A DNA stretch of 64,000 nucleotides, from assembly GCF_009834535.1 (NCBI RefSeq), contig NC_045717.1, forward strand, positions 23,126,001 through 23,190,000, in the 5' to 3' direction. This document shows, piece after piece, positions 1-64,000 of this stretch (positions within the stretch are counted from its first letter, which is position 1; each line of letters starts with the position of its first letter). Source of the DNA: Camelus ferus. Lineage: Eukaryota. The notes under the pieces are model-generated. The model saw nothing but the letters and a program-made list of their open reading frames with translations, was not told where the DNA came from and did not search any database. The position numbers and the translations under genes were made by a program.

Positions 1-204
1 ATTCAGATGAGTAGGGGGGAACACCCAGCTGGCATCCTGGATTCTGAGTCTGCTCCGATGAGCTGGGGCCTCTGGAAGCACTTCTGAGAACTGGGCTGGG
101 CAACCATCTCCTGGGTGGGCATCTGCCGTAAGCCAGGCGTGCTGGATGCATTTACTGGTCACTACCATGGGGTACTGGGTGATGCCCAGAGTCACAAAGG
201 GAAT

Positions 205-355
205 AAATACTAGTTAAGTTTATTGAGTGCTTCTTAAGTGCCAGGACTCTGCCAAGTGCATTATAGGAATGATGTCATCCAACTGTCCCCACAGCCTCCT
301 GCTGTGGGTCCAGCCGCTCTCCCATTTTACAGTTGAGAACACAGGCTCAGGGCAG
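205..355. mobile_element. MIR SINE remnant
   Basis: TTTATTGAGTGC...GTGCCAGG...CCCATTTTACAG-TTGAG core. Confidence 0.65.
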
Positions 356-455
356 CAGAGCAGCAGCTGTGGCTTTTGGAGCCAGTTGGCTGGCACAGGG
401 CCCTCCTGGGAAGCTCCCTTCTCCCTCTGCCCCTGCCACACCCGAGAGCTCTCAC

Positions 456-1925
456 CGTGGGCACCAGGAGCCCCTGCAGCATGAGGTCACAGATCTTCTG
501 GCCCCGCCGGGTGCCCCGCTGGGTCTCCTGCCACAGCAGCTGGCCCAGCCCCACGTGGCAGAAGCCGTACTTAGTTGCCATGTTCTTGCACTGTGTCCCT
601 TTGCCGCAGCCGGGACCACCCATCACGAAGATGATCAGGGGGGACTTGAGGATGTCTGCAGTGCCAGGGAAAGAGGGAGGGTGAGGGGTTGGCACCTGGA
701 GGGGCCAGTGGGCACCGAGGCAACTGTGTCCAGGGCTTAGTGTGAGTACTTGGTACACCAGACATAGGTCCACTGGCATACCCACTTTTGCCCTAGGGTG
801 GCATCCAGAGGTGCGTGTCCACACCCAGCAGTGTATCCAGGCAATCCATGCTTTAGTGCTGCTGAGGGTTGTGTGGATGAGGATGTGAAACTGAGCAGGC
901 CAGGCCCCTTGCACTCAGCATCTCCTTGAAGCTTCACAATAACCCTATCATCCCATCTTACAGTTGAGGAAACTGAGGCTCAGAGAGGGGCAGGGACTTG
1001 CTCACCCCCTCCAGACTCCTCCCATACCACCCTCCCTTCCTTTACTGCATTCCAGTCCCAGTGGCCTCCTTTCTGTCCCTTGAACTTGCCAAACTCATCC
1101 CTCCCCTACTGTCCCTCCTCATCCTGGCAAGTCCCCACCGCAGTTCTTTCAGGTCTCAGCTCACCCATCATGTCTTCTCTAAGCTCTGTCTAAAGAGCCT
1201 TCCTCCTCATCATTCCTAGTCTCAGAATCCCATTCCCTCCACAGCAATGGCCACACTCAGTGATGATTTTGCCTATTTACTTATTCTTGTCTCCCCAGCC
1301 AGACTGTATACTCCATGAAGACAAGGACTATTTGTCTTCCTTGTCCCTATGTTTCCACTAGTTGGCAGGTTTTCAGACATATAGTAGTCGGCGAGGAATA
1401 CCTGAATGTCCACAACTAGCAGACGCATCTATGGGGTGCTGTAGTTTATGGTGTGATTTTGGCGTCTTGCTTCCCTCCCCCTTTGCTTAGTCAACTTCTA
1501 GTTTACACCTTCCCTCTTCCCTGAGCCCTCAGAGCCACCTGCTCTTTCCCTGCGGCAGCCCTCAGTGGCACCCGGTTCCTCCTGGTTTGTAGATCTCGTT
1601 TTCTGAGGCTGTCTCTTCCACCACACTGTAATCTCCAAGCTGGTCTGCCCCATTCACCGTGAACTGCCTAGAACCCAGCACAGCGGGTGCTCAAGCGGAT
1701 CAGTGAATGGCTGATCCTGAGCATGCGCAGTTGTGTTACTACCACAGTTTGGGAGGAGGAGCGTGTGCACCCTTGGACTTGGTGGGTGGAGTACCTGTAC
1801 TTCTCTCCTGCCCTCCACAGCCTCCTTCCCTTCCCCCCAGTAAGCCAGCCACCCGCGATGTTACCCTTCTCCTGGGGCCTCAGAGGCCTGCCCATCTGGG
1901 GCAGCTTGGACTTGCACAGACCCAT
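456..1925 (-). CDS. Adenylate kinase AK1/AK5-like protein, 5' part only. Exon 1 CDS 1925-1865 (alternative donor gives 1925-1853) and exon 2 655-456. The gene continues off the left edge. It probably corresponds to the human LOC390877 locus.
   Basis: Exon 655-456 (200 nt) has a polypyrimidine tract + CAG acceptor and an ACG|GTGAG donor. It encodes ILKSPLIIFVMGGPGCGKGTQCKNMATKYGFCHVGLGQLLWQE...GLLVPT, with the AK P-loop GGPGxGKGTQC and no indels versus AK1. Upstream ATG at 1925 has strong Kozak context (GGCGGG-ATG-G), reads MGLCKSKLPQMGRPLRPQEK and ends in a phase-1 donor (G|GTAAC) matching the phase-1 acceptor. Exon 1 is less certain than exon 2, and gene versus pseudogene status cannot be settled without the 3' exons. 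Confidence 0.75.
1040..1410. mobile_element. L2 LINE remnant
   Basis: CAGTGGCCTCCTTTCTGTCCCTTGAAC...TCAGGTCTCAGCTCA...GACTGTA motifs typical of L2 3' regions. Confidence 0.55.
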
Positions 1926-2079
1926 CCCGCCAGCCTCCCGTGGGGTGATCGCATCCCAACCCCACCCCGGCCCTGACCCCTCCTGGCTCGGTTCAACGTC
2001 ACAAGGGCCCCTGGCCCGATCATTTGGCGAAATGATGGCGTCCTCCCGGGGCAGAGGAAAGAAATGAACCCCAAAGAAG

Positions 2080-2800
2080 CTCAGGTGGAGCCGCAGCGGT
2101 TTAGTGTGAAGAGGGCCTCGGTTGCTGTGGTAACGCGGCCTGCTTGGACTCACTTCCGGAGTGGAGTGGCGTGGCGCATGCGCACGGCGCTGGAGCCCGC
2201 GGGAAGGGCTAGTTTCTCCCTCTCCTCCCAGGATGCCCGGTTGCCCTTACGTGAGACGTCACGGGGAGGGCGTTCCCACACGTCGTGATCGAGTTATCGG
2301 CGCTATATTTTGCAGTCAGCCAGAGCGCCGGCCGTAGACGGCGCTGCCTTTAGCTCAGGGTCGGCCTCGGCGACGCTGCTAGCCGGAGAGTTTCGCTTGG
2401 CTTCCAGTTTAGGCGACGGCGCAGGCGCAGACGTGGCGGGAGACGCCTCGGAGGCTGACCGCTGACCCAGCGCCGCTCCCAGATAGCTTTTCCCAGGATC
2501 GGCAGCATCCCAGTCTTACGGTCCTCGATCGTGCCCGGAGACCCGACACCTCGAGGGCGGCTTCCGCGGGACGGAGGGACGCGGACCCCGCAGAAGGCGA
2601 AAAGGACCAGGATCGGACCGGACCCCGACCATCGCCCATCTCCCATGGCAGCTCTCGTATGTATGAGGCGAGGCGGTTCTGGGGTCCCGGCGGCGGCCTC
2701 TGTAGCCCCTCACCATCCTGCGTTCTGTCTCCTCAGGGCTCCAGCGGCCAGAATGTCACCGAGTATGTCGTCCGAGTTCCCAAGTAAGTCCCTGACCCTA
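2080..2800. promoter_or_regulatory. CpG-island bidirectional promoter shared by GTF2F1 and the AK-like gene
   Basis: CpG-rich and TATA-less. It contains an X-box GTTGCTGTGGTAAC (2121-2134), ETS/GABP ACTTCCGG (2152-2159), NRF1 GCGCATGCGCA (2174-2184) and a CRE-like ACGTCA near 2256. The two ATGs are 720 bp apart. Confidence 0.85.
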
Positions 2801-5800
2801 CCTGCCCCTCTCCCCCAAAAAGGGATTAAAATTTTAACGAGCTACCAGGCGTGCCTGGCACCTCCTGATTCCCCTTCCAGACTACAGCGACCTGAGGGCA
2901 GAGCTGGGGTTGAGCTAGGCCTCTTTGGGGACAGCGCTGTTTTTTGAACGGAGTGAATGAATGAATAAATGAGTACATTTATACACAGGAGGATTCTTGT
3001 TGATTTGCAAAACCCAGTTCCAGTATTTTACTCCTCCAAGAGGCATTCCCTGACTGCCCACCTCCCTGCCCAGGGCTGAGTTCCCAATAATCCCCACATC
3101 TTGGGGTCCCAGAAATCTCTGTCCCTTTTTCTGAATGGGGTTGGGGGTATGGACTCCACTTCCCTGACAGACTGGGAACCCCTTGGATCTTGTATGAGTC
3201 CCTCGCATTACCGGGCACAAAGGGCTTGAGCCCGGGAGGGTTTACTGAATAAATGATTGAACACTGTCTCTTCTTGTCTATTGTAGAAATACCACCAAAA
3301 AATATAACATCATGGCCTTCAATGCAGCCGATAAAGTCAACCTTGCTACTTGGAATCAGGTAAGTCCTAGTCCTGAGGGAGGTGAGAGACCTGATCCTGG
3401 ACTTGCTGGTTGGAATAGCTTCTTAGTTGTAACAGTAACTAAGGCTTAGGTGCTTAGGTTTGCCAGCTCTCCCCAAGTAGAGATAAGTGATGACTAAAGC
3501 CCAGGCTGAGCCGCTGAGCATCCCTGAAGGTAAGATATACCAGGCCCCGCAGGAGGCTTTCTCCTGAAAGGAGTTGGGTCCACGGATGGGCATCTTGGGC
3601 CTTGATTTATCTGGGCAAGGGAGGGGGCTCCGTCCTACAGATAATGTCAGAGCCCCACTTGTCAGAGGCTCTAGAAAGGACTTTGGGAGCTGTTTTAGTT
3701 CTCTGGGGCTGCTCTAGCAGACCACCAGAGCCTGGGCGGTTTGTGAACAACAGAAATGTATCGCTCCAATTCTGGAGGCTGAATGTCCAAGATCAAGGCA
3801 CCAACAGATCTGGTGTCTGTTGAGGGTGTGCTTCCTGGTTCATAGCTGGTGCGTTTTCACTGTGTCCTCTCCTGGCAAAAGGGGAGGGGGCGCTCTCTGG
3901 GATCCTTTTCGAGGACGCTCATCCCATTCATAAGGCTCTGCACTCCTAATCTAATCATTGCCACCAAATCCCATCACACTGGAGATTAGGTTTCAACATA
4001 TGCATTTTGGAGGGACATAAACATGTATTGATAGCAGAAGTCATTAAACGCATTTTATTTTTGTTTAACGGAGATCCTGGGGATTGAACTCGGGACCTCT
4101 GGCATGCTAAGTATGCCCACTGAGCTATACCCTCCCCACTATTAAAAGATTTTAAACAGGGAGGTTGATCTGGCCACTGTGGGGTCGAGGGCAGTTGACG
4201 GGAGAACAGAGTGGAGGTGAAGGTTCTGGGCCAGGTGAGTCGTGATGGGGCTTGGAGCAAACGGAGGTTATGAGAAGTGGTTGAGTCTTGGAGTTTCTTT
4301 CTCTCTTTTTTTCTTTTCTTTTTCTTTCTCTGTTTCTTTTCTTTTCTTCTTTTTTTTTTTTTTTTTAACTTTGCATTGGAAAGTACTTTCAAACTTTCAA
4401 AAAGCTGCAAAACTAGACACGGTACAAGGCTTACCCCAATTTCTTCCCCTACATTCACCCGATGCCTTTTGGGCCCCGCAGGAAGTTGGCTCAGAGCGTC
4501 CCCAGCTCAGCTGTCGGGGGGCCTGGGGGGTAGTGCCGGGTGTAGAGGAAAGGGCATTTGTTGGCGGGGGCACCCGAGTCGGGGCAGGCTTCCTGAGGAG
4601 AGCTGTTGCTCCCTGCGCCCCCAGGCCAGGCTGGAGCGCGACCTGAGCAACAAGAAGATTTACCAAGAGGAGGAGATGCCCGAGTCGGGTGCTGGCAGCG
4701 AGTTCAACCGCAAGCTCCGGGAGGAGGCGCGGAGGAAGAAGTACGGCATCGTCCTCAAGGAGTTCCGGCCTGAGGACCAGCCCTGGCTGCTCCGTGTCAA
4801 CGGCAAATCGGGCCGGAAGTAAGTGGTGGCGGCGAGTGTGAAGGGTTTCATGTGGGAAGATGAGCCAAGTGGATGCTCGGGTAGGAGCTCCGAGGGCCGG
4901 GATGCAGGAAGCCCGGGTGCTGGCCCCCGGTGCGCACAGCCGCAGCTGGACTCTGGGTGGGCTGGGGCCCGGGGAGCCTGACAGTTGCAGGCAGGGAAGG
5001 GGCCCGGTCTGGTGGGGCACAAAAAGGTGAGGGCGGAGGCCAGGGGGCGGCTGGCAGTGGTGTTTGGGCCCGAGGAGGATACTGGAGGCAAATCCAGAAG
5101 GGTCTGGCTGTAGGACCCGTGCTCTTCACGGTCCTTCCAGAAAGGACCATGAAATCTGTGCTCACACAGTTTGAAGGGCCAGCCCAAGACCTGGGGATGC
5201 AGGTGGGAGGGCTGGGGCTGGTCCCTACTCCTCAGGCCGACCGTAACCTTGAACTCCCTGTAGGTTCAAGGGCATAAAGAAGGGAGGGGTGACCGAGAAC
5301 ACCTCCTACTACATCTTTACCCAGTGCCCCGATGGGGCCTTCGAGGCCTTCCCCGTACACAACTGGTACAACTTCACGCCGCTGGCCCGGCACCGCACGC
5401 TCACGGCGGAGGAGGCGGAGGAGGAGTGGGAGAGGTGAGTGAGCCTGGGCTTCCCTGGAAATGACGGGAAATGGGGGGCATCCCCGTGTCCCAGGCTGGG
5501 AGCTGAGGACTCAGTGGTGACCAAGCTAGACCTCACCAGTCCCTCAGGGAACTCCCTGTCCAGGGGAGAGACTGATTGGAACCATCAGGGACGCACCAGG
5601 TAGTGCAAGATGCAGAGGGGTGGTGGTTGAGCTAAGCGTGGAGCAGGAATGGGCAGAGCAGGGTGGGGTCTCCCTGGCCTGCATGGCTTCCCCCAGGCAG
5701 CAGGTTTCACAGCTGAATCAACTGCTGGTAAAATACATGTAACACACAGTTTACCATTTTTAAGTGCACAGCTCAGTGGCATTGTTACATTCACGATATT

Positions 5801-8800
5801 GTGTAACCATCCCCACCATCATTTCCAGAACTTTCTTATCTTCCTGAAGTGAAACTCTGTCGCCATGAAACACTCACTCCCCCTCCCCCTCCCCAGCCCC
5901 TGGCCCCCACCGTCTACTTACTGTCTCTATGAATCTGACTCTTGTAGGGACCTCGCATGAGTGGAACCAGACACTAGTTGTCGGTTTTTGTCTGGCTTGT
6001 TTCACTGAGCATCGTGTTTTCAAGGCTCATCCACATTGTAATGTGTATCAGTGCTTCATTCCTTTTTTTTTTTTAATTTTATAGTAAAGAGGATGTCAAA
6101 TTTATCATCTTAACCATTTTTAGGTGTACCATTCAGTAATATTAAGTACATTAACATTTTTGTGAAACAGAGCTTCATTCCTGTTTTTTCTCTTCCAGTT
6201 TTATGGAGATGTAATTGACATACAGCCTAAGTTTAAGGCGCACTGCATTAATGATTTCATTTACCTCCATCATGAAATGATCACCACCGTAGATTTAGTA
6301 AACATCCATCATCTCATAGAGATACAAAATTACAAAAATAGACATATATTTTTCCCTTGTGCTGAGAACTCTGAGGGTTTACTCTCAGTAACTTTTATAT
6401 ATAACACGCAAGAGTGGTAATTAATAGTATTAATCGTTAGTACCGATTTATCTTATAACTGGAAGTTTGTACCTTTAAACTACCTTCATCCAGTTCCTCC
6501 TCCTCCCACCTCTGGTGACCACAAATCTGATCTCTTTTTCTGTCAGTTTGGGTGTTTGTTTTTTGAAGTATAATTGACTTCCAACACTGCATTAGTTCCT
6601 GGAGTCCAACATGGTGATTCGATATTTCTCTGCATTTCAAAATGATCTCCAGGATAAGCCTAGGTGCCATCTGTCACCACACAAAAATATTACATCATCG
6701 TTGACTGTATGTACGCTTCACCCCCGTGACATTCATTTTGCAGCTGAGAGTTGTACCTCTTAATCTCCCTCACCTATTTCACCCATCCCCCACGCCTCTC
6801 CCCTTTGGCAACCGCTTGTTTATTCCTTGGATCTGTGACTGTTTCTGTTTTGTNNNNNNNNNNNNNNNNNNNNNNNNNNNNNNNNNNNNNNNNNNNNNNN
6901 NNNNNNNNNNNNNNNNNNNNNNNNNNNNNNNNNNNNNNNNNNNNNNNNNNNNNNNNNNNNNNNNNNNNNNNNNNNNNNNNNNNNNNTTTTGAGTTAGTGC
7001 TTTTGTTTTCTTCGGAAAGATATGCAGAAGTGGGATTTTGGCTGGTATGGTGGTTTTAATTTGGGGGGTGGGTAATTAGGTTTATTTATTTTTAGAGGAG
7101 GTTCTGGGGATTGAAACTAGGACCTCATGCATGCTAAGCATGTGCTCTATACTGAGCTATATCCTCTGCCCACTAGTTTTAATTTTTTTGAGGAGCCTCC
7201 ATACTGTTTTGTATGTAAATTGTATGTAAAATTTNNNNNNNNNNNNNNNNNNNNNNNNNNNNNNNNNNNNNNNNNNNNNNNNNNNNNNNNNNNNNNNNNN
7301 NNNNNNNNNNNNNNNNNNNNNNNNNNNNNNNNNNNNNNNNNNNNNNNNNNNNNNNNNNNNNNNNNNNNNNNNNNNNNNNNNNNNNNNNNNNNNNNNNNNN
7401 NNNNNNNNNNNNNNNNNNNNNNNNNNNNNNNNNNNNNNNNNNNNNNNNNNNNNNNNNNNNNNNNNNNNNNNNNNNNNNNNNNNNNNNNNNNNNNNNNNNN
7501 NNNNNNNNNNNNNNNNNNNNNNNNNNNNNNNNNNNNNNNNNNNNNNNNNNNNNNNNNNNNNNNNNNNNNNNNNNNNNNNNNNNNNNNNNNNNNNNNNNNN
7601 GTCGGTTGTGTTTTTGTTTTGTTAATGGTTTCATTTACTGTGCAAAACTTTTTAGTTTGGTGTAGTCCCATTTGTTTATTTTTGCTTTTGTTTCTCTTGC
7701 CTAAGGAGACAGAGCCAAAAAAAAATTACTAAGACTAATGTCAGAGTGTACTGCCTATGTTTTCTTTTAGAAGTTTTATGGTTTCAGATCTTACATTTAA
7801 GTCTTTGATCCGTTTGTAGTTTATTTTTGTGCATGGTTGAGAGAGTAGTCCAGTTGGATTCTTTCACAGGGAGCTGTCCAGTTTTCTCAACACCACTTAT
7901 TGAAGAGGCTGTCTTTTCCCTGTTGTAGTCTTGCCTCCTCTCATAGATTACTTGACCACAGATGCATGGGTTCATTTTTGGGCTGTCTTCTGTCCCCTTG
8001 GTCTATGTGTCTCTTTTTGTGTCAGTATCATACTGCTTTGATCACTTGTCACATTGTAGTATAATTTGAAATCAGGGTGTGTGATACCTTAGCTTTATTC
8101 TTTTTTCTCAACATTGTTTCGGCTATTTGGGGTTTTTTGTGTTTCCATGTAAATTTCAAAATTATTTGTTACATGAAAAAAGCCATTGGTATTTTGATAG
8201 GGATTGCATCAGCTCTCTAGATTGCCTTAGGTAGTACGGTCATTAACGATACTTTTCCATTTGTTTGTGTCATCTTCAGTTTCTTATAGTTTTCTGAGTA
8301 CAGGTCTTTTACCTCCTTGGTTAGATTCATTCCTAGGTATTTTATGCTTTTGGATGCAACTGTAAATGGATTGTTTTCTTGATTTCCCTTTCTGATAGTT
8401 TGTTGTTACTGTATAGAAATGCAACAGATTTCTGTATATTAATTTTGTATCCTGCAGCTTTGTAGAATTCATTTATTCTAATTGTTTTTTGGTGGCACCT
8501 TTAGGATTTTCTATATATGTAGTATCATGTCATCTGCAAACAATTTTATTTCTTCCATTCCAATTCAGCTTCCTTTCTTTTTTTATTTTTTTCTTGTCTG
8601 ATTGGTGAGGCTAGGACTTCCAACACTATGTTGACTAGAGCTTCATTACTGTTTATATGAATATAAATGAATTCTGCTCCTGTTGTTGGATACAATCCTA
8701 AGGTGCTCTCTAAATGCAATCACATTTTTAAAAACTTTCATCACCACACTAAATGGAAACACTAATCCCTTGGCATTAAAAAGAAGGCATCCATAAACTA

Positions 8801-11291
8801 CAATAAAAACAGACGTGGGTGCATCGTGGCCAGATTCTACTGCTGGAGAAGGGCCCTGAGTTCAAGAGAGGTGTTGGGGCATCAGTGTCCCATGAGACCT
8901 TCTCCTTGAGGGACTCTGGGCAGAGAGGGACTGGAGGAGGGTGATCTCATGGTTTGTGCCACATGCATGTGTCCCCAGGTGCAGGGTCAGGTCATCCCTC
9001 ACATCACCTTAGTTGTGTCTGTGGTTCTTCTCTGGGGAAGGTGCTGGGAGGCACTGGGAAAGAAACCCAGCTCCTGGAGGAGGGCCCGTTGTCAGCCCCC
9101 ACTGTACCCCGTCCTGCCCACAGGAGAAACAAAGTCCTGAACCACTTCAGCATCATGCAGCAGCGGCGGCTCAAGGACCAGGACCAGGATGAGGAGGATG
9201 AGGAGAAGGAGAAGCGTGGCCGCAAGAAGGCCAGCGAGCTGCGCATCCATGACCTGGAGGACGATCTGGAGATGTCATCTGACGACAGCGAGGCCAGCGG
9301 CGAGGAGGGTGAGGCTGGGTGGAGTCCCCAGGTGGCAGGGTGGCCAGCACAGCTGCCTGATGAGTGCCCACTTGTAATTTATCCAGGAGGCTGTGCAATG
9401 GCACAGAGGTGGATGCCACTAAAAGGAAAGCTTGGTTACTCCCAGTTCCCTGGACACCAGAGCTCAGGTGCTTAGGGGGCCCCCAGAATTGGCAGGAGGC
9501 AGCAGGAAGCCCCAGGAAGGCCTTGGCCACAGCCTCAGTTGGGGTTTCCATGGGAACATCTTAGGACCCGCCAGTTGGAGTATTCCAGCAGGCTCTGGGC
9601 CAACGGATGGTCTCAAGTTGTGAGGTGCCTGGCCCAGGTAATTTAGGGCAGCAGTGGTGGCCCTGCATGTGAGTTAGAGAAAGGGGGTGGGAGGTGTGGA
9701 GTTGGGATTGCTCAGTTAGTTTGCATGTGAGAGGCCCACCCCTTTGACTCCTGGAGGAATTGGCTGGTCCTGGCATCTCTCCCGGGTCAGCAAGACCCGG
9801 AGATGTCCAGATGTCATCGAATACAACAATGGGATGCATGCCCACCTGAGCCCCTCTGCCTTCTCCGCCTTTCCCCAGGCAGCCGAGCCCCCAAGGCCAA
9901 GAGGAAGGCGCCGCCCGGCAAGGGGGGCAGGAAGAAGAAGAAGAAGAAGGGGTCAGATGACGAGGCCTTCGAGGACAGCGACGACGGGGACTTTGAGGGC
10001 CAGGAGGTAGACTACATGTCTGACGGCTCCAGGTGAGGCAGGTGGGAGGCGGGTGTGAGACCCTGGGCCGGCGGCGGACGCGCTCACTCACCCTCTGCCC
10101 ACTCTCTGTCTTACAGCAGCTCCCAGGATGAGCTGGAGGGCAAGCCCAAGGTCACCCAGCAGGAGGAGGGCCCCAAGGGCGTGGATGAGCAGAGCGAGAG
10201 CAGCGAGGAGAGCGAGGAGGAGAAGCCACCCGAGGAGGAAAAGGAGGAGGAGGAGGAGAAGAAGGCGCCCACGCCGCAGGAGAAGAAGAGGAGGAAAGGT
10301 GGGCTGGCCCTCTGGGCCGCTGATCTGGGACAGGCTGAGGGCGGGCACGGGGGTCTCTGGTCCTGACGCCCCTCTCTGCCCCGTGCAGACAGCAGCGATG
10401 AGTCAGACAGCTCGGAGGAGAGCGACATCGACAGCGAGGCCTCCTCTGCCCTCTTCATGGCGGTGAGGCCCTGCCCGGGCGGGTGGGGCGGGGCGGGGCG
10501 GGGGCGGATGGAGTACCTCCTGCCCGACTCACATCCCCCACTGCGATCTCCGCAGAAGAAAAAGACGCCCCCGAAGAGGGAGCGGAAGCCGTCGGGAGGC
10601 AGCTCCCGGGGCAACAGCCGGCCGGGCACCCCCAGCACGGAGGGCGGCAGCACCTCCTCCACCCTGCGGGCCGCCGCCAGCAAGCTGGAGCAGGGTGAGT
10701 GGTCCCCAGCCCGTCCCACCCGCCTTGACCCGGTCCTCGTCCTCCACTCAGCGTCCTGCCTGCCCCCGGGCCCACGCGCAAGTAATCCCGGCACAGCTGG
10801 CGGCCTGGGGTCCTCCCTGGGGTCCGGTGTCCGGGCCCAAGGCTCAGCCCCGCCTCTACTCCCACAGGGAAGCGGACCAGCGAGACGCCGGCGGCCAAGA
10901 GGCTGCGGCTGGACCCCGGGCCCCAGAGCCTGTCGGGCAAGTCCACCCCTCAGCCCCAGTCTGGGAAGTCGACCCCCAGCAGCGGGTAAGTTGGTGAGGA
11001 CGGTGGGGGTGGGTGATGCGGGTGGGGGAGGGTGTGTGGGGTTGGGGGCCGGAGGGCACCGGCTGACACCCACCTGCGGCCTCCAGTGATGTGCAGGTGA
11101 CCGAGGACGCTGTGCGCCGCTACCTGACGCGGAAGCCCATGACCACCAAGGACCTGCTGAAAAAGTTCCAGACCAAGAAGACGGGGCTCAGCAGCGACCA
11201 GACGGTGAACGTGCTGGCCCAGATCCTCAAGCGCCTGAACCCCGAGCGCAAGATGATCAACGACAAGATGCACTTCTCCCTCAAGGAATGA
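2645..11291 (+). CDS. GTF2F1: General transcription factor IIF subunit 1 (RAP74), 517 aa, 12 coding exons: 2645-2656, 2737-2783, 3287-3359, 4625-4818, 5264-5434, 9124-9308, 9879-10032, 10117-10298, 10389-10462, 10556-10694, 10868-10985, 11087-11291
   Basis: The spliced CDS is 1554 nt with all introns GT-AG. Recognisable peptides include [60 protein letters not shown], the acidic/lysine-rich middle and the C-terminal winged helix [24 protein letters not shown]...HFSLKE*. Confidence 0.98.
3691..4030. mobile_element. MaLR LTR (MLT1A/C-like)
   Basis: AACAACAGAAATGTAT...TTCTGGAGGCTG...TCCAAGATCAAGG...TTAGGTTTCAACATATG..TTTTGGAGGGACA. Confidence 0.8.
4053..4137 (-). mobile_element. tRNA-derived SINE (camelid Vic-1-like)
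   Basis: Reverse complement of tRNA A box (TAGCTCAGTGG) and B box (GTTCAATCCCC) plus A-rich tail. Confidence 0.8.
6854..6986. other. Assembly gap (N run)
   Basis: Ns inside L1. Confidence 1.
7055..7172 (-). mobile_element. tRNA-derived SINE nested in L1
   Basis: A/B boxes, the tail motif CCTAATTACC-Cn, and approximate TSD GTTTTAATTT. Confidence 0.85.
7235..7600. other. Assembly gap (N run)
   Basis: Ns inside L1. Confidence 1.
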
Positions 11292-11310
11292 GGCCGGCCC
11301 CGCCCCACCC

Positions 11311-11316
11311 AATAAA
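11311..11316 (+). terminator. AATAAA poly(A) signal of GTF2F1
   Basis: Canonical hexamer 19 nt after the stop codon, followed by GU/U-rich sequence. Confidence 0.7.
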
Positions 11317-13897
11317 CGTGCTCTGTTCGCTGGATCCTCATCCTCTGGCTCCTGATTCCGCCCGCTCGCCCCCAGGCTGAGGGGCCCCTGCTGCTTTCTC
11401 CTCGGTTTACTTCTCCCTCTCTCCAGTCCCTCCTTTCTGGAACCTTTAGATGCCTCTTGGAACTTGCCCATCTGTTTGCCCCTCTGCCTTGTCCACCGAG
11501 CCTCTCCTGGGTGATTTCTTTCCGCTCTGTCTTCCACTTGGCCAGCTCTCTCTTCAGCTGTGGCTTACCCACCACTTAAACCATGAAGTACTTAGTTTAT
11601 TCTTTTTCAGACCAGCCGGTCTGTTTTCTGTCTAGCTGCTTCCGTTCTTGAACCCGTCTTTGGCATTTTTTACCTTAAGCGTCCCTGTCTTAAAGTCTCC
11701 CCCACACTCATGCAGTACCTAAGGCTCGCAGGCACCCCGTATCCTGACTCCTCCTTCCGATTGATTCTCGTGTTTTGTTATCTGGGATGGGGGACTCATG
11801 GGTGGTCTGCTTTGCAGGCAAGTCCTTCCAAATAGTTTTTGCCTGTGCTCCCCCTGGGTGCCCCCGAAGTCCTGTCCTGTCCTGAGCCCATTTTAGGTGT
11901 GGTTCTCAGCTTGTGGCTCTGTCCCTAGGTGGCCACAAAATCCCAAACCCCTCTGTGGCTGATGTTGGCTTCTAGGCCCTATTTTTCAACTTTCCAGTGA
12001 TGTTTCTGGGGTTTTCCTTAGATTCTCACTGGTTAGTTAGGCATTCATTTTATGCAGCATTGCTAGGTGTTCTGCAGCGGGGGCGGGGGGCTTTTTTGAG
12101 TTCATGGACAGTCACATTGCTAGAAGTGTAATTTGGCAGCAGGCACTACTTTTGAGCCCCCATTTGAGTGATCCGGTGGGGGGCAGGATGTTGGGCTTCT
12201 GTCTTGCCCAAGCTGGAGACTGCAGGTGGAAAACTTTCCCACCCAGTTCTACCGGCCCTTGGCTGCTGAGCGGGGATGCCTGAGATGTCAGACTAATTCC
12301 TTGGAATGTCCCAGGTCGATCCAACCTCCCTCCCCATCCTTCCGCCAGGCCTTTTGGGACAGCTGGAAAGAGTGCTTGCCCCTTGCCCTAGCAATTTCGC
12401 CCCTGTCCTGTTTACCACGTGCACTGGGGTCTAAGGCCTCCCTACTGGGTGCGCCACACAGCCCAGTGGTCCAGAGCAGGGGACTTGCATTCAGTGGGAT
12501 CCAGGGTCAAATACCGCCTGTGCTGCTTAATTCTGGGTGACTCTGGGTAAGTAACACCCCTGGGGCCCCCATCCCCACCCCGTCTGAAAGTAGTCTGTAA
12601 GCAGTAAAGTATGAACCACACCAAAATCGTTGAAGCAGTCCCCAGTGGGTGTAGGTGAGGTCATTTCCAGTCTCTCGCTGATACAAAAGGCAGCAAACAT
12701 CCCTGAGCTTGCGTCTTCGCTCTCCTGGGTAGGATGAGTTCCTGAAGCAGGCTTTCTGGGTCCAAGGGATGTGATTTGCAGTTTCTGTAGCAAACATTCA
12801 CCTGCTACTGATTCGCACTCGTACCCGCAGGCATGTCTATGTCACAGACACACACACGCACACACAGCCATGTGGAAGCAAACTTGACGTCTGCCATTTC
12901 TGGGTACAGTCTACTCTGAGTTTAACCCAGTCCCACCTGTATGAGACTGAGCACTTCGCAAACCTACACAAGCTGTTCTTACCTCCTTTGCCTCAAAAGC
13001 TCTTGCAACTCCTTAGCATCAGGCCCCACGTTAAATGCTCAATGCAGCTTCTGTCCTCAGAAGCCCGTGTGGGAGGGACTCTGATTGGCCCCCTTTGACA
13101 GGTGAGGATGGAGGCTCACTTCCCGGGGGTGATGGATTAGGCCGGGGAAGTCACCGGGGCCTGCTGCTGCCTCTGGCCCAGCAGGCCTTACCCTCCCCTC
13201 CAGCTCTGATGCCCTTCAACCCCAGGATAGGGCTCGGGCCCCGGTGAGGGGCTGTTTGGCCTTCGAGCCTGGAGTCCCTGCAGGGGAGCTTCCTGCCCCT
13301 GGTGTCCCAGCTCTTGGCTGTCCCCAGGCCTCTCCCTTTTCCTGTTTTGATGCTGGCTCAGCCAGGCCCGGAGACAGGGGCCTGATGTCTTGATCCTCCA
13401 GGCGGGAGCCGTGATGGATTCCCCGTCAGCTCACCCACCTGCCAACCCGCCTCTTCCCTGCACACATAGCTGCTGCACCTGGCACACTACACACGGGCCA
13501 CTGAGGCCCAGCACCCTGCCTGAGTGCAGAGGGTCCCACCGGGGGACCCACGGAGTCCCTGGCCTCTCCCTCCAGATAGCAGGTCGAATCGGGACCCCGG
13601 TCACCTGCCCTGGGCTTGGCCCTGGCTGCCGCCACACTCGTAAATCAGGGGGCGGAGGGGGTGTCAGAGATCAGTATGTGGAATGTCTGGATGGGGTGTG
13701 TGGGGGGTGTGCACCCTTAACTCTTCGAAGGATGCCGTGTGGGACCGAAGGGGCTGGACCGCCTAGGCCTGAGGTGTGCGACATGGGGGCCTTTGTGCCT
13801 GAGCAGCAACCGGCAGTGAAGAGGTTATCTCCCCTGCTCAGGCAGGGGATAAATTGAGGGTGCAGGGCACCCCCACCCTGAGGACCTGCCCGTCACC

Positions 13898-14438
13898 ATG
13901 GCCACAGGAAGAGTCCTGCTAGGCTCTCTGCTGCTCCTGATCCTGCAGCTGGACCTTGGGGGGAACCCTGGAACCTCGGGTGCTCCGGTGGAGGATGAGG
14001 GGCTCCTGTCCCAGCCAGTGGGCGACAGAGGAACCCAGAGGCCACAGCTGGGTAAGGACCCCCAGAACCCCATGTGCCCTCCAAATCCTGCCTGGACACT
14101 GCCTGCTGTCAGCTGCCCCTTGTCCTGCAGGCACTCGCTTGCGCAGGGCCCCGGCCAGCCCGTGCCAGCTGTGGAGCCTGTCCCTGCCTGTGGCTGAGCT
14201 GGGCCTGGGCTACACGTCGGAGGAGACCGTCATCTTCCGCTACTGCGCCGGCAGCTGTCCCCACGGAGCCCGCACCCAGCACGGCTTGACGCTGGCCTGG
14301 CTGCGGGGCCAGGGCCGAGCCCACGGCGGGCCCTGCTGCCGACCCACCCGCTACGCTGACGTGGCCTTCCTGGACGACCGCCACCGCTGGCAGCGGCTGC
14401 CCCAGCTCTCAGCGGCAGCCTGTGGCTGCGGAGGCTGA
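13898..14438 (+). CDS. PSPN: Persephin (GDNF-family neurotrophic factor) precursor, 153 aa. Exons 13898-14051 and 14131-14438.
   Basis: Signal peptide MATGRVLLGSLLLLILQL, RLRR furin site, and cystine-knot mature domain CQLWSL...LGLGY...FRYCAGSC...PCCRPTRY...LPQLSAAACGCGG*. The 79-nt GT-AG intron has matching phase 1. Confidence 0.96.
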
Positions 14439-14557
14439 GCGTGCCCGGCCCGGGGCCCTGCAGCCCCTGGAGGAGCTCTGCTGACTTACTTTACTGGAGA
14501 CTTAGATGCCAAGAAAACGAAAGGGTGATGTGGGCTGGGGCCACCAACAAGGAGCTC

Positions 14558-14563
14558 AATAAA
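14558..14563 (+). terminator. AATAAA poly(A) signal of PSPN
   Basis: First canonical hexamer after the PSPN stop (about 120 nt downstream). Confidence 0.75.
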
Positions 14564-14706
14564 GGAAACTGCTCCCTCCACCTCATGCTGTGTGTTCAGC
14601 CCGGGATGCTCCCGGTGGGTAGCCAGGTGAGGTCCTGGGTTTCCCTGCAGGTCCCAGCCCCTGCACATAGCTAGTGCCAGGAAGGCCAGCTTGTCCATCC
14701 TCTAAC

Positions 14707-14712
14707 TTTATT
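14707..14712 (-). terminator. AATAAA poly(A) signal of ALKBH7
   Basis: TTTATT on + strand, 44 nt beyond the ALKBH7 stop. Confidence 0.75.
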
Positions 14713-14755
14713 CTCAAACACGGTGTCTTGAGAAGCTGGGAGAAGGGCCCAGGGG

Positions 14756-16321
14756 TCAGCAGGCTGGGGGCGGCTGCCTGGGCTCTGCTGGCCCCATCCT
14801 CTCAGGAAGGGAGCGGCAGATCACGGAGATGCGTCGGCCCCGGGGAACCCGACGCTCCCCGAAAAAGGACTCTTCATCTCGAAGGATCTCGTGGGAGAAG
14901 TCATAGCGGGCTGAGCCTCTGCAAGAGAAAATAGGCTGTGGTGGGTGGGGTGAGGGCAGTCCCTGTTTCAGGCAGACTGTGGGTAGTTTGCTGGGAGGGC
15001 TGGATGAGAAAAGGTGCTCAAAGTGCTGGGGTGGGTATGTCTCACGAGTTACCAGTGGGGTTGGGGCTCCTTGGCTGCCAGTACCTAAGGATGTAGAGGG
15101 AGCCTGGCTCCAGCAAGAGTTCCAGCCACTCCCCTGGCTCCTGGGTGTGCACCAGCCGCATGACGCTGGAAGACAGCAGAGACAGGCCGGCAATGGTGGA
15201 CCCACAGAACTGGAAGAGGGGACACGGTGGCAAGTCAGGGTTTGGCCTGGCTGGCTCACCCACAGCCAGGAGCTCTAAGGCATTGGCCCCTGCCCACCTT
15301 GATGCTGTCCACGTGTGGTTTGATGTAGCCCCGAGGTTCCAGGTCCAGCACATGCACCGGGGACAGCAGGGTCTGGCCAGGGCCAAAGGCAGCCGCCTGC
15401 ACACGCTGTAGGATGGCCCGGCTTGCTTCTGACCAGCGCGACTTCTCTGTCTCGCGGAAGCCATGGATGGCCTGCCCAGAGGGCTCAGGTCAAGCCTAGA
15501 AGCTCCCAGGGGGCCAGGGAAACTGAGGCACAGTGCGGGGGCGGGGGGGGGGAGTGAGTTGCCAAAGTGCAAAGCAAAGGGCTGTTATTTCCAGCATGAT
15601 ACTTGACCCCACCTTCAACTCACAACCTTGGTCCTATCTACCCCATGATCCTGGGTCTCAAACCCCAACCTCTGCCCTATCTAGGTCTGGCCTCAGTCCT
15701 TTGTGCCCACCATCAGGCTCTAATTCAGTCTCAGATCCCGTCCCCAATGCTGGTCTGGCTACAATATTCACAACTCGATCCCACTCAACACCAGGCCCCC
15801 AGTCTGCATCCCCAAACCGTGACCCCCCTCATCTCTTCTCCATACACGTTTCTGCCCCTAACTTTGGTCTTGTCCCTCCAAACACCCCTAATTTCCAGGT
15901 TCTGCCTCCAGTTATGGCCCTGACCTCATCTCCGAAGTGTTCTCCATGCCCCCAAGGTTCCCAAGCTTAAAGACTCCGTCCCCACCAAGGTCCCGTCCCC
16001 AGCCTTAGCCCCGCCCACCAAACACTCCACTCCCCGCCCCCCCGGGTCTCCGCCCCCGGGTCTCCGCCCCCGGGTCCCCGCCCCGTCGCAGCACCACCAC
16101 TAGCACCACGGCCTCACCGCATCCCAGTGATCATATTCGTATCGGCGGCGGCGCAGCTGGGGTTCCAGCTCACGGCTCAGCGTCTCCTCCTCGGCCGCGC
16201 TCAGGAAGCCGGGCCGCACCACGGCCGCGTCCCGCAGGCGGCTCAGCACAGCCGGGCCCGAGCCCCGTACCCAGCCCTGCCTGGGAAGCGTCCCCAGAGC
16301 CAGTCGCCCACTCCCGGCCAT
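14756..16321 (-). CDS. ALKBH7: AlkB homolog 7, mitochondrial Fe(II)/2-oxoglutarate dioxygenase, 221 aa. Exons 16321-16118, 15471-15298, 15209-15085, 14918-14756.
   Basis: The spliced CDS is 666 nt with GT-AG introns. It has an Arg-rich presequence, [21 protein letters not shown], the HxD motif (KPHVDS), distal His (DFSHEIL) and RRISVICR. Confidence 0.97.
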
Positions 16322-16600
16322 ATTCCTGGGGCCGGCTCGTGGAAGGGGCCGGAGTCAGGGCAACGCCCCCCCCCGAACTATTGGCACAGCCGGGCCCGAG
16401 TCCCTCCAGCGATTGGCTTTTCTCAGACTCCCGCCTCTCGCTCAAGACCACTGGTTGTTACTCGAATCGTTCTCTCAAGCTATTGGTCCTCCCCAGAGCC
16501 CGCCTCCTCTTCCGTGCTATTGGGCGTCTTCGACCGTAGCTTCTCAGACTATTGGCTAAGCTGCAAGTCAGTCCTTCGAGGGCGAGGGCACGCTCTGGCT
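16030..16600 (-). promoter_or_regulatory. ALKBH7 CpG island/promoter with phased CCAAT boxes
   Basis: CpG-rich. ATTGG on + strand at 16380, 16412, 16482, 16519 and 16551, plus ACTGG at 16450. Confidence 0.8.
16032..16085. repeat. 14-bp GC-rich minisatellite (CCGCCCCCGGGTCT)x~3.5 in ALKBH7 intron 1
   Basis: CGGGTC recurs at 16043, 16057 and 16071. Confidence 0.85.
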
Positions 16601-16999
16601 TGGGGTCAGAGGTCAGGGGTCATAGGATTGCGTCAAGGTTATGAAGTTGGCCTGGGCTAGAGGTTAAGGGTGTAGTAGTCAGGCTGAGATGTAGTAGGGG
16701 TTTCAGCCAGAGGTCAAAGCGAGGCACCACTCCTTTCTCCTCTTCTGGGTCACCCTCACCCGCATACAAACAGGCTGGCCGCCAGCTCAAAACACAGGGT
16801 AGAAACAAAAAATCCTTTTCCTTTAATGGTAGAATTGGCATGTCACCATTTTGCAGCCCCTATTGGAATGTCTTAGTGGGCCTAGCCCAGCACTCTGATC
16901 CGCTCCTAACGTCATGAAAAGAGAGACAGCTGGATTTCAGGGGTCTCCTGCCAGAAGGCACCTCAACTCAGAGGTCACTTGCCAAAAGGATTGTCTACA

Positions 17000-17560
17000 G
17001 TCATACACCAAGTTACTGGAAATCCCAAAGCCAAGATCCAATCATCAAAATCCAGACAATGAGAAAGTCCACAAGACAAATGACCCTGTTTCTCCAACAA
17101 GTGAGTTCCAAGGAAAGAGAAGAAAAAGAGGGAGAGATTGAGAGGTTAAGGGGAAACCAGCAGTTACCAGACACTTCGGGATCTGTCAGCCAGTGACAAG
17201 TATGCACCTTATTTGGATCCTGATTGGAACAAACTAAAAAAACACAAAATAGAGCCAACGGGGGAAATTTGGACACTGGTTGAATATTTGACCACGGTAA
17301 GTGTTGTCATTTTGCAGGGTTTGAAAATGGCACTGTGGTTGTATTTTTAGATTCCTTATCCTTTTAGAACTCCATACTGAAATATTTATAGATGAAATAA
17401 AAAGCAGGTAATGGGGCCAGAAGAGGGGAAGGGGGGTACAAATCACAATCAGTAGTGAATTGATAATTGTTGAATTGGTGTGGTGGGTTCCTGAGACCTC
17501 ATTTTCCTAGTCTCTCTGCTTTTGTATATATTTAAAATTGTGCAGACTGAAAAGTTCAGC
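17000..17560 (+). mobile_element. Old L1 (L1MC/ME-like) 3' remnant
   Basis: AAATTTGGACACTGGTTGAATATTTGA...GCACTGTGGTTGT...GAAATATTTATAGATGAAAT motifs. Confidence 0.6.
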
Positions 17561-17769
17561 CAAATGCAACCAATGAATGAAGCCAAATTTTAAAATCCTC
17601 TGAAATTAAAAAAACAAAAAAATTGACCTCCACTCTCCCTCCAGCAACAGCCACATGTGTTCTCTGCTCCCAACAACAAAATTCCTCGAAAAGACTTGTC
17701 TAGTTCCAATGTTTTCCCGCCCCTTCTCTCTGGGTCCACTCCAATCTGTCTTTTTGTGCCCACAGCACC

Positions 17770-18730
17770 AAAAGTGATCTGTTCAAGGCCACTAGTGACT
17801 TCCAGTGTGCCAAATGTCACAGCCACTTCTCAGCCTGGCCGCTAATTCAGCGACAGGCTGAAGTCTCCTACGTTTTTATTCCTAGCCCTGACCCGACTTT
17901 CCCATCCTCTGGGATGGCTGAGGCACAGCAGGTGTCAAATGTCACACGTGCAAAACCAGCTCCTCATCCCAGACCCCCATCCTGCTCCTCCCCCTACCTC
18001 TCCTGTTTCAGTTATGGGGAAATCTCATCTTTCCATCTTTCTCATGGCTTTGGGCCGACATCTTGGGAATTTTTGGAGATTATTTTCTCTCTCAAGTCTT
18101 ACATTCCACCTGTCAGCCATGCCTTTAAAGCCTGGCTAGAATCTGACCTCACCACCTGGTCAGGGCCATCAGCCTTCCTCTGGATTATTCTAAGTCTCCT
18201 CCCAGGTCTCCAGGGTTCTGGGCTTGCCACCACTCTGTGGTTCCTTTTTGTCCCTTTTCTCGAAATCCTCCATGGTGCATCTCTCTCCTTGGTAAGACCT
18301 GCCAGGCTTTTTATGATCTGTACTCCTCCCTTTTCCGCTCTCACCTCCTCCACTGCACCCCCCCCCCCCCACTCACTGACTCACTCACTCCAGCCACCCT
18401 GTGGTTCCTCCCATGTGTCAGCCACATCCTGCCACAGGGCCTTTGCACTCACTGTGTCCTCTGCCTGGACTGCTCTGCCCCCAGATAGCAAGCTGCGCCC
18501 CACCCTCCCCAACCTCCTTCAGGTCTTTGCTCAAATGTCACCTTTTCAGCAAGGCCACAGGCTACCCCATCTGAAACTGTCACACACATGTACACACTGC
18601 ATACCTCTTTCCCTGACTGTTTTTTTAAACTGTATACTCCCATAAGAAGGTAAGTTTCAGGACAGGGATTTTTATGTTTTCTTCATAATATGTTGTGGCC
18701 TCTGGAGCAGTGCCTGGAATGTCGCATATG
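17770..18730. mobile_element. L2 LINE remnant
   Basis: CCACAGGGCCTTTGCACTCACTGTGTCCTCTGCCTGGA...GCTCAAATGTCACCTT...GCAGTGCCTGGAATGT hallmark L2 sequence. Confidence 0.7.
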
Positions 18731-18856
18731 CTCAGCAGAGTTTGCTGACATTAGGACGCTGAAGGTCAATGTGACAGCAGAGGCCGGGTGGAGCACACAG
18801 GCGCAGCGGAGGAGAGGGGGGGCAGGCGCCGCAGATGGGAGCAAAGACTACAAATA

Positions 18857-18862
18857 TTTAAT
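18857..18862 (-). terminator. ATTAAA poly(A) signal of CLPP
   Basis: TTTAAT on + strand about 155 nt after the CLPP stop, in an AT-rich patch at the end of a GC-rich UTR. Confidence 0.65.
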
Positions 18863-19017
18863 TTAAAAATCACAGTGTCTCAGCCAGGATGCCCACCCGG
18901 AGGGACACCCCTCAAATCCAGAGTTCCTCAAAGGGGCCCCTCGAGGCCCAGTGGTGAGGGGCGGGAAGGGCTGGCGCCTGGCCCCTCTGCTTCCCTCTAG
19001 AGGGTGAGGACCAGCTC

Positions 19018-23530
<4,513 letters not shown>

Positions 23531-25516
23531 GAACTTTAAAGTCGCTTGTTTGAGTCTCTTTCCAGAGGAATCGTCAAAATTTTCTGCTATTCATTGCCTA
23601 TTTTAAAAATCAGTTCTGTTTGTCCGCTGGGCCTTGGCCTCAAAGATCTTCCAGCGTGGTGAGGCTGGCTCCTACTGAGACCTTCCCATCCTATGGTTAC
23701 TGGTGGAGAGAGGGAGAGACACCCCTCCCTCTTCCCTGCTGTGGAAGCCCAAGGGTGGGGTTGCGTCCTTTGCCTGGGAAGTTGGTCAGCAAAGGTTCTC
23801 TAGGAGGGGCAGGTATTGGAGCTGGGCTTTGAGGGATGTATAGGAGTTTGTTAGGGACAGGCACTCCTGGCAAAGAGAAGAGAATGGGCAAAGGCAGGCG
23901 GGGCAGGAGGGAGGAGAAGGGAGGCTCCTGGTAACGTTTGGGACTTCTCTTTTTTCCCAGATCTTCTCAAGGTGGATTCTTTTTCATCTTTCAGTTCTAA
24001 AATCGCCTTCTCAGAGTTGCCCCCTATTTTGTCCTCAGAGCCTAGAACAGTGCCTGGCACACAGTAGGTGCTCATCAACTACACTTTGAACCAAAAGATG
24101 AAGTGGTAAGGGAGGAAGGTTAAAAGCTGAGGGCTTTGGAGGCAGCTGCCCCATGTGCCAAGCAAGGCTGGCTCAATTACTGACTTGCTGTGTGATCTTA
24201 GGTGCATTGCTTAACGCTTCTGAGCCCGAAGTGTCTGGAAGATAGTGATGATCAAACCAATCTCACAGGGAAGGATACCCGCTGAGGCAGCATGTTGATA
24301 TCCCCTAAATTCAGATCTTGGCACCACTACTTACTAGTTGTGTCCCTGAGCCTTAGCTTCTCATTCATCAAGTGGAGATAATGATAATAAACTATATCAT
24401 AGGGTTGTTGTGTGTAAGGTCCTCAGAATGGGACCTTGAATGTAATAGGTGCTCAATTTGTATTAGCTATTGATGTGCATTAGTTAATTGTGTTAGATCA
24501 GTAACCATGGGCATCCAAGAAGTCCTCCCAAATAAAGGCCCATTTGAAGTGGGTTTTGATGCACAAGTAGGAGTTCATAGGCAGACGACGCCTCATTGCT
24601 GGACTCTAAACTTGATGTTGGGTGCCCCAGATAAGAGTAGTTTTGTGCCCTCCATGCCTCCAGGGGATCCCATCCTGATAGGGAGATAGAGCAGGACGTG
24701 GACCCTGCCCTCCTTGTGGGATCAGGGGCAGAACAGAGGGAAGGATATTGAAGTGGAAGAGGTTGGAGGAGGCCTTGGAGGCACCTGTGGCACCGAAAGA
24801 GGTGTTTACCCAGTAGTGGCTGAGGAAGTAAGTGGGTGGCAGGGGCCATCCTAGTTTCTGCTGTGAGTCAGGATGGTGGCCCTGTCCAGCTGGTTTCCCT
24901 GAGGCTTGAGCCCCCGCCCTAACCCCTGGGAGAAGGGCCAAGCCATCCATTGCTACAGCCTCCGCAGTTCCCCCGCCCTGACACTGCCCCACACCCCCTG
25001 CCCTCACTGCCTTTGCTTCACCTGCTTTACCCATCCACAGTTCAGCTACTTTTCACCTCCTCCGACCTCATGAACACCCTCAGTAACTACCTCCTAAGTG
25101 TTGCAACTTCGCACCTGCTCCAGCCCTGCTGTAACTTCATTCAGCAGCCCACATGATCCTCGTAAAAGCAAAATGAACAACGTCGCTCCCTTACCTGAAA
25201 TCCTCTCCTCGGTTCCCAGTCACCCCTGCTGACCTCTACCCTCTCCTTTCGCCCTCCCTCCCCCCGCTTGGCTGGGGGGGGGGCACGCTGGCCGGCTTTC
25301 TGCTCCTCAGACACGCCCACCTCCATCCAGCCAGCCAGCCTCGGCTCGGCTCGTGCCCTCCGCCGGAATCTCGCTCCTTTTCAACACGAAATTCTCTGCT
25401 TAAACGCCGCCTCCTTAAAGAAGTCTTATTAAATGATACTTCTCCTTACTTTGAACAACGCTGTCTGGTATTTTCTGTTCTCTTTTATCCAGTACTATTC
25501 CATTTCATATAAATTG

Positions 25517-25725
25517 GAGTGTCTCAACCTAAGGAATGTTGACATTCTGGGTGGAATGATTCTTTGCTGGTGGGAGGCCGTCCTGTGTATTGCGGGGTTT
25601 TGAGCAGCCTCCTGGCCGCCACACACTAGATGTCAGTGACGTCTCCGCATCGCAGCAACCCAAACTGTCTCCGACACTGCCAAGCGCCCCCGTTAGAGGG
25701 CGGAGTTGCTTCCGGTTGAAAATGT
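25517..25725 (-). mobile_element. MER20-like hAT DNA transposon
   Basis: TCTCAACCT...TTGACATT...GTCCTGTGTATTG...CACTAGATGTCAG...TGTCTCCGACACTGCCAA...GGTTGAAAA. Confidence 0.75.
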
Positions 25726-26236
25726 CTGATTTAATTTCAAGTGACTTAGCGACTCCAAATGGGGGGAAAAAAGCAACTTCTGAACAATACCTGGCACATT
25801 ATAGGCACCCAAATATTTACTGTCCTCCAAACTTTGCCTGCTTGGTATGTTCTCAGTGAATGAATTCAAGAGGCAGGGAAGGAAGGAAGGATGGATGGAT
25901 TGATTTTGACTCTTGGCTACAAATCGGCCCATCAACCTATCCTACTGGTTTTAGATTATCACTCCGTGGTCAGAGATCACTGTTACCTCTTCTGGGGTGA
26001 ATGCAAAACAGGCCTATTGAATGGACAGAAAATGAAAATTAAAGAAACAAACCCTGAGGGCTGAAGAGGCTGTGGGTACATGGAACTGTCATCGACTCCC
26101 ACACTGTGACAGCTTCTCTGGAAACCCAGCTGGCACTCAATTTCAAAATCTCATAATCCATTTCATGTTACCCATTTTTAGGAAATGATCAAAGGTGAGC
26201 ACTGAGATTTAGCCACAGGGCTGTGTATGGCAAAAC

Positions 26237-26730
26237 AGATCATCTTTGATTTACGATGGGGTTATTTCCAATAAACCCGTTGGTAAGTTGAAAATATTGT
26301 TAACTTGAAAATGTATTTAATACACCTAACCTTCTAAACATCATAGCTTAGCCCTGCCAACCTTACATGTGCTCAAAACACATTATTAGCCTGCAGTTGG
26401 GCAAAATCATTGAACACAAAGCCTCTTTCATGATTGTGTTGAATAGCTCATGTCACTTATTGAATACGGACGGTCTCCAACTTATGATGCTTCAACTTAC
26501 AATTTTTCGACTTGACAGAGATCTGAGATACGCAGTCAGTAGACACGGTACTTCACGTTTCGAATTTGGATCTTTTCCTGGGCTAGAGATGTGCGCTGTG
26601 ATAGTTTCCCGATGCTGGGAGCCACAGCTCCCGGTCAGTCGCATGATCGAGGGGCCAAAATACCATCCACTTACAACCATTCTGTACCTAGACAACCATG
26701 CTGTTTTTCACTTTCAGCACGGTATTCAGT
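26237..26730. mobile_element. TcMar-Tigger non-autonomous elements (MER47/Tigger5-like)
   Basis: CAGAT...TTACGATGGGGTTA...TAAGTTGAAAATAT...TAATACACCTAACC...GTTGGGCAAAATCAT, followed by a second ACTTATGATG...TTTTTCGACTT terminus. Confidence 0.65.
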
Positions 26731-27229
26731 AAGTCTCCCAAACAGTCTGGAGGTTGGCACGCCGGGTGGGAAGCGGGGTACTCTGTCCCAGGAAGTTCCC
26801 AGACACCTCCTTCCAGCTCACAGCTCAGCCATCCCTGGGGTGGGGCCCTTCTTGTCAGAATCAGAATCCAAAATGGTGCTTCAGCTGGGACATTCCTTTT
26901 CCAAGAAGCTGGATGGAGGTCGGGAGGAGGAACAGGCAAGGATGGATGCCAGTCCATCTTGAAAGTAGGCTGCCACCCACCCTCCATTTTGGGGGGGCTG
27001 TTGCATAGCATTCTGTTACATAGGAAACTGTAATTTACTTAATCAGTCCTTTGTTGATGGGTGTCTTCTTGTGGTGAAAGGTTGTTTTTTATTTTTAATC
27101 TTACCAGTCCTATGAGATTTTTCCTTGAACTTCTTTATCTCCAACCCCTGGATAATCTTATCTAATCTCCTGCCTCTAAATACCTGTGTGTCGCCACCTG
27201 CCTTTCTCTCTCCTGCCCAGATGCCTCTT

Positions 27230-27765
27230 CCAGACGTCCCTCCCTGCATCTGCTCTTAGGGGAACCTGAAAATGAACCTGTTTGGGATGGATTACTGATC
27301 TTATTCCCTCCCCACCCCCGGGCATTGCTCCATCATCCTCCCACTCACACTAAAAAAACCCCGGAGTCATCCTTGATTTCTCTCCCAAACTCTGTTGACT
27401 AATCCAGTTGGCTCCGTCTTCCAAGTTTACCCAGAACGCAGCCCCGTGGTTCAACTCCAAGTCCAAAGGATAGTCCCCAATGCTCTACACAGTCTGATAA
27501 ATGCCCCCTCCTGCCCTGTGATGCACCTCCTTCCCTGTCCCCCTTGCTCTTCCAGTGTGGGTACACTGGCCTCCTTTCTGTCCCTCCAACTAATCAGGCC
27601 TCAGGGCCTTTGCACTGGCTGTTCTTCCTGGAATGCCCTTCCCCCAGATGTTCCCATGGTTCCCTCATTGCCCCTGTACTCAATGTCCCCTTCTGATACC
27701 TCAATTTAAGACCACAACCCCCACCCTCATCTCCCAGCCCTTTTCCTTGCTTTGCTTTACTTAAA
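27230..27765. mobile_element. L2 LINE remnant
   Basis: GAGTCATCCTTGATTTCTC...CAGGGCCTTTGCACTGGCTGTTCTTCCTGGAATGCCCTTCCCCCAGAT. Confidence 0.7.
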
Positions 27766-27769
27766 ACAA

Positions 27770-28290
27770 TTTTTTTTCAATTGAAGTATAGTTGATTTAC
27801 AATGTTGTGTTAGTTTTTGGTATACAGCGTAGTGATTCAGTTATACATATACATATATGTTCTTCTTCATATTCTTTTTTGGCATAGATTCATTATAGAC
27901 AAGCTATTGAATATAGTTCCCTGTGCTCTACAGTAGGGCCTTGTTACTTATCGGTTCTATATGTAGTAGTTTGCATCTGCCAATCCCAAGCTCCTAACCT
28001 ATCCCTCCCCTCCTGTCTTCCCCTCCTGGTAACCATAAGTTTGTTTTCTATGTCTGTGAGGCTGTGTCTGTTTTGTAAATAAGTTCATTTGTGTCATTTT
28101 TTTTTAGATTCCACACGTAAGTGATATCATATGATATTTGTCTTTCTCTGTCAACTTGCTTCACTTAGTATGATCATCTCTAGGTCCATCTATGTTGCTG
28201 CAAATGGCATTATTTCATTCTTTTTATGGCTGAGCAATGTTCTATCATATACATATACCACACGATCTTTATTCAGTTTACATACTGTTA
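27770..28290 (-). mobile_element. Artiodactyl-type L1 3' end
   Basis: TTGAAGTATAGTTGATTTACAATGTTGTGTTAG...TAGATTCCACA..TAAGTGATATCATATG. Confidence 0.85.
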
Positions 28291-28349
28291 CCACCACAGT
28301 ATCCTGGTGGTCACACAGGCTAGCCACGATTCAGTGTGGGGCAGGGGGT

Positions 28350-28745
28350 GAGAGAATACAGGAGATGGGAATCACTGGGGGCCACCCTGGAGGTTGGTCA
28401 CCACACCCTTCCATCCTGGGACTGTATTTCTCAGCATCCCTTGCATCTGAGGAGCCAAGTGATGTGTTCACCAGTGGACCTGGTGAGGAAATGATGTGTG
28501 ACCCTTCCAAGCCGAGGAGCTTAAGAAGTAGGTGTGACTGCTCCACTCTCCCTCCTCTCCACTAGCCCTTGCAGCCGAATGCAGCAGCCGATAAAGGTGG
28601 CGGAACCATAGAAGGAGCCTAGGGAGGGAGCCACCTGCCAACTAGGTACACACATTTTGGATTTTAGATGAGTCAGCAACTAACTACCTTCACTTCTAAG
28701 TTGTCAAACTATTTGGGATTTGTTTGTTGCAGCAACTAGTATGAC
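28350..28745. mobile_element. MaLR LTR (MLT1-like)
   Basis: GGGACTGTATTTCTCAGCATCCCTTGCA...AAGGAGCCTAGG...ATTTGGGATTTGTTTGTTGCAGCA. Confidence 0.65.
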
Positions 28746-28888
28746 CTAATTAATTCAGGTTTGGATTGAATATGGTTGGGGGAGGGGGGAGGGAAGGTTC
28801 AGACTTTTCTGGCTGGAGCCCTTGGGTGCATGGAAGTGCTTTTGACTGAGATGGGGATGTAGGTTTGGAGGAAGATGATGAGTTATCT

Positions 28889-29090
28889 TAGGGCAGGATC
28901 TCTGAACCTTGGCCCTATTGACATTTGGACTTGAATAGTTCTTTTGGTTGTGGTGGCGGTGGGGGTCATCCTGTGCATTGTGGAATGTTCAGCAATATCC
29001 CTGGCCTCCATCCACTAGATGTCAGTAGTGCCCCCTGATTGCATCAACCAAGACTGTCTCTAGGCCAGTGTCCTGGGTTGAGAACCACTG
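28889..29090 (-). mobile_element. MER20-like hAT DNA transposon
   Basis: CCTATTGACATTTGG...ATCCTGTGCATTGTGGAATGTTCAGCA..TCCCTGGCCTC..CCACTAGATG...GGTTGAGAACCACTG. Confidence 0.8.
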
Positions 29091-29539
29091 GTTTAGCATC
29101 TGGTGAGTTAGGGCAGCCTTGACTATCCAGGAAGCTGATGGTTCTGTAATTCTGACACTCAGGGAGCGTGGGAGCAGGCGAGATCTCCCCTCCTCCACCC
29201 TGCCCTAGGAATGGGTCAGAGTGAGAGGAGGGAGCCCGCACTGGGGGTGGGGAAGTCCCAGGGCCACGGAAGAGAATGGATCAAGCAGAAGAGGAACCTG
29301 GCAGGGGCACTGGGTGCTGAGATCGGCCATCGGTGTCAGAAGCATCAGATGCTTGGGGGAGCCATTGTGAGGGGGAGGGGCATTTAAATGGGGCGTCAGC
29401 AATAAAAATGATCTTATGCATTCCTCTTTATTGACAGGGAAGGAGTCCCATGGTGTAATTTTTAAAAAATTTATTGGAGTGTAACATGCACTCAGTAAAG
29501 TGTGCACATCTCTTTTTTAAGTGATCTTTTTTTAGATAT

Positions 29540-29711
29540 CTTTTTTTGTTTTTTGTGGGGGAGGTAATTAGGTTTATTTATTTATTATTTTATTTATTAT
29601 TTTGGGGGGAGGGTAATTAAATTTATCTTTTTTTTAATGTAGGTACTGGGGATGGAACCCAGGACCTCATGCATGCTAAGCAGATGCTGTACCACTGAGC
29701 TATACCCTCCC
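29540..29711 (-). mobile_element. tRNA-derived SINE with duplicated tail module
   Basis: A/B boxes, and two copies of the GGGGGAGGTAATTA tail motif. Confidence 0.85.
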
Positions 29712-29989
29712 TACCAATGAATTTTTTTATGTGGGTGTACACCCATGTAACCATAACCTCATTCAATATCTAGAAATTTCTTCCGTGTCCCCTCACAGTC
29801 ACTGCACCCTGGACACCCCAAGATACTACCATTTTGATTCCCTTGATGTAATTTCTAAGGGGGAAAACAAGCAGGTAATAAGACAGTGCTGACACCACAA
29901 TCTCATTATTGTAAATACATGTTTGAGTGGGACCATACACTCCCAGGTGCTAAGAGTCTGTGAGTGGAGGGTACAGGTAATTGTTTTTG

Positions 29990-30830
29990 TTTCTTATTTT
30001 TGAAGTATAATTGATTTTCAATGTTAGTTTCAGGTGTATAGCAAAGTGATTCAATTATACGTATACATATATATACACACACAAACACACACATGTATTT
30101 TCAGATTCTTTTCCAAAGACACAGATAATTTTTATTTTCTTCTTTTTATTCTTTTGTGTTTCATATCATATGCATGCTGTACTGTTTTGTTTAATTGAGG
30201 TACAATTCACATGAGATTAACTATTTTGAAGTGTACAATTCAGTAGCATTTAATATGTTCACGTACCACCACCACCATCTCTCTAGTGCCAAAATAAAAG
30301 GAAGCCCTGTACCCATTAGAGGTCACTCTCTAGTCCTCCGCCTCCCCAGCCCCTGGCAACCACCAGTCTGCTTTCTGTCTCTAGGGATTGGCTTTTCTGG
30401 ATATTTTATGTAAGTGCGGTCATACAATACGTGACATTTTGTGTCTGGCTTCTTTTCAGCGAGTGTGGTTTCAAGGGCCATCCATGTCGTAGCGTGAATC
30501 AGCACTTCATCCCTTTCTATGGCTGAGTAATATTCCACGGTAACAGATATATCACGTTTTGTTGGTCCATTTTTCTGTTGGTGGACATTGGGTGCGTCTT
30601 GTGTTCATCATGGGAATAAAGACGGCTTTAATTTTTCCTGATTTAATTAATTGATTAATTTTTGACTTTTTAAAACCTTGATGTGTAGGCACCTTACAAT
30701 GTTGGTTTCAGGTGCACAGTAAAGCCGCTCAGTGATACTCACACATACATACATATTTCTTCAGTTTCTTTTCTATTACATCTCATTACAAGAAATTAAG
30801 TCCCTTATACTCTACAGTCGGTGGCTCCAA
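29990..30830 (-). mobile_element. Cluster of truncated L1 3' ends (artiodactyl-type and L1MB-type)
   Basis: TTGAAGTATAATTGATTTTCAATG..., TTGAGGTACAATTCACA...CCCCAGCCCCTGGCAACCACC... Confidence 0.75.
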
Positions 30831-31435
30831 TTTTTTTTAATTGTAAAGTATTACATTATTATTTAGTAATAATTATTAATAGTTAAGGGGTCAGGGGGAG
30901 AGAGTGATGGGTTCAGTCTCTAACCTGCTACTTATTTCCTGGGACCTTGGATGAGGATCTGAACCTTTCATAGCTGTGTTCTCCTCACCTAACAAACAGG
31001 GAGAATCTGGGCAAGTGGCTGGGTGCTTTATAAAAGTCTCTCTCTGTTACTTCCCCCAGCTACACAAGTGTGCGTGCGCATATGCTCGCTCGCTCTCCCT
31101 CTCCCTCCCTCCATCCCTCCCTCCCTCTCTCTCTCTCCCTCGCTCTCAAAATGCAGTCCATCTGGTAGACCAAGCCTTTCAAATTCAGTATTTGTGGAAG
31201 AAACACAATAAAAAGTGATGGGAAACCATGAGGGTTTCTAAACTTTAGTCCTTCAAGCATGTGTACCAGTTATACAATCACGAATCTTTTATTCTAAATC
31301 CCATCATTTGAAACATTTTAAGTACACTAATTTTAAAATAGAATCTTTAAATAACTGCCATACATGGAGAAATGGAATCACATACCAGAAATGGATGGAA
31401 ATGGAATAAAAAGCAAAACACTTCTTTTAAAAACA

Positions 31436-31566
31436 TTTTTTGGGTTTTTTCGGAGGGGAGGGTAATTGGTATGTATGTATGTGTTTTTAATGGAGGGACT
31501 GGGGATTGAACCCAGGACCTTGTGCTTGCTAAACACATGCTCTACCGCTGAGCTCTACCCGCCCCC
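31436..31566 (-). mobile_element. tRNA-derived SINE
   Basis: A/B boxes and the tail motif. Confidence 0.85.
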
Positions 31567-31717
31567 ACTCCTTTCCTTTTTATTATCTCTTGGACACATT
31601 CTAATTGGGCTTTCCCCCCAAAACTCCACTGAGACACTAATTGCCAAGGTCTCCAGTGATTTTCAAATGATCAAATCCAATAGTCATTTTCAGTGACCAA
31701 ATCCAATGGTCAATTTC

Positions 31718-31902
31718 TTTTTCTTTTTCTTTTCTTTTTTTTTTTGACTGTTTTTTTTTTTGGGAGGGGATGGAGGAAGTAATTTGGTTTACTTTATTTT
31801 ATTTTATTTTTAATTTTTTAAAAAGAAACGTACTGAGACTGAACCCAGGACCTTGTGCATGCTAAACACATGCTCTACCACTGAGCTATACCCTCCCCAC
31901 CT
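31718..31902 (-). mobile_element. tRNA-derived SINE
   Basis: A/B boxes. 16-bp TSD TCCA(A/G)TGGTCAATTTC at 31702-31717 and 31903-31918. Confidence 0.9.
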
Positions 31903-31914
31903 TCCAGTGGTCAA

Positions 31915-32105
31915 TTTCAATGGCCAAAATCAATGGTTACAAAAGGGAAATCAGACAATACTTTGAGATGGATGAAAATGAAGATATAACATATCTAAAC
32001 TCTTGGGCTGAAACTAAAGCGGTACTTAAGAGGGAAATTTATAGTTGTAAACATTATGTTAAAGCAGAAGAAAGGTTTCAAATCAACGACCTGAAATTAC
32101 AGCAG
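31915..32105 (+). mobile_element. Isolated internal L1 ORF2 fragment
   Basis: Translates REIRQYFEMDENEDITYLNSWAETKAVLKREI...EERFQINDL, which resembles L1 ORF2 [31 protein letters not shown]...EERSQINNL. Confidence 0.75.
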
Positions 32106-32164
32106 ATTCCATGGTCAGTTGTCAAATCTTTATGTTTTTGGTCCTGTTAGAAGTTTTTCACACT

Positions 32165-32770
32165 GTTTATCACTTCCTCATTTTTTATTGCAGTAAAAAC
32201 ATACAACATGAAATTTGTCATCTTAACAATTTTCAAGTGCACAGCTCAGTGGCATTAAGCACATGCACCCTGTTGTGCAGCCATCTCCACCGTCCATCTT
32301 TAGAACTTTCTCATCTTCTCAAACTGAAACTCTGTCCCCATCAAACATAATGCTCCCTCCCCCTCCGCTAGTCCCTGGGCCTCACCGTCCTACCTTCTGT
32401 CTCTATGAATTTGACTCCTCTAGGGACCTCCTCTATGTGGAATCATACAATAGTTCCTTCCATAACTGACTTATCACTGAGTGTAGCATCCNNNNNNNNN
32501 NNNNNNNNNNNNNNNNNNNNNNNNNNNNNNNNNNNNNNNNNNNNNNNNNNNNNNNNNNNNNNNNNNNNNNNNNNNNNNNNNNNNNNNNNNNNNNNNNNNN
32601 NNNNNNNNNNNNNNNNNNNNNNNNNNNNNNNNNNNNNNNNNNNNNNNNNNNNNNNNNNNNGTGTACAAGTATCTTTTTGAGTCCTTGCTCTCAATTCTTT
32701 TGGGCAGATACCTAGGAGTGAAATCACTGCATCACATGGTAATTCTATTTCTAACTTTTTGAGGAACGCC
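32165..32770 (-). mobile_element. L1MB-like 3' end (contains an N gap)
   Basis: AACATGAAATTTGTCATCTTAAC...CAGTGGCATTAAGCAC...GAACTTTCTCATCTTCTCAAACTGAAACTCTG. Confidence 0.8.
32492..32660. other. Assembly gap (N run)
   Basis: Ns inside L1. Confidence 1.
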
Positions 32771-33397
32771 ATGCTGTTTTCTTTGCCTCAGTCTTTAAAC
32801 CTCATCTTTTTTTTTTTTTTAACGGAAATTAAATGGTCGTGAGGTATTAAAGACATGTACCACCAAACCGAGTCTTCCTCCTGAACATAATCAGAAGAAT
32901 CAAACAATTGAAAAAGGAGTAATTTTCTTTCTAGATAAGTTCAGGTTATTTGAGGCTGTGCCCAGACACCATCTCAAATCATTCCAGGAGCTAGGATGAG
33001 CCACCCTCCTGGATTCCCTGGGGTTTTCACGTGATATTATCAGTGCTAAATCTGGGAAGATCCTGGGCAAACGAGGCTGATTGGTCACCCTCCCGGGAGC
33101 AGGTTGTTGTGCTCCAGGCTCTGGGTACCAGTATCTCAATCCACCAAGTCAGTTTCCAGATGGAAAAATAAAATCTGTATGAGCTTCCTCAGGCTGCACT
33201 AACAAAATACCACAACCTGGGGGCTTAAACGACAGAAGTGTATTGCCTCACGGTTCTGGAGGCTGGAAGTCCGAGATCAAGGTACCACTCAGGCCGTGAT
33301 CCCTCTGGAACTTGTGGAGGAGCCTTCTTCCTTGCCTCTGGTTTTCTGGCAATCTTTGGTGTTGCTTGGCTTGTGGACATATCACTTAATTTGAATT

Positions 33398-33531
33398 GTT
33401 TGTTTGTTTGTTGGGGTGGAGATAATTATGTTTGTTTATTTATTTATTTTTAGAGGAGGTACTGGGGATTGAACCCAGGACCTCGTGCATGCCAGGCATG
33501 CGCTCTACTACTTGAGCTACACCTTACCCCC
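33398..33531 (-). mobile_element. tRNA-derived SINE inside an MLT1 LTR
   Basis: A/B boxes and the tail motif. Confidence 0.85.
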
Positions 33532-33629
33532 GTAGATACATCGTTTTAATCCTGTGTCTTCACGTGGCCTTCTCCCTGGATCTCTTCACACCATCTTCCC
33601 TCCATGCGTGTCTATGTCCACGTTTGCTT

Positions 33630-33762
33630 NNNNNNNNNNNNNNNNNNNNNNNNNNNNNNNNNNNNNNNNNNNNNNNNNNNNNNNNNNNNNNNNNNNNNNN
33701 NNNNNNNNNNNNNNNNNNNNNNNNNNNNNNNNNNNNNNNNNNNNNNNNNNNNNNNNNNNNNN
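33630..33762. other. Assembly gap (N run)
   Basis: Ns inside MLT1. Confidence 1.
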
Positions 33763-34124
33763 TGTAACCCATCTCCCAGCCTTTGAGACAGGGGCTGGGA
33801 AGGGACAGGCAGAATCCCTCCCTTTGGATCACAGTGATCTCAGCGGTGATGTTGAAGAGAAATGTTGGAATATGGGGCTAGATTTACAAGCCTGAATCCT
33901 TTGAACCTTAAGATCTGGCAGAAATCCCAGCTGGCAATATGTCTCCCCAGCTGTCACCATTTCCTTCCAGATGAATAACAGAAGGAGTGCAGCAAAAGGT
34001 TAACCTCAGAGTAACCAGTGGGGGTTATTTCAGAAGAGGAGGCAATGAAAGATCTATTTTACAGAACTCTCTCATTGAAGGGAGGAACGGGACAGAGTTT
34101 CGGTTAAGGAGATAACTTCTCAGT

Positions 34125-34342
34125 TAGTTGTCAGATTGAGCAACTAAAAATATTGAATGCCCATTTAAATTTGAATTTCAGATACGTAAGTGATACTTTT
34201 TTTCTCTTTTCTTTTTTTTTTTTTTTTAGTATAAGCTAACCCCATGCAATATCTAGGACACACTTGGGCTAAAAATTATTCATTGCTTATCTCGTCTGAA
34301 AGTCAAATTGAACTGGGCGTCGTGCATTTTGTCTGGCAACCC
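34125..34342. mobile_element. MER53-like palindromic MITE
   Basis: GTTGTCAGATT...GCCCATTTAAATTTGAATTTCAGATA...TTAGTATAAG / CTAAAAATTATTC...TCTGAAAGTCAAATTGAACTGGGCGTC...TCTGGCAACCC inverted arms. Confidence 0.75.
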
Positions 34343-35209
34343 TTTTCTGAATGAGTAATGGAGTTAAGCCACACTAGGTTGTCATGATGGGTTTCCTGAA
34401 ACTTTGAGGCCACTTCAGGATGTGGCCAAAGCTGAAGCCGTTCACAACACACACGGACCCCAGTGACAACCCTGGTGTGACTCTTACAAGATGCATCCTC
34501 TCCCCTGATCCCCGCTCTCAGGTGACCACACTTCTGGATTTGGCGATCACCATTCCTTTGCTTTTTTTGGAAAAGCATTTTATCATACCTGCATGTCTCC
34601 CTAAACCTAAGGCAACATTGAAAACAGTTACCAGATCTTAACCCTTTAGCTGTTGGGGCGTGAGAAAGTCTGCAGGGTCCCAGGGACAAGGCCAGGGCGC
34701 TCAGGGATGCAGTGGGGTGGGGGAGTCTGCAAACAGCAGCCAGGTACCTGCCCATGTGGCTGTATTGGATCAACTGATAACGTTCCTACGGGGTGTGACT
34801 GCACAGTGGCAGCCCCACCCTAAATAGTTGTTGAACGTAGCCTGATTTTTTTAAATTATGTTTTCAACAACATTTTAATTTGGGTTGTTTTTAGTTGTAT
34901 GAGACTTTGTAAGTTAATTGAGATTTCAATAAAGTATTAATATCACAGTATTTCAAATTTGCATACAATATAATCCATTAGTAATCACAAAATGGGCTGT
35001 TGAGACACACGAGGCGATACATATAAAACATTTAGTTTAATGGGTGGTAGACAGTGGTTAACTATGAGTATAACTCATACTTCCTGGACTTGAAACTCCA
35101 ATCTCAATGTCCAAACTCTGGGAACCAAGTTTAGTCCCTGTTGAGCATTCTTTTTGCTTGAACTAGTTAGTCTCCCATTAGGCATTCATATCTTCCTTCT
35201 TTTTTTTGT

Positions 35210-35560
35210 AAACATTTTTTTATTGACTTATAGTCATTTTACAATGTTGTATCAAATTCCAGTGTAGAGCACAATTTTTCAGTTATACATGAACATACGT
35301 ATATTCATTATCACATTTTTTTCGCTGTGAGCTACCACAAGATCTTGTATATATTTCCCTGTGCTATACAGTATAATCTTGTTTATCTATTCTATAGTTT
35401 GAAATCCCAGTCTGTCCCTTCCCACCCCCGCCCCCTTGGCAACACAAGTTTGTATTCTATGTCTATGAGTCTGTTTCTGTTTTGTATTTATGTTTTGTTT
35501 TGTTTTGTTTTTAGATTCCACATATAAGCGACCTCATATGGTATTTTTCTTTCTCTTTCT
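35210..35560 (-). mobile_element. Artiodactyl-type L1 3' end
   Basis: TTTTTTATTGACTTATAGTCATTTTACAATGTTG...TTTAGATTCCACATATAAG. Confidence 0.85.
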
Positions 35561-35929
35561 GAATGTAGCCTGATTTTTAAATTATTCCATAAACAGCTAC
35601 ACTATTTTACAACAGGTATTACTATTATTGTTGTTGTTGTTATTTTTGCTAGCGTGATCTTGTTGAGAATCCTTCACTTTGATGCATGTCCCTGCTGATC
35701 ATTAATTTATGTGTAGTCCATTGAATGGTGGAGGTGACTACCCCACCATTTGTTTGTCTGGCCTACAGTTCATGAATATTCCAAGGCTGCTCTAAACAAT
35801 CTTGTGCATGAATCTTGGATCCACGGGCGGGAGTTTCTCAGGGGGACGTAAATCTGGGAGAGGAGTTCCCAACCGTAGGATACATTCATTTTCAGCTTTC
35901 CTGGCTGTGTCACAGGCTCCCTTTCCAAA

Positions 35930-36245
35930 GGGCAGAGTTGCCATTGGGGGAGTAGCTACTGGACCAGAGACTACATTTCCCAGCTTCCCTTGTAGCTAGT
36001 TGGGGTCACATGACTTATCTTGACCAATAGAAAGTGCACCACAGTGAGGCATGTCTTCCTGGACTGAGGTGGTTAAGGATGCAGCGTGTCTTCTGTAAGT
36101 GGTCCAGGAAAGGCCTGCTGGGGCCACTCTGAAAGCTGCATGCCGAGGGTGGAGGCATCACAGATGGAGGGAGCCTGGACCACTTGACAGAGGGCCTTCC
36201 AGGGTAGATGCATGCACTCAATGGACTTAGTTTATGGAAGAAATA
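35930..36245. mobile_element. MaLR LTR (MLT1-like)
   Basis: GACTACATTTCCCAGCTTCCCTTGTAGCTAGTTGGGGTCACATGACT...GGAGGGAGCCTGG. Confidence 0.65.
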
Positions 36246-36274
36246 AATTTTAACTCTTTTCTTTAATGTTTACA

Positions 36275-36790
36275 TATATTTTTATTGAAGTATAGTCAGT
36301 TTACAATGTTGTGTTAATTTCTGGTGTACAGCATAATGCTTCAGTCATAGATGAACATACATATATTCATTTTCATATTCTTTTTCACCATAAGTTACTA
36401 CAAGATTTTGAATATAGTTCCCTATGCTTTACAGTATAAACATTATCTATTTTATGTATATTAGTTAGTATCTGCAAATCTCAAACTCCCAGTTTATCCC
36501 TTTCCACCCACTTCACCCCCTGGGAACCATATGTTTGTTATCTATGTCTGTGCATCTATTTCTGTTTTGTAAATAAGTTCATTTGTCATTTTTTTCTTTT
36601 TTTTTTAGATTCCACATATAAGTGATATCATATGGTATTTTTCTTTCTCTTTCTGGCTTACTTTACTTAGAATGACAATCTCCAGGTCCATCCATGTTGG
36701 TGCACATGGCGTTATTTTATTATTTTTTATGGCTGGATAGTATTCTATTGTATAAATATACCACAGCTTAACTATCACTCTTAAGATACT
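36275..36790 (-). mobile_element. Artiodactyl-type L1 3' end
   Basis: TTTTATTGAAGTATAGTCAGTTTACAATGTTGTG...TCCAGGTCCATCCATGTTG. Confidence 0.88.
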
Positions 36791-37816
36791 GAGATTGGCT
36801 GTATTTTCTTATTCCAGCAATGAACCGACCCTGCCCAGTAATACACTAGATAATATCAAATTGTTTTCCAAAATGGTCAGTAACCTTCCATTTCCAGCAG
36901 TGAGGGATAAGCATTTCCTTGTGTCTCATCCTCACCAATACTTTTTTTTCGTAGAAGGGAAAAAAAATGATATTTGTTATCTTAAGGCAGTTAACGGTAT
37001 AAGAGGGGAGGCTGAACGGATAAGAATAAGCACATTGAGTGTTTTTATAGTATATTTTGGAGTGTGTTGTGAGTTCACATACATAGTTCTGTTTTATACT
37101 TACACTACGCTGTGAGGGGAACATTGTTTTCCTCATTTTAGAGTAGGAAAAACTAACACAAACGATTAGGTCATTTTCCTGCGCTCAGTCAAGCTAGTAA
37201 TCTGTAGGACAAAGACGTTTGTCTCCAAATAAGGTTGGGTGTTTTTTTCTCTTTGCTTCTCTTTATTTTTAATTGTAGTATAATTGATTACAATGCTGTG
37301 TTAGTTTTGCTCACGAACACTTTTGATTTGCCAACTTGAATTTTTTAATTTTGAAATATTTCTATTGCAACAGAAAAGTTGCAAGAGGACAGTGAACTGC
37401 CGCGTGCCTTTCACGCACATTTACCAATCACTAACATTTTGCTGTATTTTCTCTCCTTCTCTCTTCTTGCAGAACTATTTCAAAGCAACTTGTGGACGTC
37501 ATGTCCCTTCACCCCTAAATATTTAGGCATGTATCTCCTAAGAACTGGGACACTCTTTTACATCCCCACCATCCATCTCCAGAACTTTCTCATCTTCCCA
37601 AACAAACTCTGTCCCCATTAAACACATAACTCCCCATTCCCCACCTCCCAGCCCCTGGCCCCCACATCCTTTCTGTCTCTATGGACTTGACTCCTCTAGG
37701 GAACTCCTATAACTGGAATCATACAGTATTTGTCTTTCTGTGTCTGTTCTTTCACTGAGCATCATGTCCTCAAGGTTTATCCATAACGTAGCATATGTCA
37801 GAATTTCTTTCTTGTT

Positions 37817-37903
37817 TAAAAATAAAATTTATTAATTATTATTTTTTAATGGAGATACTGGGGATTGAACCAGAGCCCTAACACTGAGCTATATACCCTC
37901 CCC
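37817..37903 (-). mobile_element. tRNA-derived SINE with internal deletion
   Basis: GGGGATTGAACC...CACTGAGCTATA with the anticodon region missing. Confidence 0.75.
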
Positions 37904-38178
37904 TTCCTTCCTTTTTAAGGTTGAGTAATATTCCTTTGTTTGGATGGATCATATTTTGTTGATCCATTCATACACCCATTAAAAAACCTAAATCAATTAC
38001 TTAAAAAAAAACTCTTCATATTGAAATAATTATACACTCAAAAGAAGCTGCAAAAGTTGTACAGAGAGCTTTCTTGTATCCTTTACTCAGATTTCTCCAA
38101 GGGTCCACCTTAGGTAATTATACAATTTCAAACTCGGGGGATTTACATTGATCTGATTTCAGCTGCTTTTACATTCAC

Positions 38179-38211
<33 letters not shown>
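38179..38211. repeat. (TG)n microsatellite
   Basis: Read directly from the sequence. Confidence 0.95.
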
Positions 38212-38215
<4 letters not shown>

Positions 38216-38559
38216 CAGTTTCTTTACCTGTATAGACTTATGTAACCATCTCTGGAATTATAAGGCTTCAATCACCTTTTTAAACAGAGATTTGTAACCC
38301 TGTGGTGAATGGAAAGTGGCTAGACCAGCCATAAGACAAGTTCATTTAAACATAAACACAATGTGAACAATGTCACTGCATTCTGTCTGGATACTGTTAC
38401 CTGCTGATGGGCTTTTCATTAAACAGAGGGATTAAGTGTTAGGCATAAACATGTATTAGCGCCAAGCAAGCCCCTCTCCTGAAACTATTGAGAACCGAAG
38501 AGGGAGTGGATTTCTTGCCACAGTTCAGTGATTCTGGATGCAGGGCCGCCATCACAACT

Positions 38560-38740
38560 TGTCTTCCTAGGGAAACACTGTGTCAGCCGCTAAATCTCCA
38601 CAGTAGCCCTAAGAGGGAGATCCTGTTATTATGGCTATCTCATAGGTGCGAAAACAGGCTCAGAGAGGTGAATTCACTTGCCCAAGGCCACACAGCTTAG
38701 GAAGGGGAAGAACTCAGTTCAAACTCACGCCTGTCTGCCT
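38560..38740. mobile_element. MIR SINE remnant
   Basis: GAAAACAGGCTCAGAGAGGTGAATTCACTTGCCCAAGGCCACACAGCT. Confidence 0.75.
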
Positions 38741-39475
38741 CACAAACCAGACCTTTTCCACAGCCTGGGAAGCCAGGACTCGGGATCCCAGGCCTGGAAC
38801 TCCACAGAGTCCTCCTCCCAGGGGGGCTTTGAAGGTGGCCCCTGGTGGAAGCTGGGACGCTATAGGTGTAGGAGAAATGGCTTCAACCCAGCCCAGATGG
38901 GAAGACTGAGGCCCCCATTGGAGGTTCCATTAGCAAGGACTCCAAGGGAGCAGAGCGGAGCCCTTTGGGTTGGGCGTGCAGCTGTTTGGCCCTGATCTCG
39001 GAAGCAGCGGCATTGGAGCTTTGATGGTGTCAAGGTAGTAAAACTTAATGGTTAGGAGCTGGGAGTCCGGAGCCTGTGTGTCACCACCTTGCATCTGTCT
39101 GCACAGATGACTTTGCTCTCTGCCTCGGTTTGCCCATCCGTAAAGTGGGGATGGCCAGACTGCTCATCCCAGTGGGAACATCATCACGGTCATCATTGTT
39201 GTTCTTTGAAATTACTGTTCTGAAAAACAGGACTCCTAGTGGGCAGGGATGGGAGGTCCCCCTTCCCACTCACCCCCGCCCCGCCAGGGCAGCCACCACC
39301 ACCTCTCAACCAGGCTGTTCTGGTGCAATCAGGGAGCTGTCCAGCAGGTTTTTCCTCTTGGCCTGCCGCAGGGCACCCAGCTGTCCTCTTCCCACCTCAT
39401 CTGGGACTGGCCCTCCCAGACTCGCACGCTCCTCTCTGCCAGACGCAGCCAGCGGGCAGCAGACACTGCATCAGG

Positions 39476-42400
39476 ATGCCCAGCATCTTTGCCTACCAGA
39501 GCTCCGAGGTGGACTGGTGTGAGAGCAACTTCCAGCACTCGGAGCTGGTGGCTGAGTTCTACAACACGGTGAGGACTGGGTGTGAGGGCTGGTGGGACTG
39601 TCTCACTAGATTGGGGGTGATGTTCAAGCCCTAGCTCCTCCACATCCTTGCTGGGAAATCCTGCTGGAGCGGTTCCCTTCTCTGAGCCTTGGTTTGCTCA
39701 TCTGTTAGGCAGGGCCTGCTTGCCGGCTTTCATTCACTAGTCTGTCTTTATTTGGCATAAGGCTCTGTGGTAGGTTCTAGAAACTCAGCCATGCAGCAAA
39801 AGAACTGATCTCTGCTCTCCTGGAGCAAAGGACATGGGTGTGACTCCAGACAGTCACAAGCCAGGGTGATGGTGCTGTGATGGGAGGTGCACAGGCAGCT
39901 TCACAGAGCCCAGAGGCAGCTCCTGAGCCTCTCTGATGGAGGAGTGGATCAGGGAGGGCTTCCTGGAGGAGGCAGCTGTATCCCCAGCCCCAGGTGACCA
40001 ACTCATCCTGATTTGCGGGGACTCTTCTGGTCTCGGCACTGTAAGTCTCATGTCCCAGGAAACCCCTCAGTTCTAGGTCATCCTTCCTCCAGCTCCTGCT
40101 ATGGGGGCCATGTTGGAAGGGCTCAAAAATCTTGGATGCCTAGATGGTAGTGGCTTTTAACTAAAGCTTGAAAGATGCAGCCAAAGGCACGTGCAGGCAT
40201 GCGCTCCTGTGCAGGGTGCTGGGGACATCATGAAGAAGGCGGTTTGCTTGAGTCCCTGGACTCCTAGGATGGTGGGTAACGAGGCATCATCCTTTGCTCT
40301 GTGCCCTGCACCTAGTACATGCTAATAAATGGCGAGCATGCAATCATGTGTGTGAACAGGGGCCTTTACTGAGCACTTACTGTGTGCCAGGCATCATACT
40401 AAACATTTGGCCTGACAAACCTCATTTCCTCTTCACAGTGGCATTGTGTGCTAGGCACAACATACAATGTATAGAGTTAATCCCAGTTTCTAGGCAAGGC
40501 GAGGAAGCTGGCATTCAGGGAGGTTGAAAGATATGCGCAGGGTCACCCAGGTACTCAGAGCTGGGATTTGAACGTAGCAGGACCAGGAGAGATTTTTTTT
40601 GGAGGTGGGGAGAGGACCAGAGGGCTGGCATGCCCAGGTTGCTCTGACTCTGTTACCTTTGACCTCACTACTTCTCAGGGCTAAGAGGCAAGAGTTTGAG
40701 ATTCAAGGGGTCCCTGACACCACCCCAGCTTTTGCTTCTCCTGATCTAGAGGTACTGACCCTTTCTGGTCCTCAGTAGCCTCCCCTGTAAAATGGGAGGG
40801 GGCTGAGTGTGCCGGTGCCTGGAAGCTGAGAAGAAGATCTAGGGTTCTGGAACCCTCCTCTCTGCATTCCCCAGCAGTCCCTGCAGTCCAGAAAGTTCCC
40901 TGTGCAGCCCACCCCACAGAAGGCAAGGAGAGAGGGCTGGCTTAGGTGCGGGCTGTGCTCTCAGACAAAATTTCCCTCTATCCTACTGTTCTTTGTCCTG
41001 TCTCTAAATTTTTTTTTTTTGTCTCTTTTGGTAGGGGAAGGTAATTCAGTTTATTTATTTATTTATTTGATTGAGGTACTGGGGATTGAACCCAGGACCT
41101 CGTGCATGCTGAGCACACGCTCTACCCCTGAGCTATGCCCTCCCCCTTAGCCTGTCTCTAAATGTAGTATATTGAAGAACCACCAGACACTCACCAAAGC
41201 TGCAGGTATAAAACTCATCCCAGTCATGACACACATTTACAGGTTTCTGTATCATCATCACCCAGTACCTGCCTTTCCAAATACTTAACAAACGGAAACA
41301 AAAGTTTCACTAAACGGGACTCATCTTTCCCTGTTGTGAATGCGCTGGGAACCGTTTTGTATACCTTCTCTTCTGTTCTGCCAAAAAGGCTCTGGCAAAT
41401 AGCACAGGGCATGAGGAACTGAATCTGAGTTATGTTATAAAGGGTTCCCTCAAGACTCTCTCGTCCTGCACACTTCTGAGTGCCCCAAACCCATCACCAT
41501 AGCTAATAAGTCATATAGTGCAGGGGTCGAGCAGCTTTTTCTGTAAAGGCCAGACAGGCAATAGTTTTGTCTTTTGGGGCCATATGGTCCCTGCCACAAC
41601 TACTGGAAGCAGCCACAGACTATGTGGAAACAGGAGGGTGTGGCTGTGTACCAATAAAACTTTATTTGTGGATGCCAAGGTGTGAGTTTCGTGTCAATAT
41701 CACAAGCTATTGTCCCTCTTTCCATTTTTGCAACCTTTTAAAAATGTAAATGTCATTCTTAGCACAGCGGTCACATTAAACAAGACTGTGGGCTGAATTT
41801 GGCTCAGGGGGCTGTAGTCTGCCAGCTGCTGATATAGTTAGATTGAAAAAAACAAATAGAAAACGATAAAATTTTTTCTTTTTTGGCCTTTCAAATCAGA
41901 AATTAAAAATTAAAAGTAAGTAAACAAACCTAATTACCCGCCCCCAAAAAACCAAGCCCACTGAAAAAAAGAAATTAAAAATGAGTTTTGTTTTTTTTTA
42001 ATGGAGGAACTGGGGATTGAACCCAGGACCGATGCATGCTAAACATACGCTCATCCATTGAGCTAAACCTCCCCTCAAAAAAAAATCAGTTTATTTTTTA
42101 ATGAATATGAGCATACTCACACAGGCTTCCTGTGAGCAAACTGACCACTTGTGTCAAGACATCAGTTTACAGATAACCTGCACCCTCGACTCTGTCACTG
42201 TTCCTTTAGGAACTCTCACCAAAGAGATGATCCCTGTAGCTGGCAAGGTTTGTATACAAAGTCATCTCTGAGGCATTTGCAATTGCGGTCACTAAATGAA
42301 TGAATAAAAAGGAAGCCATAACATTTTCACCAATCTGTGTAGGGCCGAACGCCTGTCAAAATACGACGCTGCTGTCTAGAAGTGTGCTTTTGATCTAGGG

Positions 42401-45400
42401 ATGTAAATGAAAGACAAAAAATGCAGCAGGAAAATTTTAAAAATCTATTCACATGGATTTTATCACAATTTGCTTAGGAGTCATGACTCATAATTGGAAA
42501 ATGGTGCTTTCTGAAGAATCTTTGTTTCTCTCACTGATCTGTTTGCAAGGAGCTCTGAGCCTGGGGTTTGGAGAGGTAGAGCCCAGCCCCACACAGTCAG
42601 GGTACAGAAGAAGGAAGCGCTGGAGGACTCAGCTCAGGTGTTGGGACGCTTCATAGAGGAGAGCACCTAGGAATTGAGTTTTGAAGGATGAATAGGAGTT
42701 TGCCAAGTGGAGTAGGAGTCTGGGAAAGGGAACAAAAGAAAATAAAAGGATGTGCCAAGTCCTAGAAGTAAAAGAGGGATGGCCAGCTCAGGGGTGGGGT
42801 AGGTCTCTGTGGCTAAAATATGGAGAGAACTAAAGATAAAGTTTTGAATGCTGAGTTAGGGTGTTTGAAATTTAACCTGTATTCATTGATGGACTCATTC
42901 ATTCAACAAAAAGTCTATAAACCAACCTGTGCTGGGTGATCCAGAGGCTCAGTACCCCCATGATGTGGAGAGGGGTGGTTCAGAATTAGGAATGGACTCT
43001 GCCAGCCCCATGGTTAGCGCGTGGCAAAGGGAGAAACAGGGCCAGAAGTGGGAGGCTGGGGAATCACGGGGGTGGGGCGTGAGGCCTCTGTGCGTTGAAT
43101 GGGGACAGAACCTCAATGTTAAGGAATGAGTAAGTGTTCTCTACAGGGCGTGGGGCAAAGGGAACAGCAGAGGTCTTGAGGTGAGAGAGAACAGCTGGTA
43201 GCTTGAAGCCAGAGCCCGGGCTGCCTGCTCAGTGGGGAGGGACAGAGGATGAAAAAAGGGCTGGTAAGGTTTCCAGGGGCTCAATCGGGAATGCCAGGCA
43301 GAGAAACGTGTACTCTATTGTGACGGTGCCGGGGAGCCATGGCTGACTTTGGAGCAGGGGAGAGTCGATGACGCAGGGCAGCTGGGACACCTGGATGCAT
43401 TTCACAGAATGGCCAGGAAGGCACAACCCACAGGAACAGAGGTCAGGGGTGTGGGAGGGGCTGGGCAGAAGTCAAAGCATGAGCCACTCCAGTCGACACC
43501 TATTTGCTTTAGCCTCGTGGCCTCCAGGTGTGGCCTCGTTTGGGCTCCTGCCTACTTAGGAGAGTTACAAGGGGGATGGGAAGATGTTTCAAGGCCCCCC
43601 AGCTCCCAGAAGCAGCCGTGCTGCTTAGCCTATTCCCTGGGATCCTCCCAAAGCTTTGGAAGCTCCGCATCTCACCCTCTCTAGAAAGCTCTTTCTCAGA
43701 TGCTCAGACCTGGAACAAAAGGATGACCTGCCAGGCATGGGGAATGGCATAGGAAAGGCTCAGAGGTGGGGATGAGTAGGGGACATTGGGGTTGGGGCTG
43801 GTATCGGAGAAACAGAGAGATCAGAGCAGGGAGGGGTGCGTGTGTGGTGTAGGCTGCAGTGCCCAAATCTCCAACAGCTTGCCCACCACCTCCTCCAAAA
43901 ACCTTCACACTGCTGGCCTGTGCAGTGTGCTGATTCCAGCCCCTCTCTTCCCTGTATGCTGTGTGACCCAGGCGGAAGGCCCGCCCCTCTCTGAGTGCCT
44001 GGCTATGACAGGCAGGTCCCATGAGCTCTAAACCACACCTCCCTCTTCTATCGCGCTCCTCCTCAACTTTCACAGCAACAGCAACTCATTGCCGGGCACC
44101 TCTAGTGTGGCAAGTCCCGCAGAATGTGAGGAGGGTGTGGTCCCTGCCCTCAGGGAGGGCAGATGATGTTAATTGAATAATTACATACATGATATTGGTG
44201 ACCATGCCCATAACATCCTGGCCCAGACTCCATGGGTCCCCTGGACCTCTTTTCTCTTTCAGTAAAATAGGCATTGGTGATTCCCACCCTATTGGCCTCT
44301 TGGGGCTGACACGGGGATCTGATTCAAATGACCGCTTCATTTCACTCTTCATTCAACAGGAATTGATTAAGCCAGGCACTGTTCCAGTTCTGGGGACATA
44401 GGAGTGATCAAAAGAGACAAAAAAACCGCCTGCTCCCATGGGGCTGGTGTCCTAGTGGCTGGAGGAGACAGGCAATAAACAGAAGTCAAGGGTGTGGGAT
44501 GCCAGGCGGCAGGGCATGCTAGGGAAGGGAAACTCATTCATTCATTCCTTTTATTCAGCAAACATTTACTGAGTACCTATGCAGACAGGATACAGCTGTG
44601 GGGTGCTAGCAATACTCAACTCATAGGACCATGGAGAGGATGAAACAGCTATAGGACATCCCAAATGTCCATCAGTGGATGAATAGATAAACACAATATG
44701 GTCCATTCATACAATGGAATATTATTCAGCCATGAAAAGGGGTGAGGCACTGACATTCACTACAATGTGGATGAACTTTAAAAACATGATGCTCAATGAA
44801 AGAGGCCAGACCCAAGAGATCACAAAGTATATGATTCGACTGATACAAAACATCCAGAACAGGCTTATCCACAGAGACAGAGAGTGGATTCATGGCTGCC
44901 AGCAGCTGGGGAAGGAGAAAGGAGCATGATTGCTAATGGGGATGAGAGTTCCTTTTAGGGTGATGAAAATGTTCTGGAGTTGGCAGTGATGGCCACACAA
45001 CTTTGAACAGATTAAGATCTGCTGACTTGTACAGTATTTTTTAATTATTATTTCTCTTTTTTTTTATTGAGGCGTAGTTGATTTACAATGTTAGTTTCAG
45101 CTGTACAAGTGATTCAGTTATACATATACATACATATATTTATTTATTTGTTATTTAAAATTTTTTTCTCTCTTCCTCCCTTTATTTTTTTCTATTTTTT
45201 CCAGTTTTATTATATAGAATTATTACAATTCGACTGCACATACACATTATATTGCATGTAAATACATATAAACAGTATACTGCACATTTTTTTTAGCTTT
45301 CATATATGTACTAATTATTGCTTCTAAGGACAGGTTAGACCTTTAACGTTTTAAACTTACATAGTTACCAAAGGAATAAAGCCAACTACAAAATAAGAAT

Positions 45401-48400
45401 CAACAGAATGTGGCAATCCAATCATAATATATATATTTATTTTTCAGTTTCTTTTCTATTATGGTTCATTACAAGAAATTGAATACAGTTTTTTTAAGTT
45501 AATTAATTAATTTTTAATGGCGTTAGTGGGGATTGAACCCAGGACCTCATGCATGCTAAGCATGCACTGTACCACTGAGCTGTATTCACCCCTCCTTGCA
45601 CACTTTAAAAGAGTGAATTTGATAGTATGTGAATTATATTTTAATTTTAAAAACATAGGTATTTTTTAAAACTTAGTGGTCCTGACACAGCCTAAGCATT
45701 GAATAAGTTCAAGCTATTATTATTAGTAGTAAATATAGCATAGAGAGAAAGTGTTAATATGTTAATTTTATTTGATATTTATTAATTTTATTTAACAAAT
45801 AGCACTCACTGTAATCATCATAACAATTCTTATTCTCCGCATTTTACAGATGGGGGAAATAAAGGCTCAGAGAGGGTATATTTCCTTCCCAGGTTGCACA
45901 GCATGTAAATTGCAAGGGCACAAAAATTGCCAGTGCACAAAAGGGCCGAGTTAAACCCCGATCACCTAGTCCCAGAGTCTCCCACTTACCCACAGTGCTG
46001 TGAGGCCACTCAGCTACAGAGTTAGTAACCATGAATTGTGTGCATCTTAATTCATGTTGGTAAGCCCCGTGAGGGAAGACCGTGGCCAGTGCTCTGGCTC
46101 CATGCCCCCAGCCCAGCACCAGCATTCCTGTGCACACATGGAACAGATGCAGACAGGGGTCCTCAACAGGTGACAGGGCCGGGCATGGATGGTGGGTGCT
46201 TGAACTTTGGCAATGGGCCAAAGACAGAGCCAGGAGTGGTTTGGCCATGTTAGTTGATTCAACTGATGCTACAGGTTTTTCTTAAGTGCCTGTTGGGTGC
46301 CCAGTGTGATGGGTTGAGGACACAGCTGGGGATAAAACAGGATGTTTCCTGTCCTTGGGGAAGTTGCAGTCCAGTCAGGAGGGCAGAGACAATAAAGGAG
46401 TAAAAACTGAATCAATGGAATTTCCTCGAGTGAAATGGGAGAGAACCTGTGAGAGAGCGAGGGGTGTGGCTGTGGTTTTAGCCCAGGATGGTTGGGGTAA
46501 TTGAGAAAGGCTGAGGTGGAGAGTCAGGTCGGTTTCCTCCCTCCCCTCCCTCCTTCCTCCCTCCCCTCCTTCCCTCTCTCCATCTCTCCTCCTTTCCTTC
46601 TTCCAGTCCTAAGGAATCCAGCCACCCCCACTTCCCAGACACCCTGCTGGGTACTGGTTGTCCAAAAAGCAAAGCCTTCTTCAATCATAGCCTCCCCGGG
46701 GAACACAGCCATTACAGCACATGCGCCAGGCACGTGTGTGCCTTGTTTACATGTATTCTTTGCATGCCTTATTCTCTGCAAAAATCCACTGAGCGCCTCC
46801 TGTGGGCCAGGCACTGCTGTAGACACCAGGGGCTTTGCAGCAGTGAACAAAATGCCAAGCCTCCCCGGCCTCGGCGGCTCTTGGTTCTCTAATCCTCACT
46901 GTGGCACTTGGAAATAGGACCTCTGTTTTAGAGAGGAGGAAAATGAGGCGCAGGATGGCCCCCAGACCCTAAGCGGATACCCTGTGAAGGCAGGGACTTT
47001 GTTTTCAGGCACTGGAAAGGTCCTTGAGCACATTGGAGGTAATGAATGAATGAATGAATGAATGAATGAATGAATGAATGAATGAATGAATGAAGGGAGG
47101 TGAAGGCACCTGCTGGGGCTGGGACCCAGGGAATCCAGCTCACGTATGCCCAGCGTTCAAGGCTGGGTTGGTTCTGGCCACAATCCTGGGCGGATTCCTC
47201 GCCCGCATCTCCACGTCTGGGCAGAACCTGTAGTTGGGAAACGTGGGGGCCCAAGCCCAGAGGGCAGGGAGGGGGACCCTGGCACCAGGGCGGTCTCTGA
47301 TGCTATTGGAGCCATTGGAGCTCATTAGTCATAGGTGCCGCCTGCTGCTCTGTCCTCATTCTGCTCGATTAGGGGCATTACTGAGAACGCTTGTCTTTGT
47401 TCTGTTGGCCACCGAGCTTGGAGCATCTATACCAGTCGTAAGCCTGTTATTATTACCTCCTTTAACAATAACAAGAGCAGCAGCAGCCTTTGCTATTTAC
47501 TGAGCCAGGACTATGTCCTGGGTAAGGTAGCCTTCCAATGCCTCGCCTCATGCTTCCCCCTAACAGGGCAGCCTTCATCCCACCACACGGTAGCATTGGT
47601 GGTCCTTTCCCATTTTACTGATGCAGGAAAGGGGGGCCCAGAGACATTAGGTCACACAGCCAGGAAGCAGGGAGGTCCCTCTTAATCATCACCACCGGTC
47701 TAGTCCTCCTGTCTTTCAAATCAAGGGGTAAAAGCTAACTTCGGCATCCCCCGGAGCTGTGCAACCTCAGAGAAGTCACCCCACCTCTCTGAGACTCAAG
47801 CTCCTGATTGCCAAACAAGAACTAGAAAGCCAGACCTTGTTGGGTGTGCAAGGGTTAAAGACAATCTGTAAAGTCATGTGGTCAAGAGATTAGGAGGTTA
47901 CAGCTGTAGCGCCTCCTAGTAGGGCCTTTCTAGATGCGAGACCCTGTGCAGGCGTTCTCATGCACGTGACAGGCGATGCGCCTGGACTGTTCTGAGATCC
48001 AGTCATGGGACATATTTGTTGAGCACCTGCTATATTCTGGCTCCTGAGGCTATAAGGCAGAATGGGGAAGCCACAGTCCCTGTTCTCCAAGCCAGGTTTA
48101 GCAGGAAACCCAGACTGTTCCAGAAGAGCTGAACAGGTGTCAGGAAAGTGGGATGGCTCGGGGCGTAAAGGCAGACCACCTGGCTCTGCCTAAGGGATTG
48201 GGAAGGCGTGAGGGAGAAAGTGATTTCCAGGCTAAAGGCAGAGCAGCTGGCCTGGCAGAGACGGGTGAGTGGGAACGAGAGCCTTCCAGGCAGTGGGAAC
48301 AATATGTGCAAGCTCCTGGAGGTAAGAGGTAAGGATACGGATGGCTCATTCACAGGAACTGAGTTTTTCCTTCCGCTGGGATTATAAAGTTGAAGGTGGA

Positions 48401-51400
48401 GAAAGGTGAATTATGGAGGGAGTTTATAAGCCAAGTTTAAGAGTTTGGGTTTCACTTATGAGAGTCACGGACATGTTTTAAATTGAGGCTTAAGGGCTTA
48501 GGAAGCTGGGTCTCCTGGGCTGGCGTTTGGTTAAAGGCAGAGGGAACATCCAGATTTGTTTGGGGTTTTATCCATTCAGTATCCATGGTCCCATTTTCCC
48601 TTCATCAACCATCTGGATATGGTCTCGGTGGGACGGTCAGTCAAGGTGGTCCCCCTTCTCTGGCCAAGGATGAGATGTGTCCAGGCTACACTCTCCAGAA
48701 TTTGAATCTAGGGCTTGGACAAAAGGACTGAACAGAATTGTTTTCATTCACACCCAAAATTGTCCCCTGAAGAGATTTTTCATTCACAGGTCAGAGCTGT
48801 TCTGGTTTCTGGTTTTCCTTGTCTTCTGCAATTCATTGGATTAATGAGCTTCCTGTAATGAATGAATGAATGAATGGTTTAAGTAATTAAGTAACCACAC
48901 ACACTTTATATTTATATTTAAAATGTAAGTTCACCAGAATCATTTTCTTTTGCTTGCTACCAAAGAACCCTAGCTAATATACCAATGCTGATGGTTTTGT
49001 TGGATTTGAGAAATAGAAAGCCAGCTTAAGCAAAAACCAAAACCAAACAAACTGAAAAGAGAGAGAGATGGAGGGAGGGAGGGAGAGAGGGAGAGAATGC
49101 ATTGGAAAGATAGTGGAGTATCTTACAAAATGGAAAGATGAGTTGTTTGGGAAGGTTGGGACCCTAAGTAGGTCTGGAGGGGTCAGCAGAAGGGCAAATA
49201 CTGCCCTCGAGTATCTGCTTTTTTTCTCAGCCTTGTCTCCTCATGGTGGCAAGATGGCTGCCTTATCTTAAACATCATGATGATATCCCAAGGCCTCTTT
49301 AGAGAGTTGCCATTGGTGAAACTCAAATGTGGTAACTCCCAGGCTCTGTGTCTGTTCCAAGTTTCAAATTCTCAAAATAGAAAAATCTGACTTCCCAGTT
49401 TGGGATAGGTGTCTATTCCAGTGGGGTAAGTTCTCAGGATACAGACAGGACAAGTCGGCGTGGAGGTACCTCTGTGTTCTGGGATAGCTCCTGTGAACTG
49501 GGTGGCTGTCCTGGAGATGAGTTTGACCTTGTCCTTTGACAGACAGCAAAGACCTTGGCATGGAAAACAAGGATGTAGGTGGGACTGTGAACTGGGAAAC
49601 CAGTTTGCCAAGGCTGGGTTCTCAAACTGTGCCCTTTGAGCTGGTTCCACCATCGCCTAAGGAGAGCTGTGGGCTTCCCTAGAATCATGAGGGCCCCTGC
49701 CTTGGGGACCTGTACAGGTGCCCAGGACTGAGGCTGGTAGAGGCTGACCTTGTGTCGGGTGATTGATTTCCTCACGCCCACCACTGTGGCGTGTGTGTGT
49801 GTATTTAATAGCTTGTTTCCTTAAAAATTACCAAAAAAACTTTTTTGGAGGGAGGTAATTCGGTCTGTTGAACTGATTATTTATTTAATAGAGGTACTAG
49901 GAGTTGAACCCAGGACCTCATGCATGCTGAGCGTGGGCTTTACCACTGAGCTAGAGCCCCCCGCTGTGCTCTGTATTTTGCATCAGCATCCTTCATACTG
50001 GGGTTCTGAGAAATAACAGAGCACCTAGTTAACAAGGCACTATTTCTTCACTTTCTGAGATGGAATGTAGGCAACTGAGGACAGCTTTACAAGGGGAAGA
50101 TTTTATTGGGGAGAGAAGGGTATAGTCAAGGGAGCAAGCTCACTGACCTCAAGTTGGCAGGTGTAAGAAAATCATGAGAATGCTTGTTTCTGAGCTCACG
50201 TGAGGTATTCACTGTGGCCTCAACATATCTGGGGAGACTGTGAGGGGCATTGGCGTCCTATCTCAGCAGTTGGAGATTTTGAGCCACTGATACTCTGGTG
50301 CAAATGTTCTTGTGACCTTAATAGTATTCACGAGGCTAATGAGGTCCGGGAACTTCGGGTCAACAGCACAAAGAGGTAGGTGGCATTACGCATAGATCAC
50401 AAATGCAGAGAAGGGAGGTTAGGGAATTGAAGTTACCTTCTCAAGACTCCACAGTTAATGAGCAAGAGAGCATATATCCAGTCCCACACCACTTGGAGAC
50501 CAAAGCCTGTTAACTGGAACACTTTGACTTCAAATAAAACACCCAACCAAAAACAGTTGAAATAAAAAGATGATTTTTTTTTTAATGGACGTTGGAGGGA
50601 GATGGTTCCAGAATAGATTCCCTCAGAGCCCAACATCACCAGGCTACTTGGTTCTTTCCATCTTTCTTCTCTGCTGTCCCTAGAGAAGTGGTTCTCAAAA
50701 TACTGAGTACCTACCCTGAGGTCCCTGAGACCCTTTCAATTCCTCGAGGTCATAGTGATTTTCATAATAATACGAAGGTATTATTTGTGTTTCCCCACTC
50801 TGATTATCTCGCAGGGGTACAATGGAATCTTCCAGAGGCTGCATGATGTGTGTTGACATCATTTATCTGATGGCCAAAGGAATGTGTGCTTGTACAGTAA
50901 TGTGTTTTGAAAGTTTTTAGGCTTTAATTTCTAATATAGTAAATCTTGATAGATGTAACTCACACAGGCAAAACCTCGTCAGGGTCTTCAATAATATTTA
51001 AGAATATAAGAAGTTCTTGAAACCAACAAGTTTGAGAACCACTGTCCTCAAGTATTTGTTTTTACCAATAGCCCTTTTTCCTCATGGTTGCAAAATGGCT
51101 GCCACATCTTAAACATCAGAACAATGTCCAAAGGACTTTTCACTTAGCCTGGTTTCAACAAAGAGAACTTTCCCAGAAGTCCCTCATCAGATATTCCATC
51201 ATGTTTCATCGGCCAGAATTATATCACACATCCATTCCTTAACCAATTATTGGCAATAGAGATGACTAATCAGGCTAAATCCTGCCTCCCTTGAAGGCCA
51301 GGTCTTCCTAATGCCTGAACAAAATTCAGTTTTATTTAGCAAGGAAGAAGGGGCATATATATAACTTAAGATGTAGATTCAGCTGCTATACCGGAGGCCT

Positions 51401-54400
51401 AAAACAATAACAGTTTAATGAAGATAGAAGTTTCTCTAGTCATAACTTCCCAGGGCTAGTGTGAGAGATTTATGGTGCCAGGGACTTGGGCTCCTTCTGT
51501 ATGGTTGTTTTCTTACCTCTAGACCATTGCCCTCATCTGTATGGTCCAAGAAGCTACCCCACCATATCTGTATCCCAGTAGAATTGGAGTAAGGGGAGGG
51601 CTCGCCCCTTCCCTTTAAGAAGGCAACCTGGAAGCCATGTTTGTCCCAGTCTTACTGGCCAGAACTTGGTCACATGGTTTTGTGTAGCTGCAAGGGAATC
51701 TGGGAAATGTAGTCTCCAGCTGGGTGGCCTTGTTACACAGAAGAAGGAGAGAATCAGATTAGCTAGCACCAGCTGTTATTCCCTTTTGCCTCCCAAGAAG
51801 GACGTGCCCTCCTAATACTGAACCAAATCAGTTTGGTTAAGGAGGAAGAGGGGAGGATGGCTGTTCAGTGTTTAATTCCCGCTCCCTGCTGTAACTCGCT
51901 GTATTCTTAGTGGTCATTGTTAGTTATTACTGTGAATCATGTGCTATTATCTGACATCGGTCAAAGTCTGTGAAGCAGTCTCTGCTGCTGTGATAAACAG
52001 CCCTCTTATCTGTCTCACAAGAAATTCACTTGGGATCTGGTTTCAAATCCAGTTTCAAATCCTGGATTCTCCACTTACTGGGGTGACCTGGGCTGGACCA
52101 TTTGACCACTCTGAGAATCAATGTCTTCTTCTATAATGTGGTCCACCTAATATCTACCAGTGTTGTTGTGACGATAAGTTATGATTCTGGGAATAATAAA
52201 CCTTACCTGGGCCCAGAACATAGTAAATGTCTAATGATAGGGAGACAAGTAACTAATCCACAGCAACAGAGCTGTGCAATCATGGGGTTCTGAACAAGGT
52301 GTGCCACACCTGCTGGCTGCTATGCTCCCTCCTCCTCCCCAACCCCACCCAGCCTACAGTAATATTGCCTCTTTGTCTCAGCTAGCTAATGCTGCATAAC
52401 AAATCACCCTAAAATGTAGTGGCTTGAAATAGTGACTACTTTTGTTTCGCTCATGAACTGGTAATCTGGGTAGGGTTTGGTAGGGACAGCTTGTCTCTGT
52501 TCCACTTGGCATCCACTGGGATGACTTGAAACAGAGAAGGGGACTAGAATCATCTGAAAGGTCATGTGTGTGGCAGTTGGACTGGAAAGAGTGAAACACC
52601 TAGGGACTGGAACAGCTAGGGCTCCTCCAGCATCTCTTTTGATTTCTCTCTGATCTCTCCACGTGGTCTTTCCAGCATGGCAGCTTTAAGGGTACCCAGT
52701 CTTTTTTCATGGTGGCTTAGAGCTCCAATGTCTCACACTCTAAGGTAGAGACAGTCAGATGGAAGCCACAGTGCTTTTTATGACCTAACCTCAGAAGTCA
52801 CACCCCATGACTTCTGCTTCACACTGTTTTCTTTTTCTTTTTTTCAGAAGCAAGCCACTAGGGTATTGCACTCTCTTTCCTTGTCTACAAGACCAAGACC
52901 AACTCATGACCACCACATTTGCATTTCAGTCCATAGGACATAGAGGGCAAGCCTTAAACTGCTTTTGAAGGACTGACCTGGAAGTAACTTATTTACATTC
53001 CTATCCCATTGGCTCAACCAGTTCACAAGGTGACAGTGAGCTGCGAGGAAGGCTATGAAACGTAGTCTTTAGTTGAGTAGTCATGTGCCCAGTGTAAACT
53101 TGGGGGACACTATTGCTGAAAGGAAAATGTAGAAGGTTAGTAGATAGTCTTTGCCACACTCTTGAAGGAATAAATGAACCCATAGAATAATGGATGGAGT
53201 GATGGCTCTACTGATGGCTGGTTGGCTAGTAGGATTAGCAGAACTATAGCTAGACCCTGGGTTAATTACCAGCCTGAAAGGCGTCAGGTGCCTCCCCTGT
53301 CTGACAGCCCCTTCCCTACATTTTCCCCTTCTCCAGTTCAGCAATGTCACCTTCCTCATCTTTGGGCCTCTCATGATGTTTCTGATGCACCCGTATGCCC
53401 AGGTACGCTCCCACTGGGTTTATATCATCTGCATCCTCTTCATGGCCATAGGTAGGTGGGGGTCTGTGACAGTGGGGCAGGTCAGGGGGCAGGAATGGAC
53501 GACTCCCTTGACCACCTGCCTTATGTCTCTTGCTTCAGGCCTGTTTTCCATGTATTTCCACGTGACGCTCAGCTTCCTGGGCCAGATCCTGGACGAGATC
53601 GCTATCCTGTGGCTGCTGGCCGGCAGCTACGGCATATGGTTGCCCCGCTGCTACTTTCCCGCCTTCCTGGGGCAGAGCAGGTGGGTGGGGCCAGAGCCCA
53701 CCTATCCTCCGGGTCCCCTCCCCAAGCCTTCTCGTGGTCCCTGGGATCCCTCCCCTGGCCACTCCAGAACTTTCTCCTGACCCTGCCTGACCTAACCAGA
53801 CTTTCGGGGACCCTTCCTCTGGGGGTACCTAGGATCCCTGGATATCCTCCCCTTATCCTCCCTGCTTATTTGGAATTCCTCCCCTGATCCCACCTGGAAA
53901 TCTGGGACCTTCTCCAGATCCTGACTGAGCCCATCTTGGGGTCCCAGGATCCCATGCCTAAGGTTACTTGGGGCCCAGAGATCTCTCCTCTGAGCCGATC
54001 ACCTGGGCCCCCTGAATCTTTCATTGGATCCTTCTGGACCCCTTTTCTGACTCACCTGAACCCTCCAGGACCCCTCTCCTAATAGCCTCTGGGACCCCTG
54101 CAATTCCTTTTTTTTTTTTTTTTAACGTAAATTGTTATTTTTTAATGGAGATACTGGGAATTGAACCCAGGACCTTGTGCATGCTAAGCATGTGCTTTGC
54201 CATTGAGCTATACATGCTAAGGATCAATTCCTTCTTTAATCCCACCTGGCTCCCCAGAATCCCTTGCCTCAACTCACCTGGGCCCTGGGACCCTCTTCTG
54301 ATTGGACTAAGCCCCCTTGAGCTTCCCTGAGACCCTTTTACCATCCTACGCATCCCACTACCCTGGGGCCCCCTTCAGACCCTGCTTTGCCCACATGGGT

Positions 54401-57400
54401 TCCCTGGGAAGTTGTGTTGACCCTCCTGAGTCCCTTGGGATCCTTTCCTAAACTCACCTGGGAGTCTTAAGACCTTTTTCAGAGCCCAGTTTGGCTCCTT
54501 GTAGCCCTTTCCCTTTTCTCATCCATCTTTGCCCCAAGATCTCCATGGGACCCTGCCTAAACCCCACAGGAACTCCCCTCCACCGCCCCCAACAGCTGAG
54601 CCCTTCTCTCCCCAGGCTGCAGTTCGTCTGCCTGGTCTGTATCACCACCATTGTCAGCACCTTCCTGTCCTTCCTGAAGCCCACGATCAACGCATACGCC
54701 CTCAACAGCATTGCCGTGCACGTGTTCTACATCGTGTTCCAGGAGTACAAGAAGTGGGTGGTGGCTGCAGGTGCCCGGGGAGGTGGCTCCCTTCCCCACT
54801 CCAACAACCTCCCTTCACCCAGTACTCACCCTGTTCCCAAAATAGTTATTGACTTCAGGCTCATGGGGACAATGTCCTTTCCCCAAGATCATTCACCAAC
54901 TAAGAGCAGGACCAGGATTTGAACCGAAGGCTGTCTGACTGCAGAGTTCATCCCTTTTGTTGCAAACCCCCCAAACATACATACAAGTAGAGAGCATTGC
55001 ATCAGAAACCTCCATGTGTGCCACTAACCAGCCCGCACAACCGTTAGCACTTTGCCAACCTGCATTCTGTATTCCCCCCAGATTTCATGTAATGTCACCC
55101 ATTCGTTGTTCAGGATTTCACTCTCCTGATACAGAATTATTTTTTTTTCATTTTTATTTTTGTTTGTTATTGAAGTGTAGTCAATTTACAATGTTAGTTT
55201 CAAGTATACAGCAAAGTGATTCAGTTATACATACATATATATTTTCAGTTTCTTAAAAATGGCTCATTACAGGAATTGAATATAGTTCCCTGTGCTGTAT
55301 GTAGAATTATCTTTAACCCATGCTAGGTCTTAGCAGGCTAGAGAGGGGACTTTCAAATGGAGCTGTTTGAGGAGAGTTGAATAAAAGGGTTATTTACAAA
55401 GGAGAGGGAAGACTGTCGTAAACTCACTAGGGATCCTTTAGAAACCCTGTGCTAATAAGGATGGGTTTCTGTGATCATCAGGAGACCTGAGATGGGAAGC
55501 AATGGGAGGGAGTGATTGCACGAATCTGGAAGAAGAGAGCTAGCAGGGAGGGTCTCCTTGGCAAGAGCTGTGACCTCTAGTTGTTGGTTCCCTCCAGCCT
55601 GAGCCAACCCCACAGGGAGGTTGTGTGGACCAAACCCAGGGGCCCCCTTGTCCTTGGTCTTCTAGTTGGGTTGACCAGTGGTTTCCAGCTGGGTTAGCCA
55701 ATGGTTTCCAGTTGGGTTGGCCAATGGTTTCCAGTTGGGTTGGCCAATGAGGAGCCTCAAGTGGGAACCAAAGGGTGAGGGGAGGGAACTGTTAGAATAT
55801 ATATTTCCAAGTCCACATAGCTCACCCGCCCCCCCATCCCCTGAGGTGTGAGGCAGAGTGGAGAAAGGTAGGAAAGGATCCAGACGGGCAAGTGGAAGAC
55901 CTGGCACACACACGTCTCACAAGGTTAATGATCCTTCCCTAGAATAGCGTCTAATACTCAGTTTGCACTGACCTTTCATCAGTTTCCCAAAGGCATCTTT
56001 TTATACCTGGACTTGTTTAAATCAGAATGCAAACACAGTCTTAGATCATCTTTATTTCACAGCATCCTTCCCTCCTTCCCTTCCCCTTTCTTCATGCCTC
56101 TGACTTTTTAAAATTGAAGTATAGTCCGTTGCAATGTGTCAATTTCTAGTGTACAGCATAATGTTTCAGTCATACATATATATACATGTATTCGTTTTCA
56201 TATTCTTTTTCATTATAGGTTACAAGATATTGAATATAGTTTCCTGTGCTATACAGAAGAAATTTGGGTTTTTTAATCTATTCTATATAGTGGTTAATAT
56301 TTGCAAATCTCAAACTCCCAATTTATCTCTTTCCACCCTCTTTCCCCCTGGTAACCATAGGTTTGTTTTCTATGTCTATGAGTCTGTTTCTGTTTTGTAA
56401 GTAAGTCCATGTAGGTCTTTTTTTTTTTTTTTAGATTCCACATATAAGTGATATCATATGGAATTTTTCTTTCTCTTTCTGGCTTACTGAATTCANNNNN
56501 NNNNNNNNNNNNNNNNNNNNNNNNNNNNNNNNNNNNNNNNNNNNNNNNNNNNNNNNNNNNNNNNNNNNNNNNNNNNNNNNNNNNNNNNNNNNNNNNNNNN
56601 NNNNNNNNNNNNNNNNNNNNNNNNNNNNNNNNNNNNNNNNNNNNNNNNNTCATGCCTCTGATTTAACCACGGAAACTTGATCATTTGTCTTATAGAACAT
56701 CCTGCATTCTGGATTTGTTTGGCTGCTTCCTGTGGTGCCTCTCAATGTGTTTCCTTATTTTTTCTTTTATTTTTGATATTTCCTACAAATTAATAGATCT
56801 ACATTTATGCTTAATTTTTTTTTCATTTTATGCATGGTGCTGAGTTCTGCTTGTTCCACCCCATTAAGATCCTCCCCCCATAATGAGTGATTGTCCCACA
56901 TTTAGTGCCATTAAGTTTGATTAGTGGATTTGGATGGTGTCATCCAGACCCTTCATTATAGAGTTTTCTACTGACCCTTTCACCTGATGATTCCAGTGGC
57001 CATTTCATGCTGTCTCCATCCATGATCTCATTAGAGGGGGCAAAGTGGTGGTTTTCAGATTCTGTTATTCCTTCTGCATTGATTGATGATGATCTGGCTT
57101 TCATCTATCCTGACAGAAGGACTGTCACTCATCAACCTTGAAGTACGATTTGGACAGGACATACAGGATAGAGCATTGATTCTTTCCCTTTTAAAACTCA
57201 ATTTCCAAAGAATATTAAAATGAATATATGCATGTATATGCATGACTGAGACATTATGCTGTACACCAGAAATTAACACATTGTAACTGACTGTACTTCA
57301 ATTAAAAAAAAAACCCTCTATTTCCAGAGTAAGGGTTTGGTACCTTAGCCATCACTAAGAAGGACCAATGAAGTTGTTTTTTCTTTAAGTAGTATTATGA

Positions 57401-57694
57401 TCTCATGGGTGTTTATCTCTCTGATATGTTTCAATCCATTGCAGTCACTATGCTATATTTTTTACTTTTTCTTTTGAAATGATTACAGGCTCATAGCAAG
57501 TTGCAAAAATAACAGAGTCCTGTGTACCCTTCACCCAGAGTTCCCTCACCTTGCCTCCCCCAATGGTAGCATCTTATGTATCCATCGTGCAATCTCAAAT
57601 AGGGAGAAACTGACAATGTGACGGTACTGTTAACTAGACCACAGACTTTACTCAGATTTCACTAACTCTTACGCCTTCCTCCTCCTCCTTCTCC

Positions 57695-57726
<32 letters not shown>

Positions 57727-58594
57727 TCAAACCGTCCCATTTTAGGTTAGTGGGCCGGGCTTGTGCTTTTACCCATAAAAGCGTTACTGCCTCATAAATC
57801 CCTGATACACTCTTTCCTAAGGGACAATAGGTTAGCTCTGCTATTGGGGAAACACAGATTCTCATCTTGAGTGGTCCCAAGATGTGGCCTCAGAGAATTC
57901 ACACACATTCTCATGGACACACAGACGTAAGTCCTCATGCACCAATGTGCAGGTGCACACACACTTACACCCCAAAACACAAACCCAGAAGGGCCTGTCG
58001 GTTAAGAATTCTGCATTCCGATAATACTGATGCAGACCCCACTTACTAGCTGTGTAACCTTGGGGTGGGGGCTGGGGCATACTTAATCTCACGCACCTCA
58101 GTTTTTTCATCTATAAAATGGGAACAATAGCCTTGTGGTGAGGACTGGGTTTCTACCTTTTAGAACCACACCTGGCATCCTATAAGTACTCAGTGAGTGT
58201 TGGCACAGATCAGGCCCCTCCCCCACTGCCCCTTTGATCCTTCCCTCCTCCCAGCCTCATCTCCTTGGATGGAGGAATTTCCCATCAGCCCCCGTCAGGC
58301 TCTGCTATCGGAGTCAGGCTCTGATCTCCCTCCCTCCCTCCCTCCTTAGGATGGATAATAAAGAGCTGCGGCATATAATCAAGGTCACCGTGGTCTTATG
58401 GGCATTTGCCTTCTCTAGCTGGATCAGCGACCGCTTGCTTTGCAGTTTCTGGCAGTGGATTAATTTCTTCTACTTGCACAGCATCTGGTAAGCACCTGTC
58501 CTGTGGTCTGGGGCCCTGGGAGCAGAAAATCTCAGATGCCAGAGCTCAGAGCAGGAGCCTGGGGGCAGGGTGGGGAGGCACAGATACGGGGACT

Positions 58595-58643
<49 letters not shown>

Positions 58644-58977
58644 CAGATGGCAGGGGGTGGGGGGCAGTGGCTGCAGTTGGGAGGTCAGGTCTGGAAGGTC
58701 CCTTTGGAAGGTCAGGGTCCATGAGAGGTAAGGAGATGACCCAGGTGGGGCTGGGGGCATCAGGCTGGCTGCAGAGGCATCTTGTGCCCTCACCACCCTC
58801 TCCCACAGGCATGTGCTTATCAGCATCACCTTCCCCTACGGCATAGTCATCATGGCCTTGGTGGATGCCAGATACGAGATGCCAGACCAAACTCTCAAAG
58901 TCCGCTACTGGCCTCAGGACACTTGGCCCGTGGGGCTGCCCTATGTGGAGGTCAGTGGTGACCACAAGAGCTGCTGA
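39476..58977 (+). CDS. ACER1: Alkaline ceramidase 1, 264 aa. Exons 39476-39568, 53337-53451, 53539-53680, 54616-54753, 58350-58487, 58809-58977.
   Basis: The spliced CDS is 795 nt with GT-AG introns. It has MPSIFAYQSSEVDWCESNF...AEFYNT, the CREST-family SxxxH (FSMYFH), LDEIAILW, SWISDR and HSIWH zinc ligands, and multiple hydrophobic TM segments. Confidence 0.97.
39991..40083. mobile_element. MER81-like hAT MITE (a second copy lies at about 33000-33092)
   Basis: GGTGACCAACTCATCCTGATTTG...GCACTG.AAGTCTCATGTCCCAGGAAACCCCTCAG. Confidence 0.6.
41010..41150 (-). mobile_element. tRNA-derived SINE
   Basis: A/B boxes. Perfect 13-bp TSD CCTGTCTCTAAAT at 40997-41009 and 41151-41163. Confidence 0.92.
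41521..41831. mobile_element. MER58-like hAT-Charlie DNA transposon
   Basis: CAGGGGTCG...TTTTTCTGTAAAGGCCAGA...GTGGCTGTGTACCAATAAAACTTTATTT...GAATTTGGC. Confidence 0.8.
41986..42075 (-). mobile_element. tRNA-derived SINE, preceded by a headless + strand tail fragment at about 41905-41950
   Basis: A/B boxes. The adjacent AAACCTAATTACCCGCCCCC tail is in the opposite orientation. Confidence 0.8.
44660..45030 (+). mobile_element. L1MB-like 3' end
   Basis: CCCAAATGTCCATCAGTGGATGAATAGATAAAC...ATGGAATATTATTCAGCCATGAAAAGG...GGTGATGAAAATGTTCTGGAG. Confidence 0.85.
45488..45592 (-). mobile_element. tRNA-derived SINE
   Basis: A/B boxes and T-rich tail. Confidence 0.85.
47040..47092. repeat. (AATG)n tetranucleotide microsatellite
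   Basis: About 13 perfect units. Confidence 0.95.
49840..49962 (-). mobile_element. tRNA-derived SINE
   Basis: A/B boxes and the tail motif. Confidence 0.85.
50686..51043. mobile_element. hAT-Charlie (Charlie1-like) non-autonomous element
   Basis: Terminal inverted repeats AGTGGTTCTCAAA ... TTTGAGAACCACTG, with internal GAGACCCTTTCA...TTTTCATAATAATAC. Confidence 0.75.
52375..52850. mobile_element. MaLR LTR (MLT1F/G-like)
   Basis: GCTAATGCTGCATAACAAATCACCCTAAAATGTAGTGGCTTGAAA...TATGACCTAACCTCAGAAGTCACA. Confidence 0.7.
54110..54224 (-). mobile_element. tRNA-derived SINE in ACER1 intron 3
   Basis: A/B boxes. TSD CAATTCCTT at 54101-54109 and 54225-54233. Confidence 0.88.
55664..55749. repeat. 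23-bp tandem repeat (AGTTGGGTTGGCCAATGGTTTCC)x~3.8 in ACER1 intron 4
   Basis: Units start at 55664, 55687, 55710 and 55733. Confidence 0.92.
56105..56495 (-). mobile_element. Artiodactyl-type L1 3' end, running into an N gap
   Basis: AATTGAAGTATAGTC...GTACAGCATAATGTTTCAGTCATACAT...TAGATTCCACATATAAGTGATATCATATG. Confidence 0.88.
56496..56649. other. Assembly gap (N run)
   Basis: Ns inside L1. Confidence 1.
57697..57726. repeat. (TG)n microsatellite
   Basis: Read directly from the sequence. Confidence 0.95.
58597..58642. repeat. (TG)n microsatellite in ACER1 intron 5
   Basis: About 22 units. Confidence 0.95.
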
Positions 58978-59904
58978 GGTCCGCCAGCTCCTTCCTACCC
59001 GACCACCTGCGAACCCACCTGTGTCTTGAAGGAGCGTGGCCTGAATCAGGAGACTGAGAGACACTCGAAGTTCCTGTCTCCATCTCCCTTTCCCCATCCT
59101 CTTTGTCCTGCACGGTCCCACCCCAAGGCAGGGGATGGACTTCGTGACCTCTGTGTGCGGTTGCCTGATGACCCGGGGAGCTGCCTGGCAGAGGCTCCCC
59201 CCTCCATCGCCTGCCCCTGTTCTCTTTCCTTTTCTCCTCTGTGTCCACCGCTTCCCTGTTGTCACATGACCTGGTTTGGCTGGACCACTCGGTGCTGTGA
59301 TTACGTGGCACTTACTGGGAATGACCTCAGGCTGGGTTTGGTTCCCCAGGGCACCTTATGAACAGTGGAGGTCGCTACCAGTCTCTTTGGACCTGTCTTT
59401 GGCCATGTGATGTCCCTGGTACTTGGGGGGCATCTCAGAGAATGGACGTGTTATCCATCACCTCATTCTACGCTCACACGTGTGTGCAGAGACCTCAAAG
59501 ATCCTCACATGTGCTCACATGCAGCCCGTGGACTTGTGGGCCTGTCTCACTGGTCGACAGCAGAGCAGTGTGGAGGCCTGGACTGGGTGATTTGGGTGCT
59601 GTCCGAGCATGGACATCAGGAGGGGGGCTGGGGTGGCTGGTACAGGCTCTCAAAGTGAGGGAAGAAGGGGAGAATGGTTTCCACGGAGGTTAAGAGCACG
59701 GGGCTTGGAGTTTGAACCCTGCTCCACAGCTTCCTACTTGTATAATCTGTGGGGAGTGATTATTCCTGCCCTTGAAGTTCAAAGACCTTGTCTGTAAGAT
59801 GGAAACATTCCTTCCCTCATGGGATTTCAGTGTATGTAAGAAAAGATAATGTATATAAAGTGCTTAGTATGGAGTCTGGCAAACATTCACCCATCTACTT
59901 GTCC

Positions 59905-60450
59905 TTTTATTCATCCATCCTTCCATTCATCCATCCATCCATCTTTTTAACTCTCTATTGAACCATCCATCTATCCTTTAGGTTACCCATCCGTTAATTT
60001 ATTCATTCATTCCTTCATCTTGTTTTCTATTATCTATCTTTTTAACTCTCCCTGTTCATTCATTAATGTATCATCCATTCCTTGAACTATTCATTGAACT
60101 ATCCATGCATCCGTCTACCCCTCCACTTATATATCCATCTGTCCATATATATATTATTCATCTTTTCATCATCTATTATCCTTCCATCCATTTATCCAAC
60201 TGTAACCCATCCACTTTTCCATCCATCCATCCACCCATCAATCCATCATCTGTATTTAGCCATCATTTATATTCATTTATCCTCAGTCTATCCAGTTATC
60301 CAATTATTTATCTATCCCTCATCCATCCATCCATCCATCCATATTTAGCCATCTATTTATTCATTTATCCATTCAAATCATTCAACCATCCTCCCATTCA
60401 TCTGTTTCCCTACCCATTCATTCGTTCATTCATTCATTTATTTATCTCTT
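59905..60450. repeat. Degenerate (CCAT/TCAT)n low-complexity tract
   Basis: About 550 bp of CCATCCAT/CATTCATT variants with almost no G. Confidence 0.9.
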
Positions 60451-60900
60451 CAATAAATATATATTGAGTTCCTACTGTATGTTTGACACTAACCCTTGAG
60501 GATATAAGACAATAAAGATGTGCAAAGTCCCTGCCCTAATGAGGGGACACACGTTAAATAAATAAAAAGACACACAACCAAGGCAATTCCAGTCCCTGAT
60601 GGGTGCTGCAAAAAAGGTAAAGCATGGTGATGTTCTCAAGACCATGAGTGAAAGGAGCAGCCCTTTCAAGTGGCTGCCCTGTGGGGAGCGCACTTTCTAG
60701 CTGAGCCCTCAATGCTGAGAGGAGACCAGCCCCACCAAGAGCTGGGCAGGACCATTCCGGGCAGAGGGAATGGTGGGTGTGAGACTCCCGGGGTGGGAAT
60801 GAACTGGAGCGACAGAAAGAAGGCTGTTGTTGGAGCTGAGTAAAGGAGGGAGAGTTCCAGGTGGTTGGTTCTTAACCTGGGGCCTGGGATGGGTTTCAGT
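60450..60900. mobile_element. L2 3'-end remnant
   Basis: CAATAAATATATATTGAGTTCCTACTGTATG...CAAAGTCCCTGCCCTAATG...CTGAGCCCTCAA...ACCATTCCGGGCAGAGGGAA. Confidence 0.7.
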
Positions 60901-61481
60901 ATCCATGGACCACTTGACATTCTCTGCAGAAGAGGAGTGTCTGGGCACGTTACCTAGGCCTCTGGATTGCATCATTCCAGGAGTAGAAGAAAGCGCGCCT
61001 GGCCTGCTGGAGAGATGGGGACATTGAAAGGGGAGGGGCCGCTTATATTTACATGCCCATGACAAGCATCACTGAACCGAATACCCCTCCCACACGCCCT
61101 CCAGATAGACGAGAATAGTCTCATTTTATACCTGTGGCTCAGAGAGCAAGCCACTTGCCGAAGACTACGCAGCCTGGACTTGAACCAGGTCTGCCCTTCC
61201 CCAGAGTTCCTTGCACCGCTAAGTCAGCAGAAAGACTGTGCTTGGATTTCAGATCCCCTGCTTCTGGGTCCTTCTGAATTTCTTGTTCTAGAAACCAGGT
61301 TGTTGTTTTTTTTCACATACAGCCCTAGGATGGATTATGTTGGGGGGCGGGGTGGAGGGGGTTCGAGTTTCTGCAAACTTGTGAATTGTCAGCGAAATGT
61401 TGTGTGTCTTGGTGTTTTTGGTGGGGAGAGGAGCTGTGCTCCCATGATACTCTCTGAAGGGCATTTGACACCCTAATAGTT

Positions 61482-61585
61482 TTAAAATTATTATTATTTT
61501 TAGTGGAGGTACAGGAAATTGAACCCAGGACCTCATGCATGCTAAGCACATGCTCTTCCATTGAGCTATACCCACCCCACCCCCA
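61482..61585 (-). mobile_element. tRNA-derived SINE
   Basis: A/B boxes and TSD CTAATAGTT. Confidence 0.85.
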
Positions 61586-62069
61586 ACACTAATAGTTAAG
61601 GACCTCAATTCAAAACCTTCTGGTGGGGGGCAGAGAGAAAATATCTGGCTTCTGCCCCCACGCCTCTATCCCAAAGCACATGGCCATGATTTGTTCCCAC
61701 ATCTGTCTCCTGGCCCCTGCTGATCCCTCCTCATGCCTCCTCTAGCGACATGTAGACAGTGGGTAGGTAGGAAGGACATCCAGGTACTCATGCAGTTTGT
61801 AATTCTAACTCACCATGTGACCTTGGTAAGTCCCAGTCTCCATCACAGAGGACTCTTGGTGACAAAGGACAAAATGTTCAGCTCTAGCTGGCTGAAATGA
61901 CAAAAGGATAATCAGCATATATACTTTTGAAGTTAAGGATCAGGCTGCAGATAAGGCTGGATCCAGGCTTCAAATGACGTCACCAGAGCTAGGCTCCCTC
62001 TATCCCTCTGGTCTACTTTCTGAGTGGGAGGTGGCTGCCAGTGGCACTAGGCTCATAGCCTTCCAAGCT

Positions 62070-62850
62070 GAAAAGTACACACTCCAGGAGGATGTGAAAT
62101 GGTGCTCAGCATCGTCAGTCATTAGGGAAACGCAAATCAGAACCATGGATACCATCTCACAGCCACTAAATTGGCCATATATATTTTTTAAAGGCAGAGT
62201 ACAATTGCTGATGAGAATGAAGAGAAATTGGAACCCTTGTGCGTCACTAGGAATATAAAATGGTGCGGCTGTGATGGAAAAGAGTTTGGCGGTTCCTTAA
62301 CAAGTTAAACATAGAGTCACCATGTGATCCCGCAATTCCACTTCCAGGCACATACCCCAAAGAATTGAAAACAGGTATTCAAGAAAATACTTGTACAGAA
62401 ATGTTCATTTGCAGCACTATTGATAAGAGCCAAAGGGTGGAGACAACCTAAATGTCCACCAATGGATAAACAAAATGTGGTCCAGCCATACGATGGAATA
62501 CTGTTCAGCCTTAAAGGGCAGTGAAGCACTGACACACACTGCAGCGTGGATAACCCTGNNNNNNNNNNNNNNNNNNNNNNNNNNNNNNNNNNNNNNNNNN
62601 NNNNNNNNNNNNNNNNNNNNNNNNNNNNNNNNNNNNNNNNNNNNNNNNNNNNNNNNNNNNNNNNNNNNNNNNNNNNNNNNNNNNNNNNNNNNNNNNNTGG
62701 GTATAGAATTTCCTTTGGGGGTGAAAAATGTGTCTTGGAAAACTGGATAGAAGTGCTGGCTGCACAACACTGGGAATGTTCTAGAAGCCTCTGAATTGTG
62801 CACTTTAATATGGTTAATGGTTAGTTTTATGTTATGTGAAATTTTTTTCA
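62070..62850 (+). mobile_element. L1MB-like 3' end (contains an N gap)
   Basis: GAGAAATTGGAACCCTTGTGC...TAAACATAGAGTCACCATGTGATCCCGCAATTCCACTTC...GTGCACTTTAATATGGTTAA. Confidence 0.88.
62559..62697. other. Assembly gap (N run)
   Basis: Ns inside L1. Confidence 1.
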
Positions 62851-64000
62851 ATTAAAATCAAATAAAGCTCCCAGAGTCATTCTTGGCTGGTGTTAGGTCA
62901 TGACCCCTGCCCCCTGCTACCTCAGGTGACCAATACCAGTAACCAGAGGGATGCAACCCTTTGATTGGCCAGATGTGGGCATGCGCTTCCTCTGCAGAGG
63001 GAAGGGAGCCTCGCTTTGACTACAGGTCTGATTCGGGGAGAAGAGGGAGTGAGTGGGGGCTTCTTAAGCCTTGTGCCATGTCTTGAGTTGGCATTCTCTC
63101 AGAAGGGCTGCCATTTTAAAATTCACACAGAGGTGACTTACAGGCTCATATTGGCCCTGGGAAGGCAGGGAGGTGGGAAGCCCTCAGATCAGGGACTGTT
63201 GTCAGAAAAAAAAAGGGGGGAGGAAAGATGCTAGGAGGGGGAACATTGTAAATGTCCGGTGCACTGCCCTTTTCTGGGGAAATGCCTTGTTGCACAGATT
63301 TTGGGTCTGCTCCAAAACCATTCATGGTTCCCCATTGCCTATGGGATAAAGATTGAGTGTCTCAGTGTGCCAGTCGAGGTCAGCTCTGAGTTGAAGTTCA
63401 TCCGGGGTAGATCTTTGACACCCTACTGGGCTCTGTTTCAGCCTGGTCTTATTCAGTATTGCCATGAGTGGTTGTTTGGATGTTTGAGGCTGGCAGGAAA
63501 GTGGGAGGTACAGGGAACAGGATGGAGGCCAGAAAGAGGATTCCAAAAAAAATCCGGAAGGGCTGAACTGTCTACAAGGTGAAAGAGGAATAAATGCAGA
63601 GTCCTCCCTTTGGGTGCAAATAAACTGGACCACTAGAGGGCGATAGAGACCTAATGTAGCAGTTCAGTTACAGGCTGAAGCTAGACTCCTCAGGCCCAAG
63701 ATGCTGCTTTCTAGCTGCCGGACTTGTGTTTCAAGTTCATTGTTTGTAACATCAGGATAACATGTATCAATCATGCATTCTGCCCAATGATCAAATTACT
63801 ATTTGCTTTTTTGGGGGGTGGGGGTCAAGTTGTTTATTTGTCTTTTACATGAAAACAGAAAATTGGGCAGGGAAGGGGGGCAATAGATCTCCTCCCTTTA
63901 CTCGTATTGATGTGTTTAAACAAGAAACATTGTGTCACTTCAAGAAGTCATTTGTCACAGATCAAGAATAACCATAAGTTTAGATACAGTAACAACAGAA

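Follow-up and report, generated by a model that had tools for sequence, protein, structure and literature searches.

A Camelus orthologue of a formally unnamed adenylate kinase paralogue, with a leader predicted to be lipid-anchored and a probably impaired camel copy

On the minus strand, between positions 456 and 1925 of a stretch of 64,000 nucleotides from Camelus ferus (hereafter the window, meaning this stretch at its full length), two segments read as the beginning of an adenylate kinase (AK). This raises the questions of whether they belong to a real gene, which member of the AK family that gene would be, and whether its product could be a working, membrane-bound enzyme in camels. Reviews of mammalian adenylate kinases list AK1 to AK9. 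We put at roughly 0.7 the probability that the segments belong, as coding exons 1 and 2, to the Camelus orthologue of an ancient vertebrate AK paralogue, here called AK1L, whose leader is predicted to be lipid-anchored and whose camel copy is probably impaired. Taken alone, the window gives a modest result, namely two exons, both intact, from a copy that is probably impaired.

Coding exon 1 comprises 61 nt (1925 to 1865, minus strand), that is, 20 codons beginning with the ATG and one further nucleotide, and encodes MGLCKSKLPQMGRPLRPQEK. The start context, ggcgggATGG, has G at both −3 and +4, and the intron 1 donor, AGG/gtaaca (the slash marks the junction), is in phase 1. Coding exon 2 (655 to 456, 200 nt) is entered in phase 1 and left in phase 0, with ctgcag/AC as acceptor and ACG/gtgaga as donor; its translation begins (D)ILKSPLIIFVMGGPGCGKGTQC and ends LLVPT, the full reading with the frame of exon 1 kept being (D)ILKSPLIIFVMGGPGCGKGTQCKNMATKYGFCHVGLGQLLWQETQRGTRRGQKICDLMLQGLLVPT. 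This is the arrangement proposed in the sequence-only reading, an ATG at 1925 in strong context and a phase-1 donor joined in frame to a 200-nt AK exon, and its coordinates and translations were confirmed. Within the window, exons 1 and 2 contain neither stops nor frameshifts and their splice sites are canonical. The remaining exons (3 to 5) run past the left window edge; the distance to them in dromedary is 0.5 kb for exon 3 and 11 kb for exon 4. The features of the region are the following.

1865..1925, minus strand: coding exon 1, MGLCKSKLPQMGRPLRPQEK, a leader with predicted N-myristoylation (Gly2) and palmitoylation (Cys4); a 61-nt exon in seven other species
1863..1864, minus strand: GT donor of intron 1, phase 1; AGG/gtaa kept in dromedary, hippo, rabbit, hare and degu
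656..1862, minus strand: rest of intron 1, ending in ctgcag; about 1.2 kb with the donor
456..655, minus strand: coding exon 2, 200 nt; P-loop and first half of the NMP-binding domain of an adenylate kinase
594..620, minus strand: P-loop GGPGCGKGT, ATP phosphate binding; intact, matching GxPGxGKGT
531..533, minus strand: TGG codon, giving Trp where AK1 has the arginine that binds the AMP phosphate (Arg44); CGG in dromedary and hippo, which indicates a CpG transition
454..455, minus strand: GT donor of intron 2, ACG/gtgaga
1880..2023, minus strand: possible upstream ORF; out-of-frame ATGs at 2023 and 1954 in one frame, ending at 1880 and overlapping the main ATG
1926..2645, no strand: intergenic region and CpG island common to AK1L and GTF2F1; CpG observed/expected 0.89; GTF2F1 ATG at 2646 (plus strand)

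In the window sequence, no in-frame ATG lies upstream of 1925 back to a stop at about 2247. An ab initio dromedary model (KAB1259188) takes its start at window ATG 2646 on the minus strand, reading antisense through the GTF2F1 start region; this was rejected as the true start because it lacks support from other species and bypasses the conserved leader exon. An alternative donor at 1853, which had also been envisaged from the sequence, is used in no orthologue gene model. The upstream ORF opened by the ATGs at 2023 and 1954 would be relevant only if transcription began upstream of these ATGs. As a separate observation, gibbon gene models use as their start an ATG equivalent to the camel out-of-frame upstream ATG.

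Exon 2 alone scores 58.4 bits (E = 1.2e-15) against the Pfam profile ADK (PF00406; cut-off 26.8), exceeding the threshold for the short-type family of AK1, AK5 and UMP-CMP kinase; among solved structures it matches AK1 at about 4e-17 and AK5 at 6e-15, and it is 98% identical to the dromedary proteins XP_031294075 and KAB1259188. The first 12 kb of the window are 99.1–99.5% identical to the dromedary chromosome, while the coding details agree best with Camelus bactrianus. The other genes of the window are GTF2F1, PSPN, ALKBH7 and CLPP. The ATG of GTF2F1 (2646, plus strand) is 721 bp from the AK1L start, the two genes standing head to head within the CpG island, and their intergenic region is presumably a bidirectional promoter.

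The corresponding loci of dromedary, echidna, turtle, degu, rabbit, hare and hippo were compared, the hippo sequence stopping short of exons 4 and 5. AK1L is divergent from a TFIIF_alpha gene in dromedary, turtle, degu, rabbit and hare, and convergent (tail to tail) with a KH/FUBP_C gene (KHSRP) in echidna, turtle, degu, rabbit and hare. Its coding exons measure 61, 200, 114, 195 and 66 (plus stop) nt, with phases and GT/AG boundaries alike across the loci, the dromedary exon 4 donor excepted. The boundaries of the 61-nt and 200-nt exons, AGG/gtaa and cag/A., are kept in all seven species. The joining of exon 1 to exon 2 is not a matter of chance, since the same exons, phases and boundaries recur in dromedary, hippo, rabbit, hare, degu, echidna and turtle. 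AK1L is accordingly a real gene of five coding exons, which across amniotes has its place between GTF2F1 and KHSRP.

Exon 2, and then the full-length rabbit orthologue, served as queries against 1.8 billion representative proteins, and 143 AK1L-type sequences were recovered. They represent eutherians, marsupials, echidna, turtles and Varanus (Komodo dragon). Among eutherians they come from rabbit, hare, pika, rat and other rodents, mouse lemur, manatee, sloth and mole, as well as from carnivores, horse, bats, cetaceans, hippo, camelids, monkeys and apes. Intact orthologues, found in many species, are single-domain proteins of 211–212 aa; many database models are truncated or aberrant. The entries are labelled ‘adenylate kinase isoenzyme 1-like’ by NCBI and ‘Predicted gene, 17949’ in Ensembl-derived records, a name that we take to derive from the mouse symbol Gm17949, and some are mislabelled as AK1, AK5, UMP-CMP kinase-like or nucleoside-diphosphate kinase. 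A literature search by the NCBI name, the mouse symbol and obvious aliases found no paper on AK1L. Having been annotated automatically in dozens of genomes, the gene appears to be unstudied rather than undetected: a further conserved member of the family beyond AK1–AK9, predicted by automated pipelines and with no paper found.

The placement of AK1L within the family was addressed with a maximum-likelihood tree of single AK domains, which included ten AK1L sequences and, for AK5, domains from fish. AK1L forms one clade with support 100/100. The AK1 clade (guinea pig, squirrel monkey, frog and lamprey AK1) excludes it, and it lies outside both AK5-N and AK5-C, each of which is supported at 100/96 or better. 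AK1L and the two AK5 domain clades group at 93/93, with the branching among the three unresolved; the grouping itself is uncertain because the AK5 and AK1L branches are long. By clade and by its locus, flanked by GTF2F1 and KHSRP, the gene is not an AK1 orthologue, nor is it an orthologue of AK5, being single-domain and outside both AK5 clades. The view taken from the sequence, that this is an AK-family gene distinct from both, is thus upheld by a clade and a chromosomal place of its own: AK1L is a distinct, uncharacterised and formally unnamed adenylate kinase paralogue.

The short-type fold is nevertheless common to all of them. In a comparison with PDB sequences, the full-length rabbit orthologue reaches 194 bits for AK1, 178 bits for a solved AK5 domain and 123 bits for UMP-CMP kinase, and it is about 45% identical to mammalian AK1 (BLASTP). 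AK5 differs in having two AK domains behind a Dpy-30-like N-terminus, whereas AK1L has a single domain, an acylation-type leader and no Dpy-30-like region. With AK1, intact AK1L has in common the P-loop, the equivalents of R44, R97, R132, R138 and R149, and Q101, and the introns after VP(L/T), ER(R/I) and (K/N) coincide in place and phase. Guinea-pig AK1, however, has an extra P-loop intron that is absent from AK1L and divides the counterpart of the 200-nt exon into 36 + 164 nt, in agreement with the earlier remark that the exon structure is not that of AK1. The two also differ in locus and clade, in the NMP loop (G/A-L/M-G-Q/E/D/N in AK1L, S-T-G-D in AK1) and in their history, AK1L evolving faster and being repeatedly damaged among mammalian lineages.

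A dN/dS near 1 had been named beforehand as a sign that would speak against a functional gene. The Nei–Gojobori (NG86) pairwise values instead range from 0.12 to 0.47 over all pairs, the camel–hippo value being 0.12–0.15. An excess of synonymous change (dN < dS) is significant for camel–hippo exons 1–3 (Fisher p = 1.6e-8), rabbit–hare (p = 0.0012) and rabbit–degu (p = 5e-9), and for exon 1 alone in several pairs (p = 0.003–0.015). AK1L is under purifying selection, the leader exon included.

Catalytic residues were surveyed in the 143 AK1L-type sequences together with three reference rows. The P-loop lysine is present in 131 of 132 orthologue sequences, and the equivalents of R44, R97, R132, R138, R149 and Q101 are mostly retained; R62 of AK1L (AK1 R44) is found in 120/144 sequences, G111 in 108/116 and P113 in 103/115. 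Thr39 of AK1 is replaced throughout by Leu, Met or Ile. Judged by these residues, the family appears to be an active kinase whose NMP loop has been rebuilt, G/A-L/M-G taking the place of the S-T-G of AK1. Intact AK1L may therefore act as a short-type nucleoside-monophosphate kinase (ATP + AMP = 2 ADP), as suggested by the conserved P-loop lysine, the LID arginines and the adenine-reading glutamine.

Many lineages nonetheless carry changes in the catalytic site, often CGG-to-TGG transitions. R44W occurs in cetaceans, fruit bat, blind mole rat and Bactrian camel; gibbons have R97W, R132Q and R149S, and macaques and a mangabey R132W; models from elephant, proboscis monkey and green monkey are frameshifted or frame-switched. 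The recurrence of R44W could reflect repeated loss, or an arginine that is less essential in AK1L. Transfer of the annotation ‘adenylate kinase’ to copies without catalytic residues accordingly calls for caution.

The camel copy is a case in point. Its codon for AK1 Arg44 is TGG (533–531), so that the window reads GQLLW where the NMP-phosphate-binding arginine would give G-x-L-L-R; the residue is Arg in dromedary, hippo and rabbit, and Trp again in the C. bactrianus protein P0207. Over exons 1 and 2, window and dromedary differ at two sites, both nonsynonymous (K7N in dromedary, R62W in the window). In exon 3, dromedary and C. bactrianus read IDSFRREL as against the near-invariant IDGFPREL, R97 being kept and the Gly and Pro replaced; R132, R138 and R149 are present in both. 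The exon 4 donor is AAC/ataggt in dromedary, compared with AAC/gtaggt in turtle and CAC/gtaggt in rabbit and hare. The NCBI dromedary model reads through this broken donor to a stop, while the NCBI model of C. bactrianus (P0207) uses a cryptic donor and acceptor that add 14 residues before the last helix and keep the frame. Alpaca models, available as proteins only, either shift frame after GFPR or leave out exon 3.

Membership of the window copy in the family, being a matter of descent, stands, and its catalytic competence is in doubt. The copy in the genome of the window may be failing through the replacement of the AMP-binding arginine by tryptophan, through DSFRR in place of DGFPR in Camelus exon 3 and through the AT donor of exon 4 seen in dromedary. 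Relaxed selection on the camel branch, understood as an effect on rate, was considered and rejected: polarised counts over exons 1–3 give 5 nonsynonymous and 8 synonymous changes on the camel branch and 4 and 6 on that of hippo, with no excess of replacements. The argument for decay consequently rests on the kind of changes and not on their rate. The camel copy is probably impaired or starting to decay, and for kinase function in the genome of the window itself we lean, by a little, towards impairment.

Alternatively, the camel gene may be fully functional, Trp44, DSFRR and the rescued exon 4/5 junction reflecting a shift in the preferred substrate or a role at the membrane other than catalysis, as pseudoenzyme or scaffold. 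Such a reading would be consistent with the intact exons 1 and 2 and their canonical splice sites, with the low camel–hippo dN/dS and the absence of a replacement excess on the camel branch, with the frame-preserving junction modelled in C. bactrianus, and with the retention of the same R-to-W change across whales and dolphins. We nevertheless regard it as unlikely. The changes strike residues that are near-invariant in both AK1L and AK1 (R62, G111 and P113), the modelled insertion adjoins the loop that holds the adenine of ATP in AK1, alpaca carries independent lesions, and lineages with W44 often lose other catalytic residues, as in the right whale (R114Q).

We now return to the preferred reading, in which AK1L is an ancient paralogue with a lipid-anchored leader. 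The proposal that an M-G-x-C-x-S leader would prove conserved in orthologues was set as a test; the motif is found from turtles and echidna to eutherians, the turtle leader being MGLCQARLPK and that of echidna MGLCQPKLAK. Among 35 distinct orthologue leaders, L3 is present in 30, C4 in 29 (and absent from six), S6 in 33 (the other two having Ala), L8 and P9 in 33 each, L15 in all 35 and P17 in 34. Since recovery of the leaders required an MG start, 35/35 MG is no independent evidence, whereas C4 (29/35) and S6 (33/35) are. By inspection, the leader of the window conforms at GLCKSK to the PROSITE pattern for N-myristoylation, G-{EDRKHPFYW}-x(2)-[STAGCN]-{P}, and it has the Cys4. A nearby Cys and lysines after Met-Gly are a feature of dual-acylation leaders, and Src-family SH4 leaders such as MGCIKSK have Ser6 and Lys7 as in the window. 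SH4-type leaders, such as those of Src-family kinases, G-alpha-i/o and AKAP18-alpha, resemble MGLCKSK in Met-Gly, in a residue 3 that is small or uncharged, in a Cys close by, in Ser6 and in flanking lysines. The Cys of AK1L is at position 4, not 3, and the remainder of its leader (LPQMGRPLRPQEK) is conserved and does not resemble SH4 domains.

The closest precedent is AK1-beta. Its MGCC leader, found in P0275, P0277 and P0249, is comparable, as the sequence-only reading had held, and the protein has been reported to be myristoylated and bound to the plasma membrane (PMC2680645). In guinea pig the exon for the AK1-beta leader (MGCYSSRDPRSEGDQQAR) has a phase-1 end, and its junction falls at the codon position where exon 1 of AK1L meets exon 2. 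This leader exon is an alternative first exon in AK1, whereas the acylation-type leader of AK1L is the sole start in most models. In intact copies, Gly2 of the 20-residue leader would be myristoylated by N-myristoyltransferase (NMT) and Cys4 palmitoylated, and the acyl groups, with Lys5 and Lys7, would tether the enzyme to membranes in the way reported for AK1-beta. Lipid anchoring of the AK1L leader is thus a well-founded prediction. If it is correct, AK1L would be an adenylate kinase with a membrane-bound default form, which would bear on the local handling of ATP, ADP and AMP at membranes, a role proposed for AK1-beta. The gene had earlier been described as a constitutively lipid-anchored AK member: a distinct member it is, but the description may not hold for the camel protein, given Trp44, the altered DGFPR and the lost donor.

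It may also be that the gene is real and its MGLC leader is not a lipid anchor, having been kept as a PxxP-type or other binding motif or as a translational control element, or that the start lies elsewhere. Conservation does reach well past the acylation motif (L8, P9, G12, R13, L15, R16, P17, E19 and K20), models from dog, mink, macaque and horseshoe bat start at an in-frame upstream ATG, the out-of-frame ATGs at 2023 and 1954 in the window could dampen translation, and Arg3 of marsupials and Pro6 of echidna fit the NMT pattern poorly. On the other hand, the leader of the window fits that pattern, with Ser6 and Lys7 as in the Src family, C4 and S6 are conserved at the frequencies given above, camel lacks an in-frame upstream ATG, and the sister enzyme AK1-beta uses an acylated leader; we consider a non-anchoring leader improbable. 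A chance ORF or dead fragment, that is, a piece of a processed or duplicated AK1 pseudogene behind a fortuitous upstream ATG, might be suggested by the presence of just two exons in the window and by the many truncated or aberrant database models, but it is ruled out by the presence of introns, by synteny and splice sites conserved for more than 300 My, by a dN/dS well below 1 and by the intact 211–212-aa orthologues of many species.

As to the origin of AK1L, the human map places AK1 near FUBP3 (9q34.11), AK5 near FUBP1 (1p31.1) and AK1L next to KHSRP/FUBP2 (19p13.3). These AK–FUBP neighbourhoods suggest that all three genes are duplicates dating from the genome duplications of early vertebrates. 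It is tempting to speculate, and we do so tentatively, with the odds somewhat short of even, that AK1L is an overlooked third survivor of these duplications in the AK1/AK5 family and the sole member with an acylated leader as its only start. It would be a membrane-tethered nucleotide kinase in most mammals, repeatedly discarded (in apes, Old World monkeys, cetaceans and camelids), and its leader exon would be older than the AK1/AK1L split, surviving in AK1 as the beta isoform. Repeated discarding in mammals, if this reading is true, would explain the absence of AK1L from the AK1–AK9 nomenclature. The patchy loss of AK1L across mammals, probably including camel, offers a natural experiment on the dispensability of such an enzyme. 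Finally, some invertebrate AK1-like proteins begin MGNLC or MGICGS.

The architecture of two database proteins, P0119 (Lampetra fluviatilis, 560 aa) and P0267 (annotated as 'AK1 isoform X3' in Hyperolius), hints that AK1 may derive from an ancestor with two domains, of which it would represent the second. In both gene models the N-terminal region is of AK5 type, comprising a Dpy-30-like and an AK5-N-like domain, while the C-terminal domain clusters with AK1 in the maximum-likelihood tree of single AK domains. Alternatively, neighbouring genes may have been fused in these gene models.

The AK1-like proteins P0245 (Mya arenaria) and P0055 (a metagenomic eukaryote) begin with MGNLC... or MGICGS...; such starts in invertebrate or other eukaryotic proteins suggest that acylation-type leaders could have arisen early in this kinase family and be common across it. 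Among orthologues of AK1L, the unnamed adenylate-kinase paralogue, an isoform that skips exon 3 in frame (junction LLVPT|VGRAP) is predicted for many species, with 174-aa examples in Mus caroli, Chionomys, Otolemur, Dipodomys and Antechinus. The resulting protein would be missing that half of the NMP-binding domain which carries DGFPR.

In dromedary, the ab initio model KAB1259188 uses a 98-codon ORF, antisense to the start region of the head-to-head neighbour GTF2F1, as the first exon of AK1L; this choice appears to be a prediction artefact. Within the 721-bp region separating the two genes, ETS-like, NRF1-like and CRE-like motifs, which are typical of bidirectional housekeeping promoters, were picked out by eye only. 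Motifs in AK1L introns 1 and 2 look, from their sequence, like MIR SINE cores.

Features at and around AK1L
2350-2646, minus: 98-codon ORF
2153-2159, plus: CTTCCGG, ETS-like
2174-2183, plus: GCGCATGCGC, NRF1-like palindrome
2255-2261, plus: GACGTCA, CRE-like
~930-985, minus: ...cagtttcctcaactgtaagatggg..., intron 1
~318-345, minus: ...ctcaactgtaaaatggg..., intron 2

Further along the window, the genes follow the same order as in human 19p13.3.

Other genes in the window
~13850-14700, plus: PSPN, recognisable open reading stretch
~15000-16500, minus: region expected for ALKBH7, open reading stretch
~17000-23500, minus: CLPP, recognisable open reading stretches, for example one of 31 residues

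The window is interrupted by six stretches of N totalling 1094 bases (6854-6986, 7235-7600, 32492-32660, 33630-33762, 56496-56649 and 62559-62697), and the AK1L exons and intervening intron (456-1925) are free of them.
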